The translations under genes and the position numbers were made by a program. Positions 1 to 64,000 of a stretch of DNA of 64,000 nucleotides are shown here, one piece after another. Every line of letters starts with the position of its first letter. Positions within the stretch are counted from its first letter, which is position 1. This stretch comes from an uncultured virus (IMG/VR IMGVR_UViG_3300027741_000049) (Duplodnaviria; Heunggongvirae; Uroviricota; Caudoviricetes): the IMG/VR virus record IMGVR_UViG_3300027741_000049, one strand, 5' to 3'. Below the pieces are notes generated by a model that worked only from the letters and a program-made list of their open reading frames with translations, searched no databases and was not told the DNA's origin.

Positions 1-1
1 T

Positions 2-376
2 GTGGATACTTGTGCTCTTGTTGTGGACATTCATCACCACTGGATTAACACTGGTGAGTATTTGGATTGCAATGACCCTAAGCTAGAGCAAGTTTTAGAA
101 AGCTGGCGTGGAGTCAGACCAACACTGCACTACAGCGTTAGCCGTGAAGACGTGTTAGTAGATCATGATCCAAATACCCTGCCTGATCTCAAAGAACTAA
201 AACTACAAGGATTTACTAGTGCCAAGCTTAGAGCTCATAGCGACTATTATTGGAATCAAGCTGTTAACGCTTGGGCCGCTAGTTTTTTACCACGTTTTGA
301 CATTATGTGCGAGTCCAAAGAAAAAAACTTAGCCAGCCATGAATTTGCAAAATTTGCACTTGATTTTGCTTGCTAA
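2..376 (+). CDS. uvsE: UV damage endonuclease (UvsE/UvdE family), C-terminal part, truncated by window edge
   Basis: Motifs VVDIHHHW, W..VRPTLHYS, LRAHSDY, DIMCESKEKNLA typical of the UvdE TIM barrel. Confidence 0.85.
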   Translation: MDTCALVVDIHHHWINTGEYLDCNDPKLEQVLESWRGVRPTLHYSVSREDVLVDHDPNTLPDLKELKLQGFTSAKLRAHSDYYWNQAVNAWAASFLPRFDIMCESKEKNLASHEFAKFALDFAC

Positions 377-388
377 TTGTAGTATAAT
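360..388 (+). promoter_or_regulatory. sigma70-type promoter
   Basis: TTGATT-17 nt-TATAAT. Confidence 0.8.
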
Positions 389-394
389 TTAAAT

Positions 395-478
395 ATGCCC
401 CTTGATCACGGGAAAATCTGGTCGAGCATTTAGTTCGTGGCACATCCAGACACGGCGGCTAAACCCTTAGGCCGCTAC
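395..478 (+). ncRNA. candidate structured RNA / 5' leader
   Basis: GC-rich stretch starting at the predicted +1, with stems CTTGATCA/TGGTCGAG and GCGGCT/GGCCGC plus alternative pairings. Confidence 0.3.
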
Positions 479-493
479 TAACAAAGCGTTTTT

Positions 494-1093
494 ATGGAAC
501 TAATTAACGACAGCGATGTTTGGACTAGTTGCCCCACAGAACACCTATGGATATACGATAAACTAATTTTAGCAAAAAAGTTGGGATATAGTGCAGGTCC
601 TGCAGGAATTTGTGTGCCTGTGGCAAATTGGTACGTAGTTAGACCAATTACTAATTGTCGTATGATGGGTGCAGGAGCATACAAAGCCTGGTTAGTGCCA
701 GAATGCGACAATATCCCTGACGGGTATTTTTGGTGTGAGTGGTTTAATGGCAGACATATTACCATTGATTATAATTTTGGTCAACAAGGGCTAACTGCAG
801 AAGGCATAAAGTTTGCTGGCTCTGTAAATAATTTTTATAGCTGGCAAAAGATTAAGTACTCATATCAATTACCTGAATGTTTACAAGATATAGCTAATAT
901 TAGCAAGTGGTTAAATATTGAGTTAATTGGTGACAAGATTATTGAAGTGCACTTAAGATACAATGATGATTTTTCTGGTCATAGTGGTAATACAATATGG
1001 CCTGTGTGGAAAGATAAAAACCAAGTACAGCCTAGCAATACTGAATTTATAGAAAATGCTTGTGGGCGTAGGCTTGGATTTTGGTACAAATAA
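494..1093 (+). CDS. conserved phage hypothetical protein (possible ATP-grasp-like fold)
   Basis: 199 aa ORF; WIYDKLIL..LGY..GPAG, YVVRP, NIELIG.KIIEVHLR pattern. Confidence 0.6.
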   Translation: MELINDSDVWTSCPTEHLWIYDKLILAKKLGYSAGPAGICVPVANWYVVRPITNCRMMGAGAYKAWLVPECDNIPDGYFWCEWFNGRHITIDYNFGQQGLTAEGIKFAGSVNNFYSWQKIKYSYQLPECLQDIANISKWLNIELIGDKIIEVHLRYNDDFSGHSGNTIWPVWKDKNQVQPSNTEFIENACGRRLGFWYK

Positions 1094-1101
1094 ATCATAA
1101 T

Positions 1102-1175
1102 CGCGGGGTGTGGAAAAGGCATCCGACTAGTTTCATATGCTAGTGTTGCAGGTTCGAGTCCTGCCCCCGCTACCA
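1102..1175 (+). tRNA. tRNA-Met(CAT), initiator-like acceptor stem
   Basis: CGCGGGG/CCCCGCT acceptor with C1-U72 mismatch, anticodon arm CTAGT-TTCATAT-GCTAG, GTTCGAGTC T loop, ACCA end. Confidence 0.85.
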
Positions 1176-1178
1176 CAT

Positions 1179-1270
1179 AGAGAGTTGGCTGAGTGGCCGA
1201 AGGCAGCGGTTTGCTAAACCGTCGTATGCAGAAATGTGTACCGTGGGTTCGAATCCCACACTCTCTGCCA
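1179..1270 (+). tRNA. tRNA-Ser(GCT)
   Basis: AGAGAGT/ACTCTCT acceptor, GCGGT-TTGCTAA-ACCGT, long variable arm, GCCA end. Confidence 0.92.
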
Positions 1271-1281
1271 TTAAAGAAACT

Positions 1282-1593
1282 ATGAGTAGTAAAAGACAAC
1301 AAGTAACAGCAATTATATACGACAAACGTGGACGCGTGCTTAGCATTGGACAAAACAGTTATGTAAAATCACATCCTGTTCAAGCTAAGCACGCTAAACT
1401 TGTTGGGCGTGAACACAATATTTACTTACACGCAGAAATTGCAGCTATTACTAAGTGTCAAGATTTATCTCGTGCACATAAAATATTTGTTACCAGATAT
1501 GACAGCAATGGAAATCCTACACTAGCTAAACCTTGTACAATTTGTATGAGTGCTATTACTGCAGCTAAAATTAAAATAGTGGAGCATACTTAA
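1282..1593 (+). CDS. zinc-dependent cytidine/dCMP deaminase-like protein
   Basis: HAE and PCxxC motifs; start moved to ATG 1282 because the track start lies inside tRNA-Ser. Confidence 0.8.
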   Translation: MSSKRQQVTAIIYDKRGRVLSIGQNSYVKSHPVQAKHAKLVGREHNIYLHAEIAAITKCQDLSRAHKIFVTRYDSNGNPTLAKPCTICMSAITAAKIKIVEHT

Positions 1594-1917
1594 ATGAGCC
1601 GTACACTAAAAGATAAAAAATGGAAACTTAAATTTCCTGAACTAGACTATAAGTTTGATAGTATAAAAATTACTAGTGAAAATAGTTATAGTGTTCGTTA
1701 TATTCAACTGCCTGGTGTAAAACGTAAAAAGAAACGAGAATTAGATACTGATTGGCACTGGCTTAATTCAACGCCTAGCTGGTGGACTCGCTTAATGATG
1801 AATCGACCCCAACGCAGAGCAGGCCGTATTTGGGAACACACAGTACTTAAACAAGCAGACTTAGAGGAGTGCGATCCTCCAGGTGTAGGACACAAACCAC
1901 ACGTATATTACTGGTAA
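1594..1917 (+). CDS. hypothetical basic, Trp-rich protein
   Basis: 107 aa ORF abutting upstream stop (TAAATG). Confidence 0.65.
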   Translation: MSRTLKDKKWKLKFPELDYKFDSIKITSENSYSVRYIQLPGVKRKKKRELDTDWHWLNSTPSWWTRLMMNRPQRRAGRIWEHTVLKQADLEECDPPGVGHKPHVYYW

Positions 1918-1920
1918 AAA

Positions 1921-3081
1921 ATGCAATATGTAGAAATTAATGATCAAATATTAGGTCCTATAAAAGTTAGTTATTCTTTTCAGGAAGGGTTATATGTATC
2001 CTTGGAAAGCGCAATAGAAGATGCAATTTATACTATAATTTTTACTGATGCTGACAGCAATCAACAACTATATAAAGTAGATATTGATGGATATAGTTGG
2101 GCACACTGTAAAGTACTTTATTATGTAAATTGGAATGTTAAAATTTACTTTCAAGATAGAGTTGTGTGGGAACATACACTAGATTTATGTGGTAAAAAAA
2201 TAAGAATTGATATAGATAGCGGCTCGCTTGGTGACAGCTTGGGCTGGATGCCTTATGCAGAGGAATTTAGAAAAAAACATGGTTGCATAGTTTATGTATC
2301 TACATATAATTATGTATACAAACATTGTTTATTTAGTAATCAATATTATCCAAGCTTAATTTTTATTGATCCTAGTCAAGAACTAGAAGATATTTATATT
2401 ACGTATAAAATTGGAGCTTACTATAATAAAGCTAATACAGGACATAATCCTGCACATCATAAACATACGTTTATAGGAGTTCCACATCAACAAATTTGTA
2501 CAGATATTCTTGGTTTACCTTATAAAGAGATAAAACCTTTAGTAGATGAGCGACCTAGAACACCTAAAAAACAAGTTTGTATTAGCATTTTTAGTACGGC
2601 ACAAGCAAAATTTTGGAATAATGAAACTGGTTGGCAAGAGGTAGTAGACTACTTAAATAAACAGGGTTACGTAGTTAAACTATTGGGTAAAGAACCGGAC
2701 GAGTTCATGGGCAATAAAATACCCACAGGAGTTATTAGACCTTATTCTGTTGATAATTTTCAAACAGTAATAGATGAACTAAGAGATTCAGAACTTTTTA
2801 TTGGAATTGGTAGTGGAATAAGCTGGCTAGCTTGGGCATTAAATGTTCCACTAATTTTAATTAGTGGATTTAGTGAACCACGTACAGAAATGCAATCAAA
2901 TTGTATTAGAATAAAAGCTAGACACAATAGTTGTAGTGGTTGTTATAATAAACATCTATTTGATCGCGGTAACTGGTTATGGTGTCCAGAACATGAAAAT
3001 ACGTCAAGATGGTTTGAATGCAGTAGAAAAATAACAGGCAAAATGGTAATCAATAAAATTAAAACTCAACTAGGACTATAA
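1921..3081 (+). CDS. GT9-like glycosyltransferase, Aah/TibC autotransporter O-heptosyltransferase type
   Basis: SLGDSLGWMPYAEEFRKKH, STAQAKFWNN..GWQEVVDYL, FIGIGSGISWLAWA..VP.ILISGFS.P..E and C-terminal CxxC...WCP.H...FEC cysteine cluster. Confidence 0.85.
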   Translation: MQYVEINDQILGPIKVSYSFQEGLYVSLESAIEDAIYTIIFTDADSNQQLYKVDIDGYSWAHCKVLYYVNWNVKIYFQDRVVWEHTLDLCGKKIRIDIDSGSLGDSLGWMPYAEEFRKKHGCIVYVSTYNYVYKHCLFSNQYYPSLIFIDPSQELEDIYITYKIGAYYNKANTGHNPAHHKHTFIGVPHQQICTDILGLPYKEIKPLVDERPRTPKKQVCISIFSTAQAKFWNNETGWQEVVDYLNKQGYVVKLLGKEPDEFMGNKIPTGVIRPYSVDNFQTVIDELRDSELFIGIGSGISWLAWALNVPLILISGFSEPRTEMQSNCIRIKARHNSCSGCYNKHLFDRGNWLWCPEHENTSRWFECSRKITGKMVINKIKTQLGL

Positions 3082-3082
3082 T

Positions 3083-3352
3083 ATGCCGTGTATTAAATGC
3101 AGTAACGGTAAATACAAATACGGAGAAAAAGGTGACTGCATATTTGATACATTAGCCAAATGTAAAGCAGCAGCCGTTGCTATTCATATTCACGAACCTG
3201 GCCCTCACGGCCCAATTCCAGAAGGAAAAGACATGACACCAGTACAACCAGTACAACCAGTTCAACCTGCACTACCAATAAACCCATTTCATGATCCAAC
3301 TTGTCAGTGTACCGCCTGCAAAGGCATGTATCCTACATATCCAATGAAGTAA
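3083..3352 (+). CDS. small Cys/His/Pro-rich hypothetical protein
   Basis: 89 aa ORF with CxxC motifs and a PVQ x3 repeat. Confidence 0.6.
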   Translation: MPCIKCSNGKYKYGEKGDCIFDTLAKCKAAAVAIHIHEPGPHGPIPEGKDMTPVQPVQPVQPALPINPFHDPTCQCTACKGMYPTYPMK

Positions 3353-3356
3353 AATC

Positions 3357-3671
3357 ATGGATCATTATACGCAAAAATTAACTGAATATATTACCGCACT
3401 AGATAATATCCTTGAAAAAGCCAGTAACTTAAAACGTGGCGACAGTGTAAGCTGGAATAGCAGTGGCGGCACAGCACGCGGAAAAATTACTAAAGTAATT
3501 ACTAGTGGCAGTGAACAAGTACCTAATAGTAGTTTTAAAATTACTGGTACCGCAGAAGATCCTGGTGCACTTATCAGAGTGTATACTAAACAAGGCGACA
3601 AGTACGTGCCTACAGATACTATTGTAGGCCACAAATTAAAAACCCTAACCAAAATTGCAGATTTAGGTTAA
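3357..3671 (+). CDS. Hva1/DUF2945 Tudor-like domain protein
   Basis: GDSVSWNSSGGTARGKITKV...GT.EDPGALI...VGHK..TL pattern. Confidence 0.6.
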   Translation: MDHYTQKLTEYITALDNILEKASNLKRGDSVSWNSSGGTARGKITKVITSGSEQVPNSSFKITGTAEDPGALIRVYTKQGDKYVPTDTIVGHKLKTLTKIADLG

Positions 3672-3690
3672 ACTTACAAGGAAAAAAATT

Positions 3691-3954
3691 ATGGCTACAA
3701 CTTTTGATATGCAACCCCCTCCCAGTAAACCTGGTGCAAAACCACAAGCAGGTTTTAGCGCAGAGGGTGTGCCTAATTATATGACACAAACTCCTAACGC
3801 ACAAATGCCAAATCCTACTGCAGCTACTTACACAGCTACAGAAGGATTTAGTGATAGTGGTGTTAGTTCAGAAATGGTTGATGTTAATATTGCTCGTGCA
3901 GGCAATGATGTTGGACCAACTGAAGTTGGTGATACACCTGATGTACAGGATTAA
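3691..3954 (+). CDS. acidic, Pro-rich, likely disordered hypothetical protein
   Basis: 87 aa ORF with AAGGA SD. Confidence 0.6.
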   Translation: MATTFDMQPPPSKPGAKPQAGFSAEGVPNYMTQTPNAQMPNPTAATYTATEGFSDSGVSSEMVDVNIARAGNDVGPTEVGDTPDVQD

Positions 3955-3955
3955 T

Positions 3956-4162
3956 ATGAAAAATCCTTTAGCACCTGAAAATGCTCAACCTATGGGCACA
4001 CCCTTTGAAGAAGGTCAAGCAGATCAAATCGACCCTAAAACAGGGCGAGACTCTAGTGACGTTACACCCGGCGGTGCAGAAACTATGCAAATCAACATTG
4101 TTGATCGTAGCAGCGATACTACTCACGAAGGCGACATGGGTCGTCTAGGCAAAAGCGAATAA
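3956..4162 (+). CDS. acidic, likely disordered hypothetical protein
   Basis: ATG at 3956 right after upstream stop, AGGA SD; 68 aa. Confidence 0.55.
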   Translation: MKNPLAPENAQPMGTPFEEGQADQIDPKTGRDSSDVTPGGAETMQINIVDRSSDTTHEGDMGRLGKSE

Positions 4163-4201
4163 GCCTTAATTATTTGCACACACAACACACAAGGATATAA
4201 T

Positions 4202-4429
4202 ATGAATCCCTTTGAATTACGTACAAAATTGCTGGAGATGGCCACAGACCATTTAAAGCGTCAACATGAAATCAACTGTGACTTTGCCAAAGAAACTTTT
4301 GCAGAGATGATTAAAACTGGTCAGGCCTTGCAAAAAGACTACCAAAAGTATATGCCAAAAATGTATACTTTTGAAGATGTAGTTAGCGAGGCACAAAAGC
4401 TATACGGGTTTGTCAACAATGCTAAGTAA
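4202..4429 (+). CDS. conserved small phage protein
   Basis: MNPFELR..LLEMA...AQKLYGFV pattern; AAGGA SD. Confidence 0.65.
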   Translation: MNPFELRTKLLEMATDHLKRQHEINCDFAKETFAEMIKTGQALQKDYQKYMPKMYTFEDVVSEAQKLYGFVNNAK

Positions 4430-4580
4430 CCTGTGGCGTAACCTACATCAGTTATTTAAACCTTATGATCTTAGCGACTATATCCGTGATTGTGACCCTA
4501 AAGACATTATGGAATTAGAGTCTCGTATGCGTAACTGGGAACGTTACCAGCGCGGCATGGATTTTCGTAACAGCTATTGA
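4419..4580 (+). CDS. DUF3563-like small protein (53 aa, not in ORF track)
   Basis: Manual translation MLSNLWRNLHQLFKPYDLSDYIRDCDPKDIMELESRMRNWERYQRGMDFRNSY; D..ELE.RMR.WER motif. Confidence 0.55.
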   Translation: MLSNLWRNLHQLFKPYDLSDYIRDCDPKDIMELESRMRNWERYQRGMDFRNSY

Positions 4581-4589
4581 GAACACACA

Positions 4590-4724
4590 ATGAATAAATA
4601 TGAATGTGAAGTTTGTGGCAATGTGCATGATGAAGCAGTAGACGGCAAGTGGGACGAGTTACCACAATTCTACTTGTGTCCTGAATGTGGATGCCACAAA
4701 GACGAATACTTTTTAGTAGAGTAA
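4590..4724 (+). CDS. rubredoxin (44 aa, not in ORF track)
   Basis: MNKYECEVCGNVHDEAVDGKWDELPQFYLCPECGCHKDEYFLVE: two CxxCG knuckles, W..LP motif. Confidence 0.88.
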   Translation: MNKYECEVCGNVHDEAVDGKWDELPQFYLCPECGCHKDEYFLVE

Positions 4725-4728
4725 TAAG

Positions 4729-4762
4729 AAGCCGCAAGTTAACCGCTTGCGGCTTTTATTTT
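4729..4762 (+). terminator. intrinsic terminator
   Basis: GCCGCAAG/CTTGCGGC stem followed by T tract. Confidence 0.8.
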
Positions 4763-4846
4763 GCTTATTCAAATTGCACAGCAGTAATGTAACAAGTTTT
4801 GTAGCATAGAAATAAAATTGTAATTTTTGCTGCAAAAACTACTACA

Positions 4847-4875
4847 TTGACTTTTAGTGCTTGGTCGTATATAAT
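4847..4875 (+). promoter_or_regulatory. sigma70-type promoter
   Basis: TTGACT-17 nt-TATAAT. Confidence 0.8.
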
Positions 4876-4989
4876 ATTAAAAGTTATAAAAATAAAGCTG
4901 ACTACAGCAGTTGGCTAACAGGCGGGTAATACTTGCCAGTATTACTTGCTATTTTAAACCCTAAAAATAATAATAACAAGGGGAATATT

Positions 4990-5769
4990 ATGGCAGAAAT
5001 TCTAAATCCAAGTGGCATGATGATGGCCGGCGGGGGTGATGGCGGTCTAGGGTTTGGCGGAGGTGGTGGCCTTATTGGTGGTCTTATCCTTGGTAGCCTA
5101 CTACGTCAAGGCAATGGCGGATTGTTTGGTGGTAACGGCGGAGACGGAGCTGCCGGAGCAGTTCTTCGTAGTCCTCCAGAACAAGTAGCAGCAAATATGT
5201 CACTAATGCAAAGCATTGGTCAAGTTGACAAAGCTGTAGCTGTTAGTACAGCCGCAATGGAAGCTAGTCAAGCTCAACAAACTATTGGTCTTACCAATCA
5301 GTTTAATAGCGTAGCAGGTTCATTAGCTACTCGTGTTGATGGTGTTAAAGAAAGTGTTAATAGTAATAGTGTTGCCCTAATGCAACAACTTAACACAGTT
5401 AACACAAACTTGTTAAATGGTTTTAATCAAACTCAGTCGTTTATTAATAATGATGGCGATAAGACTCGTGCACTAATTACTGCACAGTACGAAGCTACAC
5501 TTAATCGTCAACTTTCAGACGCTAATGCAGCAGTTATTGCTCTGCAAAATCGTTTTGAAAATGCTGAACGTGCGCGCGGTATTGAAGTTAATACAACTAC
5601 TACCGTCAACCAAATGCAACAACAAAGCCAGCAACAGCAACAGTATGGCCAATTGTACAATGCAATCTGGGGACTATCCCAAAGCATTCGTAATACTAAC
5701 GAAGCTATTAATGTTGGTAGTGGAACACTTACCGCTAGTCCAGCTAACACAAATACAAACATTCGGTAA
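4990..5769 (+). CDS. Gly-rich N-terminus / TM / coiled-coil protein of unknown function
   Basis: ATG 4990 with AAGGGG SD; poly-Gly plus hydrophobic LIGGLILGSLL, Q/N-rich heptads, DGDKTRALI motif. Confidence 0.7.
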   Translation: MAEILNPSGMMMAGGGDGGLGFGGGGGLIGGLILGSLLRQGNGGLFGGNGGDGAAGAVLRSPPEQVAANMSLMQSIGQVDKAVAVSTAAMEASQAQQTIGLTNQFNSVAGSLATRVDGVKESVNSNSVALMQQLNTVNTNLLNGFNQTQSFINNDGDKTRALITAQYEATLNRQLSDANAAVIALQNRFENAERARGIEVNTTTTVNQMQQQSQQQQQYGQLYNAIWGLSQSIRNTNEAINVGSGTLTASPANTNTNIR

Positions 5770-5786
5770 TCCTGAATTAAGTAAAC

Positions 5787-5820
5787 AGCCCTCTCAGTCA
5801 CGAGCTGTGAGGGCTTTTTT
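5787..5820 (+). terminator. intrinsic terminator
   Basis: AGCCCTC..CAG/CTG..GAGGGCT stem plus T tract. Confidence 0.7.
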
Positions 5821-5834
5821 ATAGGGATTACAAA

Positions 5835-6353
5835 ATGGATCAAAGACAAAGACAAGGAATGCCTTTTGGGTTTCCTATGATTCCCTACATTGCTCCACCG
5901 CCTCCAGTAGTTCCGGGTTGGTGCCCACCACCGTTTCCAGAAGACGATGTATTTATTAATTATGCTCCAGGAAGTCTTCCAGGACCACCGGGCCCACCCG
6001 GACCCCAAGGCCCAGCAGGCCCCGAAGGCCCGCCAGGCCCGCTTGGACCACAGGGTCCCCCTGGGTCGTTGGCAAACTTGCCGGTTACCTTAGTAGATTC
6101 GGCAGCTTACCCAGCTACTAATACTGACTACTTTATTGGAGTAATTTTTAATGGCGCAACTACAATTACATTACCAGCTGGTACACTAGGCAAAATATTT
6201 ATTATCAAGGATAGTGTGGGCGACGCACTGACAAACCCAATTACTGTAGTTGCAACTGCTAGTACACTAGATGGTGCAGCAAACTACGTAATTGATTCGC
6301 CTTGGGGCTCCATTGGCCTTATATACAATGGAATTGAATGGAATGTAACATGA
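5835..6353 (+). CDS. collagen-like protein with C-terminal fibre-type beta domain
   Basis: About 10 G-X-Y triplets (GPP/GPQ) followed by TITLP...[16 protein letters not shown]...LDG...W domain. Confidence 0.75.
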
Positions 6354-6422
6354 GTTACAACAAGCCACTGCCCATTTAGTAGGCACAATTAATTACGTTA
6401 CTCAACCTTAATCTTTACCAAA

Positions 6423-6614
6423 ATGTTTAATCACGATATTTCTACGTTAAATCCTACACAAGCTATTGCAATTGCAAGTGCAGTAGAATCCCTAGACGAT
6501 TTAATTGAATCGGCTACTAGTTTTGTTAAAAACGGCGGACAAAGTTATCGCAGTTTTTTACAAAACCGTGAACAGTTAATTACAAAAATTTGTGAATTAC
6601 CAAACTGCAAATAG
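6423..6614 (+). CDS. hypothetical protein
   Basis: 63 aa ORF. Confidence 0.5.
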   Translation: MFNHDISTLNPTQAIAIASAVESLDDLIESATSFVKNGGQSYRSFLQNREQLITKICELPNCK

Positions 6615-6629
6615 TAAAAAATTTCTGAC

Positions 6630-6658
6630 TTGAAATTTGGTAATGATTGGGGTATAAT
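6630..6658 (+). promoter_or_regulatory. sigma70-type promoter
   Basis: TTGAAA-17 nt-TATAAT. Confidence 0.8.
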
Positions 6659-6693
6659 ACTTATTCATTAGGAAATTTCAACAAAACACAAAT

Positions 6694-6909
6694 ATGCAAA
6701 AAACAAACCGCTTTGATTTTGAGCAACAAATGATGGATTGCTGGGGTGTAGTAGATGATATTAAAACCATCTACTATCTTGGCGACTTGCGTGATACAAC
6801 CGAAGACGAAATGCAGAATTTACTGCTAGGCTTGTTTACTATGTATCAAGTTAAGTTTGAAGTTTTGCAAAAAATGTTTGAAGATTTGATTTACAGCAAA
6901 CAATTGTAA
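6694..6909 (+). CDS. conserved small helical phage protein
   Basis: RFDFEQQMMDCWGVVDDI...NLLLGL..MY..KFE.L pattern. Confidence 0.65.
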   Translation: MQKTNRFDFEQQMMDCWGVVDDIKTIYYLGDLRDTTEDEMQNLLLGLFTMYQVKFEVLQKMFEDLIYSKQL

Positions 6910-6916
6910 ACGGGTA

Positions 6917-6951
6917 GCTACTTGGCAGTTCAATCCTGCCAAGGAGCACCA
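6917..6951 (+). ncRNA. tRNA minihelix-like element (acceptor plus T arm only)
   Basis: GCTACTTGGCAG-TTCAATC-CTGCCAAGGAGC-ACCA: 12-bp helix with one mismatch, T-loop, NCCA. Confidence 0.55.
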
Positions 6952-6982
6952 TACAAAAGCCTAGTTTATCTGGGCTTTTGTA

Positions 6983-7277
6983 TGGTTGTATGAAACAAGC
7001 CGAAAGGCGCGCTGGACGTGGGTTCGACTCCCACCTGGTCCACCAAAAACACATTAAGGCGATGCATAGCCGTGGTACGCGTTACCTCTGTAAGTGTGGT
7101 GTGCTTTTGATGGGCCAGTCATGGTTTCGACAGTGTGATAAGTATGTGAGTGGACAACTCGGTAGGCGATCTCCGCAAAAGAAGCAAACTATATAAATGC
7201 CAATGATGAGGTATTTGCCTTAGCTGCATAAGCTAATGCCGAGGTATGCCCCCGCCTTGTAACCAAGGGGGCTTTTT
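6983..7277 (+). ncRNA. ssrA: circularly permuted (two-piece) tmRNA; tag (A)ANDEVFALAA
   Basis: Piece with T arm and CCA end GGACGTGGGTTCGACTCCCACCTGGTCCACCA (ends 7045), hairpin intervening segment 7046-7111, then GGGCCAGTCATGGTTTCGAC at 7112 giving a G3-U70 pair; tag ORF 7199-7231; terminator hairpin 7247-7277. Confidence 0.93.
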
Positions 7278-7291
7278 ATTGGATAAATCTT

Positions 7292-7924
7292 ATGGCTAAC
7301 AGAAAACTTGATAGTGATGATTTTATGCTAGACACAGGTCTTAGCCGAGGATTTCGTAAATCTGGTTCTGCTATCTACGAGTTCTACCTAAGTGGAACTA
7401 TTACAGGACCTGAAGACTATATTGAGTGGTTTAACACTATTCGTAGTGCAGGACCACAAGACGAAGTAAAAATTTATATTAACAGCAGTGGTGGCGATTT
7501 AAATTGTGCACTACAATTTATGCGTGTGCTTAGTGAAACGCAAGCTACTGTTATTTGTAGTGTTGAAGGTAGTTGCATGAGTGCTGCTACAATGATCTTT
7601 TTATGTGCCGATGTATTTGAAGTTACTCCGCACAGTTTATTTATGTTTCACAACTACAGCGGCGGTATTTTTGGCAAAGGCGGCGAAATCTATGATCAAG
7701 CTGTTTTTGAACGTGAGTGGTCTAAACAGTTTTTACAGCACATCTACAAAAACTTTTTAACTAGCAAAGAAATTGACAGTTTACTAGAAAACAAAGACTT
7801 GTGGCTACACAGCGAAGAAGTAAGCAATCGTGTAGAAAAATTATGTGAAGCTAGAACTAAGGAACAAGAAGATGCTCGTAACGCCCTGTCAGGGGATTTG
7901 CAAGATGAATCCAACAACGAATAA
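7292..7924 (+). CDS. clpP: ClpP-like serine protease
   Basis: IYINSSGG, G.CMSAATMIF (catalytic Ser), FMFH (His), KDLWL. Confidence 0.85.
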   Translation: MANRKLDSDDFMLDTGLSRGFRKSGSAIYEFYLSGTITGPEDYIEWFNTIRSAGPQDEVKIYINSSGGDLNCALQFMRVLSETQATVICSVEGSCMSAATMIFLCADVFEVTPHSLFMFHNYSGGIFGKGGEIYDQAVFEREWSKQFLQHIYKNFLTSKEIDSLLENKDLWLHSEEVSNRVEKLCEARTKEQEDARNALSGDLQDESNNE

Positions 7925-8054
7925 ATGTACTGGATGTTTTAGAACACTAGAAGAAATTATTAATTGGACTAGCTATACGGAACAACAAAGAGTGGCTATA
8001 ATGCAAAGATTATATTATGAAAACGATTTTGTCATTGTTCGACTACAGCGGTAA
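7872..8054 (+). CDS. DUF1289 family small Cys protein
   Basis: TPCQGICKM...CTGCFRTLEEI..W......R..I motif. Confidence 0.8.
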   Translation: MLVTPCQGICKMNPTTNKCTGCFRTLEEIINWTSYTEQQRVAIMQRLYYENDFVIVRLQR

Positions 8055-8580
8055 TTGGCCTAAATACTACAAAGAGGCTGGTTATAATGTGCTACAAGTA
8101 GACATTAAATGCGGTATTGATATACTGCAACTGTCGGCTAGAGATTTGCCCGATCAAATACATGGCATTTTAGCTGCTCCACCTTGTACTGATTTTGCAG
8201 GCAGTGGCGCACAATACTGGAAACAAAAAGATTTAGACGGCAGAACTGACCAGAGTTTAAAACTAGTAGACAAAGTTTTGCGAATGGTAGACTACTATAA
8301 TCCCGAATTCTGGGCACTAGAAAATCCAGTTGGCAGACTGCAAAAGCTGCGTCCTGAATTAGGTGATCCTTGGTATTTTCAACCACACTGGTTTGGTGAT
8401 CCATACACCAAGAAAACTGGATTATGGGGCAAGTTTAATCGTGATTTGCCTAAGTGTCCAGTCGAGCCTGACCCTAATTCGTGGATAATGAAACTAGGCG
8501 GCAAATCGGAACGAACTAAAGAATTACGATCAATGACACCGCTAGGATTTGCCTTTGCATTTTTCCTAGCTAATCCATAG
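8017..8580 (+). CDS. small C5-cytosine DNA methyltransferase-like protein
   Basis: ILSLFDYSG (motif I), APPCTDF (motif IV), LENPVG (motif VI), terminal RS.TP.GFA.AFF.AN. Confidence 0.8.
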   Translation: MKTILSLFDYSGNWPKYYKEAGYNVLQVDIKCGIDILQLSARDLPDQIHGILAAPPCTDFAGSGAQYWKQKDLDGRTDQSLKLVDKVLRMVDYYNPEFWALENPVGRLQKLRPELGDPWYFQPHWFGDPYTKKTGLWGKFNRDLPKCPVEPDPNSWIMKLGGKSERTKELRSMTPLGFAFAFFLANP

Positions 8581-8588
8581 AGGTTAAT

Positions 8589-9182
8589 ATGGCAGAAACT
8601 TATACGCCCACTACGGGCATGGCAAGTGCCGCTAAACGTGCACTTGCATGGCATGAAGATGGTAAACCTGGCGGTACACTAGTTGGTTTAGCACGTGCTA
8701 ATCAACTTAAAAATCGTGAGCCACTAAGTGCTAGTGTTGTATTACGAATGCATAGTTTCTTTTCGCGACATGAAGTAGATAAGCAGGCAACTGGTTTTAA
8801 CAGTGGTGAAGAAGGTTTTCCTAGTAAGGGTAGAGTAGCTTGGGATTTATGGGGCGGCGATGGCGGTCAAACCTGGGCAGAAGCTAAACGCAATCAAATT
8901 ATGCGCGATCGTGAAGGTAAGGCCTTAAAGCTAGTTAGAGTTGCTACTAAATCTCAAATGCCAGAACCTATGCTAGATATGGTTGCACAAGCTATTGAAG
9001 ACTATGCTAATCAAAATATTAATGCAGAACTAGATGCATATGGTCAATTTATGTATCATGCACAACTATTACGCAATTGTCACCTAGACACCTATCTACT
9101 AGACTTGCACATGGTTGAACAACCATATCGTGATGTACTAGTAGATGTATTTATGGAATTAGATGACGGCAACGACAATTAA
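8589..9182 (+). CDS. conserved phage protein of unknown function
   Basis: GGT.VG.ARANQL...RM.SFFSRHEVDK...GFPS.GRVAWDLWGGD.G motif; GAGG SD. Confidence 0.7.
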   Translation: MAETYTPTTGMASAAKRALAWHEDGKPGGTLVGLARANQLKNREPLSASVVLRMHSFFSRHEVDKQATGFNSGEEGFPSKGRVAWDLWGGDGGQTWAEAKRNQIMRDREGKALKLVRVATKSQMPEPMLDMVAQAIEDYANQNINAELDAYGQFMYHAQLLRNCHLDTYLLDLHMVEQPYRDVLVDVFMELDDGNDN

Positions 9183-9188
9183 GTTTGT

Positions 9189-9229
9189 GTCCCCGGATGT
9201 GTGCTTAACAGCACTGCCGGGGACTTTTT
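9189..9229 (+). terminator. intrinsic terminator
   Basis: GTCCCCGG...CCGGGGAC stem plus T tract. Confidence 0.7.
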
Positions 9230-9233
9230 ATTC

Positions 9234-9310
9234 GGGCCTATAGCTCAGTTGGTTAGAGCAGTCGACTCATAATCGATTGGTCACAGGTTCGAGTCCTGTT
9301 GGGCCCACCA
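9234..9310 (+). tRNA. tRNA(CAT), probably Ile2 (lysidine type)
   Basis: GGGCCTA acceptor, GTCGA-CTCATAA-TCGAT arm resembling bacterial tRNA-Ile2, ACCA end. Confidence 0.88.
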
Positions 9311-9313
9311 TAT

Positions 9314-9389
9314 CTGCCTATAGCTCAGTGGATAGAGCAACAGCCTTCTAAGCTGTTGGTCAAAGGTTCGATTCCTTTTAGGCAGGCCA
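9314..9389 (+). tRNA. tRNA-Arg(TCT)
   Basis: Cloverleaf, ACAGC-CTTCTAA-GCTGT, GCCA end. Confidence 0.92.
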
Positions 9390-9395
9390 AATAAT

Positions 9396-9470
9396 TCCCT
9401 AGTAGCTCAGCGGTAGAGCAGCAGACTGTTAATCTGTTGGTCCGTGGTTCGATCCCACGCTAGGGAGCCA
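9396..9470 (+). tRNA. tRNA-Asn(GTT)
   Basis: TCCCTAG/CTAGGGA acceptor, GCAGA-CTGTTAA-TCTGT, GCCA end. Confidence 0.93.
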
Positions 9471-9476
9471 AAATGT

Positions 9477-9550
9477 TGGGATATAGTGTAATGGCAACAC
9501 CACGGATTTTGATTCCGTTATTCTAGGTTCAAATCCTAGTATCCCTGCCA
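9477..9550 (+). tRNA. tRNA-Gln(TTG)
   Basis: U1-U72 mismatch, ACGGA-TTTTGAT-TCCGT, GCCA end. Confidence 0.9.
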
Positions 9551-9567
9551 CCACAAAAATTATTTTC

Positions 9568-9596
9568 TTGAAAATAATAGTTAACTTTGCTATAAT
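9568..9596 (+). promoter_or_regulatory. sigma70-type promoter
   Basis: TTGAAA-17 nt-TATAAT with extended -10 TG. Confidence 0.8.
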
Positions 9597-9635
9597 ATTT
9601 GTTCTCGGAAATTATTTTTAAAAAGGACTAAGCAC

Positions 9636-9947
9636 ATGAAAATTTATTTTGGATCACAAGAACAAGACTCAGTACTTGATACCGACGGTATGTTTCAAAC
9701 CGAAAGCGAGCCAGACTTTTGCTTTTACTATGGGCTAGAGTTTGGAAGCAATGCCGGTGGCACTAATGAAGTAGTAATTTTTGATGGTTGTGAGCGTACT
9801 ATTCCTGTAGACATCGAGTCTGTTCCTTCACTAATTGAGGCTCTTCAACGTTGTTATGATATGCACGAACAACTTGAAGAAGCCGAACAACTAAAACTTA
9901 ATTTAGAAGACGACAACTACGAAGAATCTATTGTTTTCAATGACTGA
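9636..9947 (+). CDS. acidic hypothetical protein
   Basis: 103 aa ORF, AAGGA SD. Confidence 0.65.
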   Translation: MKIYFGSQEQDSVLDTDGMFQTESEPDFCFYYGLEFGSNAGGTNEVVIFDGCERTIPVDIESVPSLIEALQRCYDMHEQLEEAEQLKLNLEDDNYEESIVFND

Positions 9948-10185
9948 TAACCCTATCAAAGAATTGTTATTTGAACTAGGTACTAGTAGTCAAGAAATTA
10001 CTCTTGACTATTTAACTAAAGTAAATAAGTTATTGCTAAACCATGGTGTTAATCTTAAAACTTATGGGCATATATTTAATTTTTTAGAGTACCTAGAAGA
10101 AAATAATTGTGTTAAAATACACAAACATAATAACAAAGACGTTTTTGTATTAACAGGACTACATAACTATGGCAAAAACATCTAG
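9940..10185 (+). CDS. hypothetical protein (possible winged helix)
   Basis: Overlapping-operon ORF; ATG 9940 preferred. Confidence 0.55.
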   Translation: MTDNPIKELLFELGTSSQEITLDYLTKVNKLLLNHGVNLKTYGHIFNFLEYLEENNCVKIHKHNNKDVFVLTGLHNYGKNI

Positions 10186-10549
10186 TAAAGGCAAGCAAGC
10201 CTGCTACGACCTTTATAAAAGCAAACAAACTTGGAAACATAATCGTGAACGCAAATTATTGCGCGCACTACAAAAAAATCCTGGTAATGCAAAACAAATT
10301 GAGTTGGCAATAAAAAACATTACATATCGCCGTAAAACACCCAAAGCCACAATCTGGAATAAAACTAAAATTCATGAAGCACAGCTAATTCGACAAGTAT
10401 GCGGTAGTTGTCCACATGATGTATTTAGTAGTAATTCTAAAATTGCAGACTCTACACTAGCAAGTTTAAGAACTAACTTTAACCCTAAAGCGTTGCAATC
10501 GCAAACAGTTAGTTTTAAGCTAGGGGATAGAGCCAAATGGAAAGTATAA
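10169..10549 (+). CDS. basic hypothetical protein
   Basis: 126 aa ORF, AGGA SD. Confidence 0.65.
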   Translation: MAKTSSKGKQACYDLYKSKQTWKHNRERKLLRALQKNPGNAKQIELAIKNITYRRKTPKATIWNKTKIHEAQLIRQVCGSCPHDVFSSNSKIADSTLASLRTNFNPKALQSQTVSFKLGDRAKWKV

Positions 10550-10797
10550 CTCTATACTTAATTTTTTGTATAACTACTTCTATTTGTTGTTTATATGAAA
10601 TGATCTGGCCTGCTATGTGGGGTGCTAAGCAACAAGGAATTGTAAATTCATTTACTAAACAACCATTGCTAAGCTCGTTAGTATTTTTTATAATTAATAT
10701 GCTATTTGCACCTTTAATTATTTTTGTACTATTTGTTCCTAGAATGTTTGAACAAGCCAGCTTAGGAATCAACAAAGCAATTAGAGAAGCAGAATAA
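10537..10797 (+). CDS. small membrane protein
   Basis: Two hydrophobic segments. Confidence 0.6.
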   Translation: MESITLYLIFCITTSICCLYEMIWPAMWGAKQQGIVNSFTKQPLLSSLVFFIINMLFAPLIIFVLFVPRMFEQASLGINKAIREAE

Positions 10798-10802
10798 CGC
10801 AC

Positions 10803-10831
10803 TTGAATTTGCAATCAATTGTTGATATAAT
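10803..10831 (+). promoter_or_regulatory. sigma70-type promoter
   Basis: TTGAAT-17 nt-TATAAT with extended -10 TG. Confidence 0.8.
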
Positions 10832-10860
10832 ATTATTTCTGTTGCAATAAAGGGTTTAAT

Positions 10861-11133
10861 ATGAAACTTATGGAATTTAAGTACACAAAAGTCAATGGTG
10901 ATACTAGCTTTCGCTCTGTTATAGTAACACAAGAACCTACACACTTGCTTGGTGGCATTGATGTTACTGAACTACCTGAAGTTGAATTTGAACAGTTTAC
11001 TCGTGAAATGCGCGAACTAAAAAATCGTCAACACGAAGAAACAATGTTGCTTGTAGCAAAACACGACTTAAAACACAACTATCGTCAGTTTACGCCAAAT
11101 AAAATGATTGATGTAACTACTGAACTTATCTAA
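10861..11133 (+). CDS. T5-like hypothetical protein upstream of D3
   Basis: F.YTK.NG..S.R...GID.TEL...NYRQF pattern; synteny. Confidence 0.6.
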   Translation: MKLMEFKYTKVNGDTSFRSVIVTQEPTHLLGGIDVTELPEVEFEQFTREMRELKNRQHEETMLLVAKHDLKHNYRQFTPNKMIDVTTELI

Positions 11134-11142
11134 GGAAATAAA

Positions 11143-11505
11143 ATGACACAATGGAATGACGAGCTTAAAGCTAATGTAATTAAAATGTATCAAGACGCAG
11201 AGCCAACGCCTGAGTCCAGTACTGAAATTATCAAAGACATTGCCGAAGAAATCGAAGCCTCACCTAATGGCGTTCGCATGGTACTAGTTCAGGCTGGTGT
11301 TTATGTTAAAAAAGACGCCACAGCCGCTAAGCCTAGTGGCGATAAAAAAGCTGCTGGTGATGCACCTAAACGTGTAAGCAAAGAGTCCAGTATTGCTGAT
11401 CTTAAAGCCGCAATTGAAGCTAAAGGCGGTCCAGTTGATGACGACATTCTTAGCAAACTAACTGGTAAAGCAGCAGTATACTTTTTGAGTGTGCTTAAAG
11501 CATAA
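11143..11505 (+). CDS. T5 D3-like protein
   Basis: W.DELK..VI.MY..AEPTPE.S.EI...SPNGVRMVL..AGVYVKK, I.SKLTGKAA.YF; synteny. Confidence 0.75.
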   Translation: MTQWNDELKANVIKMYQDAEPTPESSTEIIKDIAEEIEASPNGVRMVLVQAGVYVKKDATAAKPSGDKKAAGDAPKRVSKESSIADLKAAIEAKGGPVDDDILSKLTGKAAVYFLSVLKA

Positions 11506-11549
11506 AAATAGGCAGCCTAGTGCTGCCTTTTCTTATTTGTGGAGTAATT

Positions 11550-12173
11550 ATGGCTCGTAAACGCACAGAACTTGAACAAGAACGCATGACTGACGCTAAT
11601 ATTGAGCGTGTTATTAGCTTGCTTGAACCTAAAGAGCAAGGCGTTAAGCCTATAACTAAAAAAGATGCTTGTCAAATCCTGGGCATGAGCTATAATACTA
11701 CCAGGCTTGATCAGATTATTCAAACACACAAAGATCGCAAGGAAAAGACTGCTAAGCGCAGAGCTGAAAAACGCGGCAAACCTATTACACTAGACGAAGT
11801 ACAGTTTATAATTCAAAGCTATCTTGCTGGCGAGCCTGTAAGTGAAATAAGCAAAAATACTTATCGCGGCACTCAGCTTATTAAGCAAGTTCTAGATATG
11901 CACAATGTGCCTATTCGTAAAAGTAGCCCAGACTATTTTAAACCTGAGTTAATTCCTGAAGGTGCAATGCAAGATAAATTTGCTATAGGTGAAGTAGTGT
12001 ACAGTGCCAGATACGATTCAATGTGTAAAATACAAGCAGAACAAACACACGCAGAATATGGTTGGATTTACAGAGTATGGTTGCTTAGTGAACGCTGGTT
12101 ACAAAGCGCATATCAACCAGCTTGTGAATTAGCTAGTCTTAAACATTTGCGCGAACTAGGAATTAAAGTTTAA
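11550..12173 (+). CDS. putative DNA-binding protein (HTH-like) of the T5-like replication block
   Basis: PITKKDACQILGMSYNTTRL helix motif; GGAG SD before ATG 11550. Confidence 0.65.
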   Translation: MARKRTELEQERMTDANIERVISLLEPKEQGVKPITKKDACQILGMSYNTTRLDQIIQTHKDRKEKTAKRRAEKRGKPITLDEVQFIIQSYLAGEPVSEISKNTYRGTQLIKQVLDMHNVPIRKSSPDYFKPELIPEGAMQDKFAIGEVVYSARYDSMCKIQAEQTHAEYGWIYRVWLLSERWLQSAYQPACELASLKHLRELGIKV

Positions 12174-12460
12174 TGGACTCAAATATTCTATATGAAAAAC
12201 TAATTGAAGAAAACTTAGATAAAGGTTTTCAGATTAGGCTAGTAGTCAACGACTTTAAAGACGTTACATACCTGCAACTTAGAAAATACTTTTTAAGTTA
12301 TGAAGGTGACTGGATTCCTAGTCGTGAAGGCGTAAGTATTCCTGCTTCACTACAAAATATCTATAGTTTGCTAGACGGATTATTTGATATTTGTAGTCAA
12401 GCAGAGGGCAAGGAAATTATTGAAAGCTATGCTCGTCAGCTACTAGAAAAACCTACTTGA
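12173..12460 (+). CDS. PC4-like ssDNA-binding / coactivator protein
   Basis: IRLVVNDFKDVTYLQLRKYF...GDWIPSREGVSIP PC4 signature; T5 synteny. Confidence 0.75.
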   Translation: MDSNILYEKLIEENLDKGFQIRLVVNDFKDVTYLQLRKYFLSYEGDWIPSREGVSIPASLQNIYSLLDGLFDICSQAEGKEIIESYARQLLEKPT

Positions 12461-12485
12461 TTTTATCTGTTTAAACTGGTATAAT
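12457..12485 (+). promoter_or_regulatory. sigma70-type promoter
   Basis: TTGATT-17 nt-TATAAT with extended -10 TG. Confidence 0.8.
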
Positions 12486-12509
12486 ATATTATATTTTGAA
12501 AAAGGAAAT

Positions 12510-13145
12510 ATGATGAAACAAACCGTTGCAATTTTTGTTCATGATCCTGTGTGCGAAGTAGAGTGTGCACTAGCTATGGAAGCTGCACTTCAAGATAAAT
12601 TTGAAGTAAAGTTGTTTGGCATTGAAGATCTTAATAGTAAATTTTTGCTTAATGTAGATATTCTGGCTTTTCCTGGCGGCATTGGCGACAGTGATGAGTT
12701 TGATGAAATTTTTGAGCCAGATCATGTTGACGTAGTTCGTGACTTTGTTAGCGATGGTGGCAAATATTTAGGTATTTGCATGGGCGCTTACTGGGCTGGC
12801 AGCTATTACTTTGACATTCTTCACGGTATTGAGCCTGTACAGTATATTTCTCAGCCAGATGCAGATATTGTAACTGAAGGCCCTACTCTTGCAAGTGTAG
12901 AGTGGAATGGTCAGCAAGAAGATATGTATTTTTATGATGGCTGTGCTTTTGTTGGTAATTTAAGTTTTACTGATATTATTGCTACTTATGCCAATGGTGA
13001 CGCAATGGCAGTTTATCAAAATACAGTAGGGCTGATTGGTTGTCATCCGGAAAGCGAACAGTGGTGGTATGAACTAGATGATTTTGTTGGTTGGCATGAA
13101 GGTTATCATAATCAACTTTTTTGTGAGTTTGTGGAAGGTCTATGA
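12510..13145 (+). CDS. BPL_N / class I glutamine amidotransferase-like protein
   Basis: FPGG, GGKYLGICMGAYWAG (nucleophile-elbow Cys), HPE. Confidence 0.75.
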   Translation: MMKQTVAIFVHDPVCEVECALAMEAALQDKFEVKLFGIEDLNSKFLLNVDILAFPGGIGDSDEFDEIFEPDHVDVVRDFVSDGGKYLGICMGAYWAGSYYFDILHGIEPVQYISQPDADIVTEGPTLASVEWNGQQEDMYFYDGCAFVGNLSFTDIIATYANGDAMAVYQNTVGLIGCHPESEQWWYELDDFVGWHEGYHNQLFCEFVEGL

Positions 13146-14095
13146 CACTTAAACAGTACCTAGATAGTGCAAGTCAAGCTTATTATGCAGGCTTACCTAT
13201 TATTAGTGATTTGCAGTTTGATCGCCTAGCTGAAACTATTGGATATTCAGCCGTAGGCGCACAGGCTCAAGGCGCTAAAGCTAAGCATTATTATCCTATG
13301 TATTCTCTACAAAAGCACTACGAAGATGAGGGTAAGGCTAATCCACTAGCGGGCATGGGCGATATTAGCATGAGCGTTAAACTTGATGGCGCTGCTGTTA
13401 GTTTGTTGTATGTAGATGGTAAATTAGTGCAAGCACTTACTCGTGGTGATGGAGTAGAGGGTCAACTAATTACCGATAAACTGCTTAGTACTGCAAGCCT
13501 AGTTCCACATACTATCCCTTACAAAGAAGTAATTCAAGTTACTGGCGAGATTGTTGCTCCACAACATATTTCTAATGCTAGAAATTATGCTGCTGGTAGC
13601 CTTAATCTTAAAGATACTACTGAATTTGGTACTCGTGCTATTAGTTTTTTTGCATACGGTGTTCAGCCATTTGTAGGACAAACTTACGATGCCGATATGC
13701 GTATGCTAAAGCAGTTTGGTTTCAATACTGTGCAGGAAACTGATTTAGAAAAAATTTATCCTACTGACGGTGTAGTATTTAGGCTTAACAACAATCACCA
13801 GTTTGAACAACTAGGTTATACTAGTAAACATCCACGAGGTGCTTATGCTCGTAAAGAGCGTGCTGATCATGTAGAAACTAAATTGTTAGATGTTGAATGG
13901 CAAGTTGGTAAAAGTGGCAAAGTAACACCAGTAGCAATCTTAGAGCCTGTGTTAATAGGTGATGCTATGGTCAGCAGAGCTACACTAAATAATCCAGGTT
14001 TTATTGAAGCACTAGGCCTAGAAATTGGTGATACTGTAGCAGTAGTACGCAGCGGAGAAATAATTCCCTGCATTTTACACAAGGTAGAGGCATAG
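13142..14095 (+). CDS. ligA: NAD-dependent DNA ligase subunit A (adenylation plus OB domains)
   Basis: KLDG, ALTRGDG, NARNYAAGSL, DGVV, WQVGKSGKVTPVA, RATLNN, RSGEIIP. Confidence 0.93.
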   Translation: MTLKQYLDSASQAYYAGLPIISDLQFDRLAETIGYSAVGAQAQGAKAKHYYPMYSLQKHYEDEGKANPLAGMGDISMSVKLDGAAVSLLYVDGKLVQALTRGDGVEGQLITDKLLSTASLVPHTIPYKEVIQVTGEIVAPQHISNARNYAAGSLNLKDTTEFGTRAISFFAYGVQPFVGQTYDADMRMLKQFGFNTVQETDLEKIYPTDGVVFRLNNNHQFEQLGYTSKHPRGAYARKERADHVETKLLDVEWQVGKSGKVTPVAILEPVLIGDAMVSRATLNNPGFIEALGLEIGDTVAVVRSGEIIPCILHKVEA

Positions 14096-14106
14096 AAAAT
14101 TTTCAC

Positions 14107-14135
14107 TTGCAAAACCTAGCCTAATACTGTATAAT
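14107..14135 (+). promoter_or_regulatory. sigma70-type promoter
   Basis: TTGCAA-17 nt-TATAAT. Confidence 0.75.
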
Positions 14136-14161
14136 ACATTATTAAATTTGAAAAACGCACA

Positions 14162-14923
14162 ATGAAAATCAAAATTCCCACTAATTGTCCGTGTTGTGAG
14201 TATACCCTAGAGCTTGTTAACGATCAACTTTTTTGTCGTAACCAAGCCTGTGGTGCACAGTTAGGTAAAAAATTAGAGCATTTTTGTAAAACATTGGGCA
14301 TCAAAGGCATGGGTGCTAAAACACTAGAAAAACTTCAACTAAGTGATATTACTGAAATTTATTATCTTGAGCTTGATGAAATTATTGCGGCATTAGGTAG
14401 TGAAAAAATTGCAGTAAAACTACTAGATGAAATTAATCGTTCTCGTAACAGTGATTTAGCAACCATATTGCCTGCTTTTAGCATACCGCTTGTAGGTAAC
14501 ACAGCAGCACAAAAAATCAGCAAAGTAGTGCATAGCATTGATGATATTACCGAAGAACAGTGTAAACAAGCAGGTCTAGGAGAAAAAGTTACTAATAATC
14601 TAATCTCTTGGCTAGAGACAGATTTTCAAGAAATGAAAGAGTTCTTGCCATTCTCTTTTACAGTAGATAATAAACCAGTAGCCAATGCAATCGGCGAAGT
14701 TGTTTGCATAACTGGTAAGTTAGCTTCATTTAAAACTAAAGCAGAAGCCACAAAAGCACTAGAAAATGCAGGTTTTAAAGTTACTGATTCAGTAACTAAA
14801 CAAACTAATTATTTAGTAGATGAAGATAACAAAGGCAGTTCAAAACGTATTAAAGCCGATCAACTCGGTATTACAATCATCAAAAACTTATTACACTTCT
14901 TAAACGAGAAAAAATATGACTGA
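14162..14923 (+). CDS. NAD-dependent DNA ligase subunit B (Zn finger, HhH, BRCT)
   Basis: CPCC...C.N..C, IKGMG, IPLVG, VCITGKL...SVTKQT.YLV...SSK..KA..LGI. Confidence 0.9.
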   Translation: MKIKIPTNCPCCEYTLELVNDQLFCRNQACGAQLGKKLEHFCKTLGIKGMGAKTLEKLQLSDITEIYYLELDEIIAALGSEKIAVKLLDEINRSRNSDLATILPAFSIPLVGNTAAQKISKVVHSIDDITEEQCKQAGLGEKVTNNLISWLETDFQEMKEFLPFSFTVDNKPVANAIGEVVCITGKLASFKTKAEATKALENAGFKVTDSVTKQTNYLVDEDNKGSSKRIKADQLGITIIKNLLHFLNEKKYD

Positions 14924-15662
14924 AAAACTTAAAAAATGGTCCGACGAAGCTGTTGCTCAACTTCTAGAAATTGTAGGACATGAGTCCCCTGTATCGGTTT
15001 CTAAAGTTGAACAAGCCGCTGAAGCCCTTGATGTTAGCACACGTAGTGTAGCTGCAAAACTACGTCAACTAGACCATGAAGTAGTTAGCATGGCAAAAGA
15101 AAAAGTTAGCGCATTTACGGAAGACGAAGGTAGTGCACTTGCTAATTTTGTTAACAGCAATGCTAATGTATTTACCTATAAACAAATTGCAGAAAAATTT
15201 GCCGATGGCAAGTTTACAGCTAAACAAATTCAGGGCAAACTACTTGCCCTAGAAATGACTGGCAGTGTTAAACCTGCTGAAAAAGTTGAAGTAGCACGTA
15301 GCTATACAGAAGCTGAAGAAAACAAGTTTGTTCAGATGGCTGAGCGCGGTAGCTTTATTGAAGATATTGCACAAGCTCTTAACAAAACTGTTGCTTCAGT
15401 TCGTGGCAAAGCACTTAGCCTTACTCGTAAAGGTCAAATTGCAAAGATTCCAGCACAACGCGAATCACACGCTAAAGATCAAGTAGATCCAATTGTTGCA
15501 CTTGGTGAGCGTATTTCAACTATGACTGTTGCAGAAATTGCAGCTAAAGTTGATAAAACTGAGCGCGGTCTACGCACCCTGCTTACCCGTCGCGGCATTA
15601 ATGTTGCTGACTACAAAGGAGCCGATAAAAAGGCTAAAGCAGAAGCTAAACTAGCTGCTTAA
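14916..15662 (+). CDS. T5 D5-like DNA-binding protein
   Basis: Repeated HTH units (RSVAAKLR, KQIQGKLLALE, SVRGKALSL, KTERGLRTLLTRRG); synteny. Confidence 0.85.
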   Translation: MTEKLKKWSDEAVAQLLEIVGHESPVSVSKVEQAAEALDVSTRSVAAKLRQLDHEVVSMAKEKVSAFTEDEGSALANFVNSNANVFTYKQIAEKFADGKFTAKQIQGKLLALEMTGSVKPAEKVEVARSYTEAEENKFVQMAERGSFIEDIAQALNKTVASVRGKALSLTRKGQIAKIPAQRESHAKDQVDPIVALGERISTMTVAEIAAKVDKTERGLRTLLTRRGINVADYKGADKKAKAEAKLAA

Positions 15663-15679
15663 ATCCCTTTAAACAGCAG

Positions 15680-15713
15680 GGCCGGGAGTTTTTATAGGCT
15701 CCCGGCCTTTTTT
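15680..15713 (+). terminator. intrinsic terminator
   Basis: GGCCGGGAG/CTCCCGGCC stem plus T tract. Confidence 0.85.
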
Positions 15714-15730
15714 ACTTTGGAAACCAGTAA

Positions 15731-16030
15731 ATGAAAGTTACAATTACATATCACGACTCAGAGTCGTTTACTGTTGAAGAAGTAGTAAAACAAGCAGTTC
15801 ATAATTATGGCCGTTTAGCTCAGGTAGATGTAATGCCTGATTCTACAATGGCCTACGATCATATCTATTTTGGTTTGCAACAATTAGTTACTCATGAACA
15901 ATTAAGTATGCTGTTTGATAAAGGTACCAGTTATCAACAAGATATTAAACGTCTGCGTAATCAAATTATTTACAAAGTAACAGAAATTATAGACCAAGTA
16001 ATAGTAGATAATGAATCTAAGGTAGGTTAA
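15731..16030 (+). CDS. hypothetical protein
   Basis: 99 aa ORF upstream of helicase. Confidence 0.65.
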   Translation: MKVTITYHDSESFTVEEVVKQAVHNYGRLAQVDVMPDSTMAYDHIYFGLQQLVTHEQLSMLFDKGTSYQQDIKRLRNQIIYKVTEIIDQVIVDNESKVG

Positions 16031-16031
16031 T

Positions 16032-17414
16032 ATGGATGTTTCAGCCGTAGTCTTAAACAAGCTGCTTCAAGAGCAAAGCCTAGATATTTGGGCTAAGTTA
16101 AAGCTAGTGTTTTTAGATCCGGCTTACTCGTCCTTGTATAGTGTTATCAATAAGCATTATGAAAAGTATAATGCACTCCCAAATTTTGATGACCTAGAAC
16201 TTACACTGCGAGAAGGTCCTGCATCAAAAATACTAGCTACGCTAAAATTAACAGAAATACCAGACGTAACAGCAGAAATAGCACTTGATGCACTTATAGA
16301 TCAATATACGCAAAATGAAACTGTAAAACTACTAGATAAATTTGTGGATAAACTTCCACTGTACGATTCAAATGAAATAAAAGAAAACTTAGCGTCAATT
16401 GCACTAGTAATTGAAGAAAAAACACACACTAGTGAAAAAGTGTTTACTATGGCAGATATAATGCTTTTTCAACATCCTGAAGATTTAGAAAAAGAACGTG
16501 TTTATCTTGGACTTAATAATACTTTTGATAGTGTGCTTGGTGGCGTTGCTAGACAAGAACTTATCTTAATTGGCGGTAAACGAGGTAGCGGTAAAAGTAT
16601 TACCTGCAGTAATATTTTTATCAATCAATACGAATCCGGAAACAGTAGTATTTATTTTAGTATTGAAATGACTGCCTACGAAACTATGCAACGAAACTTA
16701 GCAATCTTAGCCAATGTAAATTTGCAAAATTTAAAGCAAAATAAACTAACTGATCAAGAAATACTACAAGTAGTGCAAGCTAGAGCTTCAATGTTTGAAG
16801 GCGCAGAATCTGTGGCCGATGAGTTTTTACGCCACAGAGACAGATTTAAATTTGAAGAAACTTTAGTTAGAAACTTTAAACTAAAGTCTGATAATCAAAT
16901 GATTATTGTTGATGACAGAGATTTGACTTTAGGTGCTATTGATTTGCATATTGGTAAAACTAAAGCTAAATTTGGTGATAAACTATCAGTTGTAGTTGTA
17001 GATTACTTAAATCAAATTGTTATAGAGGGCAATAGTCAGTACGACTGGCAACCACAAATTGAAGTCTCAAAGAAGTTAAAAAACTTAGCTAGAAAATACG
17101 AAGTAGTTATTGTAAGCCCTTATCAAATTGATGCTAGTGGTGAAGCCAGATTTGCTAAAGGCATTTTAGATGCAGCAGATATAGCGTTAGTAATGGAAAC
17201 ACATGAAAAAGATGCACAAGCAATTAGTTTTGAAACAACAAAGATTCGTGGGGGAAAAGAGATGGCATTTACATGCCCTATTAATTGGGACACACTTAGA
17301 ATTGCCCCCCAAAGCATTGATCAACCATCTAAAAAAGAACCTGTCAAAAAAGCAAATAAAAAAACAAATAATCAAACACAAGAACTCGCAACTGATTTAC
17401 CTTGGGACGCATAG
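16032..17414 (+). CDS. DnaB-like replicative helicase (T5 D6-like)
   Basis: GGKRGSGKS Walker A, FSIEM, VVVDYLNQ, ARFAKGILDAAD. Confidence 0.9.
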   Translation: MDVSAVVLNKLLQEQSLDIWAKLKLVFLDPAYSSLYSVINKHYEKYNALPNFDDLELTLREGPASKILATLKLTEIPDVTAEIALDALIDQYTQNETVKLLDKFVDKLPLYDSNEIKENLASIALVIEEKTHTSEKVFTMADIMLFQHPEDLEKERVYLGLNNTFDSVLGGVARQELILIGGKRGSGKSITCSNIFINQYESGNSSIYFSIEMTAYETMQRNLAILANVNLQNLKQNKLTDQEILQVVQARASMFEGAESVADEFLRHRDRFKFEETLVRNFKLKSDNQMIIVDDRDLTLGAIDLHIGKTKAKFGDKLSVVVVDYLNQIVIEGNSQYDWQPQIEVSKKLKNLARKYEVVIVSPYQIDASGEARFAKGILDAADIALVMETHEKDAQAISFETTKIRGGKEMAFTCPINWDTLRIAPQSIDQPSKKEPVKKANKKTNNQTQELATDLPWDA

Positions 17415-17416
17415 AG

Positions 17417-18268
17417 ATGGATCCCGTTTTAGACTTGATTCAAAAAAACGGATTGCAATTTCAAGTATCCGGTCGAGATTACTTGATCAAATGTTTAAAC
17501 CCAGAACATCCAGACACAAATCCTAGCTTTAGAGTAGATAGAGTAAGTGGAATAGCACATTGTTTTAGTTGCGGATTTAAAACTAATATATTTAAATATT
17601 ATGGAATCTTCAGCAATCCTATTCCTATAAAAATTGCTAAACTAAAAGAAAAACTGCAAGATTTAAAAATGCAAGCACACGGTGTAGAACTTCCTGCAGG
17701 TGCTACACCGTTTACTAAAACTTTTAGAGGCATTAGTCAACAAACTTTAAAACATTTTGAAGCTTTTTACACTAATCAAGTAGAAAAACTACAAGATAGA
17801 ATTATTTTTCCTATAAAAGATATAACTGGAAAAATCGCAGTATATGTTGCTAGACATATGTTATCAAATGGTAATCCTAGATATATTAATTATCCTAGCA
17901 AAGTTCAAATGCCTATTTTTCCTGCACAGATACCAGCAGGATATAAAAGTTTAGTAATTGTAGAAGGCATATTTGATATGCTAAATCTTTACGATAAAGG
18001 TTTAAAAAATGTAGCTTGTGCATTTGGCACAAATACTCTACAAGCAGATACAAAACTAAAAATGTTCCCGTATAAAGCTCAAGGCATTAGTCACATATAC
18101 ATATTATTTGACGGAGATGATGCAGGAGAAAAAGCGGCAGAAAACTTAAAATTAACGCTTGAACAACTAGAATTTATAGTAGAAATTATTAAATTGCCAG
18201 ACGGAACTGATCCAGGCGATTTAGATCAACTTAATGTACAAAGCATTGCAGAATATATTAAAAAATAA
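17417..18268 (+). CDS. DNA primase (Zn finger plus TOPRIM)
   Basis: C.NPEH.D.NPS...HCFSCG, VEGIFD, FDGDDAG, DPGD. Confidence 0.9.
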   Translation: MDPVLDLIQKNGLQFQVSGRDYLIKCLNPEHPDTNPSFRVDRVSGIAHCFSCGFKTNIFKYYGIFSNPIPIKIAKLKEKLQDLKMQAHGVELPAGATPFTKTFRGISQQTLKHFEAFYTNQVEKLQDRIIFPIKDITGKIAVYVARHMLSNGNPRYINYPSKVQMPIFPAQIPAGYKSLVIVEGIFDMLNLYDKGLKNVACAFGTNTLQADTKLKMFPYKAQGISHIYILFDGDDAGEKAAENLKLTLEQLEFIVEIIKLPDGTDPGDLDQLNVQSIAEYIKK

Positions 18269-18269
18269 C

Positions 18270-18298
18270 TTGATTATTCTAGCCAAATACGCTATAAT
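18270..18298 (+). promoter_or_regulatory. sigma70-type promoter
   Basis: TTGATT-17 nt-TATAAT. Confidence 0.75.
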
Positions 18299-18318
18299 AA
18301 AGTATTACTGGAGAAATT

Positions 18319-20601
18319 ATGAAAAAAGTTGCGCTAATAGACAAAGCACCAAATCGCACTAGATATAGTGAGTATTTTAACTTTGACTTTGATCACTATC
18401 ATATGAGTGATGTACCTATTACAAAATTATTGAAAAAAGACGTTACACTACAGTTTGACGCAGAACCGTATGATTTAGTAATATTAGTAGGTGCTGAAGC
18501 TGCAAAAGAATATGCTAAAGTTACTAGTGTGACTAATTATGCAGGTCAACTAATTAACGAAAAATTTGTTTGTATTACAAATCCAGCAATGTTAGCTTTT
18601 AAGCCTGAAGGCAAACCTGACTTTCAGCGTGCTGTAGATAAAATTCTTAAATATTATAATGATAGTATTGTTGCACCTAGTAGTGGTGATTTTGGCGGTA
18701 TTAATAACACAGACCAAGCCAAAGCCTATTTGCAAGAAATCTTAGCAAATGCACAAGGATATGTTGCTTGGGATACAGAAACTACTAGTTTGTATCCTAG
18801 AGATGGGTATGTGCTAGGCGTTAGTTTAACTTATAAAACTAAACAAGGCAGATATATTCTTACAGACTGCATGGATGAGGACTGCATAGATTTACTGCAA
18901 CAAATTGCCAATAAATTTTATACCATTTTTCATAATATGAAATTTGATTATAAAATGATTAGCTATCACTTAGGCATTAACTTTCCTAGAGATAGAGTGC
19001 ATGATACTATGGTCATGCATTATGTACTAGATGAAACCGATAGTCATGGATTAAAACAACTAGCATTAAAATACACAGACTATGGTGATTATGACAGTGC
19101 ACTAGATGATTTTAAAAAGAGCTATTGTAGTCAATACAATATTTTACAAGAAAACTTTAGCTATGACTTAATCCCCTTTGAAATTATTAGCGAATATGCT
19201 TCAATTGATACAGCCGTAACTTTTGAACTATTTCACAAGTTTTGGCCTATTGTGCAAGCCAATGAAAAATTTACCTGGGTATATAAAAATTTACTAGTAG
19301 ACGGTACACTGTTCTTAATGGATATGGAAGAAGTAGGTATTCCAATCTGTAAAGATCGTATGCACAGAGCTAATCTCTATCTAGACGATGAAATTCAACG
19401 CGCTAAAGAAGTAGTATTTAGTTTTGATGCAGTTAAACAGTTTGAACAAGCTAGTGGAAAAATCTTTAATCCTAATAGCGTAATGCAACTACGTGAAGTA
19501 TTATTTGACTATTTAGGCCTAGAGCCTACTGGTAAGAAAACTGGTACTGGTGCAGTTTCAACCGATGCCGAAGTCTTAGCACAACTAGCCGAAGAACACG
19601 AATTACCTGGCGCAATTTTAAAAGTGCGACAATTAGGTAAAATTCAAAATACTTATATTCAAAAAATCCTGCCGGAGTTAGACAAAGATGGGCGAATTCG
19701 TACAAATTTTAATCTTATTTTTACCACTAGCGGGAGGTTGTCTAGTAGTGGGAAATTTAACGCTCAGCAGATTCCACGAGACAATCCAATCATCAAAGGA
19801 TGTATCCGTGCTCCACAGGGATATAAAATAGTATCACAAGACTTAGCCACAGCTGAAATGTACTATGCTGCTGTACTTAGCGGCGACAAAAACTTGCAAC
19901 AAGTATTTAGTAGTGGCGGAGACTTTCATAGCACAATTGCTAAAATGGTATTTAACTTGCCTTGTCCTGTAGAAGCAGTTAAAAAAGAGTATACTAGTAT
20001 GCGACAAAGTGCAAAGGCAATTTCTTTTGGTATTCTTTACGGTAGCGGCGCTAATAAAGTTTCACAAACTGTAAGTAAAGCAACTGGTGAAGTATATCCT
20101 GTTGAACAAGCTCGTGAAGATATTAAAGCATATTTTGGTAAATTTAGCAAGCTAAAACACTGGCTAGATGAACGTAAAAGTTTTATTGAACAAAATGGGT
20201 TTACTTATTCATTTTTTGGTAGAAAACGCAGATTGCCTAATGTATTTAGCAGCGATAAAGGTATTGCAGCTCATGAAGTACGCAGCGGAATTAATGCCGA
20301 AGTACAATCACTAGCCAGTGACGTTAATCTGCTTGGAGCTATGCGAACTGCCAAGCATATTGTGCAAGAAAAACTAGATGCAAAAATCTTTATGCTTGTA
20401 CATGATTCTATTGTAGCGCTGGTAAAAGATGAACACGTTGCACAGTATTGTAAAATACTTAAATTAAATACTCAGTATGACCATGGCTGTAGTATTCCTG
20501 GTACGCCTATTGGTGTAGATCAAGATATAGGCGAAGACTATAGTTTTGGTGATTTTGAGGTACGCTATGAATTTGCTGGAGATAAGTTGGCCCGTATTTA
20601 G
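18319..20601 (+). CDS. family A DNA polymerase with 3'-5' exonuclease
   Basis: DTETT (ExoI), HNMKFD, YA.ID, TTSGRLSS, D...AE, RQSAKAISFGILYG, VHDS. Confidence 0.95.
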   Translation: MKKVALIDKAPNRTRYSEYFNFDFDHYHMSDVPITKLLKKDVTLQFDAEPYDLVILVGAEAAKEYAKVTSVTNYAGQLINEKFVCITNPAMLAFKPEGKPDFQRAVDKILKYYNDSIVAPSSGDFGGINNTDQAKAYLQEILANAQGYVAWDTETTSLYPRDGYVLGVSLTYKTKQGRYILTDCMDEDCIDLLQQIANKFYTIFHNMKFDYKMISYHLGINFPRDRVHDTMVMHYVLDETDSHGLKQLALKYTDYGDYDSALDDFKKSYCSQYNILQENFSYDLIPFEIISEYASIDTAVTFELFHKFWPIVQANEKFTWVYKNLLVDGTLFLMDMEEVGIPICKDRMHRANLYLDDEIQRAKEVVFSFDAVKQFEQASGKIFNPNSVMQLREVLFDYLGLEPTGKKTGTGAVSTDAEVLAQLAEEHELPGAILKVRQLGKIQNTYIQKILPELDKDGRIRTNFNLIFTTSGRLSSSGKFNAQQIPRDNPIIKGCIRAPQGYKIVSQDLATAEMYYAAVLSGDKNLQQVFSSGGDFHSTIAKMVFNLPCPVEAVKKEYTSMRQSAKAISFGILYGSGANKVSQTVSKATGEVYPVEQAREDIKAYFGKFSKLKHWLDERKSFIEQNGFTYSFFGRKRRLPNVFSSDKGIAAHEVRSGINAEVQSLASDVNLLGAMRTAKHIVQEKLDAKIFMLVHDSIVALVKDEHVAQYCKILKLNTQYDHGCSIPGTPIGVDQDIGEDYSFGDFEVRYEFAGDKLARI

Positions 20602-21094
20602 ACTTGGCGAACATAAGCCTACTATAGAAAACAACCTTGTCTACTATTCAAAAGAATACGTAGACAAGGAATCTTTAGAAACTAAAATTGGTTTACGTAT
20701 TGTAGATGATAAATCTGTGCAAGGAACTACACTAGGATTGCGCAGGCTAATTATTACAGATGCTAGGCTTTTTCCTATACGACAAGCTATATATTTTTTA
20801 GGTGATTTAATTAAAATAGCCAAACAAACTACGTGGTTTATTGACAACACTGGAAAAGTATTTCAGTACAGAAAATCTAGTCGCGCCAAGCTGACTGCGT
20901 ACAAGATTAAAAAAGTTTTGCCGCTTGAGGGTATGGGTGCTATTATTGAAGTGCAAGGTCTACCACAGCGATTTAAATGTATGTACGCACCTAAACCAGA
21001 ACAATTTTACGCAGGCATACTTCGTTGGGGTTTAAGCTATGTATTATACGGATTTTATGATGAACAATTTAAAGCAACATATAGGTTAGTATAA
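20567..21094 (+). CDS. T5-like hypothetical protein between polymerase and D10
   Basis: WPVFRL...IVDDK...TLG.RRL pattern; synteny. Confidence 0.7.
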   Translation: MNLLEISWPVFRLGEHKPTIENNLVYYSKEYVDKESLETKIGLRIVDDKSVQGTTLGLRRLIITDARLFPIRQAIYFLGDLIKIAKQTTWFIDNTGKVFQYRKSSRAKLTAYKIKKVLPLEGMGAIIEVQGLPQRFKCMYAPKPEQFYAGILRWGLSYVLYGFYDEQFKATYRLV

Positions 21095-22389
21095 TGGCTA
21101 AAGCAATTATAAGTAACAGAATTTACTTAGATAACCCTGGTGTAGAAGAAACCAAGCAAATTATAAAAACGCTTACCTATAAAATTCACAAAGACACGGG
21201 CAGCAAGCAATTTAGTACTGTAGAAACTATTAGAAACTATAAAATTTTACCTAAAAATGTATTAAGTATACCACAAGGACGATTAGATTTAGTTCCTAAA
21301 AATTACGAAATTGTAGAAAAACGCACACAAATACCAGCACCTTTTCCTGAAACTAAGTTTTCACTACGTGATACACAAAAAGTAGTTTATGATGAAGTTA
21401 CAGATACGTGTTTTATTAATGCCTTAGTTGGTTGGGGCAAAACTTTTACTGCACTGCATCTTGCTAAAAAGTTTGGTCAAAAAACACTAGTAGTTACACA
21501 TACTACGGCACTACGAGATCAGTGGCGTGAAGAAGTAGAAACCTTGTTTGGTATGCGTGCTGGAGTTATTGGTGGCGGTAGCCTAGACTGGGAAGACCAT
21601 GCTATTACAATAGCTAATGTTCAAACACTAGTAAAACATACTGCAAAATTAAGCAAAGAGTTTGGCACAATAATTTTAGATGAAGCTCATCATTGTCCTG
21701 CTAGTACATTTTCTCAACTAATAGATGATTTCCATGCTCGTTATAGAATAGCACTTAGTGGAACTATGATTCGCAAAGACGGTAAACACATAATGTTTGC
21801 AGACTTTTTTGGTCAACAAGTGTATAAACCTCCACAATCTCATACTTTAAATCCAGAAGTTAAACTAATACAAACTGGTATTACCTTAAAACCTGGAGCT
21901 ACTTGGGTAGAAAAAATTAATGCACTTACTGAAGACCAAAGCTATCAAAAATTTATTTCTGCACTAGCAAAAATTCAAGTAGAATTAGGACACCAAGTTT
22001 TAGTTATTGCAGATAGAGTTGGATTTTTACAAAAGGTAAAAGACTATGTTGGAGAAATCTGTGTGTTGGTTACTGGGGAAACCAGTTTTGAACAGCGACA
22101 ACAAATTAAACAGCAATTACTCACAAAAGAAAAAATGTGTATTGCTGGTAGTAGGCAAATCTTTAGTGAAGGTATCTCCATAAATTCACTTAGTTGTGTT
22201 ATCTTGGCAGTACCTATTGCAAATGATAGTTTACTAGAACAAATTGTTGGTAGAATTCAACGTCAACATGAAAATAAACTAGTGCCTGTAGTTTTAGATA
22301 TGCAATTTTCTGGTTTTATGGATAAAAAACAAAACAGGGATCGACTAGGATTCTATATGCGTAAAGGTTGGGAAATTGAAATGGTATAA
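21094..22389 (+). CDS. SF2 DEAH helicase (T5 D10-like)
   Basis: GWGKT, DEAHH, LSGT, EQIVGRIQR. Confidence 0.9.
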   Translation: MAKAIISNRIYLDNPGVEETKQIIKTLTYKIHKDTGSKQFSTVETIRNYKILPKNVLSIPQGRLDLVPKNYEIVEKRTQIPAPFPETKFSLRDTQKVVYDEVTDTCFINALVGWGKTFTALHLAKKFGQKTLVVTHTTALRDQWREEVETLFGMRAGVIGGGSLDWEDHAITIANVQTLVKHTAKLSKEFGTIILDEAHHCPASTFSQLIDDFHARYRIALSGTMIRKDGKHIMFADFFGQQVYKPPQSHTLNPEVKLIQTGITLKPGATWVEKINALTEDQSYQKFISALAKIQVELGHQVLVIADRVGFLQKVKDYVGEICVLVTGETSFEQRQQIKQQLLTKEKMCIAGSRQIFSEGISINSLSCVILAVPIANDSLLEQIVGRIQRQHENKLVPVVLDMQFSGFMDKKQNRDRLGFYMRKGWEIEMV

Positions 22390-22399
22390 AAATTTACAC

Positions 22400-22428
22400 T
22401 TGTAAACTTATACTTATTGTGTTATAAT
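22400..22428 (+). promoter_or_regulatory. sigma70-type promoter
   Basis: TTGTAA-17 nt-TATAAT with extended -10 TG. Confidence 0.75.
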
Positions 22429-22447
22429 ATATTCTTAAATCACAAAA

Positions 22448-22834
22448 ATGACTTTATTTTTTAACCTAAAAATTTTAGAACAAGACACAAAAGGTGATAC
22501 GGAATATTTGGTAGAAGCCCTTAATAAATTTTACAAGGGTATAACTATACCAAAAAACAAACAAGAAAAATACAAGCCATTACCAAGGTTACAGGCAGGC
22601 AGTAGTTTTATACTCAAACCTAAACCATTTTTTGATAACACGGGCATAGATTCAGTCTATAGAGCGCAATACATTAAATTAGCTGCATTAAGAAATTATG
22701 GTTTATATAAAACTAATGGCATTAAATTTGTAGACTTAACTCTGTATCCTGATATTGATTTAAACAACATAAAATCAAACCCGCTTTTAATAATTGCTAA
22801 CAAACAAATTAAATTTATACACGAGGAAACTTAA
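22448..22834 (+). CDS. T5-like hypothetical protein upstream of D11
   Basis: G.SF...P...AQYI.LAALRNY..Y...NPLL pattern; synteny. Confidence 0.65.
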   Translation: MTLFFNLKILEQDTKGDTEYLVEALNKFYKGITIPKNKQEKYKPLPRLQAGSSFILKPKPFFDNTGIDSVYRAQYIKLAALRNYGLYKTNGIKFVDLTLYPDIDLNNIKSNPLLIIANKQIKFIHEET

Positions 22835-22836
22835 AA

Positions 22837-23472
22837 ATGGCACTAAGCTTTAAGCAAACCAAAGGTCGCGCACAAAAAAGTTCAGTTGAAAGCTACGAGT
22901 ACAAAGACGGTGAAAATACCGTTCGCTTAATTGGCGGAGTACTACCACGTTATATCTACTGGGTAAAAGGTACTAATAACAAAGACATTCCTATTGAATG
23001 CTTGGCGTTTAGTCGTGAAAAAGAAAAATTTGATAATCTAGAAAAAGACTGGGTTCCTGAATTTTATCCTGATCTTAAGTGCAGCTGGAGTTATGCAGTT
23101 AACTGTATTGACCCTAAAGAAGGCAAAGTTAAAGTTCTTAACCTAAAAAAGAAACTATTTGAACAAATTATTACTGCTGCAGAAGATTTAGGCGATCCTA
23201 CAGATCCAGAAACTGGTTGGGATGTAGTTTTTAAACGAGTAAAAACTGGGCCTCTTGCATATAATGTAGAGTACACCTTGCAAGTATTGCGTTGCAAACA
23301 GCGTAAACTAAATTCACAAGAAGCAGAACTAGCAGAAAAAGCTCAGCCTATTGATGAAAAATATCCTCGTGGAAATCCTGATGAAATTAAAGCACTGCTT
23401 GAAAAGCTACAAGCAGGTGCAGATGAAGAGCAGACTCAAAGCGAACAAGAAGCTGTAAAAGAGCTAGGTTAA
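22837..23472 (+). CDS. T5 D11-like protein (putative ssDNA-binding)
   Basis: VRLIGGVLPRYIYW, PIECLAF.R.KE.F, LKKKLFEQI, acidic C-terminal tail. Confidence 0.85.
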   Translation: MALSFKQTKGRAQKSSVESYEYKDGENTVRLIGGVLPRYIYWVKGTNNKDIPIECLAFSREKEKFDNLEKDWVPEFYPDLKCSWSYAVNCIDPKEGKVKVLNLKKKLFEQIITAAEDLGDPTDPETGWDVVFKRVKTGPLAYNVEYTLQVLRCKQRKLNSQEAELAEKAQPIDEKYPRGNPDEIKALLEKLQAGADEEQTQSEQEAVKELG

Positions 23473-23479
23473 ATAACAA

Positions 23480-23514
23480 AGCCCGCTAAAGCTAATACTT
23501 TAGCGGGCTATTTT
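23480..23514 (+). terminator. intrinsic terminator
   Basis: GCCCGCTAAAG/CTTTAGCGGGC stem plus TATTTT. Confidence 0.75.
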
Positions 23515-23526
23515 GTCTGGTAAAAA

Positions 23527-24477
23527 ATGAACATATTATTCACAGCAGATATACACATAAAACTGGGTCAAAAAAATGTTCCAGTTGATTGGGCTAAAAA
23601 TAGATTTCAACTATTTATAGAACAATTTCAAAAAATGCAAAGGCATGCTGACTTAGTAGTCTTAGGCGGCGATATTTTTGACAGATTGCCTACAATGGAC
23701 GAAGTTGAGCTGTACTTTGACTTAATTGCTAGTATTGATGTAGAGTGCATAGTCTACCCTGGTAATCACGAAATGCTTAAAAAAGATACTACTTTTTTAA
23801 GTTATTTAAAACGTGCTACTACTAGAATCAATCCACTAGTAACTATTGTAGATGACTTCTATACTCGACACAACATTGATTTTGTGCCATATAATAAAGT
23901 AAAAGAGCTTGAGACTACAAAGTACACTTTTGCAGAAAAGATTTTGTGTACTCATGTACGCGGAGAAATTCCACCACACGTTAAACCTGAAATTGATCTT
24001 GGTTTACTAGATCGTTGGCAGCTAGTACTGGCAGGAGATTTACATAGCTATGAAAATTCGCAACGGAATATACTTTATCCTGGGAGTCCTTATACTACTA
24101 GCTTTCACCGTAATGAGGTTAATACTGGAGCTATATTACTAGATTGCAATAATTTAACACATATTTGGATGCCTTTTAAATTACCGCAATTGATCAAACA
24201 AACAGTAGGTGTGCACGACCCTAAACTGCAAACTGAATTTCATCATACAATTTATGAAATTGAAGGCGATTTACACGAACTAGGGCAGCTAGAAGATAGT
24301 GATCTTATTGACAAAAAAGTAGTTAAACGCGCACAAGAAACTCAATTAATATTAGATCCAGAACTTTCACTAGGCGAAGAAGTTAGAGAATATTTAACTT
24401 ATATTTTACAACTTAATGAAGCAGCAGTTGTTGAAACATTAAAAGAATTTTACAATTATGCGGATAAACTAGAATGA
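23527..24477 (+). CDS. SbcD/Mre11-like nuclease (T5 D12-like)
   Basis: ADIH, GGDIFD, GNHE, THVRG, AGDLH, YPGSP. Confidence 0.9.
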   Translation: MNILFTADIHIKLGQKNVPVDWAKNRFQLFIEQFQKMQRHADLVVLGGDIFDRLPTMDEVELYFDLIASIDVECIVYPGNHEMLKKDTTFLSYLKRATTRINPLVTIVDDFYTRHNIDFVPYNKVKELETTKYTFAEKILCTHVRGEIPPHVKPEIDLGLLDRWQLVLAGDLHSYENSQRNILYPGSPYTTSFHRNEVNTGAILLDCNNLTHIWMPFKLPQLIKQTVGVHDPKLQTEFHHTIYEIEGDLHELGQLEDSDLIDKKVVKRAQETQLILDPELSLGEEVREYLTYILQLNEAAVVETLKEFYNYADKLE

Positions 24478-26270
24478 TTACATTAAAACAATTAAGTTGG
24501 TCTAATGCTTTTAGTTATGGTTCAGCTAATAAGATTGATTTTACTCAAAGTCCGCTTATTCAACTCGTAGGTAAAAATGGGCATGGTAAAAGTAGTATTG
24601 CATTAATTTTAGAAGAAGTCTTATTCAACAAAAATAGCAAAGGCATTAAAAAAGGCGATATTTTAAATCGTTATATAAAAGACAAAAACTATCAAATTGA
24701 GCTTATTTTTGTTAAAGATGGTTGTGAGTATAAAATTGAAACAAAACGTGGTGCTCAACAACAAGTAAAACTTTACAAAGGTTTAGAAGACATTAGTGGA
24801 CATACTGCCACTACAACCTATAAATTAATAGAACAACTTATAGGTATAGATCATAAAACTTTTTCACAAATTGTATACCAAAGTCATGCAGGTAGTTTAG
24901 AGTTTTTAACTAGTGCAGATACTGCTAGAAAAAAGTTTTTAATTGAGTTATTAAATTTAGGCAAATATACGCAAGCTGGAGAAGTATTTAAACAAGCAGC
25001 CGCAGAAGTAGGTAAAGACCTTACAGAAGCACAAGCTAAATTAAGCACTATTCAACAGTGGATTGCTAAATATAGTAAAACAAATTTTGAAACAAAAGGT
25101 TATACTCCGATCCCCGTTTTAGACGATAGTTTAGTAGCAGAAGCTAGTAGATTATCAACTACTATTCAAGATATTGAAAAAACTAATAAAAAAATTACGC
25201 AAAATAATACCTATAAACAACTAAAAGATAAAATTAATTTACTACCAGTACCCAATAAACCTGAAGGAGATATAAGTTTATCGGTAACTAAAAAAGCCGA
25301 ATATGATAAAACTATTCAAGATGCTACCGTATTCAAAAAGAAAATGACAGCTTTGCACGGTAATTGCCCTACGTGTTTACAAAATATTGATGAAGAAAAA
25401 ACTAAAAATTTAGCAGCAGAACAAGATACAATTATTTTACTGGCTAAAGCCCAGGTAGATCGTGAAGTTACAAAAATTAAAAATTATAATGAACAGTTAA
25501 ATAAATGGAATACAGCGCAACGTAATCAAGAAGATTGGGAAAAATATCATCAATTAATTGATGTGGAACTACCAGAAAACCTATTAGACGAAGCAATATT
25601 ACAAAAACAATTAAAAAATTTGCAAGAACAAATAGCAAAAACAAAACAAAATATTACTAATGCAGAAAAACACAATCACGAAGTAACTGCACATAATAAT
25701 CGACTAGAGTTAATAAAATCACAAATAGTTGAAATGGAAGTAGAACTTAGTGAGTGGACTGCAAAAGCTAATCAATTAACTGCAAAATTAAATACTATTA
25801 ATACATTAGTAAAAACTTTTAGTACTACTGGTTTAGTTGCGTATAAAATTGAGAATCTTGTTAAAGACCTAGAAGTTATTAGTAATGAATATCTAGGCGA
25901 ATTAAGTGGTGGTAGATTTCAAATCAGTTTTCAAATTAGCGGCAGTGACAAATTAAATGTTGTTATTACCGATAATGGAATAGATATTGATATCTTAGCT
26001 CTTAGCGGGGGTGAGCGAGCCAGAGTTAATGTAGCAACATTGCTAGCAATTAGAAAGTTAATGCAGAGTTTAAGTCATAGCAGAATTAATTTGTTAATCT
26101 TAGACGAAACTATTGAAGCTTTAGACGTAGATGGTAAGGAGAAACTAATTGAAGTCTTACTTAAAGAAGAATCTCTTAACACAATACTCGTTAGTCATGG
26201 ATTCAGTCATCCCCTATTGGAAAAGGTACACGTTGTTAAACAAAACAACATTTCTAAAATCGATGGATAA
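24474..26270 (+). CDS. SbcC/Rad50-like ATPase (T5 D13-like)
   Basis: GKNGHGKS, CPTC zinc hook, LSGGE, ILDE, SH. Confidence 0.92.
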   Translation: MITLKQLSWSNAFSYGSANKIDFTQSPLIQLVGKNGHGKSSIALILEEVLFNKNSKGIKKGDILNRYIKDKNYQIELIFVKDGCEYKIETKRGAQQQVKLYKGLEDISGHTATTTYKLIEQLIGIDHKTFSQIVYQSHAGSLEFLTSADTARKKFLIELLNLGKYTQAGEVFKQAAAEVGKDLTEAQAKLSTIQQWIAKYSKTNFETKGYTPIPVLDDSLVAEASRLSTTIQDIEKTNKKITQNNTYKQLKDKINLLPVPNKPEGDISLSVTKKAEYDKTIQDATVFKKKMTALHGNCPTCLQNIDEEKTKNLAAEQDTIILLAKAQVDREVTKIKNYNEQLNKWNTAQRNQEDWEKYHQLIDVELPENLLDEAILQKQLKNLQEQIAKTKQNITNAEKHNHEVTAHNNRLELIKSQIVEMEVELSEWTAKANQLTAKLNTINTLVKTFSTTGLVAYKIENLVKDLEVISNEYLGELSGGRFQISFQISGSDKLNVVITDNGIDIDILALSGGERARVNVATLLAIRKLMQSLSHSRINLLILDETIEALDVDGKEKLIEVLLKEESLNTILVSHGFSHPLLEKVHVVKQNNISKIDG

Positions 26271-26274
26271 TAAT

Positions 26275-26538
26275 ATGTATAAAATCGAACGTATAATCAG
26301 AGCCAAAGCTACAGCAGTTGTAGATGGCAGAGAAACAGAACTTATGGAAGGTGACTACCTTACTGAAGATCAACTTAAAACACTAAAAGTTTATGGTGAA
26401 AAATTAATTTATAGGATTGATCAAAACTGCACTGGAGAAGTTTGCGGAATTGATATTGAAGCATACTTAGCATCAGTACAGACAAATAGCGCACCAATGG
26501 TACAAGTATTTCAAGAAGAAGTAGACAGTAAAAATTAA
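26275..26538 (+). CDS. hypothetical protein
   Basis: ATG 26275 after the D13 stop; 87 aa. Confidence 0.5.
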   Translation: MYKIERIIRAKATAVVDGRETELMEGDYLTEDQLKTLKVYGEKLIYRIDQNCTGEVCGIDIEAYLASVQTNSAPMVQVFQEEVDSKN

Positions 26539-26996
26539 TGGTAGATTCTAGAGCTAAAGGCGCTAGAACAGAAACAGTAATCAGGGATCTTCTTCGCAAA
26601 CACACTAGATTAGGGTGGGAGAGGGTTCCTGGTTCAGGTGCACTAGATGAAAAACATGGATTAAAAGGCGATCTATATGTTCCTAACTACAACAACATAT
26701 TTTGTGTTGAGGCAAAAGGATATGCAGATGATCATTTAACTAGCGCAGTATTAACATCTAAGTCTCCACAATTACTAGAATTTTGGCAACAAACTATTCG
26801 TCAAGCTAAACAGGTTACTAAACTGCCACTGCTAACTTTTAAACATGATCGAAGCAAAGTGTTTGTAGCCTTTAGCAGTGATTATTGTATACCAGAAAAC
26901 TATCATCATTTTTATGTGTATAGACAGCCGCATAGTTTCTATGTTGCGCTTTTAGAAGATTGGTTAACGTTTGAGCATCCACAATTTGTATCTTGA
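26538..26996 (+). CDS. T5 D14-like PD-(D/E)xK nuclease (Holliday junction resolvase-like)
   Basis: SRAKGAR.E, ERVPGSGA, KGD, VEAK. Confidence 0.85.
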   Translation: MVDSRAKGARTETVIRDLLRKHTRLGWERVPGSGALDEKHGLKGDLYVPNYNNIFCVEAKGYADDHLTSAVLTSKSPQLLEFWQQTIRQAKQVTKLPLLTFKHDRSKVFVAFSSDYCIPENYHHFYVYRQPHSFYVALLEDWLTFEHPQFVS

Positions 26997-27021
26997 CTTA
27001 ATGGTTAATATTTAGTATAAT
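26993..27021 (+). promoter_or_regulatory. sigma70-type promoter
   Basis: TTGACT-17 nt-TATAAT. Confidence 0.75.
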
Positions 27022-27026
27022 ATTAA

Positions 27027-27317
27027 ATGAAAAATATTTTAATAAAACCAACACTAGACTGGATATACAATGATTTTAAATCCAATCGTTTTAGGTTTAT
27101 TATGGAGCTTATTGCTTGGGTTCTTAGTATTGGGTGTGCTGTTGTCATGGCTGGAACAGTACCAAACCCTCCACTTATGGCTCTTTATCCCACTTGGATT
27201 ACTGGTTGTGCTATTTATGCCTGGTGTGCTTGGTCTCGCCGTTCATTTGGTATGCTTGCTAACTACCTCTTGCTTGTCTCCATTGATACACTAGGACTTA
27301 TAAGACTATTAACATGA
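27027..27317 (+). CDS. small 3-TM membrane protein
   Basis: Three hydrophobic helices. Confidence 0.7.
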   Translation: MKNILIKPTLDWIYNDFKSNRFRFIMELIAWVLSIGCAVVMAGTVPNPPLMALYPTWITGCAIYAWCAWSRRSFGMLANYLLLVSIDTLGLIRLLT

Positions 27318-28159
27318 GTAAAACATTTCAACAAGTTTCAGAACAAGAAAATTGCTTAATGGTAGTAGATGCACTAAATCTAGCATTTCGTTGGAAACAT
27401 AGTGGTGCTACAAATTTTGCAGAAGACTACAAACGCACAATAGAAAGCCTAAAGAAAAGCTATAAAGCTCGTTGGGTTATTATTGCGGCAGATCAAGGTT
27501 CTAGCAGTTATCGCAAAGAAATTTATCCTGAATACAAACAAAATCGTAAAGATAAATTTGCTGAACAAACCGATGTTGAACGCGCAGCTTTTGAAATGTT
27601 TTTTGAAGACTATCAAGCTAGTTTAGATCATATTCGTGAAAGTACTAGTTATCCAGTTATACAGTTTAAACAAACTGAAGCAGACGATATTGCTGCATAT
27701 ATTACTAGTGTTTGTCATACTTGTCCTATTGATCATGTATGGATGATTTCTAGTGATAAAGACTGGGATCTATTAGTTAGTGATAAAGTAAGCAGATTTA
27801 GTTATGTAACACGTAAAGAAATAACTGCTAATAACTGGCACACACACTACGACTTTCCGCATGAACACTATATTTCAATAAAGTGCTTAATGGGAGATAG
27901 TGGTGATAATGTACAGGGCGTAGAAGGCATAGGCCCAAAACGCGCACAACAATTAGTTAGCGAGTATGGCACTGCATTAGATATAGTAGCAGAGCTACCT
28001 ATTCAAAGTAAATTAAAATATATTAAATCACTAAATCAAGCTAGTGATAAAATTTTACTTAATTATCAGCTTATGGATTTAGTAACTTTTTGCAGAGATG
28101 CGCTAGGTGAAAACACCAAGCAAATAGATGAAATTTTAAAAGAATATTGCAAGGATTAA
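27314..28159 (+). CDS. 5'-3' flap endonuclease (T5 D15-like)
   Basis: VDALNLAFR, YK.NR, EADD, SSDKDWD, GDSGDNV.GVEGIGPKRA. Confidence 0.93.
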   Translation: MSKTFQQVSEQENCLMVVDALNLAFRWKHSGATNFAEDYKRTIESLKKSYKARWVIIAADQGSSSYRKEIYPEYKQNRKDKFAEQTDVERAAFEMFFEDYQASLDHIRESTSYPVIQFKQTEADDIAAYITSVCHTCPIDHVWMISSDKDWDLLVSDKVSRFSYVTRKEITANNWHTHYDFPHEHYISIKCLMGDSGDNVQGVEGIGPKRAQQLVSEYGTALDIVAELPIQSKLKYIKSLNQASDKILLNYQLMDLVTFCRDALGENTKQIDEILKEYCKD

Positions 28160-28160
28160 T

Positions 28161-30122
28161 ATGGTTAGCACAAGAGCACAAGTAATTACCCGTCGCACTT
28201 ATAATAGACCTACTAGTGACGATGGAAAACAGTTTGAAACATGGGAAGAAACAGTTGCTCGTGTAATTGATCATCAAGCATGGCTATGGGAACGCGCAGT
28301 TAGTCGTGAATTAAATGATCAAGAGTATGCAGAACTTTATGACTTAGAACAGCTAATGCTAGATCGCAAAGTATTAATGAGCGGTCGCACACTTTGGCTT
28401 GGTGGAACTAAAGTAGCTAAAACACGAGAAGCAAGTCAATTTAATTGCAGTTTTACTCATGTAGAAACTGTATACGATGTAGTTGATGTGCTATGGTTGT
28501 TGCTACAAGGTTGTGGCGTAGGATTTAAACCTATTGTAGGTACTCTTAATGGATTTTCAAATCCAATTAAAAATATCAAAACAATTCGTAGTCAGCGCAC
28601 TGAAAAAGGCGGCAATGAGTACAATACAGAAACTTGGGATGCAACAACTAAAACTTGGACGTTACAGATTGGTGACAGTGCAGAAGCTTGGGCTAAAAGT
28701 ATTGGCAAACTATTAGCAGGTAAATATCCAGCAGAAACACTAGTTTTAGATTTTTCGCAATTACGTCCAGCAGGAGAGAGGTTAAAAGGTTATGGTTGGA
28801 TTTCTTCAGGCGATACTGCAATTAGTGCTGCATATACTGCTATTGCCAATATCCTTAATGGTCGTGCTGATAGTTTACTTACTAGGATGGATATTCTGGA
28901 CATTATTAATCACTTGGGGACTATTCTTAGTAGTCGCCGAAGTGCTGAAATCGCTCTTTTTGACTATGGTCAACCTGAATGGGAAGAATTTGCAGTAGCT
29001 AAAAAAGACTGGTGGTTACACAACAATGAACACAGAACCCAAAGTAATAATAGCCTAGTTTTTAAAGAAAAACCACTACGCGAAGATCTAGAAAAGATTT
29101 TTCATCTTATGCAAGAAGCAGGTGGTAGTGAGCCAGGTTTTATTAATGAAGTAGAAGCACTACGTCGTGCACCTTGGTTTAAAGGCGCTAATCCTTGTGT
29201 AGAAATTTTGTTGGGCAACAAGAGCTTTTGTAACTTAACAGAAACTGATATTGCTAAGTTTCGTGGCGACAATGCCGGACTACACGCCGCTATTAGACTA
29301 GCAGCTCGTGCTAATTATCGTCAAACTTGTGTTGACTTACAAGACGGAATTTTACAAGAATCTTGGCATTTAAACAACTACTTTTTACGTCTTTGTGGAG
29401 TAGGTTTAACAGGTATTGCAATGCGTCCAGATATGGGCAGTTATGACTATGAGTATTTAAAGCGCACAGCAACCAGTGCTGCAGTAGGCATGGCTCAAGA
29501 ACTAGGATTGCCAGTTCCTAAAAATGTAACTTGTGTTAAACCGTCAGGTACACTAAGCAAGATTATGGATACTACTGAAGGCGTGCATAAGCCACTAGGT
29601 AAGTACATTTTCAACAATGTGCAGTTTTCAAAACACGATCCGGTTGTAGAAAAACTACGCGAAGCTAATTACACAGTAATTAATCATCCAGTTGATGATA
29701 GCGGCGTATTGGTAACTTTTCCAGTTTGTTGGGACGGCGTAGTGTTTGATAAAGTTGATGGCAAAGAAGTTAACTTAGAAAGTGCTGTTACACAACTAGA
29801 ACGCTATAAGTTGCTGCAAACTAGTTGGAATCAACAAAATACGTCAGTAACTATTAGTTATGATCCTACAGAAATTCCAGCAATTATTAATTGGTTGTTA
29901 GACAACTGGGACTGTTATGTAGGCGTAAGTTTTATTTACAGAACTGATCCTAGTAAAACTGCTAAAGACTTAGGTTACTTATACCTTCCACAAGAAGTAG
30001 TAGATGAACAAACCTATAAAAACTATGTACAAATTTTACGTTCAATTGATTTAAATACTGCAAATAGTTTTGATGAAATTACAGATCAAGACTGCAGTAC
30101 TGGTGCTTGTCCAATAAGGTGA
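28161..30122 (+). CDS. nrdJ: class II (AdoCbl-dependent) ribonucleotide reductase
   Basis: RTY.R, SGRTLW.GGT, FNCSF, RRSAEI, ANPCVEI, FCNL, TCVKPSGT, C-terminal C..GACP; no adjacent beta subunit. Confidence 0.88.
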   Translation: MVSTRAQVITRRTYNRPTSDDGKQFETWEETVARVIDHQAWLWERAVSRELNDQEYAELYDLEQLMLDRKVLMSGRTLWLGGTKVAKTREASQFNCSFTHVETVYDVVDVLWLLLQGCGVGFKPIVGTLNGFSNPIKNIKTIRSQRTEKGGNEYNTETWDATTKTWTLQIGDSAEAWAKSIGKLLAGKYPAETLVLDFSQLRPAGERLKGYGWISSGDTAISAAYTAIANILNGRADSLLTRMDILDIINHLGTILSSRRSAEIALFDYGQPEWEEFAVAKKDWWLHNNEHRTQSNNSLVFKEKPLREDLEKIFHLMQEAGGSEPGFINEVEALRRAPWFKGANPCVEILLGNKSFCNLTETDIAKFRGDNAGLHAAIRLAARANYRQTCVDLQDGILQESWHLNNYFLRLCGVGLTGIAMRPDMGSYDYEYLKRTATSAAVGMAQELGLPVPKNVTCVKPSGTLSKIMDTTEGVHKPLGKYIFNNVQFSKHDPVVEKLREANYTVINHPVDDSGVLVTFPVCWDGVVFDKVDGKEVNLESAVTQLERYKLLQTSWNQQNTSVTISYDPTEIPAIINWLLDNWDCYVGVSFIYRTDPSKTAKDLGYLYLPQEVVDEQTYKNYVQILRSIDLNTANSFDEITDQDCSTGACPIR

Positions 30123-30125
30123 TAT

Positions 30126-30380
30126 ATGGTAAGAAATAAAAAATCAAAACAAAAAGAATCTGAAAAAGAAATTGTAGTACCCGATAACTTTGAGTTTACA
30201 TTTAAACTTATGGAAGAAGAAGTTAATGTAATTTTAGTTGCACTACAAGAACTTCCAGGTAAAATCTGCAATCCACTAACTGAAAATTTGCGTAAACAAG
30301 CTATTGAACAGTTAGAAGGCAAAACAATACATCATGAAATTGTTGAGGGTATTGACGTAGAAGAACAAATGGGTGCTTAA
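30126..30380 (+). CDS. hypothetical protein
   Basis: 84 aa ORF, AAGGTG SD; VN.IL.ALQELP motif. Confidence 0.65.
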   Translation: MVRNKKSKQKESEKEIVVPDNFEFTFKLMEEEVNVILVALQELPGKICNPLTENLRKQAIEQLEGKTIHHEIVEGIDVEEQMGA

Positions 30381-30381
30381 T

Positions 30382-30419
30382 AAAAAAGCCTCTAAGCTAA
30401 CAGCTTAGAGGCTTTTTTT
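30382..30419. terminator. bidirectional intrinsic terminator between convergent arms
   Basis: AAAAAAGCCTCTAAGCT-AAC-AGCTTAGAGGCTTTTTT perfect inverted repeat. Confidence 0.9.
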
Positions 30420-31125
30420 AATTGTTGTAGGCTAAAATAACTTGTTTACACATTGGGCTGCGAACAATATCATCGTCTTCAAATCTAACTAGTTCAACGC
30501 CAGGTAGTCTGCTTAGTCTACTAACTGCATCTTCTAGGCCACTGTCTATAATATCACACTGCTTAGGATCACCACTTAAGATAACTTTGCAATTTTTTCC
30601 TATACGGCTTAGCAACATTTTTAGTTCAGTTTTAGTTAAATTTTGTGCTTCGTCTACTAAGATTACTGCGTCGTCAAAACTCATGCCGCGCATAAATCCA
30701 ATAGGTTTAGGGTCTATATCTTTGTTTTTTAGTGCATATTGATAAAATCCAATACCTAAAGTTTTAGTAAATACTGAATCAAAAGGTTGTAAGTAAGGAG
30801 CATATTTGTCTTCTAATTTGCCTGGTAAAAATCCCATACCACGACCAGTTTCTACGTTTGGTCTGGTAAGTATAATTTTTGTAATTTTTTTGTAAAACAA
30901 TTGTGCTGCTGCATAGCTGGCAGCTACATAAGTTTTACCTGTGCCAGCACTGCCAATACCAAAAATAATATCATTGCGTTTAATAGCATTTAAATATATA
31001 CTTTGAATTTCATTTAGCGGTTTTACTTCTTTAAAGACATATTTTTTGCTCTCGTGCACTGGTTCTGAAGCTTTTGTTTCTAGCAGTGCTACTTTGCGAG
31101 CTTGTTTACCGGATTGATTAGCCAT
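30418..31125 (-). CDS. phoH: PhoH-like ATPase
   Basis: GSAGTGKT, LTRP.VE...GFLPG, FMRG, DEAQN, SGD..Q.D, DIVRS. Confidence 0.93.
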   Translation of the reverse strand: MANQSGKQARKVALLETKASEPVHESKKYVFKEVKPLNEIQSIYLNAIKRNDIIFGIGSAGTGKTYVAASYAAAQLFYKKITKIILTRPNVETGRGMGFLPGKLEDKYAPYLQPFDSVFTKTLGIGFYQYALKNKDIDPKPIGFMRGMSFDDAVILVDEAQNLTKTELKMLLSRIGKNCKVILSGDPKQCDIIDSGLEDAVSRLSRLPGVELVRFEDDDIVRSPMCKQVILAYNN

Positions 31126-31144
31126 ATAGACCTTTCTAACGTAA

Positions 31145-31720
31145 TTATTTAACTAACTGACTATACTTTAGATTTCTAGTAATGATTACATCCTCTACAT
31201 GATGACGATTAATATCACAAGCACTACGATTACCGTAAAGTGCTACTTTAGATTTTAAACAAAGTTTTTCTACATTATCAAACCAACGATTAGGATCACA
31301 CCAGCTAGTTAATTTACAAGCACGTCTTTCATGATTTACACCACCTACGCCGCCATTATAAGCAGCATCAGCAAATGCATAAGCTTCACGTTTGTCTAAA
31401 ACATATTTATCAAATTGCTGATAGTTATCGCGCATCATTAGTGTTAATGCACGAATTTGTAAATCTGGTCTGTCGTATACTGTTTGCCAATTAAGATCAT
31501 ATAATTCTTTAGGGTACTTATGTTTTAGGTCTGAAAGAGCATCAAATCTAATAGTACCATCTGGTTTAAAAGCCCTGGTAATTTGTCCAAGTCCTGCACC
31601 CTCTTCTCTAGCACTTTTAAGCCTAGACTTAGGATTCCAACATCGTGAATGTTTTAACGAAATACAGGATTCGTGCTCTATTAAACTAGCAAGGTAGCTG
31701 GCTTTGGGTGTTGAGCCCAA
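31145..31720 (-). CDS. SLT-like lytic transglycosylase (endolysin) catalytic part, probably the -1 frame continuation of 31681..32100
   Basis: LIEHES (catalytic Glu), GAGLGQ, AYNGG, NR.HV; only a weak TTG start. Confidence 0.8.
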   Translation of the reverse strand: MGSTPKASYLASLIEHESCISLKHSRCWNPKSRLKSAREEGAGLGQITRAFKPDGTIRFDALSDLKHKYPKELYDLNWQTVYDRPDLQIRALTLMMRDNYQQFDKYVLDKREAYAFADAAYNGGVGGVNHERRACKLTSWCDPNRWFDNVEKLCLKSKVALYGNRSACDINRHHVEDVIITRNLKYSQLVK

Positions 31721-32100
31721 ACCTTATCTTTTTCCTGTTGCAGTGTAGGTAAATGCTGATGCGCTTGTTCAGGAATATAGGTGGCTACTGGTTGCGCGTA
31801 TACTTGCGAGCCAAATAGTCCAAGTAAGCCATAGATAATTAAACAAAGACCTAAAAACGCTAAGCCTGCGCCAGTGGCAGTTTCACGTGCTTTTTTCATT
31901 AAAGCTTCCATATCTGCATAGTCAAATAGTGCGCGACGTGCAAGATGTGCAAACCACACAGCTACAATAGGAGTGGCTAGTTTAGCTAAAAATGGAACGG
32001 TTAAGTTACCGCCATTAGGGTCACTAAGGTACAAGTAAATCATTACAATAAGTGTACCACCAATCATAAAAATATTGCGAAAACGTAAATGTTGTTTCAT
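31681..32100 (-). CDS. 3-TM membrane (holin-like) region plus N-terminal lysin segment
   Basis: Three hydrophobic helices, V-Y-A|Q signal-like site, then IPEQA..HLP.L..E...VW; overlaps spanin stop (ATGA). Confidence 0.65.
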   Translation of the reverse strand: MKQHLRFRNIFMIGGTLIVMIYLYLSDPNGGNLTVPFLAKLATPIVAVWFAHLARRALFDYADMEALMKKARETATGAGLAFLGLCLIIYGLLGLFGSQVYAQPVATYIPEQAHQHLPTLQQEKDKVWAQHPKPATLLV

Positions 32101-32387
32101 GGGTTATCCAGGTTAGACAGCTTGCGAATAGTTTCAATACTGTCTAGTTGTTTAAGTGCACATTGACCATAAAGGCCAATAACGGTTAAATAGTGATCTG
32201 CAACTTGTTCATAAGTATTGCCAACTAGTGCTGGTAATGGTTCGCAAGCTTGCAGCAGTTTAAGGTCTACTACTACTCTGTTGTTAGTGACTATAGGCGG
32301 TGGAATTTCTTGAATTTTTTTATTAAAAATTCCACAGCCGTTTAACAGTGTAAGTAATAAACCAAAGGTTATTACTAGTTTTTTCAT
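32097..32387 (-). CDS. o-spanin-like lipoprotein
   Basis: Signal peptide with lipobox LLNGC; LL..C..LP...Y..C pattern. Confidence 0.7.
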   Translation of the reverse strand: MKKLVITFGLLLTLLNGCGIFNKKIQEIPPPIVTNNRVVVDLKLLQACEPLPALVGNTYEQVADHYLTVIGLYGQCALKQLDSIETIRKLSNLDNP

Positions 32388-32746
32388 TTTTGATTGGCTC
32401 TAGAAATTGCTTCGTTAATACTATCTAAAAAAATTACTGCTGGTACACACTTGCCATTTTCAATTATAGTAATAGGCTGCGTGTTAAGCTTAGACTTAAT
32501 TTCACGAATAGTTTTATTTAGTTGTTGCTTTTTAGTTTCACTTTGTTTGGCTGTTTGTTCTAGCGCATTTTCTAGTGTTTGAATTTTTTCTGCTACTTGT
32601 TGTTCGTATTTTTGTCGTTGTTGTTCGCACTCTAGTTTAGCTTGTTCAACACCACGATTGTATACAGTTTTATAGCCAAAATAACCTAAAATTAAAACTA
32701 TGGCTAAAATTAAAGCAGATATAATTACTTTTACGTCATTAATCAT
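32384..32746 (-). CDS. i-spanin-like protein
   Basis: N-terminal TM, coiled coil, C-terminal Cys; upstream of the lipoprotein. Confidence 0.7.
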   Translation of the reverse strand: MINDVKVIISALILAIVLILGYFGYKTVYNRGVEQAKLECEQQRQKYEQQVAEKIQTLENALEQTAKQSETKKQQLNKTIREIKSKLNTQPITIIENGKCVPAVIFLDSINEAISRANQK

Positions 32747-32757
32747 ATTAGTATATC

Positions 32758-35700
32758 CTATTCAAATAAAATTAAAAAATTACCAGCAGAAGCTACAGGA
32801 TCTCTTATTGTAATATTGATTGAACTATTTGCAGGACTGCCCAATGTTAGAACAAATATTTCTGTGCCTTCTATAGCAGCATCTACAACAATGTTAAAAG
32901 TTTGCTGTGCAGTACCACCAACAACAGTAAAATTACCAGTTAAACTAGCGGGTGTAAAATCTCCAGTAGTTATTGTACCACTAGTACCACTACTAATAGT
33001 ATAAGGTACTAGAGTATTATCAAATACATTAGTAGTTGTTAGTGTAATAGTAAAACTTTCACCTTCTGAAACAGTAGTTTTATCAGTTGCTAAACTCCAT
33101 GTACGAGTTTTATAGTAATCTGCAATAGGTACATCTATAAGTGTACCTATTGTATCCAACGTAAGCCTAAGATTTTCACTACTTTCAGTAAAATAATCAG
33201 CAAGCGTAGTAACAGTTATTGTACTAGTATTATTTTGTATAGTAAAATTACCTGTAAAACTACTACTACCACCAATACTAAAATCACTAGCAGTTATACC
33301 TGTGCCACTAATAGTATAAGGTATAACAGTTCCATTTGCTACATCTGTAGTAGTTAGCGTAATTGTAAAATTACCGCCTTCGGTTACACTAGTAGGATTT
33401 GCACTTAACGCATAAGTAGGATGCAGTAAATTTAAAATATTAAAAGTAATACTAGTATTAGTACCGCCATAAGTAGAAGCTGTTGTTAAAGTTACAGTTT
33501 CTGTACCTTCACTAACATAATCCCAAACAGTATTAAAAGTTAAAGTACTAGTTGCACTTAATATATTACTTACTACAGTTGTTGCACCTAAAGTAAAGTA
33601 TCCACTAGTACTAGATAATGTATAATCAGTACCATTAGTTGCTGTACCACTAAGAGTATAAGGTATTTGATAATTAGCAGGTATGCTAGTAGCAGTTAGT
33701 GTAATAGTAACAGAATTTCCCTCAGTTATATCACCAGCAGGACTTCTACTTAAACTATAAGTAGGAATTCTACTAGTATCCCTAATAGCTCCACTAATAC
33801 TAGCTAATTGATTATTTAAACTTAATGTAAAAGTTTCATAAACACTGGAAACAGTTTCATTTGTAAAATCAGCTACTGCAGTAAATATAAAACTACCAGA
33901 ATTTGAAATAATAGTAAAAGTACCACTAGTACCGGCAGTACCATTAATAAGAATGTCACTAGTAGCTATACCTGTACCACTAATAGTAAAAGGTATTTGA
34001 GTATTATCATTTAAATTAGTTGTTGTTAAAGTATAGGTGGCAATACTACCTTCGTCTATATTAGAAGTAACAGGAGATCTAGTTAAAGTAAATGTAGGCA
34101 GTAGCCCACTTTGCCAACCATTATAGCTACCAGCAACTGTGCTAGTGGTGCCATAGTACCAGCCTTGTCCACCACTAACATTAAAATTATTAATATTAAG
34201 TTGATCAGCGTAAACTCTACTGTATGGATTTTGTGCAAGAATAAGCGAAAAATTTGTGCTACTATAAGTGGCATTAACTCCACTTAGCCTAATGCCACTT
34301 ATTAAATTAAATGTTTTTACACCTATACCATAATAACTATTTATTTGTAAAGCACCTACACTATAGCCAAAATTTATTGAATTAAAATTAACTGGATAGG
34401 TATCTGAACCAACACTTTGTAAACCTTCTAATTCAAGATATAAAAATCCACTACTACTTGCATTAGTATACTGTAAATTATTGGTTATATTACCACCATA
34501 ATAACTGCTAAATTTACTAAATCTGCAATATTGATTGCCTGCAAGACTACCATTTAAACCTGAAAAAATTAAATTGCTGCTAGTACTTCCAATTAAATTT
34601 CCTGAGTTAGTAGTGTTTGTAGCCCCATTACTACCAAATTGTAAACCAGAAGTAGTACTACTATTTGCACCACGAATTTCTAACGTTTTATTAGTAATAT
34701 TTAGTGAAGAATTTTGTGTTGCAGTAATTGCATCTAAGCATATTATACTATTGCCGCTAGTATCAGCACTCATATTAAAAATAATACCATTACTAATATT
34801 AATTCTATTAAATTGAAAACTATTACTTCCACTTAAAGAAAGTTTAGTTGGCACTGTTGTATTAATTACAGGATAAATAGCAGTAGTATCACTATTAAAT
34901 ACAGTAGTATCACTGCCAGCTATTACGGTTGCAGTTGACAATGCAAATATGGGTCCTTGTACACTACCTGTAGATGTGCTTATTGGTTGTAAATATCTAG
35001 TTACTAAGGTAAAAGGTGTGCCGCTTCCAGTATTGGTACCTACTTGTGAAATTTCATATTGATCATATTCATTATAGTTATTAATATTTCCAGTAATATT
35101 AGTACTACTATTTGAAATATTCCAACTTGCATTAATTGAAGTACTTTCTTGAGTGCCACCACCACTAATTTCTACAGTTACTAGGGTACCACTAGTACTA
35201 GCGGAAACAACAATAGTACCACTAGTAGTACTACCAATATTAACTGGTCCTGGGGCATAACTTGAACTTAAAGCACCATAAGATGCTCCAGTATTATTAT
35301 TTCTAATGCTTGCAAAAACATAACAGTTAGAAGTACGTACAGCACTATTAGTACCAATAGTAAAATTAAAATTACAAGTATTATAAACTACGTATTCAAA
35401 CGTTCCAGTAACACTAATACCAGGGTTTTGTACACTACCGCCATTGGCGTTAAAAAATGCACCAGTCATACTACTGCTGCCAGAAGTAGTGCCTGCAACA
35501 TATGCTTGTTGAGTAATAGTTGCTTTATTACCACTATTAGTAAATGATTTATACGTACCACTACCAAATATAAAAGGACTAGCTAAATAAAAACTTCCAG
35601 TAACAGTAACTATTTGACCTACTTGTAACGTTAAACCGGTTACACTACTAGCTAAAAATTGACCACTAGTGCCAGTAATTTGACTTACTGTAATATTGCC

Positions 35701-38700
35701 GCTGCTTTGTCTGTTGCCACCGTCTATTAAATTAATAGTTGCACTAGATGCAATGCTTTGTGAACCAGTATAAGAAAAATTAGGACCGCCTATATTAAGT
35801 ATACTATTAGCAGGTATACTGTAGTTATTAAGATATAAACTACCTACATTAAAACTACTAGTAGGAGATATAGTATAACTATTAGTATAGTTTCTAAAAT
35901 CAAAACTAGGTTGCAATGTAGTTTTAGTAGTAGTAGTACCATGATTAACTACACCACCTAAAACATTAATTACAGCCTGCCAACTGCTACTTAGTAAGTC
36001 AGTTTTTGGAAAATCCCATACAGTACCAGTTGTAGCTTTTAAATATATACAAGTACTAATTCTACCATCATTTACTATTGATTTAGTATTAGTTGTATCA
36101 GTAGTACTGTATTTTGTGTTTACATTTAATGGATATCCCTTAAAATTTAAACTTCCACGTTGATGTACAAAATTATTGCAAGTTAAATTATTACTGGAAA
36201 TATAAACAATACCTTGAAATGTTGATGGCAAGGTAATTGTAGGAATTGTAATACTGCCTAAAGGTGACATCCATATTATATCCAAGAAATCCATTTGAGT
36301 AGACATACTATGAACACTTGAAGTTTCTGTTGAAGATATATTTAAACTTAAGTATTGCCAACCAGGTTTATTAGCTACAGTTTCTCCGTCAAAATTAAAC
36401 CATGCTAGTGCATTACCTGATAAATATAAATCTCCATAAAGATTAACAGTAACTGCAGATGTATTTGTAGGGTATCCGCTACCAGCACCAGTTTGATCCC
36501 AGTTCATATTAGTAAAAGTTTTAACGTAAAATGGACTTGGTAATGTGCAAGCATTAAGTATTGCAATACCTATAGCACAAGCAGTGTTTGCAGGAGCTAC
36601 ACTACCAGTATTTATAGATCCTGTACTATTGTGTATAAAACCTGAAAGTTTACCACAATTACCAGTTAGTCCTTGATAGCTTAAATTTATAGTGCCAGTA
36701 TTGCGCGTAATAATATAAGCCGGAGAGGTATCACTACCATTATTAAAATTAATTATTCTGTTGCTAGTAGTATTGCTAATAAATGACCAAGTACTTATTG
36801 ATGGTTCAGTGGCAGTACCGTAATATGGTGATACGGTTAAATTAAGAGTTCCTGCAGAATGTGTAATAGTACCAGTTGTTGGTGTACTACTAATATTAAC
36901 AAAATAATAAAAATTAAAAATAGCAGTAGCATTATTAAGTGTTACATCTTTACCTGTAACATTATTAATATTATATGTAGAGCCAGCAGCACTAAGCGTT
37001 AGTATACCTGGTACTAATACGCCACTATAATCAACAGGATAATCTCCTCCTACATGATATGTAACATTAGCACCAGTAAGATTAATATTAGTTGCATTTA
37101 GTTGTTGTATATCAACTACGAGTCCCGTAGCAGTTGCACTATGAGTTACTGTTGGTATTGGGTATGCACTATTACCAATATAATTAATTATTTGAGCGCT
37201 ATAAAGATCTATAGGAGCAAATGTAAAATTAAAAGTAAAACCACTAATATTACCATTAGGATTATTAACTAAAAGATTACCTGAAATATTAATTGTAGTA
37301 GCTGTAGTTTGAATAGCTCCATCTGTAACAGTAAAGTTTTGTGTATACCAATTACTCCAAGTACAATTAACTGTAGTGCGAAACTCAGTATTAAATCTTA
37401 CAACTGGTAAGGTTGAGGTCCAAACAAAATTACTATAAGTTCTTGCAGTACTACCCCCAGCTAATATAAAATAACCTGCAGAATTACTTCCAGCACTAGT
37501 AGTATCATAATTATAGCCAGCAAATGTCATGCTACTGGTTAGGGTACAATTACCAGTAACTACTATTCCATCAGTATTACTACTCCAAGCTATAGTTTTT
37601 GTTACAGCAGTAGCACCTGCTGTAAATGTTCCAACTATAACCTTACAATTATTTAGTTCTATATATCCTGCAGTAAATGTAAGTGTACCAGTAACCCAAT
37701 TTGTTTCTGCACCATTTGTCGGAAAATTAAGATAAATCCGCTTAATAGTGCCATTAGTTGTATAGTTAATATTAAGATTAGTGCAAGTACCTCCATACCA
37801 AGTACATACACTAGTAGCTGAACCAGTTTGAGCAGGTTGAAAATTAATAGTATCACATAAACAATCATTAATAATTACATCACTACTAACAGTAGTACCA
37901 CTACCAGCTATAGTAAGTGTTGTTGCCGTAATATAGTCAAAACTAACGTAACTAGATGCACCAGATACAGTAACAGTGGCTAATTTTTGCGAAAAATTAT
38001 GTGTATAAGGTGCACCACTACCAGTACCAGTATAAGTATAATTTATACTTAAACCAGTAAAAGCTCCAGGAGTATCACCTAGCCTATATATAGAATTACC
38101 ACGATAGTATCCATCAATAGTTATGGTACTTGCACTAGTTACCCCTGCATTGTCTTCTACTGCAATACTATCAACTGTACCTGATATTATACAGTTGCTA
38201 TGCCTAAGTTGAATTTTAAGAGCTTGAATAGAACTCATTGTACCAAAGGCATGCGTTCCAGTGCCTGCAACTACTAGCGCACCATTACAAAAACCACTTG
38301 TAAAACCAGTATTAGTAAAAGTACAACTACCTGTTGCAGCAGCACCAGATATTTGACTTCTAGTAATAAGATAACTAGTTGTAGTATTACTGCCTATATT
38401 AAAAGTTCGTGCAAAACCTGAAGTAGATACAAGTGCAGTACAATAAACTGAGCTGTTAGTTTTTTGTCCAATACTAAACTCATGTGTATTATGAGTAATA
38501 GTGCCAGGTAAATCTACATCTTCAAAATATATATAACTCCAATTTGTTGAACTTGAAGTTGCTGCACCTATAGTAGTAGTTACACTAGTAACTCCTGCAT
38601 ACGGACGTGCATAACTAACATTAATATAAGACTCCTTACCATAGGTCCAACTACTAGTTGTGCCATTAGGATTTGCTAAAGGTGTTATACTTAGTGCAGT

Positions 38701-39825
38701 GCCTACTTCAATTGAATTAAAATTATAGACTACAGTAATAGCCGTAGTAGATGTAGTAATTGTATTTGCTCTGCAAAAGTTTACCGTATGTGTAGCTGCA
38801 GAGTTAAACGCAGTACCACTAGTAGCGCCACCAAGAAAGTTTATAGTACCTATACGTGCATAACATTCTGTAGTTGTAGTTGCACCAGCACTTGGAGCCG
38901 GTTTATTAATAGTTGCTGCAGTCCAATTAAATTCACTTGTGGCATAAGTATCGTATAATCCGCCAAATACGGTTACAGTACCTGCAGTAAGATAATTACC
39001 ACCAACATATAAGTCATAAACACTTCCAGTTACCTGAATACGTATATCATTTCTATCTATAGCAATTAATAGTCTAGGACAAGTTGCTGGTACACCAGCA
39101 CCAAAAGTAAGTACTGTAGTAACAGTAGTACTACGATACCCATCCATTTGAATATATCCAGTTCTATCGGTATAAGTACAAGTAGTCTGTGAAGCATTAA
39201 CTATTGTACCAGTAAAAGTTCCGTTAACATATACAATACCTTTTTGAGACCAAGTTCTAGCAGTAGTACTATTATTAGTTAATACTCTAGTAACAATAGC
39301 TCCTACTTGAACAAAACTACCACTAGTAAATGTAAATACTGAAGCTGTTGTATTAGTTTGATTACAGTATAAATCACCATTAAAAGTTATTGATGTAGTA
39401 GTAGTTTTAGCTACTGTAACTTTACAACAATTATTACCCCCCCAATCTACTACAGCAGTTTGCGCTCCGTTAAAAGTAAGTACGCCGGTGCTAGTATTGG
39501 TTTGATTAAACTGACCACTATTAGTAAAGTTGCGACCTACACTAAGTGAACCAGTACCAGTATAATTTAAAGTAACTCCGTTAATAGTTACATCATTATT
39601 AACAGTCAGCGCAGTTCCAGCAATAGTAGTGTCACCATTAATAACTAAACTGCCAATAGTATTATTAACACCAGTAGCATTACCACCATTAAAATAAACC
39701 GTTGCTGTAGTGCCCGGCGCTGCACCGGAAGTACTGCCGTCCTCATTTAACCAATTGCTTGCAGTAGCCCAAGCTCTAGCAGTTGCATCTGCAAAACGCC
39801 AAATTTTATTAATACTAGTTGCCAT
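32758..39825 (-). CDS. giant T/S/G/N-rich fibre/adhesin-like virion protein (beta-helix-like) with four C-terminal Calx-beta/Ig-like repeats
   Basis: 2355 aa; beta-strand-rich composition; repeats PT(Y/F).L....V.EG..FTITLTTT.V...T.IPYTISG......D near the C-terminus. Confidence 0.7.
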   Translation of the reverse strand: MATSINKIWRFADATARAWATASNWLNEDGSTSGAAPGTTATVYFNGGNATGVNNTIGSLVINGDTTIAGTALTVNNDVTINGVTLNYTGTGSLSVGRNFTNSGQFNQTNTSTGVLTFNGAQTAVVDWGGNNCCKVTVAKTTTTSITFNGDLYCNQTNTTASVFTFTSGSFVQVGAIVTRVLTNNSTTARTWSQKGIVYVNGTFTGTIVNASQTTCTYTDRTGYIQMDGYRSTTVTTVLTFGAGVPATCPRLLIAIDRNDIRIQVTGSVYDLYVGGNYLTAGTVTVFGGLYDTYATSEFNWTAATINKPAPSAGATTTTECYARIGTINFLGGATSGTAFNSAATHTVNFCRANTITTSTTAITVVYNFNSIEVGTALSITPLANPNGTTSSWTYGKESYINVSYARPYAGVTSVTTTIGAATSSSTNWSYIYFEDVDLPGTITHNTHEFSIGQKTNSSVYCTALVSTSGFARTFNIGSNTTTSYLITRSQISGAAATGSCTFTNTGFTSGFCNGALVVAGTGTHAFGTMSSIQALKIQLRHSNCIISGTVDSIAVEDNAGVTSASTITIDGYYRGNSIYRLGDTPGAFTGLSINYTYTGTGSGAPYTHNFSQKLATVTVSGASSYVSFDYITATTLTIAGSGTTVSSDVIINDCLCDTINFQPAQTGSATSVCTWYGGTCTNLNINYTTNGTIKRIYLNFPTNGAETNWVTGTLTFTAGYIELNNCKVIVGTFTAGATAVTKTIAWSSNTDGIVVTGNCTLTSSMTFAGYNYDTTSAGSNSAGYFILAGGSTARTYSNFVWTSTLPVVRFNTEFRTTVNCTWSNWYTQNFTVTDGAIQTTATTINISGNLLVNNPNGNISGFTFNFTFAPIDLYSAQIINYIGNSAYPIPTVTHSATATGLVVDIQQLNATNINLTGANVTYHVGGDYPVDYSGVLVPGILTLSAAGSTYNINNVTGKDVTLNNATAIFNFYYFVNISSTPTTGTITHSAGTLNLTVSPYYGTATEPSISTWSFISNTTSNRIINFNNGSDTSPAYIITRNTGTINLSYQGLTGNCGKLSGFIHNSTGSINTGSVAPANTACAIGIAILNACTLPSPFYVKTFTNMNWDQTGAGSGYPTNTSAVTVNLYGDLYLSGNALAWFNFDGETVANKPGWQYLSLNISSTETSSVHSMSTQMDFLDIIWMSPLGSITIPTITLPSTFQGIVYISSNNLTCNNFVHQRGSLNFKGYPLNVNTKYSTTDTTNTKSIVNDGRISTCIYLKATTGTVWDFPKTDLLSSSWQAVINVLGGVVNHGTTTTKTTLQPSFDFRNYTNSYTISPTSSFNVGSLYLNNYSIPANSILNIGGPNFSYTGSQSIASSATINLIDGGNRQSSGNITVSQITGTSGQFLASSVTGLTLQVGQIVTVTGSFYLASPFIFGSGTYKSFTNSGNKATITQQAYVAGTTSGSSSMTGAFFNANGGSVQNPGISVTGTFEYVVYNTCNFNFTIGTNSAVRTSNCYVFASIRNNNTGASYGALSSSYAPGPVNIGSTTSGTIVVSASTSGTLVTVEISGGGTQESTSINASWNISNSSTNITGNINNYNEYDQYEISQVGTNTGSGTPFTLVTRYLQPISTSTGSVQGPIFALSTATVIAGSDTTVFNSDTTAIYPVINTTVPTKLSLSGSNSFQFNRINISNGIIFNMSADTSGNSIICLDAITATQNSSLNITNKTLEIRGANSSTTSGLQFGSNGATNTTNSGNLIGSTSSNLIFSGLNGSLAGNQYCRFSKFSSYYGGNITNNLQYTNASSSGFLYLELEGLQSVGSDTYPVNFNSINFGYSVGALQINSYYGIGVKTFNLISGIRLSGVNATYSSTNFSLILAQNPYSRVYADQLNINNFNVSGGQGWYYGTTSTVAGSYNGWQSGLLPTFTLTRSPVTSNIDEGSIATYTLTTTNLNDNTQIPFTISGTGIATSDILINGTAGTSGTFTIISNSGSFIFTAVADFTNETVSSVYETFTLSLNNQLASISGAIRDTSRIPTYSLSRSPAGDITEGNSVTITLTATSIPANYQIPYTLSGTATNGTDYTLSSTSGYFTLGATTVVSNILSATSTLTFNTVWDYVSEGTETVTLTTASTYGGTNTSITFNILNLLHPTYALSANPTSVTEGGNFTITLTTTDVANGTVIPYTISGTGITASDFSIGGSSSFTGNFTIQNNTSTITVTTLADYFTESSENLRLTLDTIGTLIDVPIADYYKTRTWSLATDKTTVSEGESFTITLTTTNVFDNTLVPYTISSGTSGTITTGDFTPASLTGNFTVVGGTAQQTFNIVVDAAIEGTEIFVLTLGSPANSSINITIRDPVASAGNFLILFE

Positions 39826-39837
39826 TATTGCTACCTA

Positions 39838-40815
39838 TTAAAATCCAGCTATTTTTGCCACTAGTTGCCATTTAACATCCGTGCTATTATAAATAAAACC
39901 AAAATAATCCCACTTGCTGTTACCGCTAGTAACTGTAGGTAATGATACATCAGTAGAACCTTGAAATTGTGCGCCCCAACCTGTAGTAGCATTAATAGTT
40001 TGTGCTGCAACACTTTTAATTTTATAAATTAATTTTTGACCATTTACTAGTGTACCTAAACCTGCAGTACCACTAGTTGTAGGATTTGCAAAAGTAAGTG
40101 CACCTGCGCTAGCTGTGGTATAAAATTCTACTATATCAAATAAATCAGCTGTTACATTTATAATGTAACCACTAGTACTGGAAGTCAAAAGGCTAACTCT
40201 AGGAGTTAGTCTTTTATTAGTAATAGTAGCTGTTCCGCTATCGCTGTAGCTTTTATTAACTATATCATTAGCGCCACTAGGTGCAGTAGTAATAGTAGTT
40301 CCATTACTAGCACTAGTAACTCTGCCTTTAACATCTACAACAATATTAGCAAGACCATAAGTACCCGCACTTACACCACTATTAGCTAGCGTAAGTGCAG
40401 AAGTGCCATTAGCACCACTAGTACCTGTTACATCCCCAGTAAATATGCCACCACTAGCACTAGTAACTCTGCCTTTAGCATCTACTATAATTGTAGCACT
40501 ACCATAAGTACCAGCAGTTACACCACTAGTAGATAATACAAGTGATGCAGTACCATTATTACCGCTTGTGCCAAGCACATCACCTGCAAATACTCCATTA
40601 CTAGCACTAGTAACTCTGCCTTTAGCATCTACCGTAATATTAGCATGACCATAAGTACCAGCAGTTACACCACTGGTACTTAGTGCTAAATTAGTGTCAA
40701 CGGCTAGATTAATAAAGTTATTATCTACTTCCGCATTAGTTAGTGGACGATTTAAGACAGTTACTGTTACACCACTTGTGCCTGCACTAGTTGCCCTTGT
40801 ATTAATAGTTGCCAT
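39838..40815 (-). CDS. tail fibre-like protein with three 49-aa repeats
   Basis: PLTNAEVDNNF.NL N-terminus; SGV(T/S)AGTYG...I.VD.KGRVTSAS.G x3; C-terminal D.FGFIYN....KW domain. Confidence 0.75.
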   Translation of the reverse strand: MATINTRATSAGTSGVTVTVLNRPLTNAEVDNNFINLAVDTNLALSTSGVTAGTYGHANITVDAKGRVTSASNGVFAGDVLGTSGNNGTASLVLSTSGVTAGTYGSATIIVDAKGRVTSASGGIFTGDVTGTSGANGTSALTLANSGVSAGTYGLANIVVDVKGRVTSASNGTTITTAPSGANDIVNKSYSDSGTATITNKRLTPRVSLLTSSTSGYIINVTADLFDIVEFYTTASAGALTFANPTTSGTAGLGTLVNGQKLIYKIKSVAAQTINATTGWGAQFQGSTDVSLPTVTSGNSKWDYFGFIYNSTDVKWQLVAKIAGF

Positions 40816-40833
40816 AATCGTCCCTGAGTTAAA

Positions 40834-41334
40834 TTAAGCTACTGTAACTTTCCAAGTAATAACTAGGGTATCTAACGCACCTTTGTTAATAACACTAAAA
40901 GTTGTGCGACAAAGCATTTTTCCGCTTGTGCTTGCATTAAAAATTCCTGCTTCTGTAATAGCAGCTGTTCCAACACCTGGATTAAAAGTAGCAACATACT
41001 GAACACTATCATCACTAATTGTAGTTTGTGCAATAGTAGTGCTGTCTAAGGCTACTCTAGCGACTTCTCCAAATAAAGCTGAATCGCTTTTTTGCTCTGC
41101 AGTAGTACTAGTGCCAATAGCCATATGTGTCATAATAGTTGGCAGACCGGTTGCAGGCATTACACCGCCTGTTCCCGCGGTTCCAGAACTATTAGAAAAC
41201 ATTCTAGCAGCAATGTATCTTAGGCCATCATTGACAACTACATTAGTTTCGTCTCGTTCTTGTTTAATATTGCCTAAATGGTCTATAAGTTTTATATTTA
41301 GCTTACCGCAGGCATTTAGTGAATCATCTAACAT
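40834..41334 (-). CDS. virion structural protein (baseplate/fibre-associated)
   Basis: N.VVN.G, MAIGT, ATF.PG.GT.AITEAGIFNA...G.ML.R..F..INK...DTL.ITW motif. Confidence 0.65.
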   Translation of the reverse strand: MLDDSLNACGKLNIKLIDHLGNIKQERDETNVVVNDGLRYIAARMFSNSSGTAGTGGVMPATGLPTIMTHMAIGTSTTAEQKSDSALFGEVARVALDSTTIAQTTISDDSVQYVATFNPGVGTAAITEAGIFNASTSGKMLCRTTFSVINKGALDTLVITWKVTVA

Positions 41335-41354
41335 TTTAATTTCCTTTTGAAAAG

Positions 41355-44300
41355 TTAACCTATAAAGGTTGTATTTGTGCCTGCATATCCAGGCTGAACA
41401 TAGTCAGTGGCAAAATAATCCTGCCTATTTGTTGTTCCAGAGCCAGAAGTTATTATTGTATCCGTAAATTTTTTGTCTATGTATTTAAGATAATTTATTA
41501 TTTCTGATATTGTTACTTGATCTGTAAAAGTTCTTTTAGTATTTGACTTAAATATTAAAGTCTGAGAAATTGTAGCATTGTCTATAAATAATATTGGGGT
41601 AAATTTTATATAAGTTAAATTATTACTATTAGTTGTTGTAGTATCCAACAACACTATTTTACGTTTAAATATTAAATTCTGAGTAGTAGTATTAGATGTA
41701 TCATTTATTTTGTTTAAAACAGAGAAAACAGGTCTAACGTTTACAGTATTAGCATTGTGCAGAGACACTACTTTGCTAACTTTAAATACTGGTCTAACAT
41801 GACTACTAATAAAACTATCTAGTATATTATAAACTCGTTTAATAAATATACTATGACTAGTTGTTGTAGTATCTAACAGTACTATTTTACGTTTAAATAT
41901 TAAGGTTTGATTAGTACTAGCTGTATTGTTTATTTTGTTTAAAACAGAAAAAACAGGTCTAATATTTACAGTATTAGCATTATCTAAACTTAGTGCTTTG
42001 TTAACTTTAAATACTGGCCTAATGTGATCACTAATAAAACTATCTAGTATATTATAAGCATAAATTCGTTTAATAATTATACTGTGACTAGTTGTTGTAG
42101 AATTTAATAGTATATGTGCAACATTAAATTTTATTTGATGTGCAGTAGTAGCTGTTTGCTTTTTAAGCAAAGATATTAAAAATTTTGGATTTATAGTACT
42201 AGTATTACTATAATCTGGACTTAATTTTTTAACGGTTTTAAACTTAATACTATCACTAGTTTGATAAGTATTAGATACTAAAATATTACGTATGGTTGTA
42301 TAAGTAAAATTACTATAAATAGTAATAGTATTATTTATAGATTTTTTAGTATTAAAACTTATTCTATTATTAAAGGTACTAGCACCTATTTCTAAAAAGT
42401 CTATATAGAACTCAAAGTGTTTATGTGCAGACAGTAAACTATCACTAGTATTTAACGTATTTACTATTGTTGGTTTTATATTAAGCTTTTTAGTTTCTGC
42501 TATTATACTATTTGTATCAAATAAATTAAACCGTCGTATTCTGTTAAATATAATATCGCTGTCATTACTAGTAGCAGCGTCTAAATAATTTCTTTTATAG
42601 TTAACTGTACGATCAAAATAAACATCATATGGATTTATATACTTATTTATAGGCGATTCTAATTTAAGCTTAACTGTAAAATATCTTTTTTCAAACTGAT
42701 TAATATTTACTAAGTTTACTATATTAGGTTTAATATTAAGTTTTACTTTTTCATTAAACGAGTAATATACTGTGTGTTTTACTCGTTTAATGAAAGTTTT
42801 TGAGGGTAAAAATTGTAATGAAAATACTGTAAGATTACTAAGTATTTTATTAAAATCTTTACTCAGGAAATCATCTGTGCTTGCTAAATAATCATCTACA
42901 TACTGATTAAAATATATTAAAGATTTTAAACTATCATTAGATATAACTTGATTAGTTTTAAATACGCCTAATTTAATAGTATTTAAATCACTAAATAAAA
43001 CATTATCAATAAAGTCTCTTTTAGTTACTAATTTAATTAAAGTATTAGTTTCAATAATTTCATTAAATTCTCTAATAGCACTAAACTGACGCAAAAAATT
43101 ATCTTGAATAGTAACTTCATCAATTTTATTTATTAGTGCACTTATACTCAAATAGCTATTAATTTTAACATCATCTTGTTTTAAACTTAATATTTTTAAT
43201 GCAATGTTATCAGTATCATACGCAAATAAATCTAACTCTGATTTATTATAATTAAAAATTGTCCTAGTTATAAAAGTTGTTGGAATTTCAGCAATATCAA
43301 ATAATATTTTTCCAATCAATGCAGTTTGATCATCATCAATATTACTAAACCCAAAATAGTCGTCTGTAGGGTGTATATAATCTTGCAGGTTACGTATATA
43401 ACTAACAACAGTAAATTTTGAATCTAAAGTATTATTAGTAACGCTACGTAGTTGTTTTTTTGGTTTAAGTAAAACATTAGCTACAGTTATATTAGCAGTG
43501 TTGTATCCTTGTATTATTTTTTTAAAGTTAACCGCCTTACTGTCTTTATTAGCTAGATTTAAATACTGTTGTTGTAAAATAATGCTTAAAAAACTTTTAT
43601 AAGTTTGACTAGTAATAACATAATCTTCGTACTTATTTTTTAACTTAGCAAGTATTTTTTGACTAGTAACAACAATATTATTATTTATACCCTTGATAGT
43701 TTTAAAATAAAACTTACTATCGAAGGCATCTGCATCATTTGTAAAATTACGAAAAAATTTAACTACAAGCCTTAGCTGACCATCTATAAGATATCCGTCT
43801 CCAGAAACGCTTGCTCTGATTTTTACACGATCATTTGTGCGTTTTTTGTAAAAATTTGCAGGAGTTATTGTGTCAACACTAACTACAGGATATAAGTTTT
43901 TAAAATATTTAAATTTAAATTCAGTTTGTAATATTTGTTTAAATTCTAAAAACGGTTTAATTAAGCGTTTTCTTAAGTAAACTTCTAAGAAATTTACTTG
44001 GTCTTCTCCACGAGCAAATTTACTAAATGGTAAAGTAAAATTATTACTGCTTATATCTGTGTCTACTAAAGTAGATAAATCAATATTTTGACTAGGCGCA
44101 TCTAGACCTTTTATAGTTATATCAAAATTTAAACTACTTGTGTTAACCTCAGTAATTAGATCTCTAATATTTATTTGAGCAATAGTGTCATCAGAATTAG
44201 TACTAGTATTTAAATCTTGTATATTAACATTAGTTTCTAGAGTATTTATATCACTGTTAACAGTTGTATCAGCTATATTTATTTTACTAATATCTAGTTG

Positions 44301-44474
44301 CGTTGTATTTTCAGAAGTCTCATAATCTTTAATATTAATATTAACGTTATCAAGACTATAGTTACTAACACTAGTAACTAAGTCTTTAATATTGCTCGCG
44401 CCGGTACTTACGTCAGAAATTACAACATTTGTATCAATGTTAGCTATATTAATATTTGTAGTAATTCCTGCCAT
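41355..44474 (-). CDS. large repetitive low-GC protein, probably structural
   Basis: 1039 aa; acidic N-terminus, K/I/N-rich repeats, terminal QDYF..DYV..GYAG. Confidence 0.6.
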   Translation of the reverse strand: MAGITTNINIANIDTNVVISDVSTGASNIKDLVTSVSNYSLDNVNINIKDYETSENTTQLDISKINIADTTVNSDINTLETNVNIQDLNTSTNSDDTIAQINIRDLITEVNTSSLNFDITIKGLDAPSQNIDLSTLVDTDISSNNFTLPFSKFARGEDQVNFLEVYLRKRLIKPFLEFKQILQTEFKFKYFKNLYPVVSVDTITPANFYKKRTNDRVKIRASVSGDGYLIDGQLRLVVKFFRNFTNDADAFDSKFYFKTIKGINNNIVVTSQKILAKLKNKYEDYVITSQTYKSFLSIILQQQYLNLANKDSKAVNFKKIIQGYNTANITVANVLLKPKKQLRSVTNNTLDSKFTVVSYIRNLQDYIHPTDDYFGFSNIDDDQTALIGKILFDIAEIPTTFITRTIFNYNKSELDLFAYDTDNIALKILSLKQDDVKINSYLSISALINKIDEVTIQDNFLRQFSAIREFNEIIETNTLIKLVTKRDFIDNVLFSDLNTIKLGVFKTNQVISNDSLKSLIYFNQYVDDYLASTDDFLSKDFNKILSNLTVFSLQFLPSKTFIKRVKHTVYYSFNEKVKLNIKPNIVNLVNINQFEKRYFTVKLKLESPINKYINPYDVYFDRTVNYKRNYLDAATSNDSDIIFNRIRRFNLFDTNSIIAETKKLNIKPTIVNTLNTSDSLLSAHKHFEFYIDFLEIGASTFNNRISFNTKKSINNTITIYSNFTYTTIRNILVSNTYQTSDSIKFKTVKKLSPDYSNTSTINPKFLISLLKKQTATTAHQIKFNVAHILLNSTTTSHSIIIKRIYAYNILDSFISDHIRPVFKVNKALSLDNANTVNIRPVFSVLNKINNTASTNQTLIFKRKIVLLDTTTTSHSIFIKRVYNILDSFISSHVRPVFKVSKVVSLHNANTVNVRPVFSVLNKINDTSNTTTQNLIFKRKIVLLDTTTTNSNNLTYIKFTPILFIDNATISQTLIFKSNTKRTFTDQVTISEIINYLKYIDKKFTDTIITSGSGTTNRQDYFATDYVQPGYAGTNTTFIG

Positions 44475-44482
44475 TTCAACTC

Positions 44483-45115
44483 CTAGCTTACATTCTGTTT
44501 ACCTGATGTATCAGCTGTATCACTGGTAGGACTAAATAATAGTTCTACTAATCCACGAACAGGCTTAAAAGTTCTTGTAAATACTGGATCACTGGGCTCA
44601 GTTACTCGCAGTTCAAAAAATCCATAAACTGCACTATCTGCTAGTGGTTTTATGGCCCAATTACTTCCTAAAGTAGTTGGAAATTGTACATAAATTTTGT
44701 TTAGTACAGTTACGGTCCAATTTGCAGTATCAGTAGCTGGATTAGTTGCACTTGTAACGCTAACGCCTTGAATTCGTTTATAATAAACATTATTATAAAG
44801 CACTATTTCTTCTTTATTGTAAGCTGTGCTGGCACTCCAAGTTCCAATAAATTTAGGTTGTCTAACAAATAGTGTAGTAGTAACACCACTAGGTTGTATT
44901 ACTGTAGGAAAATCTTGTTGACCAGTTATATTTTTTGCTTCTACTACAACTGCTTCATATAAGTAATTTAATCCTGCGGCTTTTTGAGTTGCGTCTGTAA
45001 TAAAATTAAGTGTAATTGGAAATTCTAATGCTTCGCCTAGTACCATAGACCATAGTACTGCTCCAACATCTGTTACAAGATCTACACTTGTATTAGTTAG
45101 TCTTGATCGTGCCAT
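44483..45115 (-). CDS. putative virion/baseplate protein with short carbohydrate-binding-like insert
   Basis: GTWSASTAYN....V.YN..YY.......P......W insert; position in tail module. Confidence 0.55.
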   Translation of the reverse strand: MARSRLTNTSVDLVTDVGAVLWSMVLGEALEFPITLNFITDATQKAAGLNYLYEAVVVEAKNITGQQDFPTVIQPSGVTTTLFVRQPKFIGTWSASTAYNKEEIVLYNNVYYKRIQGVSVTSATNPATDTANWTVTVLNKIYVQFPTTLGSNWAIKPLADSAVYGFFELRVTEPSDPVFTRTFKPVRGLVELLFSPTSDTADTSGKQNVS

Positions 45116-45459
45116 GCTGTTTCCTTGTATTTTTGAATGCTTAAATCTTTAAGTTTAGAAATTTCTAAGGTTAATCTAGCAATTTCCGTATGTAACTGCT
45201 GATTTTCCACAGTTAAATTTCTAATTTGTTGATTTAGCTCAATTACTTCTTGTTGTAAATTACCTAGTTCAACACTGAGTTTTGTATTTTGTTCACTCAT
45301 GCGTTCTAGTTCTTGGTGCATTAAGTTTAAAATAGAATTTTCAGTTTTTTCAGTTTTAAATCCAGTAAGAAATTTTTGCAATAAAAATAATATTGCAAAA
45401 ATACTGGCTAGGCCACCGCCTATTAATTGCAGTAATGTATAAGGTTCTATTAGTTGCAT
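45097..45459 (-). CDS. single-TM coiled-coil protein
   Basis: N-terminal TM followed by long heptad repeat. Confidence 0.6.
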   Translation of the reverse strand: MQLIEPYTLLQLIGGGLASIFAILFLLQKFLTGFKTEKTENSILNLMHQELERMSEQNTKLSVELGNLQQEVIELNQQIRNLTVENQQLHTEIARLTLEISKLKDLSIQKYKETAWHDQD

Positions 45460-45511
45460 AAATAGGCGTCCTTTATAAAATAAAATTAAATTACCGTAGT
45501 AATTTTGTTAT

Positions 45512-45540
45512 ATTATACCATGGTGGTAGTTGCTTGTCAA
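45512..45540 (-). promoter_or_regulatory. perfect-consensus sigma70 promoter
   Basis: TTGACA-17 nt-TATAAT with extended -10 TG on the minus strand. Confidence 0.9.
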
Positions 45541-45543
45541 TAT

Positions 45544-45578
45544 AAAAAAATACCTGCCCACTAAAAGGCAGGTATTTT
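45544..45578 (-). terminator. intrinsic terminator
   Basis: AAAATACCTGCC/GGCAGGTATTTT stem with T tract on the minus strand. Confidence 0.8.
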
Positions 45579-45579
45579 C

Positions 45580-46413
45580 TTACCAGCTATTTAACTGAAT
45601 ATTACTACTATAAAATCCTAAATATTGATATTGTAGAGCAGTGTTTTGCATCCTGCCATATATACTATAAGCTTGCGTATATTCTGGATTAGTATTATCT
45701 GGAAATAAACAGTAGTAAATTAAAGCGTTAGTACCACAAGTTTGCATAATTTGCAGTAATGTTTTTCTATCTGCATCACTCATGTACTCTATATTAAAAT
45801 TTAAAGTATCACTAATAGTTTTTCTGTCTACATAGGTATTGCCACTGCGAGTAGTAGTAATCTCACTTTGATCTTGTGTGCCTAGATCAATACCACGACT
45901 AATTTGACGAGTTGGTTCCCAGTACTGGCCACAAACAATTCTAGCGCAATCAATTTGTTGTGCTATATCTGCACGTGTTAATGTAATTTCCACAGCTTTT
46001 ACTTGATAAGCTTTTGTAAACCACAAACTAGTTTTTGTTGCACCACCTAAACCAAAATCTTTATAGGTACTAGTAGTAGCACCTCCTTGTAAAATAATAG
46101 ATCTACCTAAACAAGCATTTTTATTTATAAGTTGTGCAATAGGACCTGCAACATCACTAATACTAGTTTCATACATTAATACATCTATTTTATCACTTCC
46201 TTGTAAATTAGTTGCAGGTAATGCTACAGCATTAATACTTTGCGGAGTTGACCAAGTTAAGGTATAGGTAACAGTACTAGTACTATTACTGCGATGTACA
46301 CTAGTTTTTTGAGTATTTTGCATATTTTGCGCAACTAAACCACTGGTAGTACTACTGGCAGTAATAGTAGCTTTATCAGCTACATTGTTATAAATTAATC
46401 GTAAATTAGCCAT
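45580..46413 (-). CDS. tail protein (distal-tail-like)
   Basis: MANLRLIYNN.AD.A start, RIVCG.YW.P, D.S....TRSG, YSIYG; position in tail module. Confidence 0.55.
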   Translation of the reverse strand: MANLRLIYNNVADKATITASSTTSGLVAQNMQNTQKTSVHRSNSTSTVTYTLTWSTPQSINAVALPATNLQGSDKIDVLMYETSISDVAGPIAQLINKNACLGRSIILQGGATTSTYKDFGLGGATKTSLWFTKAYQVKAVEITLTRADIAQQIDCARIVCGQYWEPTRQISRGIDLGTQDQSEITTTRSGNTYVDRKTISDTLNFNIEYMSDADRKTLLQIMQTCGTNALIYYCLFPDNTNPEYTQAYSIYGRMQNTALQYQYLGFYSSNIQLNSW

Positions 46414-46442
46414 TGCAATTCCTATTTAAAAGTTAGGACAAT

Positions 46443-47636
46443 TTATTCGCCCCACTCCCAAGGACGTATAACTGTATATAATAATAATCTTTTAGGTATT
46501 GTTCTATTTATAAAAGTAATGCTACAAGCTATTACTGGTATATAATTTCCGGGACCTAATCCAAGTAAGTTGTAGTGTTTAATTCTGTACAGGGCGGGAT
46601 TAGTTTCTAAAATTTCTTTTTGTTTTAAGTTGTAAGGAATAGGTAATTTATAATATTCAGCTACACTATCAATCATTGCAATGCTTTCAGCAGCAAAAAA
46701 TATTTCTTCTTCATTACGGTTATCGTAATAAGCTCTAGCAACCCAATGGTTAACACTAGGACAAAGATCATACCCGCCTGAAATATCGTATCCACGATTA
46801 GTCATATTTGTTAAAACAGCGGTAGCTTGTTTAGTTAATTGATATTTTTTAATTCTTAGAATATTATCATTTTTGTCTGATTCTTCACCGTACCAATTTA
46901 AAATAGTATCAGAATCAGGATTATCTGGTGCATTAATATATTTAATTTTTACTCCATCTGCAAAACGAGTAGATTCACTAAGTTTTACAGAACTAGTACT
47001 ATCACTACCGTATAAATGCAAACCTGGTACTGCTTTACCGCCAGTAAGTTTTGTTTTTAGTATTCCAGCTTCCCAAAGTAGCCCCTGATTATAATAAGAT
47101 CTACCATACATATATATCTTCCAACCACCAGGTAGTTTAGGATAAGTATAAACTTTAAATAAACTAGGAACATTGTTGACAAATTTAATGCCAGCAATAA
47201 TAGTTGGGCCGCGATCAACCAAATTAAATTGCATTAGTTGCTCTGGATCAGTAACTATCTGTGTTTCAATTTCTTCGTTGATAGGATAAGGTAAGTTATA
47301 ATATTCTGCTACTTCTTGCAGTTGTTCAATAGAATCAATTGCAAATAATATTTCATAATTTACACGATCCTGTTTATCGAGTGCAACTAAAGCAACCCAT
47401 AATGTTACTGCCGGAGATAAGTTTATATTATCTAATTCAATACCAAGGCCACTACCAGAAAAATAACTATTAAAAGCAGTAGTAGTAAAATACTCTTGTC
47501 CTGTATTTAACTTATAACCAAAAAGATTATCATACTCAGAAATAGGAATATGCACTTGTTCTAGTTGTTTTTCTGTTAAGCTACTGTATATTTGTCCATT
47601 ATTATAATAAACAATTTCTGCAAGATTAGTATTCAT
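46443..47636 (-). CDS. hypothetical protein with internal domain duplication
   Basis: 397 aa; VAEYY.LP.P unit occurs twice. Confidence 0.65.
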   Translation of the reverse strand: MNTNLAEIVYYNNGQIYSSLTEKQLEQVHIPISEYDNLFGYKLNTGQEYFTTTAFNSYFSGSGLGIELDNINLSPAVTLWVALVALDKQDRVNYEILFAIDSIEQLQEVAEYYNLPYPINEEIETQIVTDPEQLMQFNLVDRGPTIIAGIKFVNNVPSLFKVYTYPKLPGGWKIYMYGRSYYNQGLLWEAGILKTKLTGGKAVPGLHLYGSDSTSSVKLSESTRFADGVKIKYINAPDNPDSDTILNWYGEESDKNDNILRIKKYQLTKQATAVLTNMTNRGYDISGGYDLCPSVNHWVARAYYDNRNEEEIFFAAESIAMIDSVAEYYKLPIPYNLKQKEILETNPALYRIKHYNLLGLGPGNYIPVIACSITFINRTIPKRLLLYTVIRPWEWGE

Positions 47637-47655
47637 TTATATAGTACCAACATAG

Positions 47656-49776
47656 TTAATAAGGATTAGCATAAGATTTCATTGTAATAGACTTGCCAAT
47701 TTGTATAGCAGCATTATTTTTATCTCTAATATATAATGTACCAGTCATAGTTCTGTCTACCATACCACCATTATAAAACTGTACAAATCCCATATATCCA
47801 TTTAAATCCCACCAACCACTATCCCACGAAGAACCTATAGGTCCATGACTTCCAGTAGCACTACTTATTCTTCCATAACTTAAAGTACAGCTATTGGGAA
47901 TACTATTAGCTATAATTTTAAATTCAAAACTTGAACTACCACCAGCAGTAGTTGGTGAAAACCATGTTGTTGGAGCAGTTCCGCCGCTATTATCCGAATA
48001 ATAATCTATAGTTCCATTTGTGTTTAATATTATTATGGAAGTGTCAGGAGTATAATTATAACCTTCTACGTTAATAATATTACCATTATTATATCCTAAT
48101 GTTACTGCACCACCTCCACCTCCACCTCCACCTCCACCGCTATATTCTTGACTACTATCAGTAACTATAACATCATTAGGACCAACAAGAACTATATAAA
48201 ACCAATAATTATAGCTTGTTGATGGATCTAAAAGTGAAACACTAACTCGAAATTGCTCAGTTCCTTCGGTTAAATTATCAGCAAGTAAAGGTACAGTAAA
48301 AATTCCTTGACCTGCTGAATTAATTGTAAAAGATCCCGAAATAGCAGTATAATCAGCAGCTTCTGTAGTATCAATATAAAGAAACCAATACAATACAGTA
48401 CCACTAGGTACATTTGTTGTACTAATACTAAATGAAACCGGGCCCTCATTAACAGTGGTTGGATAATCGGCCCATGCATACCCAGGTCTTTCGCGAATAG
48501 TAAAAATATCGCTTGTTTTAACTATTATACCAGATGTACTATTTTTACGAAGTTCAACTTGAAATGTTTGAGGTCCTTCAAATACATTGTCTTCACGTGG
48601 CTGTATATCAAATAATCCATAAACATAAACATTGATACTTCCACTAACTGCAACAAAGTCAGAATTATTTGTAGTTATATGTTTAATAGTCCAGTAATAG
48701 GTGCCATCAGGAACGCGAGCTCCTCCAACAAACATAGTATAGGAATCATTTTCAAGAAGATCATATACTCCATAAAGCGGTATTATAGCCCAAGAAGGAG
48801 TTATTATATAATAGTTAGCATTTGTTATCATTGCGGTATTATTTATCCAATTAATAGTTTTATCTGGATAAGGTCTACTTCCCTGACTCATTTGTCCAGA
48901 ATCGCTACCAAACCAACCACCACTACTAAACTCTTGATGATAAAAATATCCAGCTTTATAAGGTGTCCAGCCTGCTATTAATGTATTATTGGATCTTAAA
49001 CCATAAGTTTGAATATAAAATACCCACCATTGTGCTGTAGAGTAGTGTGTTTGTCCTTTTGAATTTTTATAACCGCCTTTAACTCTAGTACGCACACTTT
49101 GTGCAGTTGATGGAGCACTAAACATTAAGTCTGCACTAGGATCAGTTATGCCGTGATAATACGAGTTGTAAGTATTATCAGACTTAAAATTAAAATCTAA
49201 ATTTTGATCTTGCCAAGCATGAGGATAACTAGTTTCCGTTACAGGTGCTCCACCGTCACTAGGAAGTTGTGGAGGATATACATTTTGATCTGCCCACAAA
49301 ATTCCAAGTGGATCCTTACGACTGTCAAATCCAACAGTTATTCCATCACTTAAGTAAGTTATAATACCTGGACCTGTAGTATCCAGCTGAAGACCTGCAT
49401 TAGCATCAAGACGAGCATATGCCGCAGTAGTAAACGCATAAACTTCTGGAGGATAAGAACTAGTACCGTTTTGTATTATGTCTACATTCCAGACATTTAA
49501 ACCTCCTATATATTGTTTTATAATACCATACTGGTATATAGTATTTTTAGGTCTAATAAAAAATACAGGGTTTGAAGCATTAGGTAGTGTAATATTGAAA
49601 TAATGTATCCAAGAACCGCTTAAAAACGAACCATCTATAGCATAGTTTGGAAAATTTGTAGTAAGTGATTGTGTGCTATTTAAATATGTTGCACTACCTG
49701 CAAAATGTAGGCCTTGTATATCTGTAGATATAAGTATTTTTCCACTATTATTATAAGCTAATATTCCGTACGACAT
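47656..49776 (-). CDS. tail tip / receptor-binding-like protein with Calx-beta-like domains and poly-Gly linker
   Basis: MSYGI..YN..G start, D...EG...F.V motifs, SG9 linker before the C-terminal domain. Confidence 0.6.
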   Translation of the reverse strand: MSYGILAYNNSGKILISTDIQGLHFAGSATYLNSTQSLTTNFPNYAIDGSFLSGSWIHYFNITLPNASNPVFFIRPKNTIYQYGIIKQYIGGLNVWNVDIIQNGTSSYPPEVYAFTTAAYARLDANAGLQLDTTGPGIITYLSDGITVGFDSRKDPLGILWADQNVYPPQLPSDGGAPVTETSYPHAWQDQNLDFNFKSDNTYNSYYHGITDPSADLMFSAPSTAQSVRTRVKGGYKNSKGQTHYSTAQWWVFYIQTYGLRSNNTLIAGWTPYKAGYFYHQEFSSGGWFGSDSGQMSQGSRPYPDKTINWINNTAMITNANYYIITPSWAIIPLYGVYDLLENDSYTMFVGGARVPDGTYYWTIKHITTNNSDFVAVSGSINVYVYGLFDIQPREDNVFEGPQTFQVELRKNSTSGIIVKTSDIFTIRERPGYAWADYPTTVNEGPVSFSISTTNVPSGTVLYWFLYIDTTEAADYTAISGSFTINSAGQGIFTVPLLADNLTEGTEQFRVSVSLLDPSTSYNYWFYIVLVGPNDVIVTDSSQEYSGGGGGGGGGGAVTLGYNNGNIINVEGYNYTPDTSIIILNTNGTIDYYSDNSGGTAPTTWFSPTTAGGSSSFEFKIIANSIPNSCTLSYGRISSATGSHGPIGSSWDSGWWDLNGYMGFVQFYNGGMVDRTMTGTLYIRDKNNAAIQIGKSITMKSYANPY

Positions 49777-49777
49777 G

Positions 49778-50080
49778 CTATCTTCCTAAAATAACTACTA
49801 AACATTGAGTATTGCTATTAATTGAGTATACTATTTGAGAACTTAAATAAACTTGTATAGTGGGTAAATAGGCTTCCAAACTATCTGGAGGACTATTAAT
49901 TGGCGTTAATTGAACAGCATATTCAGTTAGTAAATTTGCTCCTGGAATATAATAACTAGTAGTTTGATTACTACCATTGTAGACTGGGCTAATAAAACTT
50001 CCCATATAGTTCCAAGTTTGTAGTGCTGTAGAAAAAAATACTGTGCCTTCAAAATTTCTTAATTCAATACCATAAGCCAT
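49778..50080 (-). CDS. small tail-tip accessory protein
   Basis: MAYGIELRN..G...F start, typical of small proteins downstream of central fibres. Confidence 0.55.
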   Translation of the reverse strand: MAYGIELRNFEGTVFFSTALQTWNYMGSFISPVYNGSNQTTSYYIPGANLLTEYAVQLTPINSPPDSLEAYLPTIQVYLSSQIVYSINSNTQCLVVILGR

Positions 50081-53000
50081 TAACTTAAATTCCCAATTTT
50101 AATTCTAGGAGTAGAAATAAGACCGTCATATACTAAAATTGTACTATTTGTGATCTCCATACGAGCACCAGTAGCGCTGCTTGTTGTTTCTAGTTTACCT
50201 TTAAATGTAATATCACTTGCTATTATTGAATTAGCAGATAATACCTCTGCACTTACAGTGCCTTTTACTAATAAATTACCATTGATAACTTGAGCAACAC
50301 TTAGCCAGTTAGAATTAGTACTATTCCAAAATTTAGTAGTTGCCCAATTAGGGCTTGCGCTAGTGCTATACTGTGTTAGAGTATCATTTAAAACTTTTGT
50401 ACCGCCATAGTAATTAGTAAAATAAGTATTTGCAGTTGCATCGGACCAACTAGTAGCTGTTAGTGCATTTACATATACACTAACGCTTCCTCTTTGACCT
50501 GCTGTACCGTTTGAACCATCTTTACCAGATGTACCATTTGAGCCAGATGTACCATCCGCGCCAACACTAGCATTAGGTAAAAATCTAATATTTTTAACAC
50601 CTGCACCCGGAGTATAAAAAGTAACACTAGCGTAAAATTTAAATGCGCTACCGTATGTACCAGGTACCGTTCTTGCTAATACTCCATCTCTGTAATACCT
50701 TATGTCTTTATTATCATAAATAATACTTAATACTGTATTAGTAGTATAAGTAGTAATACCTGTAAATGTTTTTGCAGCACCTAATTCATAGATTGCTAAA
50801 CTACCGCTTAAACATACCCAACCATAATCAATTAAGCTAAAAGTATCATAAACACTACTTTGCGTTTTTGTTAAACCTACAGCTAACTGATTAAATGCAC
50901 TAGATGCCTGAAAACTAATACTAGCGCCAGCTACAAAACTTTCTAAACTATAAGCACCAGTATCCCAACCAGTAGATACACCAGCAAGTTTTTTAAGTTC
51001 TGTGCCACTAACAATCTGAGTATTGCTATAGCCACTAACTTGCCAAGTTACACCAGCTGAAGTATAGATAGTTTGTGGAATATTTTTTATAACAGTCCAG
51101 TCTACCGTACCACTACTAATTATTGCCGTACCAGTAGTATCATAAATATTAAGTCCGGTACCATTCCATTCCATTCTACTACCAGTAGCATTACCAATAG
51201 TTACAACACCTTTAGTGTTGATTTTTAAATTAGCACCATCCCAACTCAGGTAGTCTGAAGCAGGATTTCCTAATCGCATAGTACCACCTACATTAAAGTA
51301 GTAACCTGCACCGGTTGTTGAAGTTACAGCAGCAGCACTAGCTCCACCTTTAAGACTACCACTTACATATAAGTCGCCAGTATTTACAGTAATAGCACTT
51401 AAATTTCCTACTTTTAGTGCACTAATATAAGGAAAACCCCAAGTTACATTTGCACCAGTTACATAAATGCCATCACTTTGATAAAGAGTATTACCTTCTG
51501 CAATTGTAGTAGGAGCAGTTGTTGTCCATGTAATACCACTAAACCAAGTATTAACAGGTGGTAAACTATCACCATTAGTTGTAGTAAAAGTACTAGGTGA
51601 ACTAGCTGGAGTACTTGCACTTGCAACAAGTGCATAAGCTCGTCTAGCGCTATTGCCTACGTCGCCTTTGGGTCCATCAGTTACTACAGTTATACCTTGT
51701 GTATCTACAGGTATACCTCCTAAACTAGGATTTGCAGTATAAATACTTGCTGTAATCTTTGTAGTGCCTGCAGGTATTGAATATGTATAATTAATCTGAG
51801 AACTGGTAGAACTTGTTGTTGCTGTGCCGCTGCCATTTAAAAATATGCTGAACCAAAAAGCTTCTGCAGTAACTGTACCATTAATATTTTTTCTACCACT
51901 AAATGTAATTGATGTTGGTGTATATACATTAGCAGTACTTTTTACAACAGTATTAGTATCTGATACTAAATAATAAACAATACCAGGATTACCTGTAGGT
52001 GCTTTAGCAAATGTTTGTTTTGCTAAATAGGTAAATAAAGTACCACTATAAGTTTTTCCACGTAATGTAAATAGTAAACTACCTGTAGCATTTTTGTCAA
52101 AAGTTGCTGATACTAAATTACTGTAGCTAACTCCTTGAGCACCTTGTTCAGTTATTAAAGTTTGCGTACCACCTACTACTCCATCATACGCGTTATTGTC
52201 AACAATAGTCCAACTACTAAAAGTCGCGCTAGCTGTAGCAATAGTAACTGTAATATTTAGAAGAGTGCCCGCATAACTACTAATAGTACCAATCATATAG
52301 TAATCAGGATTAGCGGTACTATATACTCTTACTGTTTTACCTACTGTAAAATAACTAGGTATACCCGCAGCAGATTGTGAAAGATTAACACTAAATGTTT
52401 TAGGGGTATCACTAATAGTTACACTAGTAGTACTTGTTAAACTATAACTAGTTTCTACTACATACTGACCATTGCTAAAAGTACTAGCAGAATTAGTAGT
52501 TTGAGCAATTGCTATTAAAGGCGTAGTGCCATCATAAGCAAATAGTTTAGAGCCACTATTAGTAAAATTTCTACTACTAGTAGTATCTTGATAATCACAA
52601 GGTATATTGTGTGAACCGTTAACTAATTCAACATTAATTGCGCTAACACCATATACTGATACTAGTTGTATGATTCCTTTATCCCAATATACTGTTGTAG
52701 TAGTATCGGTACTATTAGCTGTTAAATCTACAGTAAATTTATATAGTGCTAATCCTGTTTGTGCTGCAGGAATAGTGGTTTGCCAACCATTTAATGTAGT
52801 ACTTGCAGTATTAAGTGTACGAGTACTCCATGTATATCCAGCACTACCTAGAGGTACTGATAGTGTACTGCCGGGTACAGCATTTATGTATAGTACTGCT
52901 AAATCTGTTTTTACAAATTCATTGCTAGTAGTAGTTACTTCGGTTATTTTATAATTAGTGGTCCAAGTAATGCTGGATAATCTTTGAGGGTTAATAGCAT

Positions 53001-54027
53001 TACTAATATCAGGGGTAGTGTCTTGTTGAATACTTTTAGTAATTCTCCACAGACGCCAATTAGCATTGCTTGTGGGTCTTGGTTGTGGTGTAATATACCA
53101 AGCATCATCATTAATTATAACGCCACCAGCATCATATAAAATACTAGGACTATATACATGTGTTTGAGTCAACCAAGTATATGAGCTAGTTGTTCGGGGT
53201 AGATGACTATTAGTACTAGGATCTGATATATCCCAGCGATATAGACTAATTGTACCTGTTTGTATAGAGGCACTACCACCCTTATTTTTATTTAAACTAA
53301 AAGTAGTAGAGTATGCACTATTATTTCTAGTTGCGGTTACATTAAAATTTATACTGTCTTGAGTCCAAGAACCTGTACTGGTTTCTTGGTACTGCAAAAT
53401 TCCACTAGTACTTACCCATAATCTAATACCACCCTGAACTGTAGGGCTAGCACTAGTAGGTGTATAAGTAATATTATCAGTTAGTTTTACAACGCCATTA
53501 TAAAGCTCTAGATTAATGGCATTATTAGATAGTAGTTGATCAGCTGTACTTAATAGTACATAACCTGTACCATTACTATCAGTACTGTAATATTTAACAT
53601 TTTGAGTTAGTTTAGCCTCTAGGTTTCTGTAAAATTTTTGAATAGAAACTTGTGTGGCTGTATAAGTTACGCCTTGATAGACTACATTAGCATTAATTGT
53701 AGCTAATTCTCCCGTCATATCGGCTGGGTATACTTTAATACTATTACTAGTAGGTTTTTCAAATATAACACTAGTGCCGGCAGTACCAGCAGTACCGTTA
53801 ATACTATTGGCTTTAATGCCTGTACTTGTAAACGTAATATTACCAGTTAAATTACCTACTAAATTAGCAGTAATAAGAGAAAATGTAGGTTGAGCTATGC
53901 CATCAGCACCATAATTAAATTGCTGAGTAGTTATGCTTAAATAAATATAATTTGTACCTACGCCAAAAACTCTTGGAACTAATAGTTGTAGCAGCTGGTC
54001 TCTTGAATTAACTGGTGTAGTTGCCAT
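50080..54027 (-). CDS. central tail fibre / host specificity protein
   Basis: 1315 aa; LKVGNLSAITVNTG.L, INGNLLV.GTV.A, terminal GARMEI....I.VYDG....RIKIGNL. Confidence 0.7.
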   Translation of the reverse strand: MATTPVNSRDQLLQLLVPRVFGVGTNYIYLSITTQQFNYGADGIAQPTFSLITANLVGNLTGNITFTSTGIKANSINGTAGTAGTSVIFEKPTSNSIKVYPADMTGELATINANVVYQGVTYTATQVSIQKFYRNLEAKLTQNVKYYSTDSNGTGYVLLSTADQLLSNNAINLELYNGVVKLTDNITYTPTSASPTVQGGIRLWVSTSGILQYQETSTGSWTQDSINFNVTATRNNSAYSTTFSLNKNKGGSASIQTGTISLYRWDISDPSTNSHLPRTTSSYTWLTQTHVYSPSILYDAGGVIINDDAWYITPQPRPTSNANWRLWRITKSIQQDTTPDISNAINPQRLSSITWTTNYKITEVTTTSNEFVKTDLAVLYINAVPGSTLSVPLGSAGYTWSTRTLNTASTTLNGWQTTIPAAQTGLALYKFTVDLTANSTDTTTTVYWDKGIIQLVSVYGVSAINVELVNGSHNIPCDYQDTTSSRNFTNSGSKLFAYDGTTPLIAIAQTTNSASTFSNGQYVVETSYSLTSTTSVTISDTPKTFSVNLSQSAAGIPSYFTVGKTVRVYSTANPDYYMIGTISSYAGTLLNITVTIATASATFSSWTIVDNNAYDGVVGGTQTLITEQGAQGVSYSNLVSATFDKNATGSLLFTLRGKTYSGTLFTYLAKQTFAKAPTGNPGIVYYLVSDTNTVVKSTANVYTPTSITFSGRKNINGTVTAEAFWFSIFLNGSGTATTSSTSSQINYTYSIPAGTTKITASIYTANPSLGGIPVDTQGITVVTDGPKGDVGNSARRAYALVASASTPASSPSTFTTTNGDSLPPVNTWFSGITWTTTAPTTIAEGNTLYQSDGIYVTGANVTWGFPYISALKVGNLSAITVNTGDLYVSGSLKGGASAAAVTSTTGAGYYFNVGGTMRLGNPASDYLSWDGANLKINTKGVVTIGNATGSRMEWNGTGLNIYDTTGTAIISSGTVDWTVIKNIPQTIYTSAGVTWQVSGYSNTQIVSGTELKKLAGVSTGWDTGAYSLESFVAGASISFQASSAFNQLAVGLTKTQSSVYDTFSLIDYGWVCLSGSLAIYELGAAKTFTGITTYTTNTVLSIIYDNKDIRYYRDGVLARTVPGTYGSAFKFYASVTFYTPGAGVKNIRFLPNASVGADGTSGSNGTSGKDGSNGTAGQRGSVSVYVNALTATSWSDATANTYFTNYYGGTKVLNDTLTQYSTSASPNWATTKFWNSTNSNWLSVAQVINGNLLVKGTVSAEVLSANSIIASDITFKGKLETTSSATGARMEITNSTILVYDGLISTPRIKIGNLS

Positions 54028-55584
54028 TTAGATTAAAACTCCTATTTGTACCATTCCGGTAATCCAGTTTCTATTTACACTATAGACTATACCAGGCTTA
54101 CCATTTTGTAGATTAAATCTACTAGAGGTTAGTTTAACTATGTCGCCAAGTTGTGTAAACAAGTAGTGTGGCAAATAACTTGCAGTTATTAAAAATCTAG
54201 GTACTTGCCAAAGACTTAGTCGTTTGTTAGCTTCTGTATCCGCTTCGCTAGATACAATAAGCAGTGTAGGTACTTCGTCTACAGTACCTGCATCTCTATA
54301 TAGCTGTTTGTTAGCAGCATTTTCTTGTGTACTGTAAAAGTACTCTACATCAAAGTTACTAGCAGAATTTACTGCATCACCTACAGTTTGTTGAATAGTA
54401 AAATTCTTACAATATCCTAGTTTAATATTAGGTTTTATTGGAAATATTTCAGTAACTGCCTGACTACCTTGTACTAAATAGTCATCAGTTAATTCATATT
54501 GTACATTAGCTAGTAGTGGTTCTTTAAGTTCTACTAATTTTAATTTACTGCTACTAATTACTCCACTAATATCAACTGTTATACTAGGACAAATCAAGCT
54601 ACTATTAATACTACTAGCTAGTTGATTACATACTTCAAGCATATTTATTTTGTCTTTAATATAAATACCTACTTTTCTAGTATCTGCTGCAAAATCTAAA
54701 TCAGCAGTAGTAAATCTATTTGCTGCAACAGTTCCGTACTTATTGCTAGTAGCTATTTTACTAATTATGCCTGGCACAGTATTGCTGTAACCACCAGTAC
54801 TATCGCCTTGTACACTACAAGTAATAGTACTAATTGGTGGTTGTTGTAGTGTAAAAATACCAGAACTAATATTTTCTGTTATAGCAATAGGTGCACCACC
54901 ATCTCTAACTTCTATAATTCCTTCAACTGGGCCGTCGTGCATCATATAAATATTACCATTACCACTAGTACCGGTTGCAGTAATACCATTGTCGACTAAT
55001 AGTGGTTGTATATTAAAACATTCGCCTAGTGTAATTGGCAACAGTGTTTCATTTTTTGTAACTATGCCACCAGTAACAGTTTTTGATGCTTCGCTGTAAC
55101 TATAACCACTACTGTATAAAGTTTTTTCAGTTAAGGAATCATTTAATCTTTGTAATTTATTATATAAGCTAAGTACTAGTTCATTTTCACCATTACTGGT
55201 TAAGTCTTGTACTAAACCATCAAATATTAATACAAAGTCACTTTTAACCCAACTGGGATCACCTAAGTAAATTTTAATAGGTCTACGATTCCAGATATAA
55301 GTTAAAAATTGATCATTAATACCAAATGTATTTACTAAGTTAATACTACCAAATCCTAGATTAGCGCTACCTCCATCTGCATTTAGTTGTTCAGTAAAAT
55401 CTAACCCGCCTTGAACACAAGCATTATATGCAATAGTACCATCATGATAAGCTAAACTAGAAAAGTTTAAAGTAACCCCACTAGTAGTACTAGTGGGTGT
55501 TACTACATTATCAATATCTAGTAATGTGCATTTAATATGCCCCGGTGTATTAAACCATTGTATTACTTGATCTTTTGTTTTCAT
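54028..55584 (-). CDS. tail hub/baseplate protein
   Basis: Directly after the tape measure; R.IKIYLGD..W...DF..IF.G, P..LGEC.NI.P.LVD, LGD.V.L...RF.L..GK.G. Confidence 0.65.
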   Translation of the reverse strand: MKTKDQVIQWFNTPGHIKCTLLDIDNVVTPTSTTSGVTLNFSSLAYHDGTIAYNACVQGGLDFTEQLNADGGSANLGFGSINLVNTFGINDQFLTYIWNRRPIKIYLGDPSWVKSDFVLIFDGLVQDLTSNGENELVLSLYNKLQRLNDSLTEKTLYSSGYSYSEASKTVTGGIVTKNETLLPITLGECFNIQPLLVDNGITATGTSGNGNIYMMHDGPVEGIIEVRDGGAPIAITENISSGIFTLQQPPISTITCSVQGDSTGGYSNTVPGIISKIATSNKYGTVAANRFTTADLDFAADTRKVGIYIKDKINMLEVCNQLASSINSSLICPSITVDISGVISSSKLKLVELKEPLLANVQYELTDDYLVQGSQAVTEIFPIKPNIKLGYCKNFTIQQTVGDAVNSASNFDVEYFYSTQENAANKQLYRDAGTVDEVPTLLIVSSEADTEANKRLSLWQVPRFLITASYLPHYLFTQLGDIVKLTSSRFNLQNGKPGIVYSVNRNWITGMVQIGVLI

Positions 55585-58500
55585 TTAATAACAGCCCTTG
55601 TTTGAAGTCTTGTAGATTGAATAGTTCTGTCCGCACCTACACCAATTGCTGCAGCAATTTCTTCAGTATTGCGATTAGTTGCTTGTGCATTAATTACAGC
55701 ACCATCAATAATTGCTTGTTGTAAGTTACCAATTTTTTCATTTAATAGTTTTATTTCTTGTACCATTTGTGTGTTATTAATAACTAACTGCTGATTATCT
55801 GCTGCAGGAATAATTCGTTCACCACGATGAATTTCTGCAACCATATTGTAGGGAACATAATTTGTACCTTGAGCAAGTTTAGGTATTCCTATTAGCTGAG
55901 TATCACCAGCATTGGTAGCTGCAGTATTGTAAGTATTAATAGAAGCTAAATAATCAGCAATTAAGTCTGAAGTAGTTTTTGAATTAGCATCAATATTTTT
56001 CAAGAAATTATTGCTGCTTTGAAGCTCATCTAGTTGTAGTTGAACATCAGTTTTGCGCTTTTCTAAGTCTGCTTTTGTAGCATCTATATAGCCAAGCACT
56101 AATGCTTGATCTACACTGTATTGTGCGCTGCTATTATAAAGTTGACGAGATAGTGTAAGTACCTGGTCACTAGCACCTTGAAGCTTTCCTAGCGCAGTAT
56201 TACGTTGTTCTTCAGTTGCGGTTGTACTAGTAGCTGTTTGATATAATTCAGTAAGATTCTTTTTAGCTAATTGATATTGATCTACTGCAGTAAGTGTGGA
56301 CTTATCACCAATCATTAGTGACTGCTTGTAGTCAGTTAAACTAGTAATTTGTGATTTCATAGTTTTAGTAACATCATTTAGTCTAGTTTGCAATGTTTTA
56401 GCGGCTGTTTGCATATCTTGCATTGCAAATATTTGACGTTGCAGTGCTTGATTGGTTGAGTCTAATTTGCTTATGTCTATGTCTTGTAGCTGTTCAGCAG
56501 TTAAACGCAATTGATCTAATTTACTTACTAAACCTTGTCGTTCATCACTGATCTTTTTAGCTGCGGACTCAGCAGCATCAGCTACTTTGTCAAATCCACT
56601 AGCAATATCAAGTAATAAAGTATAAGTTTCAGCAGTAGATTTACCTGCACGTCCAGCAGCAGGATTAAAAAGATCAAAGTTTTGAATTAAACCTTTAAGT
56701 TCTTCACGACTAATATCAGCACTATAGCCTAAATCAGTTAGACCTTTGCGATATGCTTTATTAATTGGCTCTAATTGTTCTGCTTCGGTTAAAAAGTTTG
56801 ATCTAAAGTTTTCTACTTTATCTAAAAAGTTATCTAGTCCATCAGAAGCTTTTACTAGTGCTTCGGTTATATCATTGGTTAGTTTATCAATGTCTACTGT
56901 TCTGGTTTTCCAAGTAGCATAGCTACCAGTAATAAGCCCAAAAAAAGTACTATTTTCAGTAACGTCTAAAAAGGCTTGTTGCATTTGACCACTAATGCTA
57001 GTACCAATATTTTTAATAGCTTGATTAACCTTGGTGTTGGTATCTACTACACGCACCACAGTTTGTAGCATACCTTCACCAAACTTAGCAAATTTTTCAA
57101 ACTCGCTAAATATTGCAAGTGTGGCGTCGTCTAGTACAGCACCTATTACATTACTAAGTGCTTTATTAAAGTCTTCACCAGTTAATCCACGCAGTGAAAC
57201 TAACTCATCTACTTTAACACCAGCCATTCCCCTTTCAATCTCAGCAGGCAGTTTACCCGCCTTTTCACCAATACTGTAAAGCAAGTCTCCGGCATAATCA
57301 AAAGCGTTTCGTAAAGCTGCTTCAGCTTTAGGGTCTAGCATACCAAAATTTGTTCCAACGCTAGTCTTACTGCTACTGCCAATGCCAAGAAAGCCACTAC
57401 TTTTAGTAGTTGTGCTTACTGTTTCAAAGGTTTGAATTACTCCATTACCAGCTCTAGCAAGCTCTGAAAAAGTACCTGCTATTTTTATGCCACTATCAAT
57501 AATGCTACGAGTTGTTGTTTTGCCAAATAAACCACTAATACCAAACCATCCTCCGCTACTATTGGCACCTTCTACAGTACCAAAAGCAGTGCCACTACGT
57601 AGTCCTTTGACTCCAAAAAGTGCTTGAGCAGATTCTGTTAGTGCATCACGTAATCCTTTTAAGGCATTAAGCATTTTATTATCGTAGTCTAAGCCATCTA
57701 CACTATTTTCAGCAATTATTTTTAACGAATTGTTAATAGATTCACTTTTTGCAGTTTCATCGCCAAATACTCCACGACGTACCTGTACTTTTTCACCAGC
57801 AGCATTATAACCCATAGCAGTGCCTTGAGTTTCTTGACGCATTTCTGCTGTAACCATTGGAGGCGCTTTACTACTGCCGCCTTTACCACCAAAAGAAGAC
57901 AATAATAGTGCTACTAAGCCCGCACCTACTATACCACCTATAGGAAAGGGTAGTTTGCCTAAAGTTTGCCCCCAAATATCTGTAATATAAGCTGGCAAAC
58001 GAGCAGTCGTACCACCTACTGCAGCTGCAGTAGTTCCTGCCTCAGTAGTTAGTTTACTAGCTAATACCATAACATTTGTAGCTACTTGTGCAAGTGCTAA
58101 TGCTTTTTCTACGGCGGCAAATATTTTATATGCTGCTGTTTTTTCTTTAAACATTTTTTTAGTTGAACTTATAGCAGCTAAATCACCTTTTAACTCTTCT
58201 TTGTTATTTTTCTTTTTATCGTCTGCCATTTTATTTTGCAGGTCAATAATACTCTGTTCATCTGCGCTGCTATCGCCTTTCAAAGCATCTAGCTTCTTTT
58301 GATCTTCTACTTGCGCTTTGGAAAATTTTTCTTGTCTAATATTGTTTTCAGTTAGTCTGGTAACCGTGTCGCCAAGGGCTTCGCCAACTGCTTTAACTTT
58401 ATCACCAAATAGTCCAAAAGTATCTTTTAAATTTGTAGATAACTCATTAGATAGTGACAGCATTTCATTGTACTTTATTTGCTCAAGTGTTAGCTGTTGT

Positions 58501-61500
58501 TGAACTGCTAGTTTAGCTTTAGTGTTTTCTAAAGCTAGATTTTGTTTTGTTATTTCATTATCAGTTAGTTGGGATTGTTGCTTTAAGTATTCGGTTTCAT
58601 CTGTTTGTAATTTTGCAACATCTTGTTCTGCTGCACCAGATTGTACTAAAGCAGTAACTTTTGTAGTAGATAAATTACGTTTATTATTTAACTCATCTTG
58701 AAGTGCTAATATTTGCTGACTGGTAGCTTTTTCAGCCTTTTTTAAGTCTAATGCAGTTTGTTGTTTAACAATATAAGTATCAAATTCACGAGCATATGTT
58801 TTTTGTACATCAAGTTTAAGTTGTTCAGCTTCTAGTGCATTATCTGCAATAGCATTTTGTACTTGAGTATTTGATTTTTTTAACTCAAATTGTTTATTTA
58901 ATTTATCTATAGCTACCTGTACAGCTTGCTGTTGCTTAGTAATCTCTAGTATATCTTGACGTTTATCTTTTTCTGCATCAAGTTTACCAAGATTATTTTT
59001 AAATAAGTTTTCTTGTCGTTTTAATTCTTTAGTTATCTCTTCTCTTTGTGTAACATCGGTTGCATTAAGTTTATTTAGCTTTATTTGAGCATCTTCTCGT
59101 TTTGCATTAATACTAGCAAATTCTTCAGTAACTTTACTATCATAATCTTGCTGAATTCTTTGTAACTCATTTTGATTTTGTAAGCTATTAGTATACTGTT
59201 TAGAATTATCAAATAATGTTGCATAACTAGAAGCTTGTGCTGCTGTGACCTCAAGTCTGGCACTTGCTTCTTCATTGGCTAAGTCTCTAGAAGATTTGGC
59301 TAATTCACGCGCACGATTTTTAACTTCAATTTCCGCTTGAATTTCTTGGTTTAGTCTTTTTTGACTATCCACTTGTGCTTCTATTTCTTGTTTTGTTAAA
59401 GTTGTAGTTTTTAATTTTGCCAACTTTATCAACTGCGATCTTCTGTCTTCTGAAATGTCTGCCTTAGAAACATTTAATATATCTTGATCTATTTTATCAA
59501 TTTCTTGTTTTCTTTTTAACTCATTATTTTGATTTTCTAAAGCAGCTTCTGCAGCTATAGTTTCTTTAGTGGCATAACCTACTATACTATCTGCAATCTG
59601 TAATTGTTGTAATTTAGCAGCGGTAATACTAGACTGTAATGCCTCGAGTTTTTGATTATCCTCTAATTCGCCTTTTCTTTCATTAACAGCACCAGTAAAA
59701 GTATTTGCAGCACTTTTAGCTTGTTGATCTTTTCTACTAGCTTGTTGCTCTGCAACTAATCTATTAACTCTATTAAATCTAGTTCTTACTTGAGTTTCAG
59801 TTTCTTTATCTAGTCCTTCAGGTACTGCAAAATTAGGTTTGCTACCTTCAGTAGTACCTAATCCCTTAGATATAATTGAAGCAGCTTGTGCTGCCTTTAT
59901 TAATTTTTGTAAATCAGGGTCGGTAACACCTTGTTTAGCTGCTGTTTCAAGAGCTAGTGCTGCTGTTAAAGCCTCTGTAGCTGCTGTATTTCTTTCGCCT
60001 TGTAAAATAAGTCTAATATTTGAGTCTATTAGTCTAGTTTGCATACTTATTTCTTGCTGATTTAATTTAGTTTCTATTCTGGCTTTTTCTGCACCAGTAA
60101 AAACAGTAGACTGGGCTCGACCAATAGTTATTGCTGCTCGCTCACTTGCTTGACCAAGCGCTTTTTGAATATAATCAGCACCTAGTATAAGCGCATCGTT
60201 TATACCTTTATTCCATAAGTCCCTGATTGCTTTAGCTTTATCTTCAGGTATTTTAATTTCTAATTCTAATTTATTTGCTTCTTCGGTTAATGCTCTTAAC
60301 TGTTCAACTGCTTCTGTTCTGCCCGAATATTTATTAGCAAGACCATTCATACCACCTTTATCGCTTGCATAATTTTTAGTATCTGCGGCAAAATCATATC
60401 CTTGTGGTAGTGCTTTTTTATACTTTTCTATTTCTGATCTAACTTCTACTAGTCTATCTTTATTTTTTTCAACTGCTGCTACTTGTTCTAAAAATCCTTG
60501 TTTTGCTAAAGTAAGCTGTGTAAAAAATTCTTGGCTAAATAACCCTGCTTTTTTAGGATTAGTAGCTAACTCAATTAATCCTGCTTGTAGTTGGTTTACA
60601 CCTTTTTCTTTAAGATTAACCATTTCGTCACTTAAAGCTGAAATATCATCACCTAGTTTAAATAGTGGGCTACTACTTGCAGTAGATTTTAAAAAATCTT
60701 GGTAACCTTTAAGTGCAGTATCACTAGCAGCTTTAAAACTTTGTAGTCTAGAAGCACTATTATTTAAATTAGTATTTAACTCATCGGTTGTTTTTTGTAG
60801 TTTTTGCAAGCCCTCTTTATCTAAAGATTTAGCGGCTGCTTCAACAGTTTGGAAATCAAGAGAATTTACTCCTAGAGCTTTTTTAAGTTTTTCTTGAGCT
60901 TCTTGACCTGTGCCGGCTCTTTCAAATATTTTTAAAGATCCAGTAACTTGTTTTGCAACACCTTCAGCTAAATTATTTTGTACGCCGCCGCCAAAAAAGC
61001 TTGCAAAATTATCTTTAATTCGTGCCCAGCGGCTATCGCCTAGTGCTTCTTTTGCTTTTTCACTGGTGCTAATTAATTTTTCAAGAGTATCTCTTGCTTC
61101 AAGAGTTGAATTAGCAAGTGCACTAATACCCTCAATACTTGCACCAGCAACATTGCCTTTTTTAGCAAGTACTTCAAGAGTTCTGTTCATATTTGTAAGT
61201 GAATCATTACTCTGATCTACAGCACCATTAAAAGTTGAAAATGCTTTAGAATCTTTACTAAGTATTGCATCAATTATACTAAATGCACTAATTATTAGTC
61301 CAATCCAACCTAGGGCAGCATTTAGTGCATTTCCTAAATTAGCAAGTACTCCGGCCATAATACCTACAGTACCGCGAAGTTTTAGCATTGTTTTATCAAA
61401 CTTATCTAGTTGTAAACCAGATTTTTCAATATCAGCACTTAATAGTGTATAGGCATGGCCCATGCCAATTAAACTAGTATTATATGCCGCATCACTAACT

Positions 61501-62975
61501 ATTTTTCGTTTAGTAGATTCTATTTGTGCTTTATCCGCGGCTTCAAGAGTTAATGCATATTGTGATCTGCCAGTTTTTTCATTTTCTATAGCTATAATAT
61601 TTTTACCTTTTTCAACTCTTAATTCATATTCTGCTTTTTTACTTTGCTCTAAAGCATAAGAAACATCTCTAACTGCTTCCGCTTCTGCATGAAGACCTTT
61701 ATTAGCATAGTCTTTAGCCTCCCTTTCCATTTTTGCAAAATCTCTTGGTTTTAGGTCATCTAAATCTTTAGCTAATGCTTTTGCTGTGGCTGAGTCTTTA
61801 GCATAACTTTTTTTACGCAATTCATTTATTCTAGCTTCAGCATCATCAACTGCTTGAACTTGAATATTAGCACGTCTTTCGGCTTCTTGTTCTATTAAAG
61901 CACTAACCTTACTACGAGCTACCTCTGCATCTGCTGCTTTTGAAGTAGCTAATTGTGCAGCAAAATCTGCACTACTTTTTAATTCTTCTTTAAATTGACC
62001 AATAGCAGGTAATGCTTGCTTTAATAAAGCAAAGCCTAAACCGGCTACAGCTGTGGCTAATAGTGTTGGGTTACTTGATAATAAATCTATAAAAGGACCT
62101 AAAGCTTTATTTACAAAGTCTAGCGTAACTTGAGCTAGATTTTTTAAAGAGGCCAATAGTTTATCGTATGGATTAGCACTTAATTCCGCTAGTGATTTAA
62201 ATTTATCTTCGCCTTCTTTTAACACAGCATTAGCAAATGCTTGACGTTTTTCAAAATCGGTTAATTGACTAGCAGTTTTTCCTACTTGTCTGGCGTACGC
62301 ATCTACTGCTGGCTCGATTTTAGTAAAAATACCTAATTCGTCTAATAATTCAGGTTCTAATTTAGTAATACCGCGGCTAAGTCTGCTTATAGCATCTGGC
62401 ATAGTAATGCCTAGCGCTAAACTTGCATTTTTAGCTACACCTGCAAGTCGCTCAATATTTTTACTACTTAAACCAGCAGAACTAGACTGTGCTACAGCAG
62501 TCATTGCATCTTGTAGTGAAATTGCACCATCAGTAAGATCAACTACGCGTTTACTTAAACTACCTAAACTTTTACCACTATTAGCACCTAATTGATCTAA
62601 ACTTTTGATCATATTAGTAGTATTCATAGCATTACTAAGCGCACTAAAAGCTGCACCAACAGCAAATACGTTAGCAGCATAAGTTGCATATAAGCGAACT
62701 AAACCCCCTAGACCTTGAGATTCTTTAGCAAAATCTCTGCTAGCTGCCCCAGTGCCTGTGCCACTAGCACGTAGTTTACCATAAGTACTACCACTCATTG
62801 CACTTTCTGATAAACTACGACTACCAGTAGTACCGCCAGTATTTATACCTTGTTTTGCTTCGTTTTGAGCATTTCTTAGTTTACCAATAAGTGTTTCAAT
62901 CTTTGAAATTACTTTCTCTGTTGAACCACCGTCAGTAACTTCTACATTATAAGTAGTAGTATTTTGTGCAGACAT
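55581..62975 (-). CDS. tail tape measure protein
   Basis: About 2464 aa, Ala/Gln/Lys-rich and helical; LGGLVRLYATYAANVFA, EPELLDELGI; C-terminal LAQGTNYVP..M.A.IH.GERIIP; AGGAG SD before ATG 62975. Confidence 0.9.
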   Translation of the reverse strand: MSAQNTTTYNVEVTDGGSTEKVISKIETLIGKLRNAQNEAKQGINTGGTTGSRSLSESAMSGSTYGKLRASGTGTGAASRDFAKESQGLGGLVRLYATYAANVFAVGAAFSALSNAMNTTNMIKSLDQLGANSGKSLGSLSKRVVDLTDGAISLQDAMTAVAQSSSAGLSSKNIERLAGVAKNASLALGITMPDAISRLSRGITKLEPELLDELGIFTKIEPAVDAYARQVGKTASQLTDFEKRQAFANAVLKEGEDKFKSLAELSANPYDKLLASLKNLAQVTLDFVNKALGPFIDLLSSNPTLLATAVAGLGFALLKQALPAIGQFKEELKSSADFAAQLATSKAADAEVARSKVSALIEQEAERRANIQVQAVDDAEARINELRKKSYAKDSATAKALAKDLDDLKPRDFAKMEREAKDYANKGLHAEAEAVRDVSYALEQSKKAEYELRVEKGKNIIAIENEKTGRSQYALTLEAADKAQIESTKRKIVSDAAYNTSLIGMGHAYTLLSADIEKSGLQLDKFDKTMLKLRGTVGIMAGVLANLGNALNAALGWIGLIISAFSIIDAILSKDSKAFSTFNGAVDQSNDSLTNMNRTLEVLAKKGNVAGASIEGISALANSTLEARDTLEKLISTSEKAKEALGDSRWARIKDNFASFFGGGVQNNLAEGVAKQVTGSLKIFERAGTGQEAQEKLKKALGVNSLDFQTVEAAAKSLDKEGLQKLQKTTDELNTNLNNSASRLQSFKAASDTALKGYQDFLKSTASSSPLFKLGDDISALSDEMVNLKEKGVNQLQAGLIELATNPKKAGLFSQEFFTQLTLAKQGFLEQVAAVEKNKDRLVEVRSEIEKYKKALPQGYDFAADTKNYASDKGGMNGLANKYSGRTEAVEQLRALTEEANKLELEIKIPEDKAKAIRDLWNKGINDALILGADYIQKALGQASERAAITIGRAQSTVFTGAEKARIETKLNQQEISMQTRLIDSNIRLILQGERNTAATEALTAALALETAAKQGVTDPDLQKLIKAAQAASIISKGLGTTEGSKPNFAVPEGLDKETETQVRTRFNRVNRLVAEQQASRKDQQAKSAANTFTGAVNERKGELEDNQKLEALQSSITAAKLQQLQIADSIVGYATKETIAAEAALENQNNELKRKQEIDKIDQDILNVSKADISEDRRSQLIKLAKLKTTTLTKQEIEAQVDSQKRLNQEIQAEIEVKNRARELAKSSRDLANEEASARLEVTAAQASSYATLFDNSKQYTNSLQNQNELQRIQQDYDSKVTEEFASINAKREDAQIKLNKLNATDVTQREEITKELKRQENLFKNNLGKLDAEKDKRQDILEITKQQQAVQVAIDKLNKQFELKKSNTQVQNAIADNALEAEQLKLDVQKTYAREFDTYIVKQQTALDLKKAEKATSQQILALQDELNNKRNLSTTKVTALVQSGAAEQDVAKLQTDETEYLKQQSQLTDNEITKQNLALENTKAKLAVQQQLTLEQIKYNEMLSLSNELSTNLKDTFGLFGDKVKAVGEALGDTVTRLTENNIRQEKFSKAQVEDQKKLDALKGDSSADEQSIIDLQNKMADDKKKNNKEELKGDLAAISSTKKMFKEKTAAYKIFAAVEKALALAQVATNVMVLASKLTTEAGTTAAAVGGTTARLPAYITDIWGQTLGKLPFPIGGIVGAGLVALLLSSFGGKGGSSKAPPMVTAEMRQETQGTAMGYNAAGEKVQVRRGVFGDETAKSESINNSLKIIAENSVDGLDYDNKMLNALKGLRDALTESAQALFGVKGLRSGTAFGTVEGANSSGGWFGISGLFGKTTTRSIIDSGIKIAGTFSELARAGNGVIQTFETVSTTTKSSGFLGIGSSSKTSVGTNFGMLDPKAEAALRNAFDYAGDLLYSIGEKAGKLPAEIERGMAGVKVDELVSLRGLTGEDFNKALSNVIGAVLDDATLAIFSEFEKFAKFGEGMLQTVVRVVDTNTKVNQAIKNIGTSISGQMQQAFLDVTENSTFFGLITGSYATWKTRTVDIDKLTNDITEALVKASDGLDNFLDKVENFRSNFLTEAEQLEPINKAYRKGLTDLGYSADISREELKGLIQNFDLFNPAAGRAGKSTAETYTLLLDIASGFDKVADAAESAAKKISDERQGLVSKLDQLRLTAEQLQDIDISKLDSTNQALQRQIFAMQDMQTAAKTLQTRLNDVTKTMKSQITSLTDYKQSLMIGDKSTLTAVDQYQLAKKNLTELYQTATSTTATEEQRNTALGKLQGASDQVLTLSRQLYNSSAQYSVDQALVLGYIDATKADLEKRKTDVQLQLDELQSSNNFLKNIDANSKTTSDLIADYLASINTYNTAATNAGDTQLIGIPKLAQGTNYVPYNMVAEIHRGERIIPAADNQQLVINNTQMVQEIKLLNEKIGNLQQAIIDGAVINAQATNRNTEEIAAAIGVGADRTIQSTRLQTRAVIK

Positions 62976-63036
62976 TATATCTCCTAACAGCAACTTTTAT
63001 GTATTAAATTTTAATACAGTTTTTACCTTAAACACG

Positions 63037-63065
63037 ATTATAACATAAGGGCACTACTTTGTCAA
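63037..63065 (-). promoter_or_regulatory. perfect-consensus sigma70 promoter upstream of the tape measure gene
   Basis: TTGACA-17 nt-TATAAT with extended -10 TG on the minus strand. Confidence 0.9.
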
Positions 63066-63105
63066 CTATAATTTTTATGCACACAAAAAAACGCTCTACA
63101 ACTAA

Positions 63106-63447
63106 TTACTTAGCTGTAGAGCGTTTTTGTTCTATTCTGTCTGCCACATTTTTTGACTTAATACCATCAATTGTGTGTAAAATATCTAATACAAATAGTC
63201 TTTCACCTTGTTCTATTTCATACAAGTCAAATAATTTAAATACAATTGAATAGTCTTTGCCTAAGTAGTTGCCATTCATAGTATCCCAAATATCCGCTAA
63301 TGTTCTGTGTATAACAAAACACTGTTGAATTAAGCTAGGCAGCTCTGAATACTCAACAGGCATATTTTCTTCAACGGGTTCTTCACCGAGCATTTCGCAC
63401 ATTTCAAGATAAGTTTCTAAGTCTACACCAATATTACTATTTTGCAT
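63106..63447 (-). CDS. tail assembly chaperone, T part (G-T fusion)
   Basis: YLEMCE.LG.EP....P...L.D.WD.MNG.YLGKD; its frame is open back to the slippery site. Confidence 0.75.
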   Translation of the reverse strand: MQNSNIGVDLETYLEMCEMLGEEPVEENMPVEYSELPSLIQQCFVIHRTLADIWDTMNGNYLGKDYSIVFKLFDLYEIEQGERLFVLDILHTIDGIKSKNVADRIEQKRSTAK

Positions 63448-63476
63448 ATACCTAGTAAGTATATCTTCAATTTGCT

Positions 63477-63884
63477 CTACTTGCTCGTAGAAAAGTTTCC
63501 CAAGTCTGTTACCTGCTCACTAATAAAACTATCAAAGTTTGTGGAGTTTTTCATCAGGTAAAGCGCATTTTCTTCGTCGTAAGCTAGCTCAATCTCAGGA
63601 TCCTGACCAGTTAAATCTACTGGTACAAGTTGTTCTAAGTACTTAAGTTTTAAACCTGACCAACCTTTAATACTAGACTTGACATAAAGTTCTAGGAAAA
63701 GATCATCATTAAGCTCTTCTACTGCCTGACGATTTTTAAAGGTAGTTTTTGTAGCTTTTTTGCGAATATTTTGTAGTGTTTCACGAGATAAAAATGCTAA
63801 CTCAACTTTAAAGTCAGGCATTCCGGGATACTCTACAGTTACTGCTTTTGAGGGTACAAGTAAATTTTTAAGTGAAATTGTCAT
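63477..63884 (-). CDS. tail assembly chaperone, G part
   Basis: Between tail tube and tape measure; IKGWSGL, NA..LM.NS..FD.FI; ends with GGGAAAC slippery site. Confidence 0.8.
   Translation of the reverse strand: MTISLKNLLVPSKAVTVEYPGMPDFKVELAFLSRETLQNIRKKATKTTFKNRQAVEELNDDLFLELYVKSSIKGWSGLKLKYLEQLVPVDLTGQDPEIELAYDEENALYLMKNSTNFDSFISEQVTDLGNFSTSK
63495..63501 (-). promoter_or_regulatory. -1 programmed frameshift heptamer G GGA AAC
   Basis: X XXY YYZ in frame; the -1 frame reads LFYEQVEQIEDILTRYMQNS into 63106..63447. Confidence 0.75.
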
Positions 63885-63940
63885 AGGTTTCTTTTTTAGT
63901 TATGGCTGGGCTATAAAGCCCAGCCAGTGTTAGTTAACGA

Positions 63941-64000
63941 TTAAGGTGCTACGTAAGTAATTGTAGCTTCATTAGCTTGTTCAATATCAAAACTAGTTCC
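63941..64000 (-). CDS. C-terminus of major tail (tube) protein, truncated by window edge
   Basis: Reads GTSFDIEQANEATITYVAP-stop, upstream of the chaperones, followed by hairpin 63903-63926. Confidence 0.6.
   Translation of the reverse strand, partial: GTSFDIEQANEATITYVAP

Follow-up and report, generated by a model that had tools for sequence, protein, structure and literature searches.

Genomic context of the locus

The element under study lies between a small open reading frame and a tmRNA gene in the window, by which is meant the whole 64-kb stretch of viral DNA that was analysed. The features of the locus are as follows, in window coordinates.

6630..6658, plus strand: sigma-70-like promoter, TTGAAA-17 nt-TATAAT, a consensus match only (11 of 12 consensus positions)
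6694..6909, plus strand: small ORF of 71 aa, with its stop codon 7 nt before the minihelix
6917..6951, plus strand: acceptor/T-arm minihelix of 35 nt ending in ACCA, from the fold and the alignment with relatives
6917-6923 and 6941-6947, plus strand: 5' and 3' acceptor strands of the minihelix
6924-6928 with 6936-6940, plus strand: T-stem of the minihelix
6929-6935, plus strand: 7-nt T-loop of the minihelix, TTCAATC
6948 and 6949-6951, plus strand: 3' end of the minihelix, discriminator A and CCA
6949..6985, plus strand: 16-bp stem with loop 6965-6969, in which the minihelix CCA pairs with UGG at the 5' boundary of the tmRNA
6984..7045, plus strand: tmRNA acceptor piece (T-arm, 3' acceptor strand, ACCA) from RF04321, with CCA at 7043-7045
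7046..7111, plus strand: tmRNA intervening segment, predicted to be removed from the precursor, an unaligned insert in both Rfam models
7112..7290, plus strand: tmRNA coding piece, from ARAGORN and from Rfam alignments reaching 7231 and 7290, its 3' end being approximate
7199-7231, plus strand: tmRNA tag frame, ANDEVFALAA
7255-7268, plus strand: terminator-like hairpin in the tmRNA coding piece, from a terminator scan
7292..7924, plus strand: ClpP-like ATP-dependent protease gene (PF00574, E 1.7e-10; phrog_1827, E 2e-62)
9234-9550: tRNA array Met-(Arg)-(Ser)-Asn-Gln/Trp of four to five tRNAs, compared with 10 relatives

No other promoter-like sequence than the one at 6630-6658 lies on the plus strand ahead of the small ORF, the minihelix and the tmRNA. 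The small ORF matched 0 Pfam and 0 PHROG families, and is kept in relatives at 88-97% nucleotide identity. The tmRNA is encoded by a circularly permuted two-piece gene, called as 'tmRNA*' with the tag ANDEVFALAA by ARAGORN and matched above the gathering cut-offs by both RF04321 (tmRNA_permuted, 6984-7231, 131.6 bits against 47) and RF01850 (beta_tmRNA, 128.4 bits against 84). Its acceptor piece comes first, the tag frame is present, the 5' acceptor strand at 7112-7118 pairs with 7035-7041, and a G3-U70 pair (G7114 with U7039) can be read from the sequence. The intervening segment is hypervariable in length, with ARAGORN gene lengths ranging from 308 to 457 nt in close relatives and with 23 or 151 other letters standing in its place in metatranscriptome contigs of relatives.

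The tmRNA, with a tag that ends in ALAA, is immediately followed by the ClpP-like gene, and the same order was seen in the close relatives examined, which suggests a phage-borne tagging-and-degradation pair. Further upstream (5835-6353) is an ORF with a collagen-like Gly-X-Y repeat and weak matches to phage tail-fibre families. The DNA runs containing this stretch are labelled as freshwater or lake water metagenomes, one of which could be the sample it came from, and the element that hosts the locus is a freshwater-lake phage of roughly 100 kb.

Structure of the minihelix

The sequence at 6917-6951 folds as a 7+5 bp helix with 11 of 12 pairs formed and A6920-G6944 as the sole mismatch (ViennaRNA), at -17 kcal/mol with a z-score of -4.7, and none of 200 shuffles folded as well. 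The original prediction, of a 35-nt minihelix of 7+5 bp with one A-G mismatch, a TTCAATC loop and a terminal ACCA, was thus borne out by the sequence and its fold. It had further described the element as lacking a D and an anticodon arm, which agrees with the finding that no tRNA was called at 6917-6951 by ARAGORN (six tRNAs and the tmRNA were called in the window) and that RF00005 gave no match there, neither above its gathering score nor with E allowed to reach 10. When both strands were scanned for the geometry (7+5 bp helix, 7-nt loop, NCCA, at least 11 of 12 pairs), this was the only such site in the 64-kb window; 200 dinucleotide shuffles gave a mean of 0.375 sites per window with no loop motif required, and 0 of 200 had a site when a TTCRA loop was required.

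The minihelix is not a canonical tRNA gene, as it does not form a cloverleaf with D and anticodon arms. It does have the geometry of an RNase P model substrate, namely 12 stacked pairs (11 of 12 formed), a UUCRA T-loop and a discriminator followed by CCA. Aminoacylation or an alanine-type identity was considered and rejected on sequence, no G3-U70 pair being present in any of the reduced alleles described below; the U3-G70 pair of one of them (L012) has the reverse orientation.

Origin by internal deletion of a tRNA gene

Relatives of the locus were collected with the protease as query, which gave 392 candidate stretches in viral contigs, 390 of them encoding a relative, of which the best 80 were retained, and by pattern scans with the conserved tmRNA start, which added 10 viral, 24 metagenome and 23 viral loci, many of them on duplicate contigs. 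The close group comprises 15 distinct upstream haplotypes, the window included, all of which share the tag ANDEVFALAA except L102, whose locus ends early. The nearest virus record compared (G001) is without this locus.

A complete tRNA-Thr(UGU) (ARAGORN tgt) occupies the minihelix slot in 12 of the 15 haplotypes. Eight of these (L001, L003, L005, L006, L007, L010, L015 and L016) are eight of the 12 loci in one ARAGORN scan, and the remaining four (L095, L100, L102 and L105) come from another; in four of the 12 carriers (L003, L006, L016 and L095) a tRNA-Tyr stands behind the tRNA-Thr. The full tRNA begins 7 nt after the same ORF stop codon as does the minihelix, which is found in the other three haplotypes (the window, L012 with its duplicates L088 and L109, and L002 with its duplicate L081). 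All three minihelix forms align to both ends of the tRNA-Thr gene, and to its flanks, with a single gap of 39 columns (alignment A1). Since both ends align around one 39-nt gap at the same position, the minihelix is an internally deleted tRNA-Thr gene, and it can be stated with high confidence that a single 39-nt deletion removed the D arm, anticodon arm and variable loop of tRNA-Thr(UGU). The exact breakpoints can be shifted by a few bases, with removal of positions ~8-48 or 4-44 equally parsimonious. The reverse order, in which a minihelix came first and a full tRNA arose by insertion, was rejected as unparsimonious given the complete slot tRNAs in 12 of 15 haplotypes and in other lineages.

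These results establish the precise deletion remnant of a tRNA that was one of several possibilities raised at the outset. Alignment with relatives, proposed as a means of telling a conserved minihelix from a full tRNA at the same position, gave a mixed answer: the full tRNA is indeed carried by close relatives, but the minihelix is not absent from them and recurs in three diverged haplotypes. Further reduced alleles were not found in viral contigs by exact-pattern scans with the window minihelix and the L092 hairpin (described below), and a scan of viral contigs with the T-arm pattern of the minihelix returned the contig of L012 only.

The decoding function of the tRNA-Thr is dispensable, because the genome of L002, which is complete (99,362 bp, direct terminal repeats, CheckV 100%), has no tRNA-Thr match among its five tRNA hits. 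Four of these are typed as Met, Arg, Asn and Trp, and the fifth, 89 nt long, is inferred not to be a Thr tRNA.

On one account the minihelix would have no function and be a tRNA pseudogene that a chance deletion left behind. It would persist only because the event is recent and because its CCA, being part of the adjoining stem, shields the bases next to it from deletion, and any processing of it would be without consequence. That all three alleles share one deletion junction fits such an account, and its probability, weighed below against the remaining evidence, falls somewhat short of an even chance.

A conserved stem between the tRNA slot and the tmRNA

Immediately downstream of the minihelix, 16 bp form from C6949:G6985 around a 5-nt loop (-24.7 kcal/mol, z-score -8.6), and the 70-nt fold extends this by a 17th pair, A6948:U6986, so that the whole ACCA is sequestered, as had been predicted for a hairpin at 6948-6986. 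The hairpin was also expected to abut the tmRNA, and it does; the correction required is that the tmRNA is permuted and in two pieces, so the hairpin meets the 5' end of the acceptor piece. The Rfam tmRNA match begins at 6984, so G6984-G6985 are at once the last bases of the hairpin and the first of the tmRNA model.

This CCA:UGG stem is not restricted to the window. When the sequence before the conserved tmRNA start was compared across 33 distinct contexts, 26 had the stem with at least 13 of 14 pairs, and in each of these the left arm starts exactly at a CCA and the right arm stops at the GG before the tmRNA (further examples are at L001:2602-2693 and L092:595-705). Fifteen distinct stems occur among the 26, and eight of the 14 positions have at least two Watson-Crick pair types; positions 1-5 are invariant (CCAUA:UAUGG) and positions 6-9 and 11-14 covary. 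The interior consists of a 5-nt loop in stems of the window type and of unrelated inserts of 50-80 nt in others, for which no Rfam family was found in the loci of seven relatives. The sequence directly before the CCA of the stem is distributed as follows.

18 of 26 contexts: tRNA called by ARAGORN
3 of 26 contexts: tRNA-Thr relic (window, L012, L002)
2 of 26 contexts: uncalled tRNA-like sequence with a long arm (L064, L094)
2 of 26 contexts: unknown segment ending in a 5-bp hairpin and ACCA (L006, L095)
1 of 26 contexts: tRNA-Cys relic (L092)

The long-arm sequence of L064 and L094 ends in GCCA, covers ~90 nt before the stem (L106:536-623) and was not recognised by ARAGORN; among Rfam families tRNA-Sec matches it best, at 32.4 bits, short of the cut-off of 47. 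The segment in L006 (2462-2538, also in L095) is ~75-77 nt long and lies between two successive CCA:UGG stems; the 77-nt segment of L006 before the last stem folds no better than its shuffles (z-score 0.54).

The stem was not found in seven of the 33 contexts. L098 has no sequence upstream of the tmRNA start; L091, L097 and L119 have a promoter-like sequence of their own close upstream of the tmRNA and no tRNA-like element; and in L011, L117 and L136, likewise without a tRNA-like element, something else (e.g. an ORF) directly precedes the tmRNA. Since the last six lack one, maturation of the tmRNA does not in general need a tRNA-like element, and the existence of several such relatives is in keeping with a non-functional remnant in the window. 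A wider, ARAGORN-based survey of all fetched loci gave 37 distinct permuted-tmRNA contexts, comprising 16 with the stem and a called tRNA, 17 without the stem, and four with the stem and no called tRNA (the L012 and L002 contigs, L064 and L092). Overall, the CCA:UGG stem is a robust conserved feature of the locus and is better supported than any role of the minihelix. A processing signal defining the 5' end of the tmRNA had been among the functions first proposed for the minihelix; the conserved, covarying element at that end is the hairpin rather than the minihelix, which could serve as an RNase P handle.

The stem of the window has an A-run in its left arm and a U-run in its right arm, followed by UUGUAUG, and so resembles an intrinsic terminator, such that the hairpin and minihelix together might serve the small ORF as a terminator of transcription or as an insulator. 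Against this, the hairpin was not called by the terminator scan, and in L093 and L111 the A-run and U-run are fully swapped between the arms, placing the A-run on the right, with pairing intact, which indicates selection on the stem and not on a U-tail. Moreover, termination at the hairpin would silence the tmRNA, because no promoter-like site lies between the two. An intrinsic terminator at 6949-6985 was rejected on the scan result and the non-conserved U-run, and the broader terminator or insulator reading is very improbable.

Reduction of a second slot tRNA and clean losses elsewhere

In a more distant lineage the slot before the tmRNA is occupied by a different tRNA, tRNA-Cys, in L041 and L103. 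In L092 (identical to L104, the two being different metagenome records) the same slot holds a helix of 12 bp that has a single bulge, is closed by a tetraloop and ends in UCCA, and this hairpin shares with tRNA-Cys the 5' strand, the start of the D-arm and the 3' strand. As judged from these shared segments, the L092 hairpin is an independent reduction of the slot tRNA to the same geometry.

The fate of tRNA genes elsewhere in these genomes is different. In the downstream array of the window and 10 relatives, the presence or absence of tRNA-Arg, tRNA-Ser and tRNA-Val and the exchange of tRNA-Gln for tRNA-Trp leave spacers of 3-7 nt, and no tRNA remnants were found in the array spacers of these same loci. 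A single long spacer was noted, of 106 nt in L003 between tRNA-Met (2869-2945) and tRNA-Arg (3052-3127), which has the look of a tRNA not called by ARAGORN, with a CCA end and a long variable arm. The tRNA-Tyr behind the tRNA-Thr has also been gained or lost cleanly among close haplotypes; because it goes cleanly, any rule would apply to the final CCA-ended helix ahead of the stem, which would be kept, and not to every tRNA. The reduction of tRNA-Cys, together with the remnant-free losses elsewhere, favours a constraint on this slot. Both observations also count against a purely non-functional relic, for which a random fragment would be expected at the slot rather than, for a second time, a clean 12-bp helix with NCCA.

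Maintenance or decay of the reduced alleles

The known relic alleles number three, from a single deletion event, and evidence on whether they are kept or decaying points both ways. They differ at five stem sites, with pairing kept at 11 of 12 positions in the window, 11 of 12 in L012 and 11 of 11 in L002. Pair 3-70 is C-G in the full tRNA, U-G in L012 and U-A in the two other alleles. Pair 4-69, C-G in the full tRNA and L012, is A-G in the window and A-U in L002; it has therefore changed on both sides, from C-G via A-G to A-U, which counts against simple decay. In a helix-maintenance simulation restricted to the five substitutions that certainly followed the deletion, which is the fair test, P was 0.046, 0.094 and 0.17 at transition biases of 1, 2 and 4, respectively. 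Maintenance of the helix through base changes is therefore suggestive and not significant, as a non-functional relic would have it (P 0.05-0.17 overall). Including three earlier changes lowered P to 0.009 or 0.0006, but these values depend on a guessed ancestor and were not relied upon, as the changes may predate the deletion and have arisen in a working tRNA.

The two other alleles have each been altered further. In L012 pair 1-72 no longer forms, and the T-loop of L002 is shorter by 5 nt, the latter allele folding as an 11-bp tetraloop hairpin; both changes can be read as continued decay. Between the window and L012, 3 of 35 minihelix bases differ compared with 6 of 216 in the adjacent ORF, and the full tRNA-Thr is identical in at least five haplotypes (L001, L005, L007, L102 and L105), such that the relic drifts faster than its neighbouring ORF and far faster than the intact tRNA, again as expected of a pseudogene. 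In the opposite direction, the relic allele is found on three different flanking backgrounds, which are mosaic: the window is nearest to L012 in the ORF (97.2%) and to L001, a carrier of the full tRNA-Thr, in the tmRNA (97.0%), and the L002 ORF, at 90.7% to the window, is no closer than the ORFs of full-tRNA haplotypes.

The same alleles bear on the suggestion, made in the original prediction, of an anticodon-less decoy. Toxins that target tRNA acceptor ends exist, and an abundant CCA-ended minihelix might soak up a host acceptor-end factor, such as a CCA-acting defence toxin, or escape anticodon nucleases. The geometry is compatible with this, the helix being an intact acceptor-type helix with a discriminator and CCA. 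The source is nevertheless an ordinary tRNA that is intact in most relatives, the sequence is not conserved across the three alleles (as the broken 1-72 pair of L012 and the lost T-loop of L002 show), the CCA is paired in the 16-bp precursor stem, and no defence, anti-defence or nuclease genes were seen among the seven adjoining ORFs examined. The decoy idea thus found no support and is highly unlikely.

A possible role in processing of the tmRNA precursor

Without an anticodon arm the minihelix cannot decode, but it is inferred to keep those parts that are read by tRNA-end-processing enzymes, namely a 12-bp acceptor/T helix, a T-loop and RCCA, and its CCA continues to pair in the conserved stem, which joins the 3' end of the upstream tRNA to the start of the tmRNA. 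A retained processing role and a neutral relic are about equally likely, each at a little under even chances. The reading preferred here, to which an even chance is given, combines the origin by deletion with a retained role, in that the element is a deletion relic of tRNA-Thr which survives as a minimal 'punctuation' signal and not as a tRNA.

Under the preferred reading, the promoter at 6630-6658 would give rise to a single precursor containing the ORF, the minihelix and the tmRNA. RNase P would cut 5' of G6917, as for the full tRNA, and so detach the mRNA; an endonuclease would open the CCA:UGG stem, freeing the tmRNA acceptor piece near 6984; and a second RNase P cut would fall at G7112. 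The 35-nt piece would be a by-product. As the CCA is locked in the stem of the precursor, recognition by RNase P should be weaker until the stem is opened.

Contigs from RNA libraries held parts of the locus in relatives. The locus was matched by 24 runs, four of which are RNA, with small word shares, and no contig over 6924-6950 was found in these four lake metatranscriptome runs, the contigs being those of relatives only. One contig from an RNA library (X23) runs from the ORF into the full tRNA-Thr of a relative and another (X24) from a long-insert stem into the tmRNA, a contig being in neither case proof of a transcript.

The feasibility of such processing, and that alone, is supported by the literature on RNase P and t-elements. 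Bacterial RNase P cleaves synthetic hairpins consisting of an acceptor stem, T-stem and T-loop (McClain, Guerrier-Takada and Altman 1987, as described in PMC11143913), which are reported to be efficient substrates, and the enzyme also processes pre-tmRNA, 4.5S RNA and the phage M3 and C4 RNAs (PMC11143913). In plant mitochondria, tRNA-like t-elements are described as processing signals for mRNA ends (PMC1920247).

A more general proposal, put forward tentatively and with less confidence than the readings above, is that an upstream acceptor-type helix with NCCA is needed when a two-piece tmRNA is co-transcribed with the preceding gene. A dispensable tRNA in that position may then be whittled down to a minimal substrate for RNase P and 3'-end processing, that is, a bacteriophage 't-element', with at least two origins (from tRNA-Thr in the window, L012 and L002, and from tRNA-Cys in L092), and the stem would be the second half of the module, fixing where the tmRNA acceptor piece begins.

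Comparison with known systems

In its derivation from a bona fide tRNA by deletion, and in occupying a variable slot, the minihelix resembles the truncated tRNA genes, or pseudogenes, of phage tRNA clusters. It differs from ordinary truncated tRNA genes in that exactly the two middle arms are gone, leaving a continuous acceptor/T helix with an encoded CCA, and from the ordinary, remnant-free losses in the same genomes in that a second slot tRNA shrank to the same geometry.

With its 12-bp helix, T-loop and 3' RCCA, the minihelix is comparable to the synthetic hairpins of McClain and colleagues as summarised in PMC11143913, but those are laboratory constructs that were cleaved, whereas the minihelix is natural, is a candidate substrate, and has its CCA paired in the precursor. 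A parallel can likewise be drawn with the t-elements of plant mitochondria (Forner et al. 2007, PMC1920247), which are non-decoding, tRNA-like pieces between polycistronic genes with proposed cuts by RNase P and RNase Z. The t-elements have mapped transcript ends and are mostly non-canonical cloverleaves, whereas the minihelix is a bare helix in a bacterial or phage system, before a tmRNA.

Phage-borne two-piece tmRNAs are known, mostly from aquatic settings (PMC9004378), and the OM43 phage Melnitz is similarly an aquatic phage with a permuted ssrA gene. The Melnitz tmRNA is described there as riboswitch-controlled, whereas at the present locus the tmRNA follows a tRNA or its relic by way of a covarying CCA:UGG stem and is itself followed by a ClpP-like gene; neither a stem of the CCA:UGG type nor a minihelix is mentioned for Melnitz in the sections of PMC9004378 consulted. 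Full-text literature searches likewise gave, among the papers listed, no account in phages of either a naturally occurring minihelix or a CCA:tmRNA stem.

Implications

What appeared to be a stand-alone mini-tRNA thus gains a documented origin as a tRNA gene caught in the course of shrinking, while sister phages keep it intact. Should the relic be doing no more than decaying, there is nothing unusual in the finding. Should it instead be kept because it directs RNase P, the laboratory minihelix substrates would have a counterpart in nature, and organelle tRNA punctuation and t-elements a bacterial or phage parallel; it would also show how a phage releases a two-piece tmRNA from an mRNA-tRNA-tmRNA precursor. 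The origin by deletion is in itself ordinary, and what deserves attention is that reduction to a minihelix has recurred and that the stem between tRNA and tmRNA covaries.

Follow-up and report, generated by a model that had tools for sequence, protein, structure and literature searches.

Analysis of a phage locus revealed a complete, selectively maintained two-piece tmRNA gene of the betaproteobacterial type (6984-7280), followed on the same strand by a gene (7292-7924) for a Ser-His-Asp peptidase with the ClpP fold, which belongs to a phage family including the annotated T5-like 'Clp protease'. Positions refer to the window, i.e., the whole stretch of 64,000 nucleotides analysed, which comes from an uncultured virus of the Caudoviricetes (IMG/VR record IMGVR_UViG_3300027741_000049). 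Phage two-piece tmRNAs and the phage ClpP-like family were both already known; less ordinary is the order of ssrA followed by clpP, which is conserved among relatives but optional. Judged from the sequences, this shared position suggests that the tmRNA and the ClpP-like protease may be functionally coupled. With a probability of about one half, we favor the reading that the two are co-expressed neighbors in an early island and not obligate partners, the tmRNA mainly recycling ribosomes and the protease having substrates of its own.

The phage and its two-piece tmRNA gene

The source phage is a Demerecviridae-like (T5-like) siphophage from freshwater lakes with a genome of about 100 kb, of which the window is a part. 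The phage origin stated in the original prediction was borne out by the ORF content. Profile searches identified a family A DNA polymerase, a DnaB-like helicase, a primase, a NAD-type ligase encoded by two ORFs, SbcCD-like proteins, a flap endonuclease, RNR, PhoH, spanin-like proteins, and a tape measure protein of 2469 aa. The DNA polymerase shares 48% identity with that of Vibrio phage Thalassa and its kin, which are classed as Demerecviridae. As a complete relative, the IMG/VR contig G002 was used (99,362 bp, direct terminal repeats, rated 100% complete). By tblastn, no difference was seen between its ClpP-like protein and that of the window, and the two DNAs share 92% nucleotide identity over window positions 6420-30136; the tail half does not align. 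Just beyond the portion of G002 matching the window lies an Hsp20 gene. Against isolate phages, blastn gave a coverage of only 16-17%, with matches to BUCT-ZZ01 and, in 16 Stenotrophomonas phage records, to the T-arm region. ARAGORN found six tRNAs and one permuted tmRNA in the window, and the locus consists of early genes and tRNAs around the tmRNA and the ClpP-like gene. As predicted, neither the SmpB nor the ClpX family was found among the 49 window ORFs scanned with Pfam. Likewise, no SmpB (PF01668) and no Clp-type AAA+ (AAA_2) domain was found in G002.

The permuted two-piece tmRNA was recovered by three calls: ARAGORN placed a permuted tmRNA (tmRNA*) with the tag ANDEVFALAA* at 6953-7322, the Rfam model RF04321 (tmRNA_permuted) matched 6984-7231 with 131.6 bits (gathering score 47), and RF01850 (beta_tmRNA) matched 6927-7290 with 128.4 bits (gathering score 84), both over the full model length. 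No riboswitch was among the Rfam matches here. The gene is permuted in that the acceptor 3' strand and the CCA end lie upstream of the acceptor 5' strand, and the coordinates originally given for the T arm, the CCA end, the intervening segment, the 5' strand, the inter-piece pairings, and the tag were all reproduced from the sequence.

All features of the locus lie on the plus strand. The acceptor piece (6984-7045; ARAGORN, Rfam, covariation), i.e., the 3' part of the tRNA-like domain, holds the inter-piece helix strands, the T arm with its stem (7018-7022/7030-7034), the acceptor 3' strand (7035-7041), the discriminator A (7042), and the encoded CCA (7043-7045). It is followed by the intervening segment (7046-7111), which is presumably excised and whose ends pair and thereby extend the acceptor stem. 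The acceptor stem together with this segment folds with -30.9 kcal/mol (z = -2.75; 2 of 200 shuffles as good). The coding piece (7112-7280; ARAGORN, Rfam, and reading of the sequence) begins with the acceptor 5' strand GGGCCAG (7112-7118), giving a 7-bp acceptor stem in which G7114 and U7039 form the predicted alanine-type G3-U70 pair. Two inter-piece helices (6984-6989/7154-7159 and 7008-7014/7131-7137) were read from the sequence and are present in the Rfam alignment. The tag frame ANDEVFALAA, with its alanine resume codon, hydrophobic C-terminus, and stop, occupies 7199-7231 (sequence and ARAGORN), and a 3' hairpin (7248-7272) is followed by a T run to about position 7280.

Directly 5' of the tmRNA gene, a 9-bp hairpin (6953-6981) was inferred from the sequences, for which a compensatory change was found in the relative L003. 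It is preceded by the remnant of a tRNA-Thr(tgt) gene (6912-6951) lacking about 39 nt in its interior, recognized by comparison with the relatives L002, L006, and L008, in which this tRNA is intact; ARAGORN called no tRNA at these positions of the window. Further upstream, a consensus scan gave a sigma-70-like promoter candidate at 6630-6658 (TTGAAA-17-TATAAT, 11/12). Between 6300 and 8100 it is the sole plus-strand candidate upstream of the tmRNA and ClpP-like genes, but it is a weak one, since the scan of this region returned two sites compared to 4.8 expected in shuffled sequences.

Selection on the tmRNA was analyzed in an alignment of 26 phage copies, comprising the window, 20 loci obtained via the ClpP-like protein, and five obtained via a tmRNA motif, onto which the helices of the window were projected. 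Standard pairs were found in 93.8% of 871 cells compared to 47-51% when the 3' partners were slid by 1-3 columns, a control in which the structure is favored because it was taken from one of the aligned sequences. Independent of this are the double changes, in which both sides of a pair differ; these were present in 24 of 35 pairs, and the observed values were reached by none of 500 shuffles. Compensatory changes occurred in every helix across these diverged copies. In the acceptor stem and the T stem all cells were paired, the former with three covarying pairs. For the inter-piece helices 6984-6989/7154-7159 and 7008-7014/7131-7137 the paired fractions were 99.4% and 95.4%, each with double changes in four pairs, and for the helix closing the intervening segment 85.7% with double changes in six of seven pairs. 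The interior of this segment is hypervariable and cannot be aligned among relatives; its size lies between about 8 nt in L004, where no CCA is encoded, and about 200 nt in L014 and L022, where it contains small open frames. The G3-U70 pair was present in 26 of 26 copies and the tag type ANDxx[FY]ALAA was invariant across them. All 22 phage copies submitted to Rfam scored above the gathering score. The strong covariation of the helices and the invariant G3-U70 pair thus show that the tmRNA gene is under selection and not a relic.

Compared to betaproteobacterial tmRNA (RF01850; RF04321, PMC11915505), the phage RNA has the same permuted order, 7-bp acceptor stem with G3-U70, T arm, two inter-piece helices, tag of the ANDxxFALAA type, and 3' hairpin, and it exceeds both gathering thresholds. 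It differs in being encoded by a phage that has no SmpB of its own and in the hypervariable interior of its intervening segment among close relatives. The excerpted text of PMC11915505 documents permuted tmRNA for three groups of bacteria as well as 79 unique tmRNA sequences from phages, and that of Buchholz et al. (PMC9004378) counts 53 two-piece RNAs among 133 unique phage tmRNAs. With the OM43 myophage Melnitz and the pelagimyophages, as far as these are described in the latter excerpt, the window phage shares a complete permuted ssrA among early genes of an aquatic lytic-type phage. However, their tmRNA is of the alpha type and resides in T4-like myophages, whereas that of the window is of the beta type in a T5-like siphophage, lacks a riboswitch match, and is directly followed by a ClpP-like gene. 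The term 'betaproteobacterial type' describes the RNA and not the host, and Melnitz is a published mismatch between the two according to the same excerpt. Regarding the host, a 22-nt stretch of the tmRNA 5' end matched 13 loci in genome contigs, all of them in MAGs whose titles name Lachnospiraceae, Clostridiales, Butyrivibrio, or Bifidobacterium. These were taken as chance identity with ordinary tmRNA 5' ends, and this route to a host was rejected.

The ClpP-like protease gene and its transcription

The ATG at 7292 lies 11-14 nt past the T run, in agreement with the predicted start soon after the terminator. The ORF (7292-7924) encodes a protein of 210 aa assigned to phrog_1827 and PF00574 by PHROG and Pfam searches. 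PF00574 was matched with 41.5 bits (cut-off 20.2), residues 51-176 aligning to model positions 41-168 of 182. Chains of solved ClpP structures were matched with E values down to 6.8e-7, placing Ser97, His120, and Asp169 on the catalytic positions. These three residues were invariant in 41 of 41 aligned relatives, and the intact Ser/His motifs of the original prediction were thereby confirmed. The AlphaFold (AF2) model had a pLDDT of 86.9. In a Foldseek search, the best PDB matches listed were all ClpP (E 5e-11 to 4e-9, TMq 0.54-0.61, about 20% identity over about 155-160 aligned columns), and the predicted structure has a handle helix of the ClpP type and a long C-terminal helix. Residues 1-27 had a pLDDT of about 47-51 without a predicted helix and are predicted to be disordered. 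As the Pfam match, in addition, does not begin before model position 41, the part that gates the pore and contacts the unfoldase in ClpP is not recognizable. In comparison with bacterial ClpP (S14, PF00574), the fold, the Ser-His-Asp triad, and the handle helix are the same, whereas identity is only about 20%, the N-terminal axial region has no recognizable counterpart, and the C-terminal helix is long.

Among phage families, the best match was phrog_1827, 'ATP-dependent protease' (E 2e-62, 211 bits), aligned over its full length (residues 23-203 on profile positions 19-199 of 202); PHROGs of head-maturation proteases matched with 4.7e-25 or weaker. Relatives of the protein occur in 1710 isolate phage records, from which Tequintavirus Kenya-K38 was chosen to look at the gene's surroundings. 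The T5-like 'Clp protease' (phrog_1827; K38_045; BF23 ORF45, as described in part of PMC10644984) is similar in its size of about 200 aa, its ClpP fold, and its location in the early region. Like the phage type of the window, the phages carrying it have a separate prohead protease in a Demerecviridae-type genome. Identity to K38_045 of phage Kenya-K38 is 31% over 93% of the query, and BF23 ORF45 is regarded as an ortholog from its name and size alone. A function as prohead protease, by which the original prediction might have failed, was rejected: the gene is located amid early genes and tRNAs, and in the complete relative G002 a separate ORF of 662 aa, a fusion of Peptidase_S78 and Phage_capsid, adjoins the portal gene, from which we conclude that the ClpP-like protein does not mature the head.

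Between the tmRNA hairpin and the ATG at 7292, no promoter was found in the consensus scan, and the protease gene is therefore probably reached by read-through. Contigs with close relatives of both genes (90-99% identity) were present in four lake or freshwater metatranscriptome runs. Both tmRNA pieces occur in these RNA-library contigs, in one of which they are joined by a different intervening segment of 151 nt, and the ClpP ORF is present as well. One contig spans 7152-7322, across the hairpin into the ORF, and another extends from 7118 through the hairpin into the ClpP start of a relative. The contigs fit transcription and read-through of the locus; they cover the stretch only in part and show neither RNA ends nor strand, and carry-over of DNA is possible.

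Linkage of tmRNA and ClpP-like genes among phages

The linkage was analyzed starting from either gene. For relatives of the ClpP-like protein, the best 80 of 390 confirmed IMG/VR loci were taken with up to 3 kb of flanking sequence each, and ARAGORN called a permuted tmRNA in 30 of them. Rfam was run on 17 of these 30 and on 49 ARAGORN-negative loci, also covering L056 with its cut frame; RF04321 matched all 17 ARAGORN-called loci checked and added L012, L029, L030, L032, and a partial match in L009. Hence, a tmRNA lies within 3 kb in 35 of the 80 ClpP loci, and the available flank of the other 45 contains none. Among the 16 loci of the close clade (at least 82% identity), 14 have the tmRNA directly upstream of the ClpP-like gene, as predicted for related phages, and the other two have less than 135 nt of upstream sequence before the contig ends. 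All 30 tmRNAs called by ARAGORN are on the strand of the ClpP-like gene, 28 of them upstream. The distance from the tag stop to the ATG is 58-61 nt in the close clade, 71 nt in L042, and 0.4-2.3 kb in other tmRNA loci; in two loci the tmRNA is 3.4 kb downstream. Where the genes are separated, the gap contains an OMP-like gene, a small conserved ORF, a SleB-like hydrolase gene, and membrane ORFs. The tmRNA is also close to the ClpP-like gene in L275 and L280; the ClpP-like proteins of these two loci and of L042 share 50-60% identity with that of the window. In a quick tree of 79 ClpP-like sequences (65 distinct; frames below 170 aa, above 240 aa, or cut were left out), the lineages with immediate adjacency, namely the window clade, L275/L280, and L042, take an unresolved basal position. 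As the supported branches force just two state changes, a single old origin of the adjacency is still compatible with the tree.

For the reverse approach, the query was an 18-nt motif taken from the 3' hairpin in the tmRNA of distant relatives; it occurred in at least 120 stretches. From the matches listed, 80 loci were taken with flanks, and 61 of them contained a permuted tmRNA according to ARAGORN. ClpP-family ORFs were sought by profile (E ≤ 1e-5) on the strand of the tmRNA, up to 3 kb downstream of it. Such an ORF was present in 17 of the 53 listed tmRNA loci with at least 3 kb of downstream sequence, or 18 if L275 is included, in which the ClpP-family open frame overlaps the 3' boundary set by ARAGORN; in 35 of these 53 loci, none was found within 3 kb downstream. 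Upstream, one was present in one of 43 listed loci with at least 3 kb of sequence on that side, L275 set aside. Three of the 18 downstream ORFs belong to the family of the window and 15 to a second ClpP-like subfamily (185-190 aa; 30% identity to the protein of the window over 122 residues). In the two annotated loci (L228, L247), the gene of the second subfamily comes just behind one for a SleB-like hydrolase, and its surroundings are T4-like, with gp59-like and gp32-like genes.

Five tmRNA contigs without a nearby ClpP gene were searched over their whole length. The complete 150-kb genome G004 has a PF00574 ORF about 36 kb away from its tmRNA, the complete 190-kb genome G005 has no PF00574 match in the whole genome, and three fragments have none over their whole length. 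In the isolate BUCT-ZZ01, an unannotated permuted tmRNA and a ClpP gene are 41 kb apart. In Stenotrophomonas phage Marzo the tmRNA belongs to a tRNA cluster, and the annotation shows no ClpP within 5 kb of it; in Tequintavirus Kenya-K38 no tmRNA is annotated beside the ClpP-like gene, which lies between the dNMP kinase and holin/endolysin genes.

Possible roles of the tmRNA and the protease

According to the favored reading, tRNAs, the tmRNA, and the ClpP-like gene, together with Hsp20 in the complete relative, would form an early island of translation and proteostasis genes transcribed early as a single unit. In the precursor, the paired ends of the intervening segment would lengthen the acceptor stem, and tRNA-processing enzymes of the host would cut at G7112 and after CCA7045. 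This cleavage would yield an acceptor RNA of 62 nt and a coding RNA of about 165 nt, which three helices would keep joined. Alanyl-tRNA synthetase of the host, recognizing G3-U70, as well as host SmpB and EF-Tu could then use the phage tmRNA, so that stalled ribosomes would be freed and the nascent chains would gain ANDEVFALAA, a degron of the LAA-ended host type. The main gain from the tmRNA would be the recycling of ribosomes with host factors, while the protease would work on its own, separate substrates. Roles proposed in the excerpted text of PMC9004378 are the upkeep of the hijacked translation machinery or the tagging of host proteins for recycling of amino acids. 'Clp' has 0 occurrences in the text of that paper and in three supplementary files, and our literature searches found no paper tying a phage tmRNA to a phage ClpP.

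The synteny is more persistent than accident suggests, which counts against a reading of the two genes as mere neighbors; the same-strand upstream bias, the recurrence with a second ClpP-like subfamily, and the canonical Clp-type degron fit a functional link.

A closer partnership was implied when the locus was originally described as a trans-translation module. Here, ribosomes would stall through mRNA decay that the phage induces or through RNase defences of the host, the tmRNA would tag their nascent chains, and a co-transcribed ClpP-like ring docked to host ClpX or ClpA would degrade them, the phage thereby controlling both tagging and clearance. We consider such a dedicated unit possible but rather doubtful. 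LAA-ended tags are read by ClpXP and ClpAP, and the LAA end of the phage tag and the intact catalytic triad would suit this function. The immediate adjacency (the ATG follows the tag stop after 58-71 nt in the window clade and L042, and the genes are also close in L275 and L280), the same-strand downstream synteny recurring with the second ClpP-like subfamily in T4-like contigs, the lack of a promoter between the genes in the scan, and the RNA-library contig bridging both argue in the same direction. Both genes are indeed real and adjacent; however, 45 of the 80 ClpP loci lack a tmRNA as far as their flanks extend, tmRNA also occurs in phages without ClpP, and the ClpP-like family is widespread without tmRNA. 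A working unit is further called into question by the N-terminal 27 residues, in which no likeness to the axial and docking region of ClpP is recognizable, by the complete relative G002 having neither an unfoldase nor SmpB, and by the 0.4-2.3 kb of unrelated genes between the two in more distant relatives. The recurrence of the adjacency is also compatible with a single old origin. It appears unlikely that aquatic phages with at least two unrelated backbones, T5-like siphophages and T4-like myophages, keep the order of ssrA and clpP for running their own tag-and-degrade circuit with host ClpX/ClpA. The proposal that tmRNA and protease counter RNase toxins or defences of the host is speculation.

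At the other extreme, the arrangement might be a historical accident, the ClpP-like protein being a conserved T5-type early or virion-associated protease unrelated to trans-translation, e.g., one processing phage or host proteins or acting near lysis functions, and the tmRNA having landed next to it in an early region rich in tRNAs. The tRNA genes around the locus are in line with this, Tequintavirus keeps a homologue between dNMP kinase and holin/endolysin without a tmRNA, and a SleB-like hydrolase gene directly precedes the ClpP-like gene in aquatic relatives. In purified virions of BF23, the 'Clp protease' ORF45 gave a low-intensity signal, its function being stated as unknown in the excerpted part of PMC10644984. 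We regard this explanation as improbable. Random placement predicts less of an orientation bias than was observed and less recurrence than that seen with two ClpP-like subfamilies and two phage backbones, although a gene order inherited from common ancestors could explain part of this. Far less credible is a tmRNA-like gene that is no working rescue RNA and instead represents a relic, an integration-site fragment, or a decoy blocking trans-translation of the host. Precedents exist, as prophages frequently carry ssrA fragments (excerpt of PMC9004378) and a phage tmRNA-like RNA without CDS that inhibits the host tmRNA is on record (excerpt of PMC11915505). The gene is, however, of full length with both pieces, tag frame, and stop, and a relic or decoy was rejected on the covariation in the 26 diverged copies, with compensatory changes in every helix and an unchanged G3-U70 pair and tag type.

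If the phages did run a circuit of their own, one early read-through transcript would provide both the tmRNA and the ClpP-like ring, the tmRNA would tag chains from ribosomes stalled on degraded host mRNA, and ribosomes and amino acids would be recycled for the phage. If the coupling fails, the locus would be an ordinary example of the translation-support genes gathered by large aquatic phages. The order of ssrA and clpP together with the Clp-type degron provides a concrete, testable hypothesis for both genes, and natural variants are available with immediate adjacency, with separated genes, with the tmRNA only, and with ClpP only.

Tag calls and the intervening segment of the tmRNA gene

For the three related phage loci L019, L020 and L076 (tmRNA at 2094-2484), ARAGORN gave a tag of 24 residues. 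Since the ordinary ANDSQFALAA frame was present in the alignment of all three, the long tag was rejected as the result of a mis-called resume codon.

The segment between the acceptor piece and the coding piece varied considerably in length and content. In the tmRNA gene of L004 (1174-1481), a close relative, it comprised just about 8 nt and the CCA was not encoded, and the same variant recurred as a loose end of a contig from a freshwater RNA library (X3). In L014 (about 1700-1890) and L022 (about 1400-1660) the segment reached approximately 190-260 nt and contained a small open frame, and in L014 an AAGGAG-like site stands ahead of this frame, which reads on into the acceptor 5′ strand. T-arm-like fragments were found inside the intervening segments of L019, L052 and L068. 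The intervening segment resembles a hotspot for insertions.

tRNA genes near the tmRNA and the isolate BUCT-ZZ01

Directly upstream of the tmRNA gene, the window carries a dead tRNA-Thr(tgt) (6912-6951), which lacks about 39 nt internally compared with the intact copies in L002, L006 and L008; the same deletion was present in the complete relative G002 (locus L003). The isolate Synechococcus phage BUCT-ZZ01 (L001, ON615601.1) has an unannotated permuted tmRNA with the tag ANDETFSMALAA at L001 3980-4398, partly overlapped by a CDS annotated as 'hypothetical protein'. Its tRNA with a CTA anticodon (L001 2858-2933), labeled as Pyl by ARAGORN, looks like an amber suppressor.

Surroundings and C-terminal tail of the ClpP-like gene

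A gene for a SleB-like cell-wall hydrolase was located directly 5′ of the ClpP-like gene in L019 (2468-3016), L228 (6564-7118) and L247 (7121-7633), an order common to distant relatives of the window's family and to T4-like contigs whose ClpP-like gene is of the second subfamily. In the protein alignment (A1, columns 200-270), the C-terminal tail of the ClpP-like protein was acidic within the window clade. Many relatives had a long, lysine-rich tail, often ending with KKPVQ. G002 also encodes an Hsp20 small heat-shock protein (41261-41677, corresponding to L185 1261-1674) about 1.2 kb ahead of the stretch matching the start of the window, which makes it a third gene of proteostasis type within the same early region.

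Genome-level comparison with G002

The replication half of the window shared 92% nucleotide identity with G002. In the window, the NAD-dependent DNA ligase (13142-14923) is split into two adjacent ORFs, of which the first covers the adenylation and OB domains and the second the HhH and BRCT domains. The tail half (32000-64000), including a tape measure of 2469 aa and ORFs of 2354 aa and 1314 aa, did not align to G002, which suggests that the structural module has been swapped.
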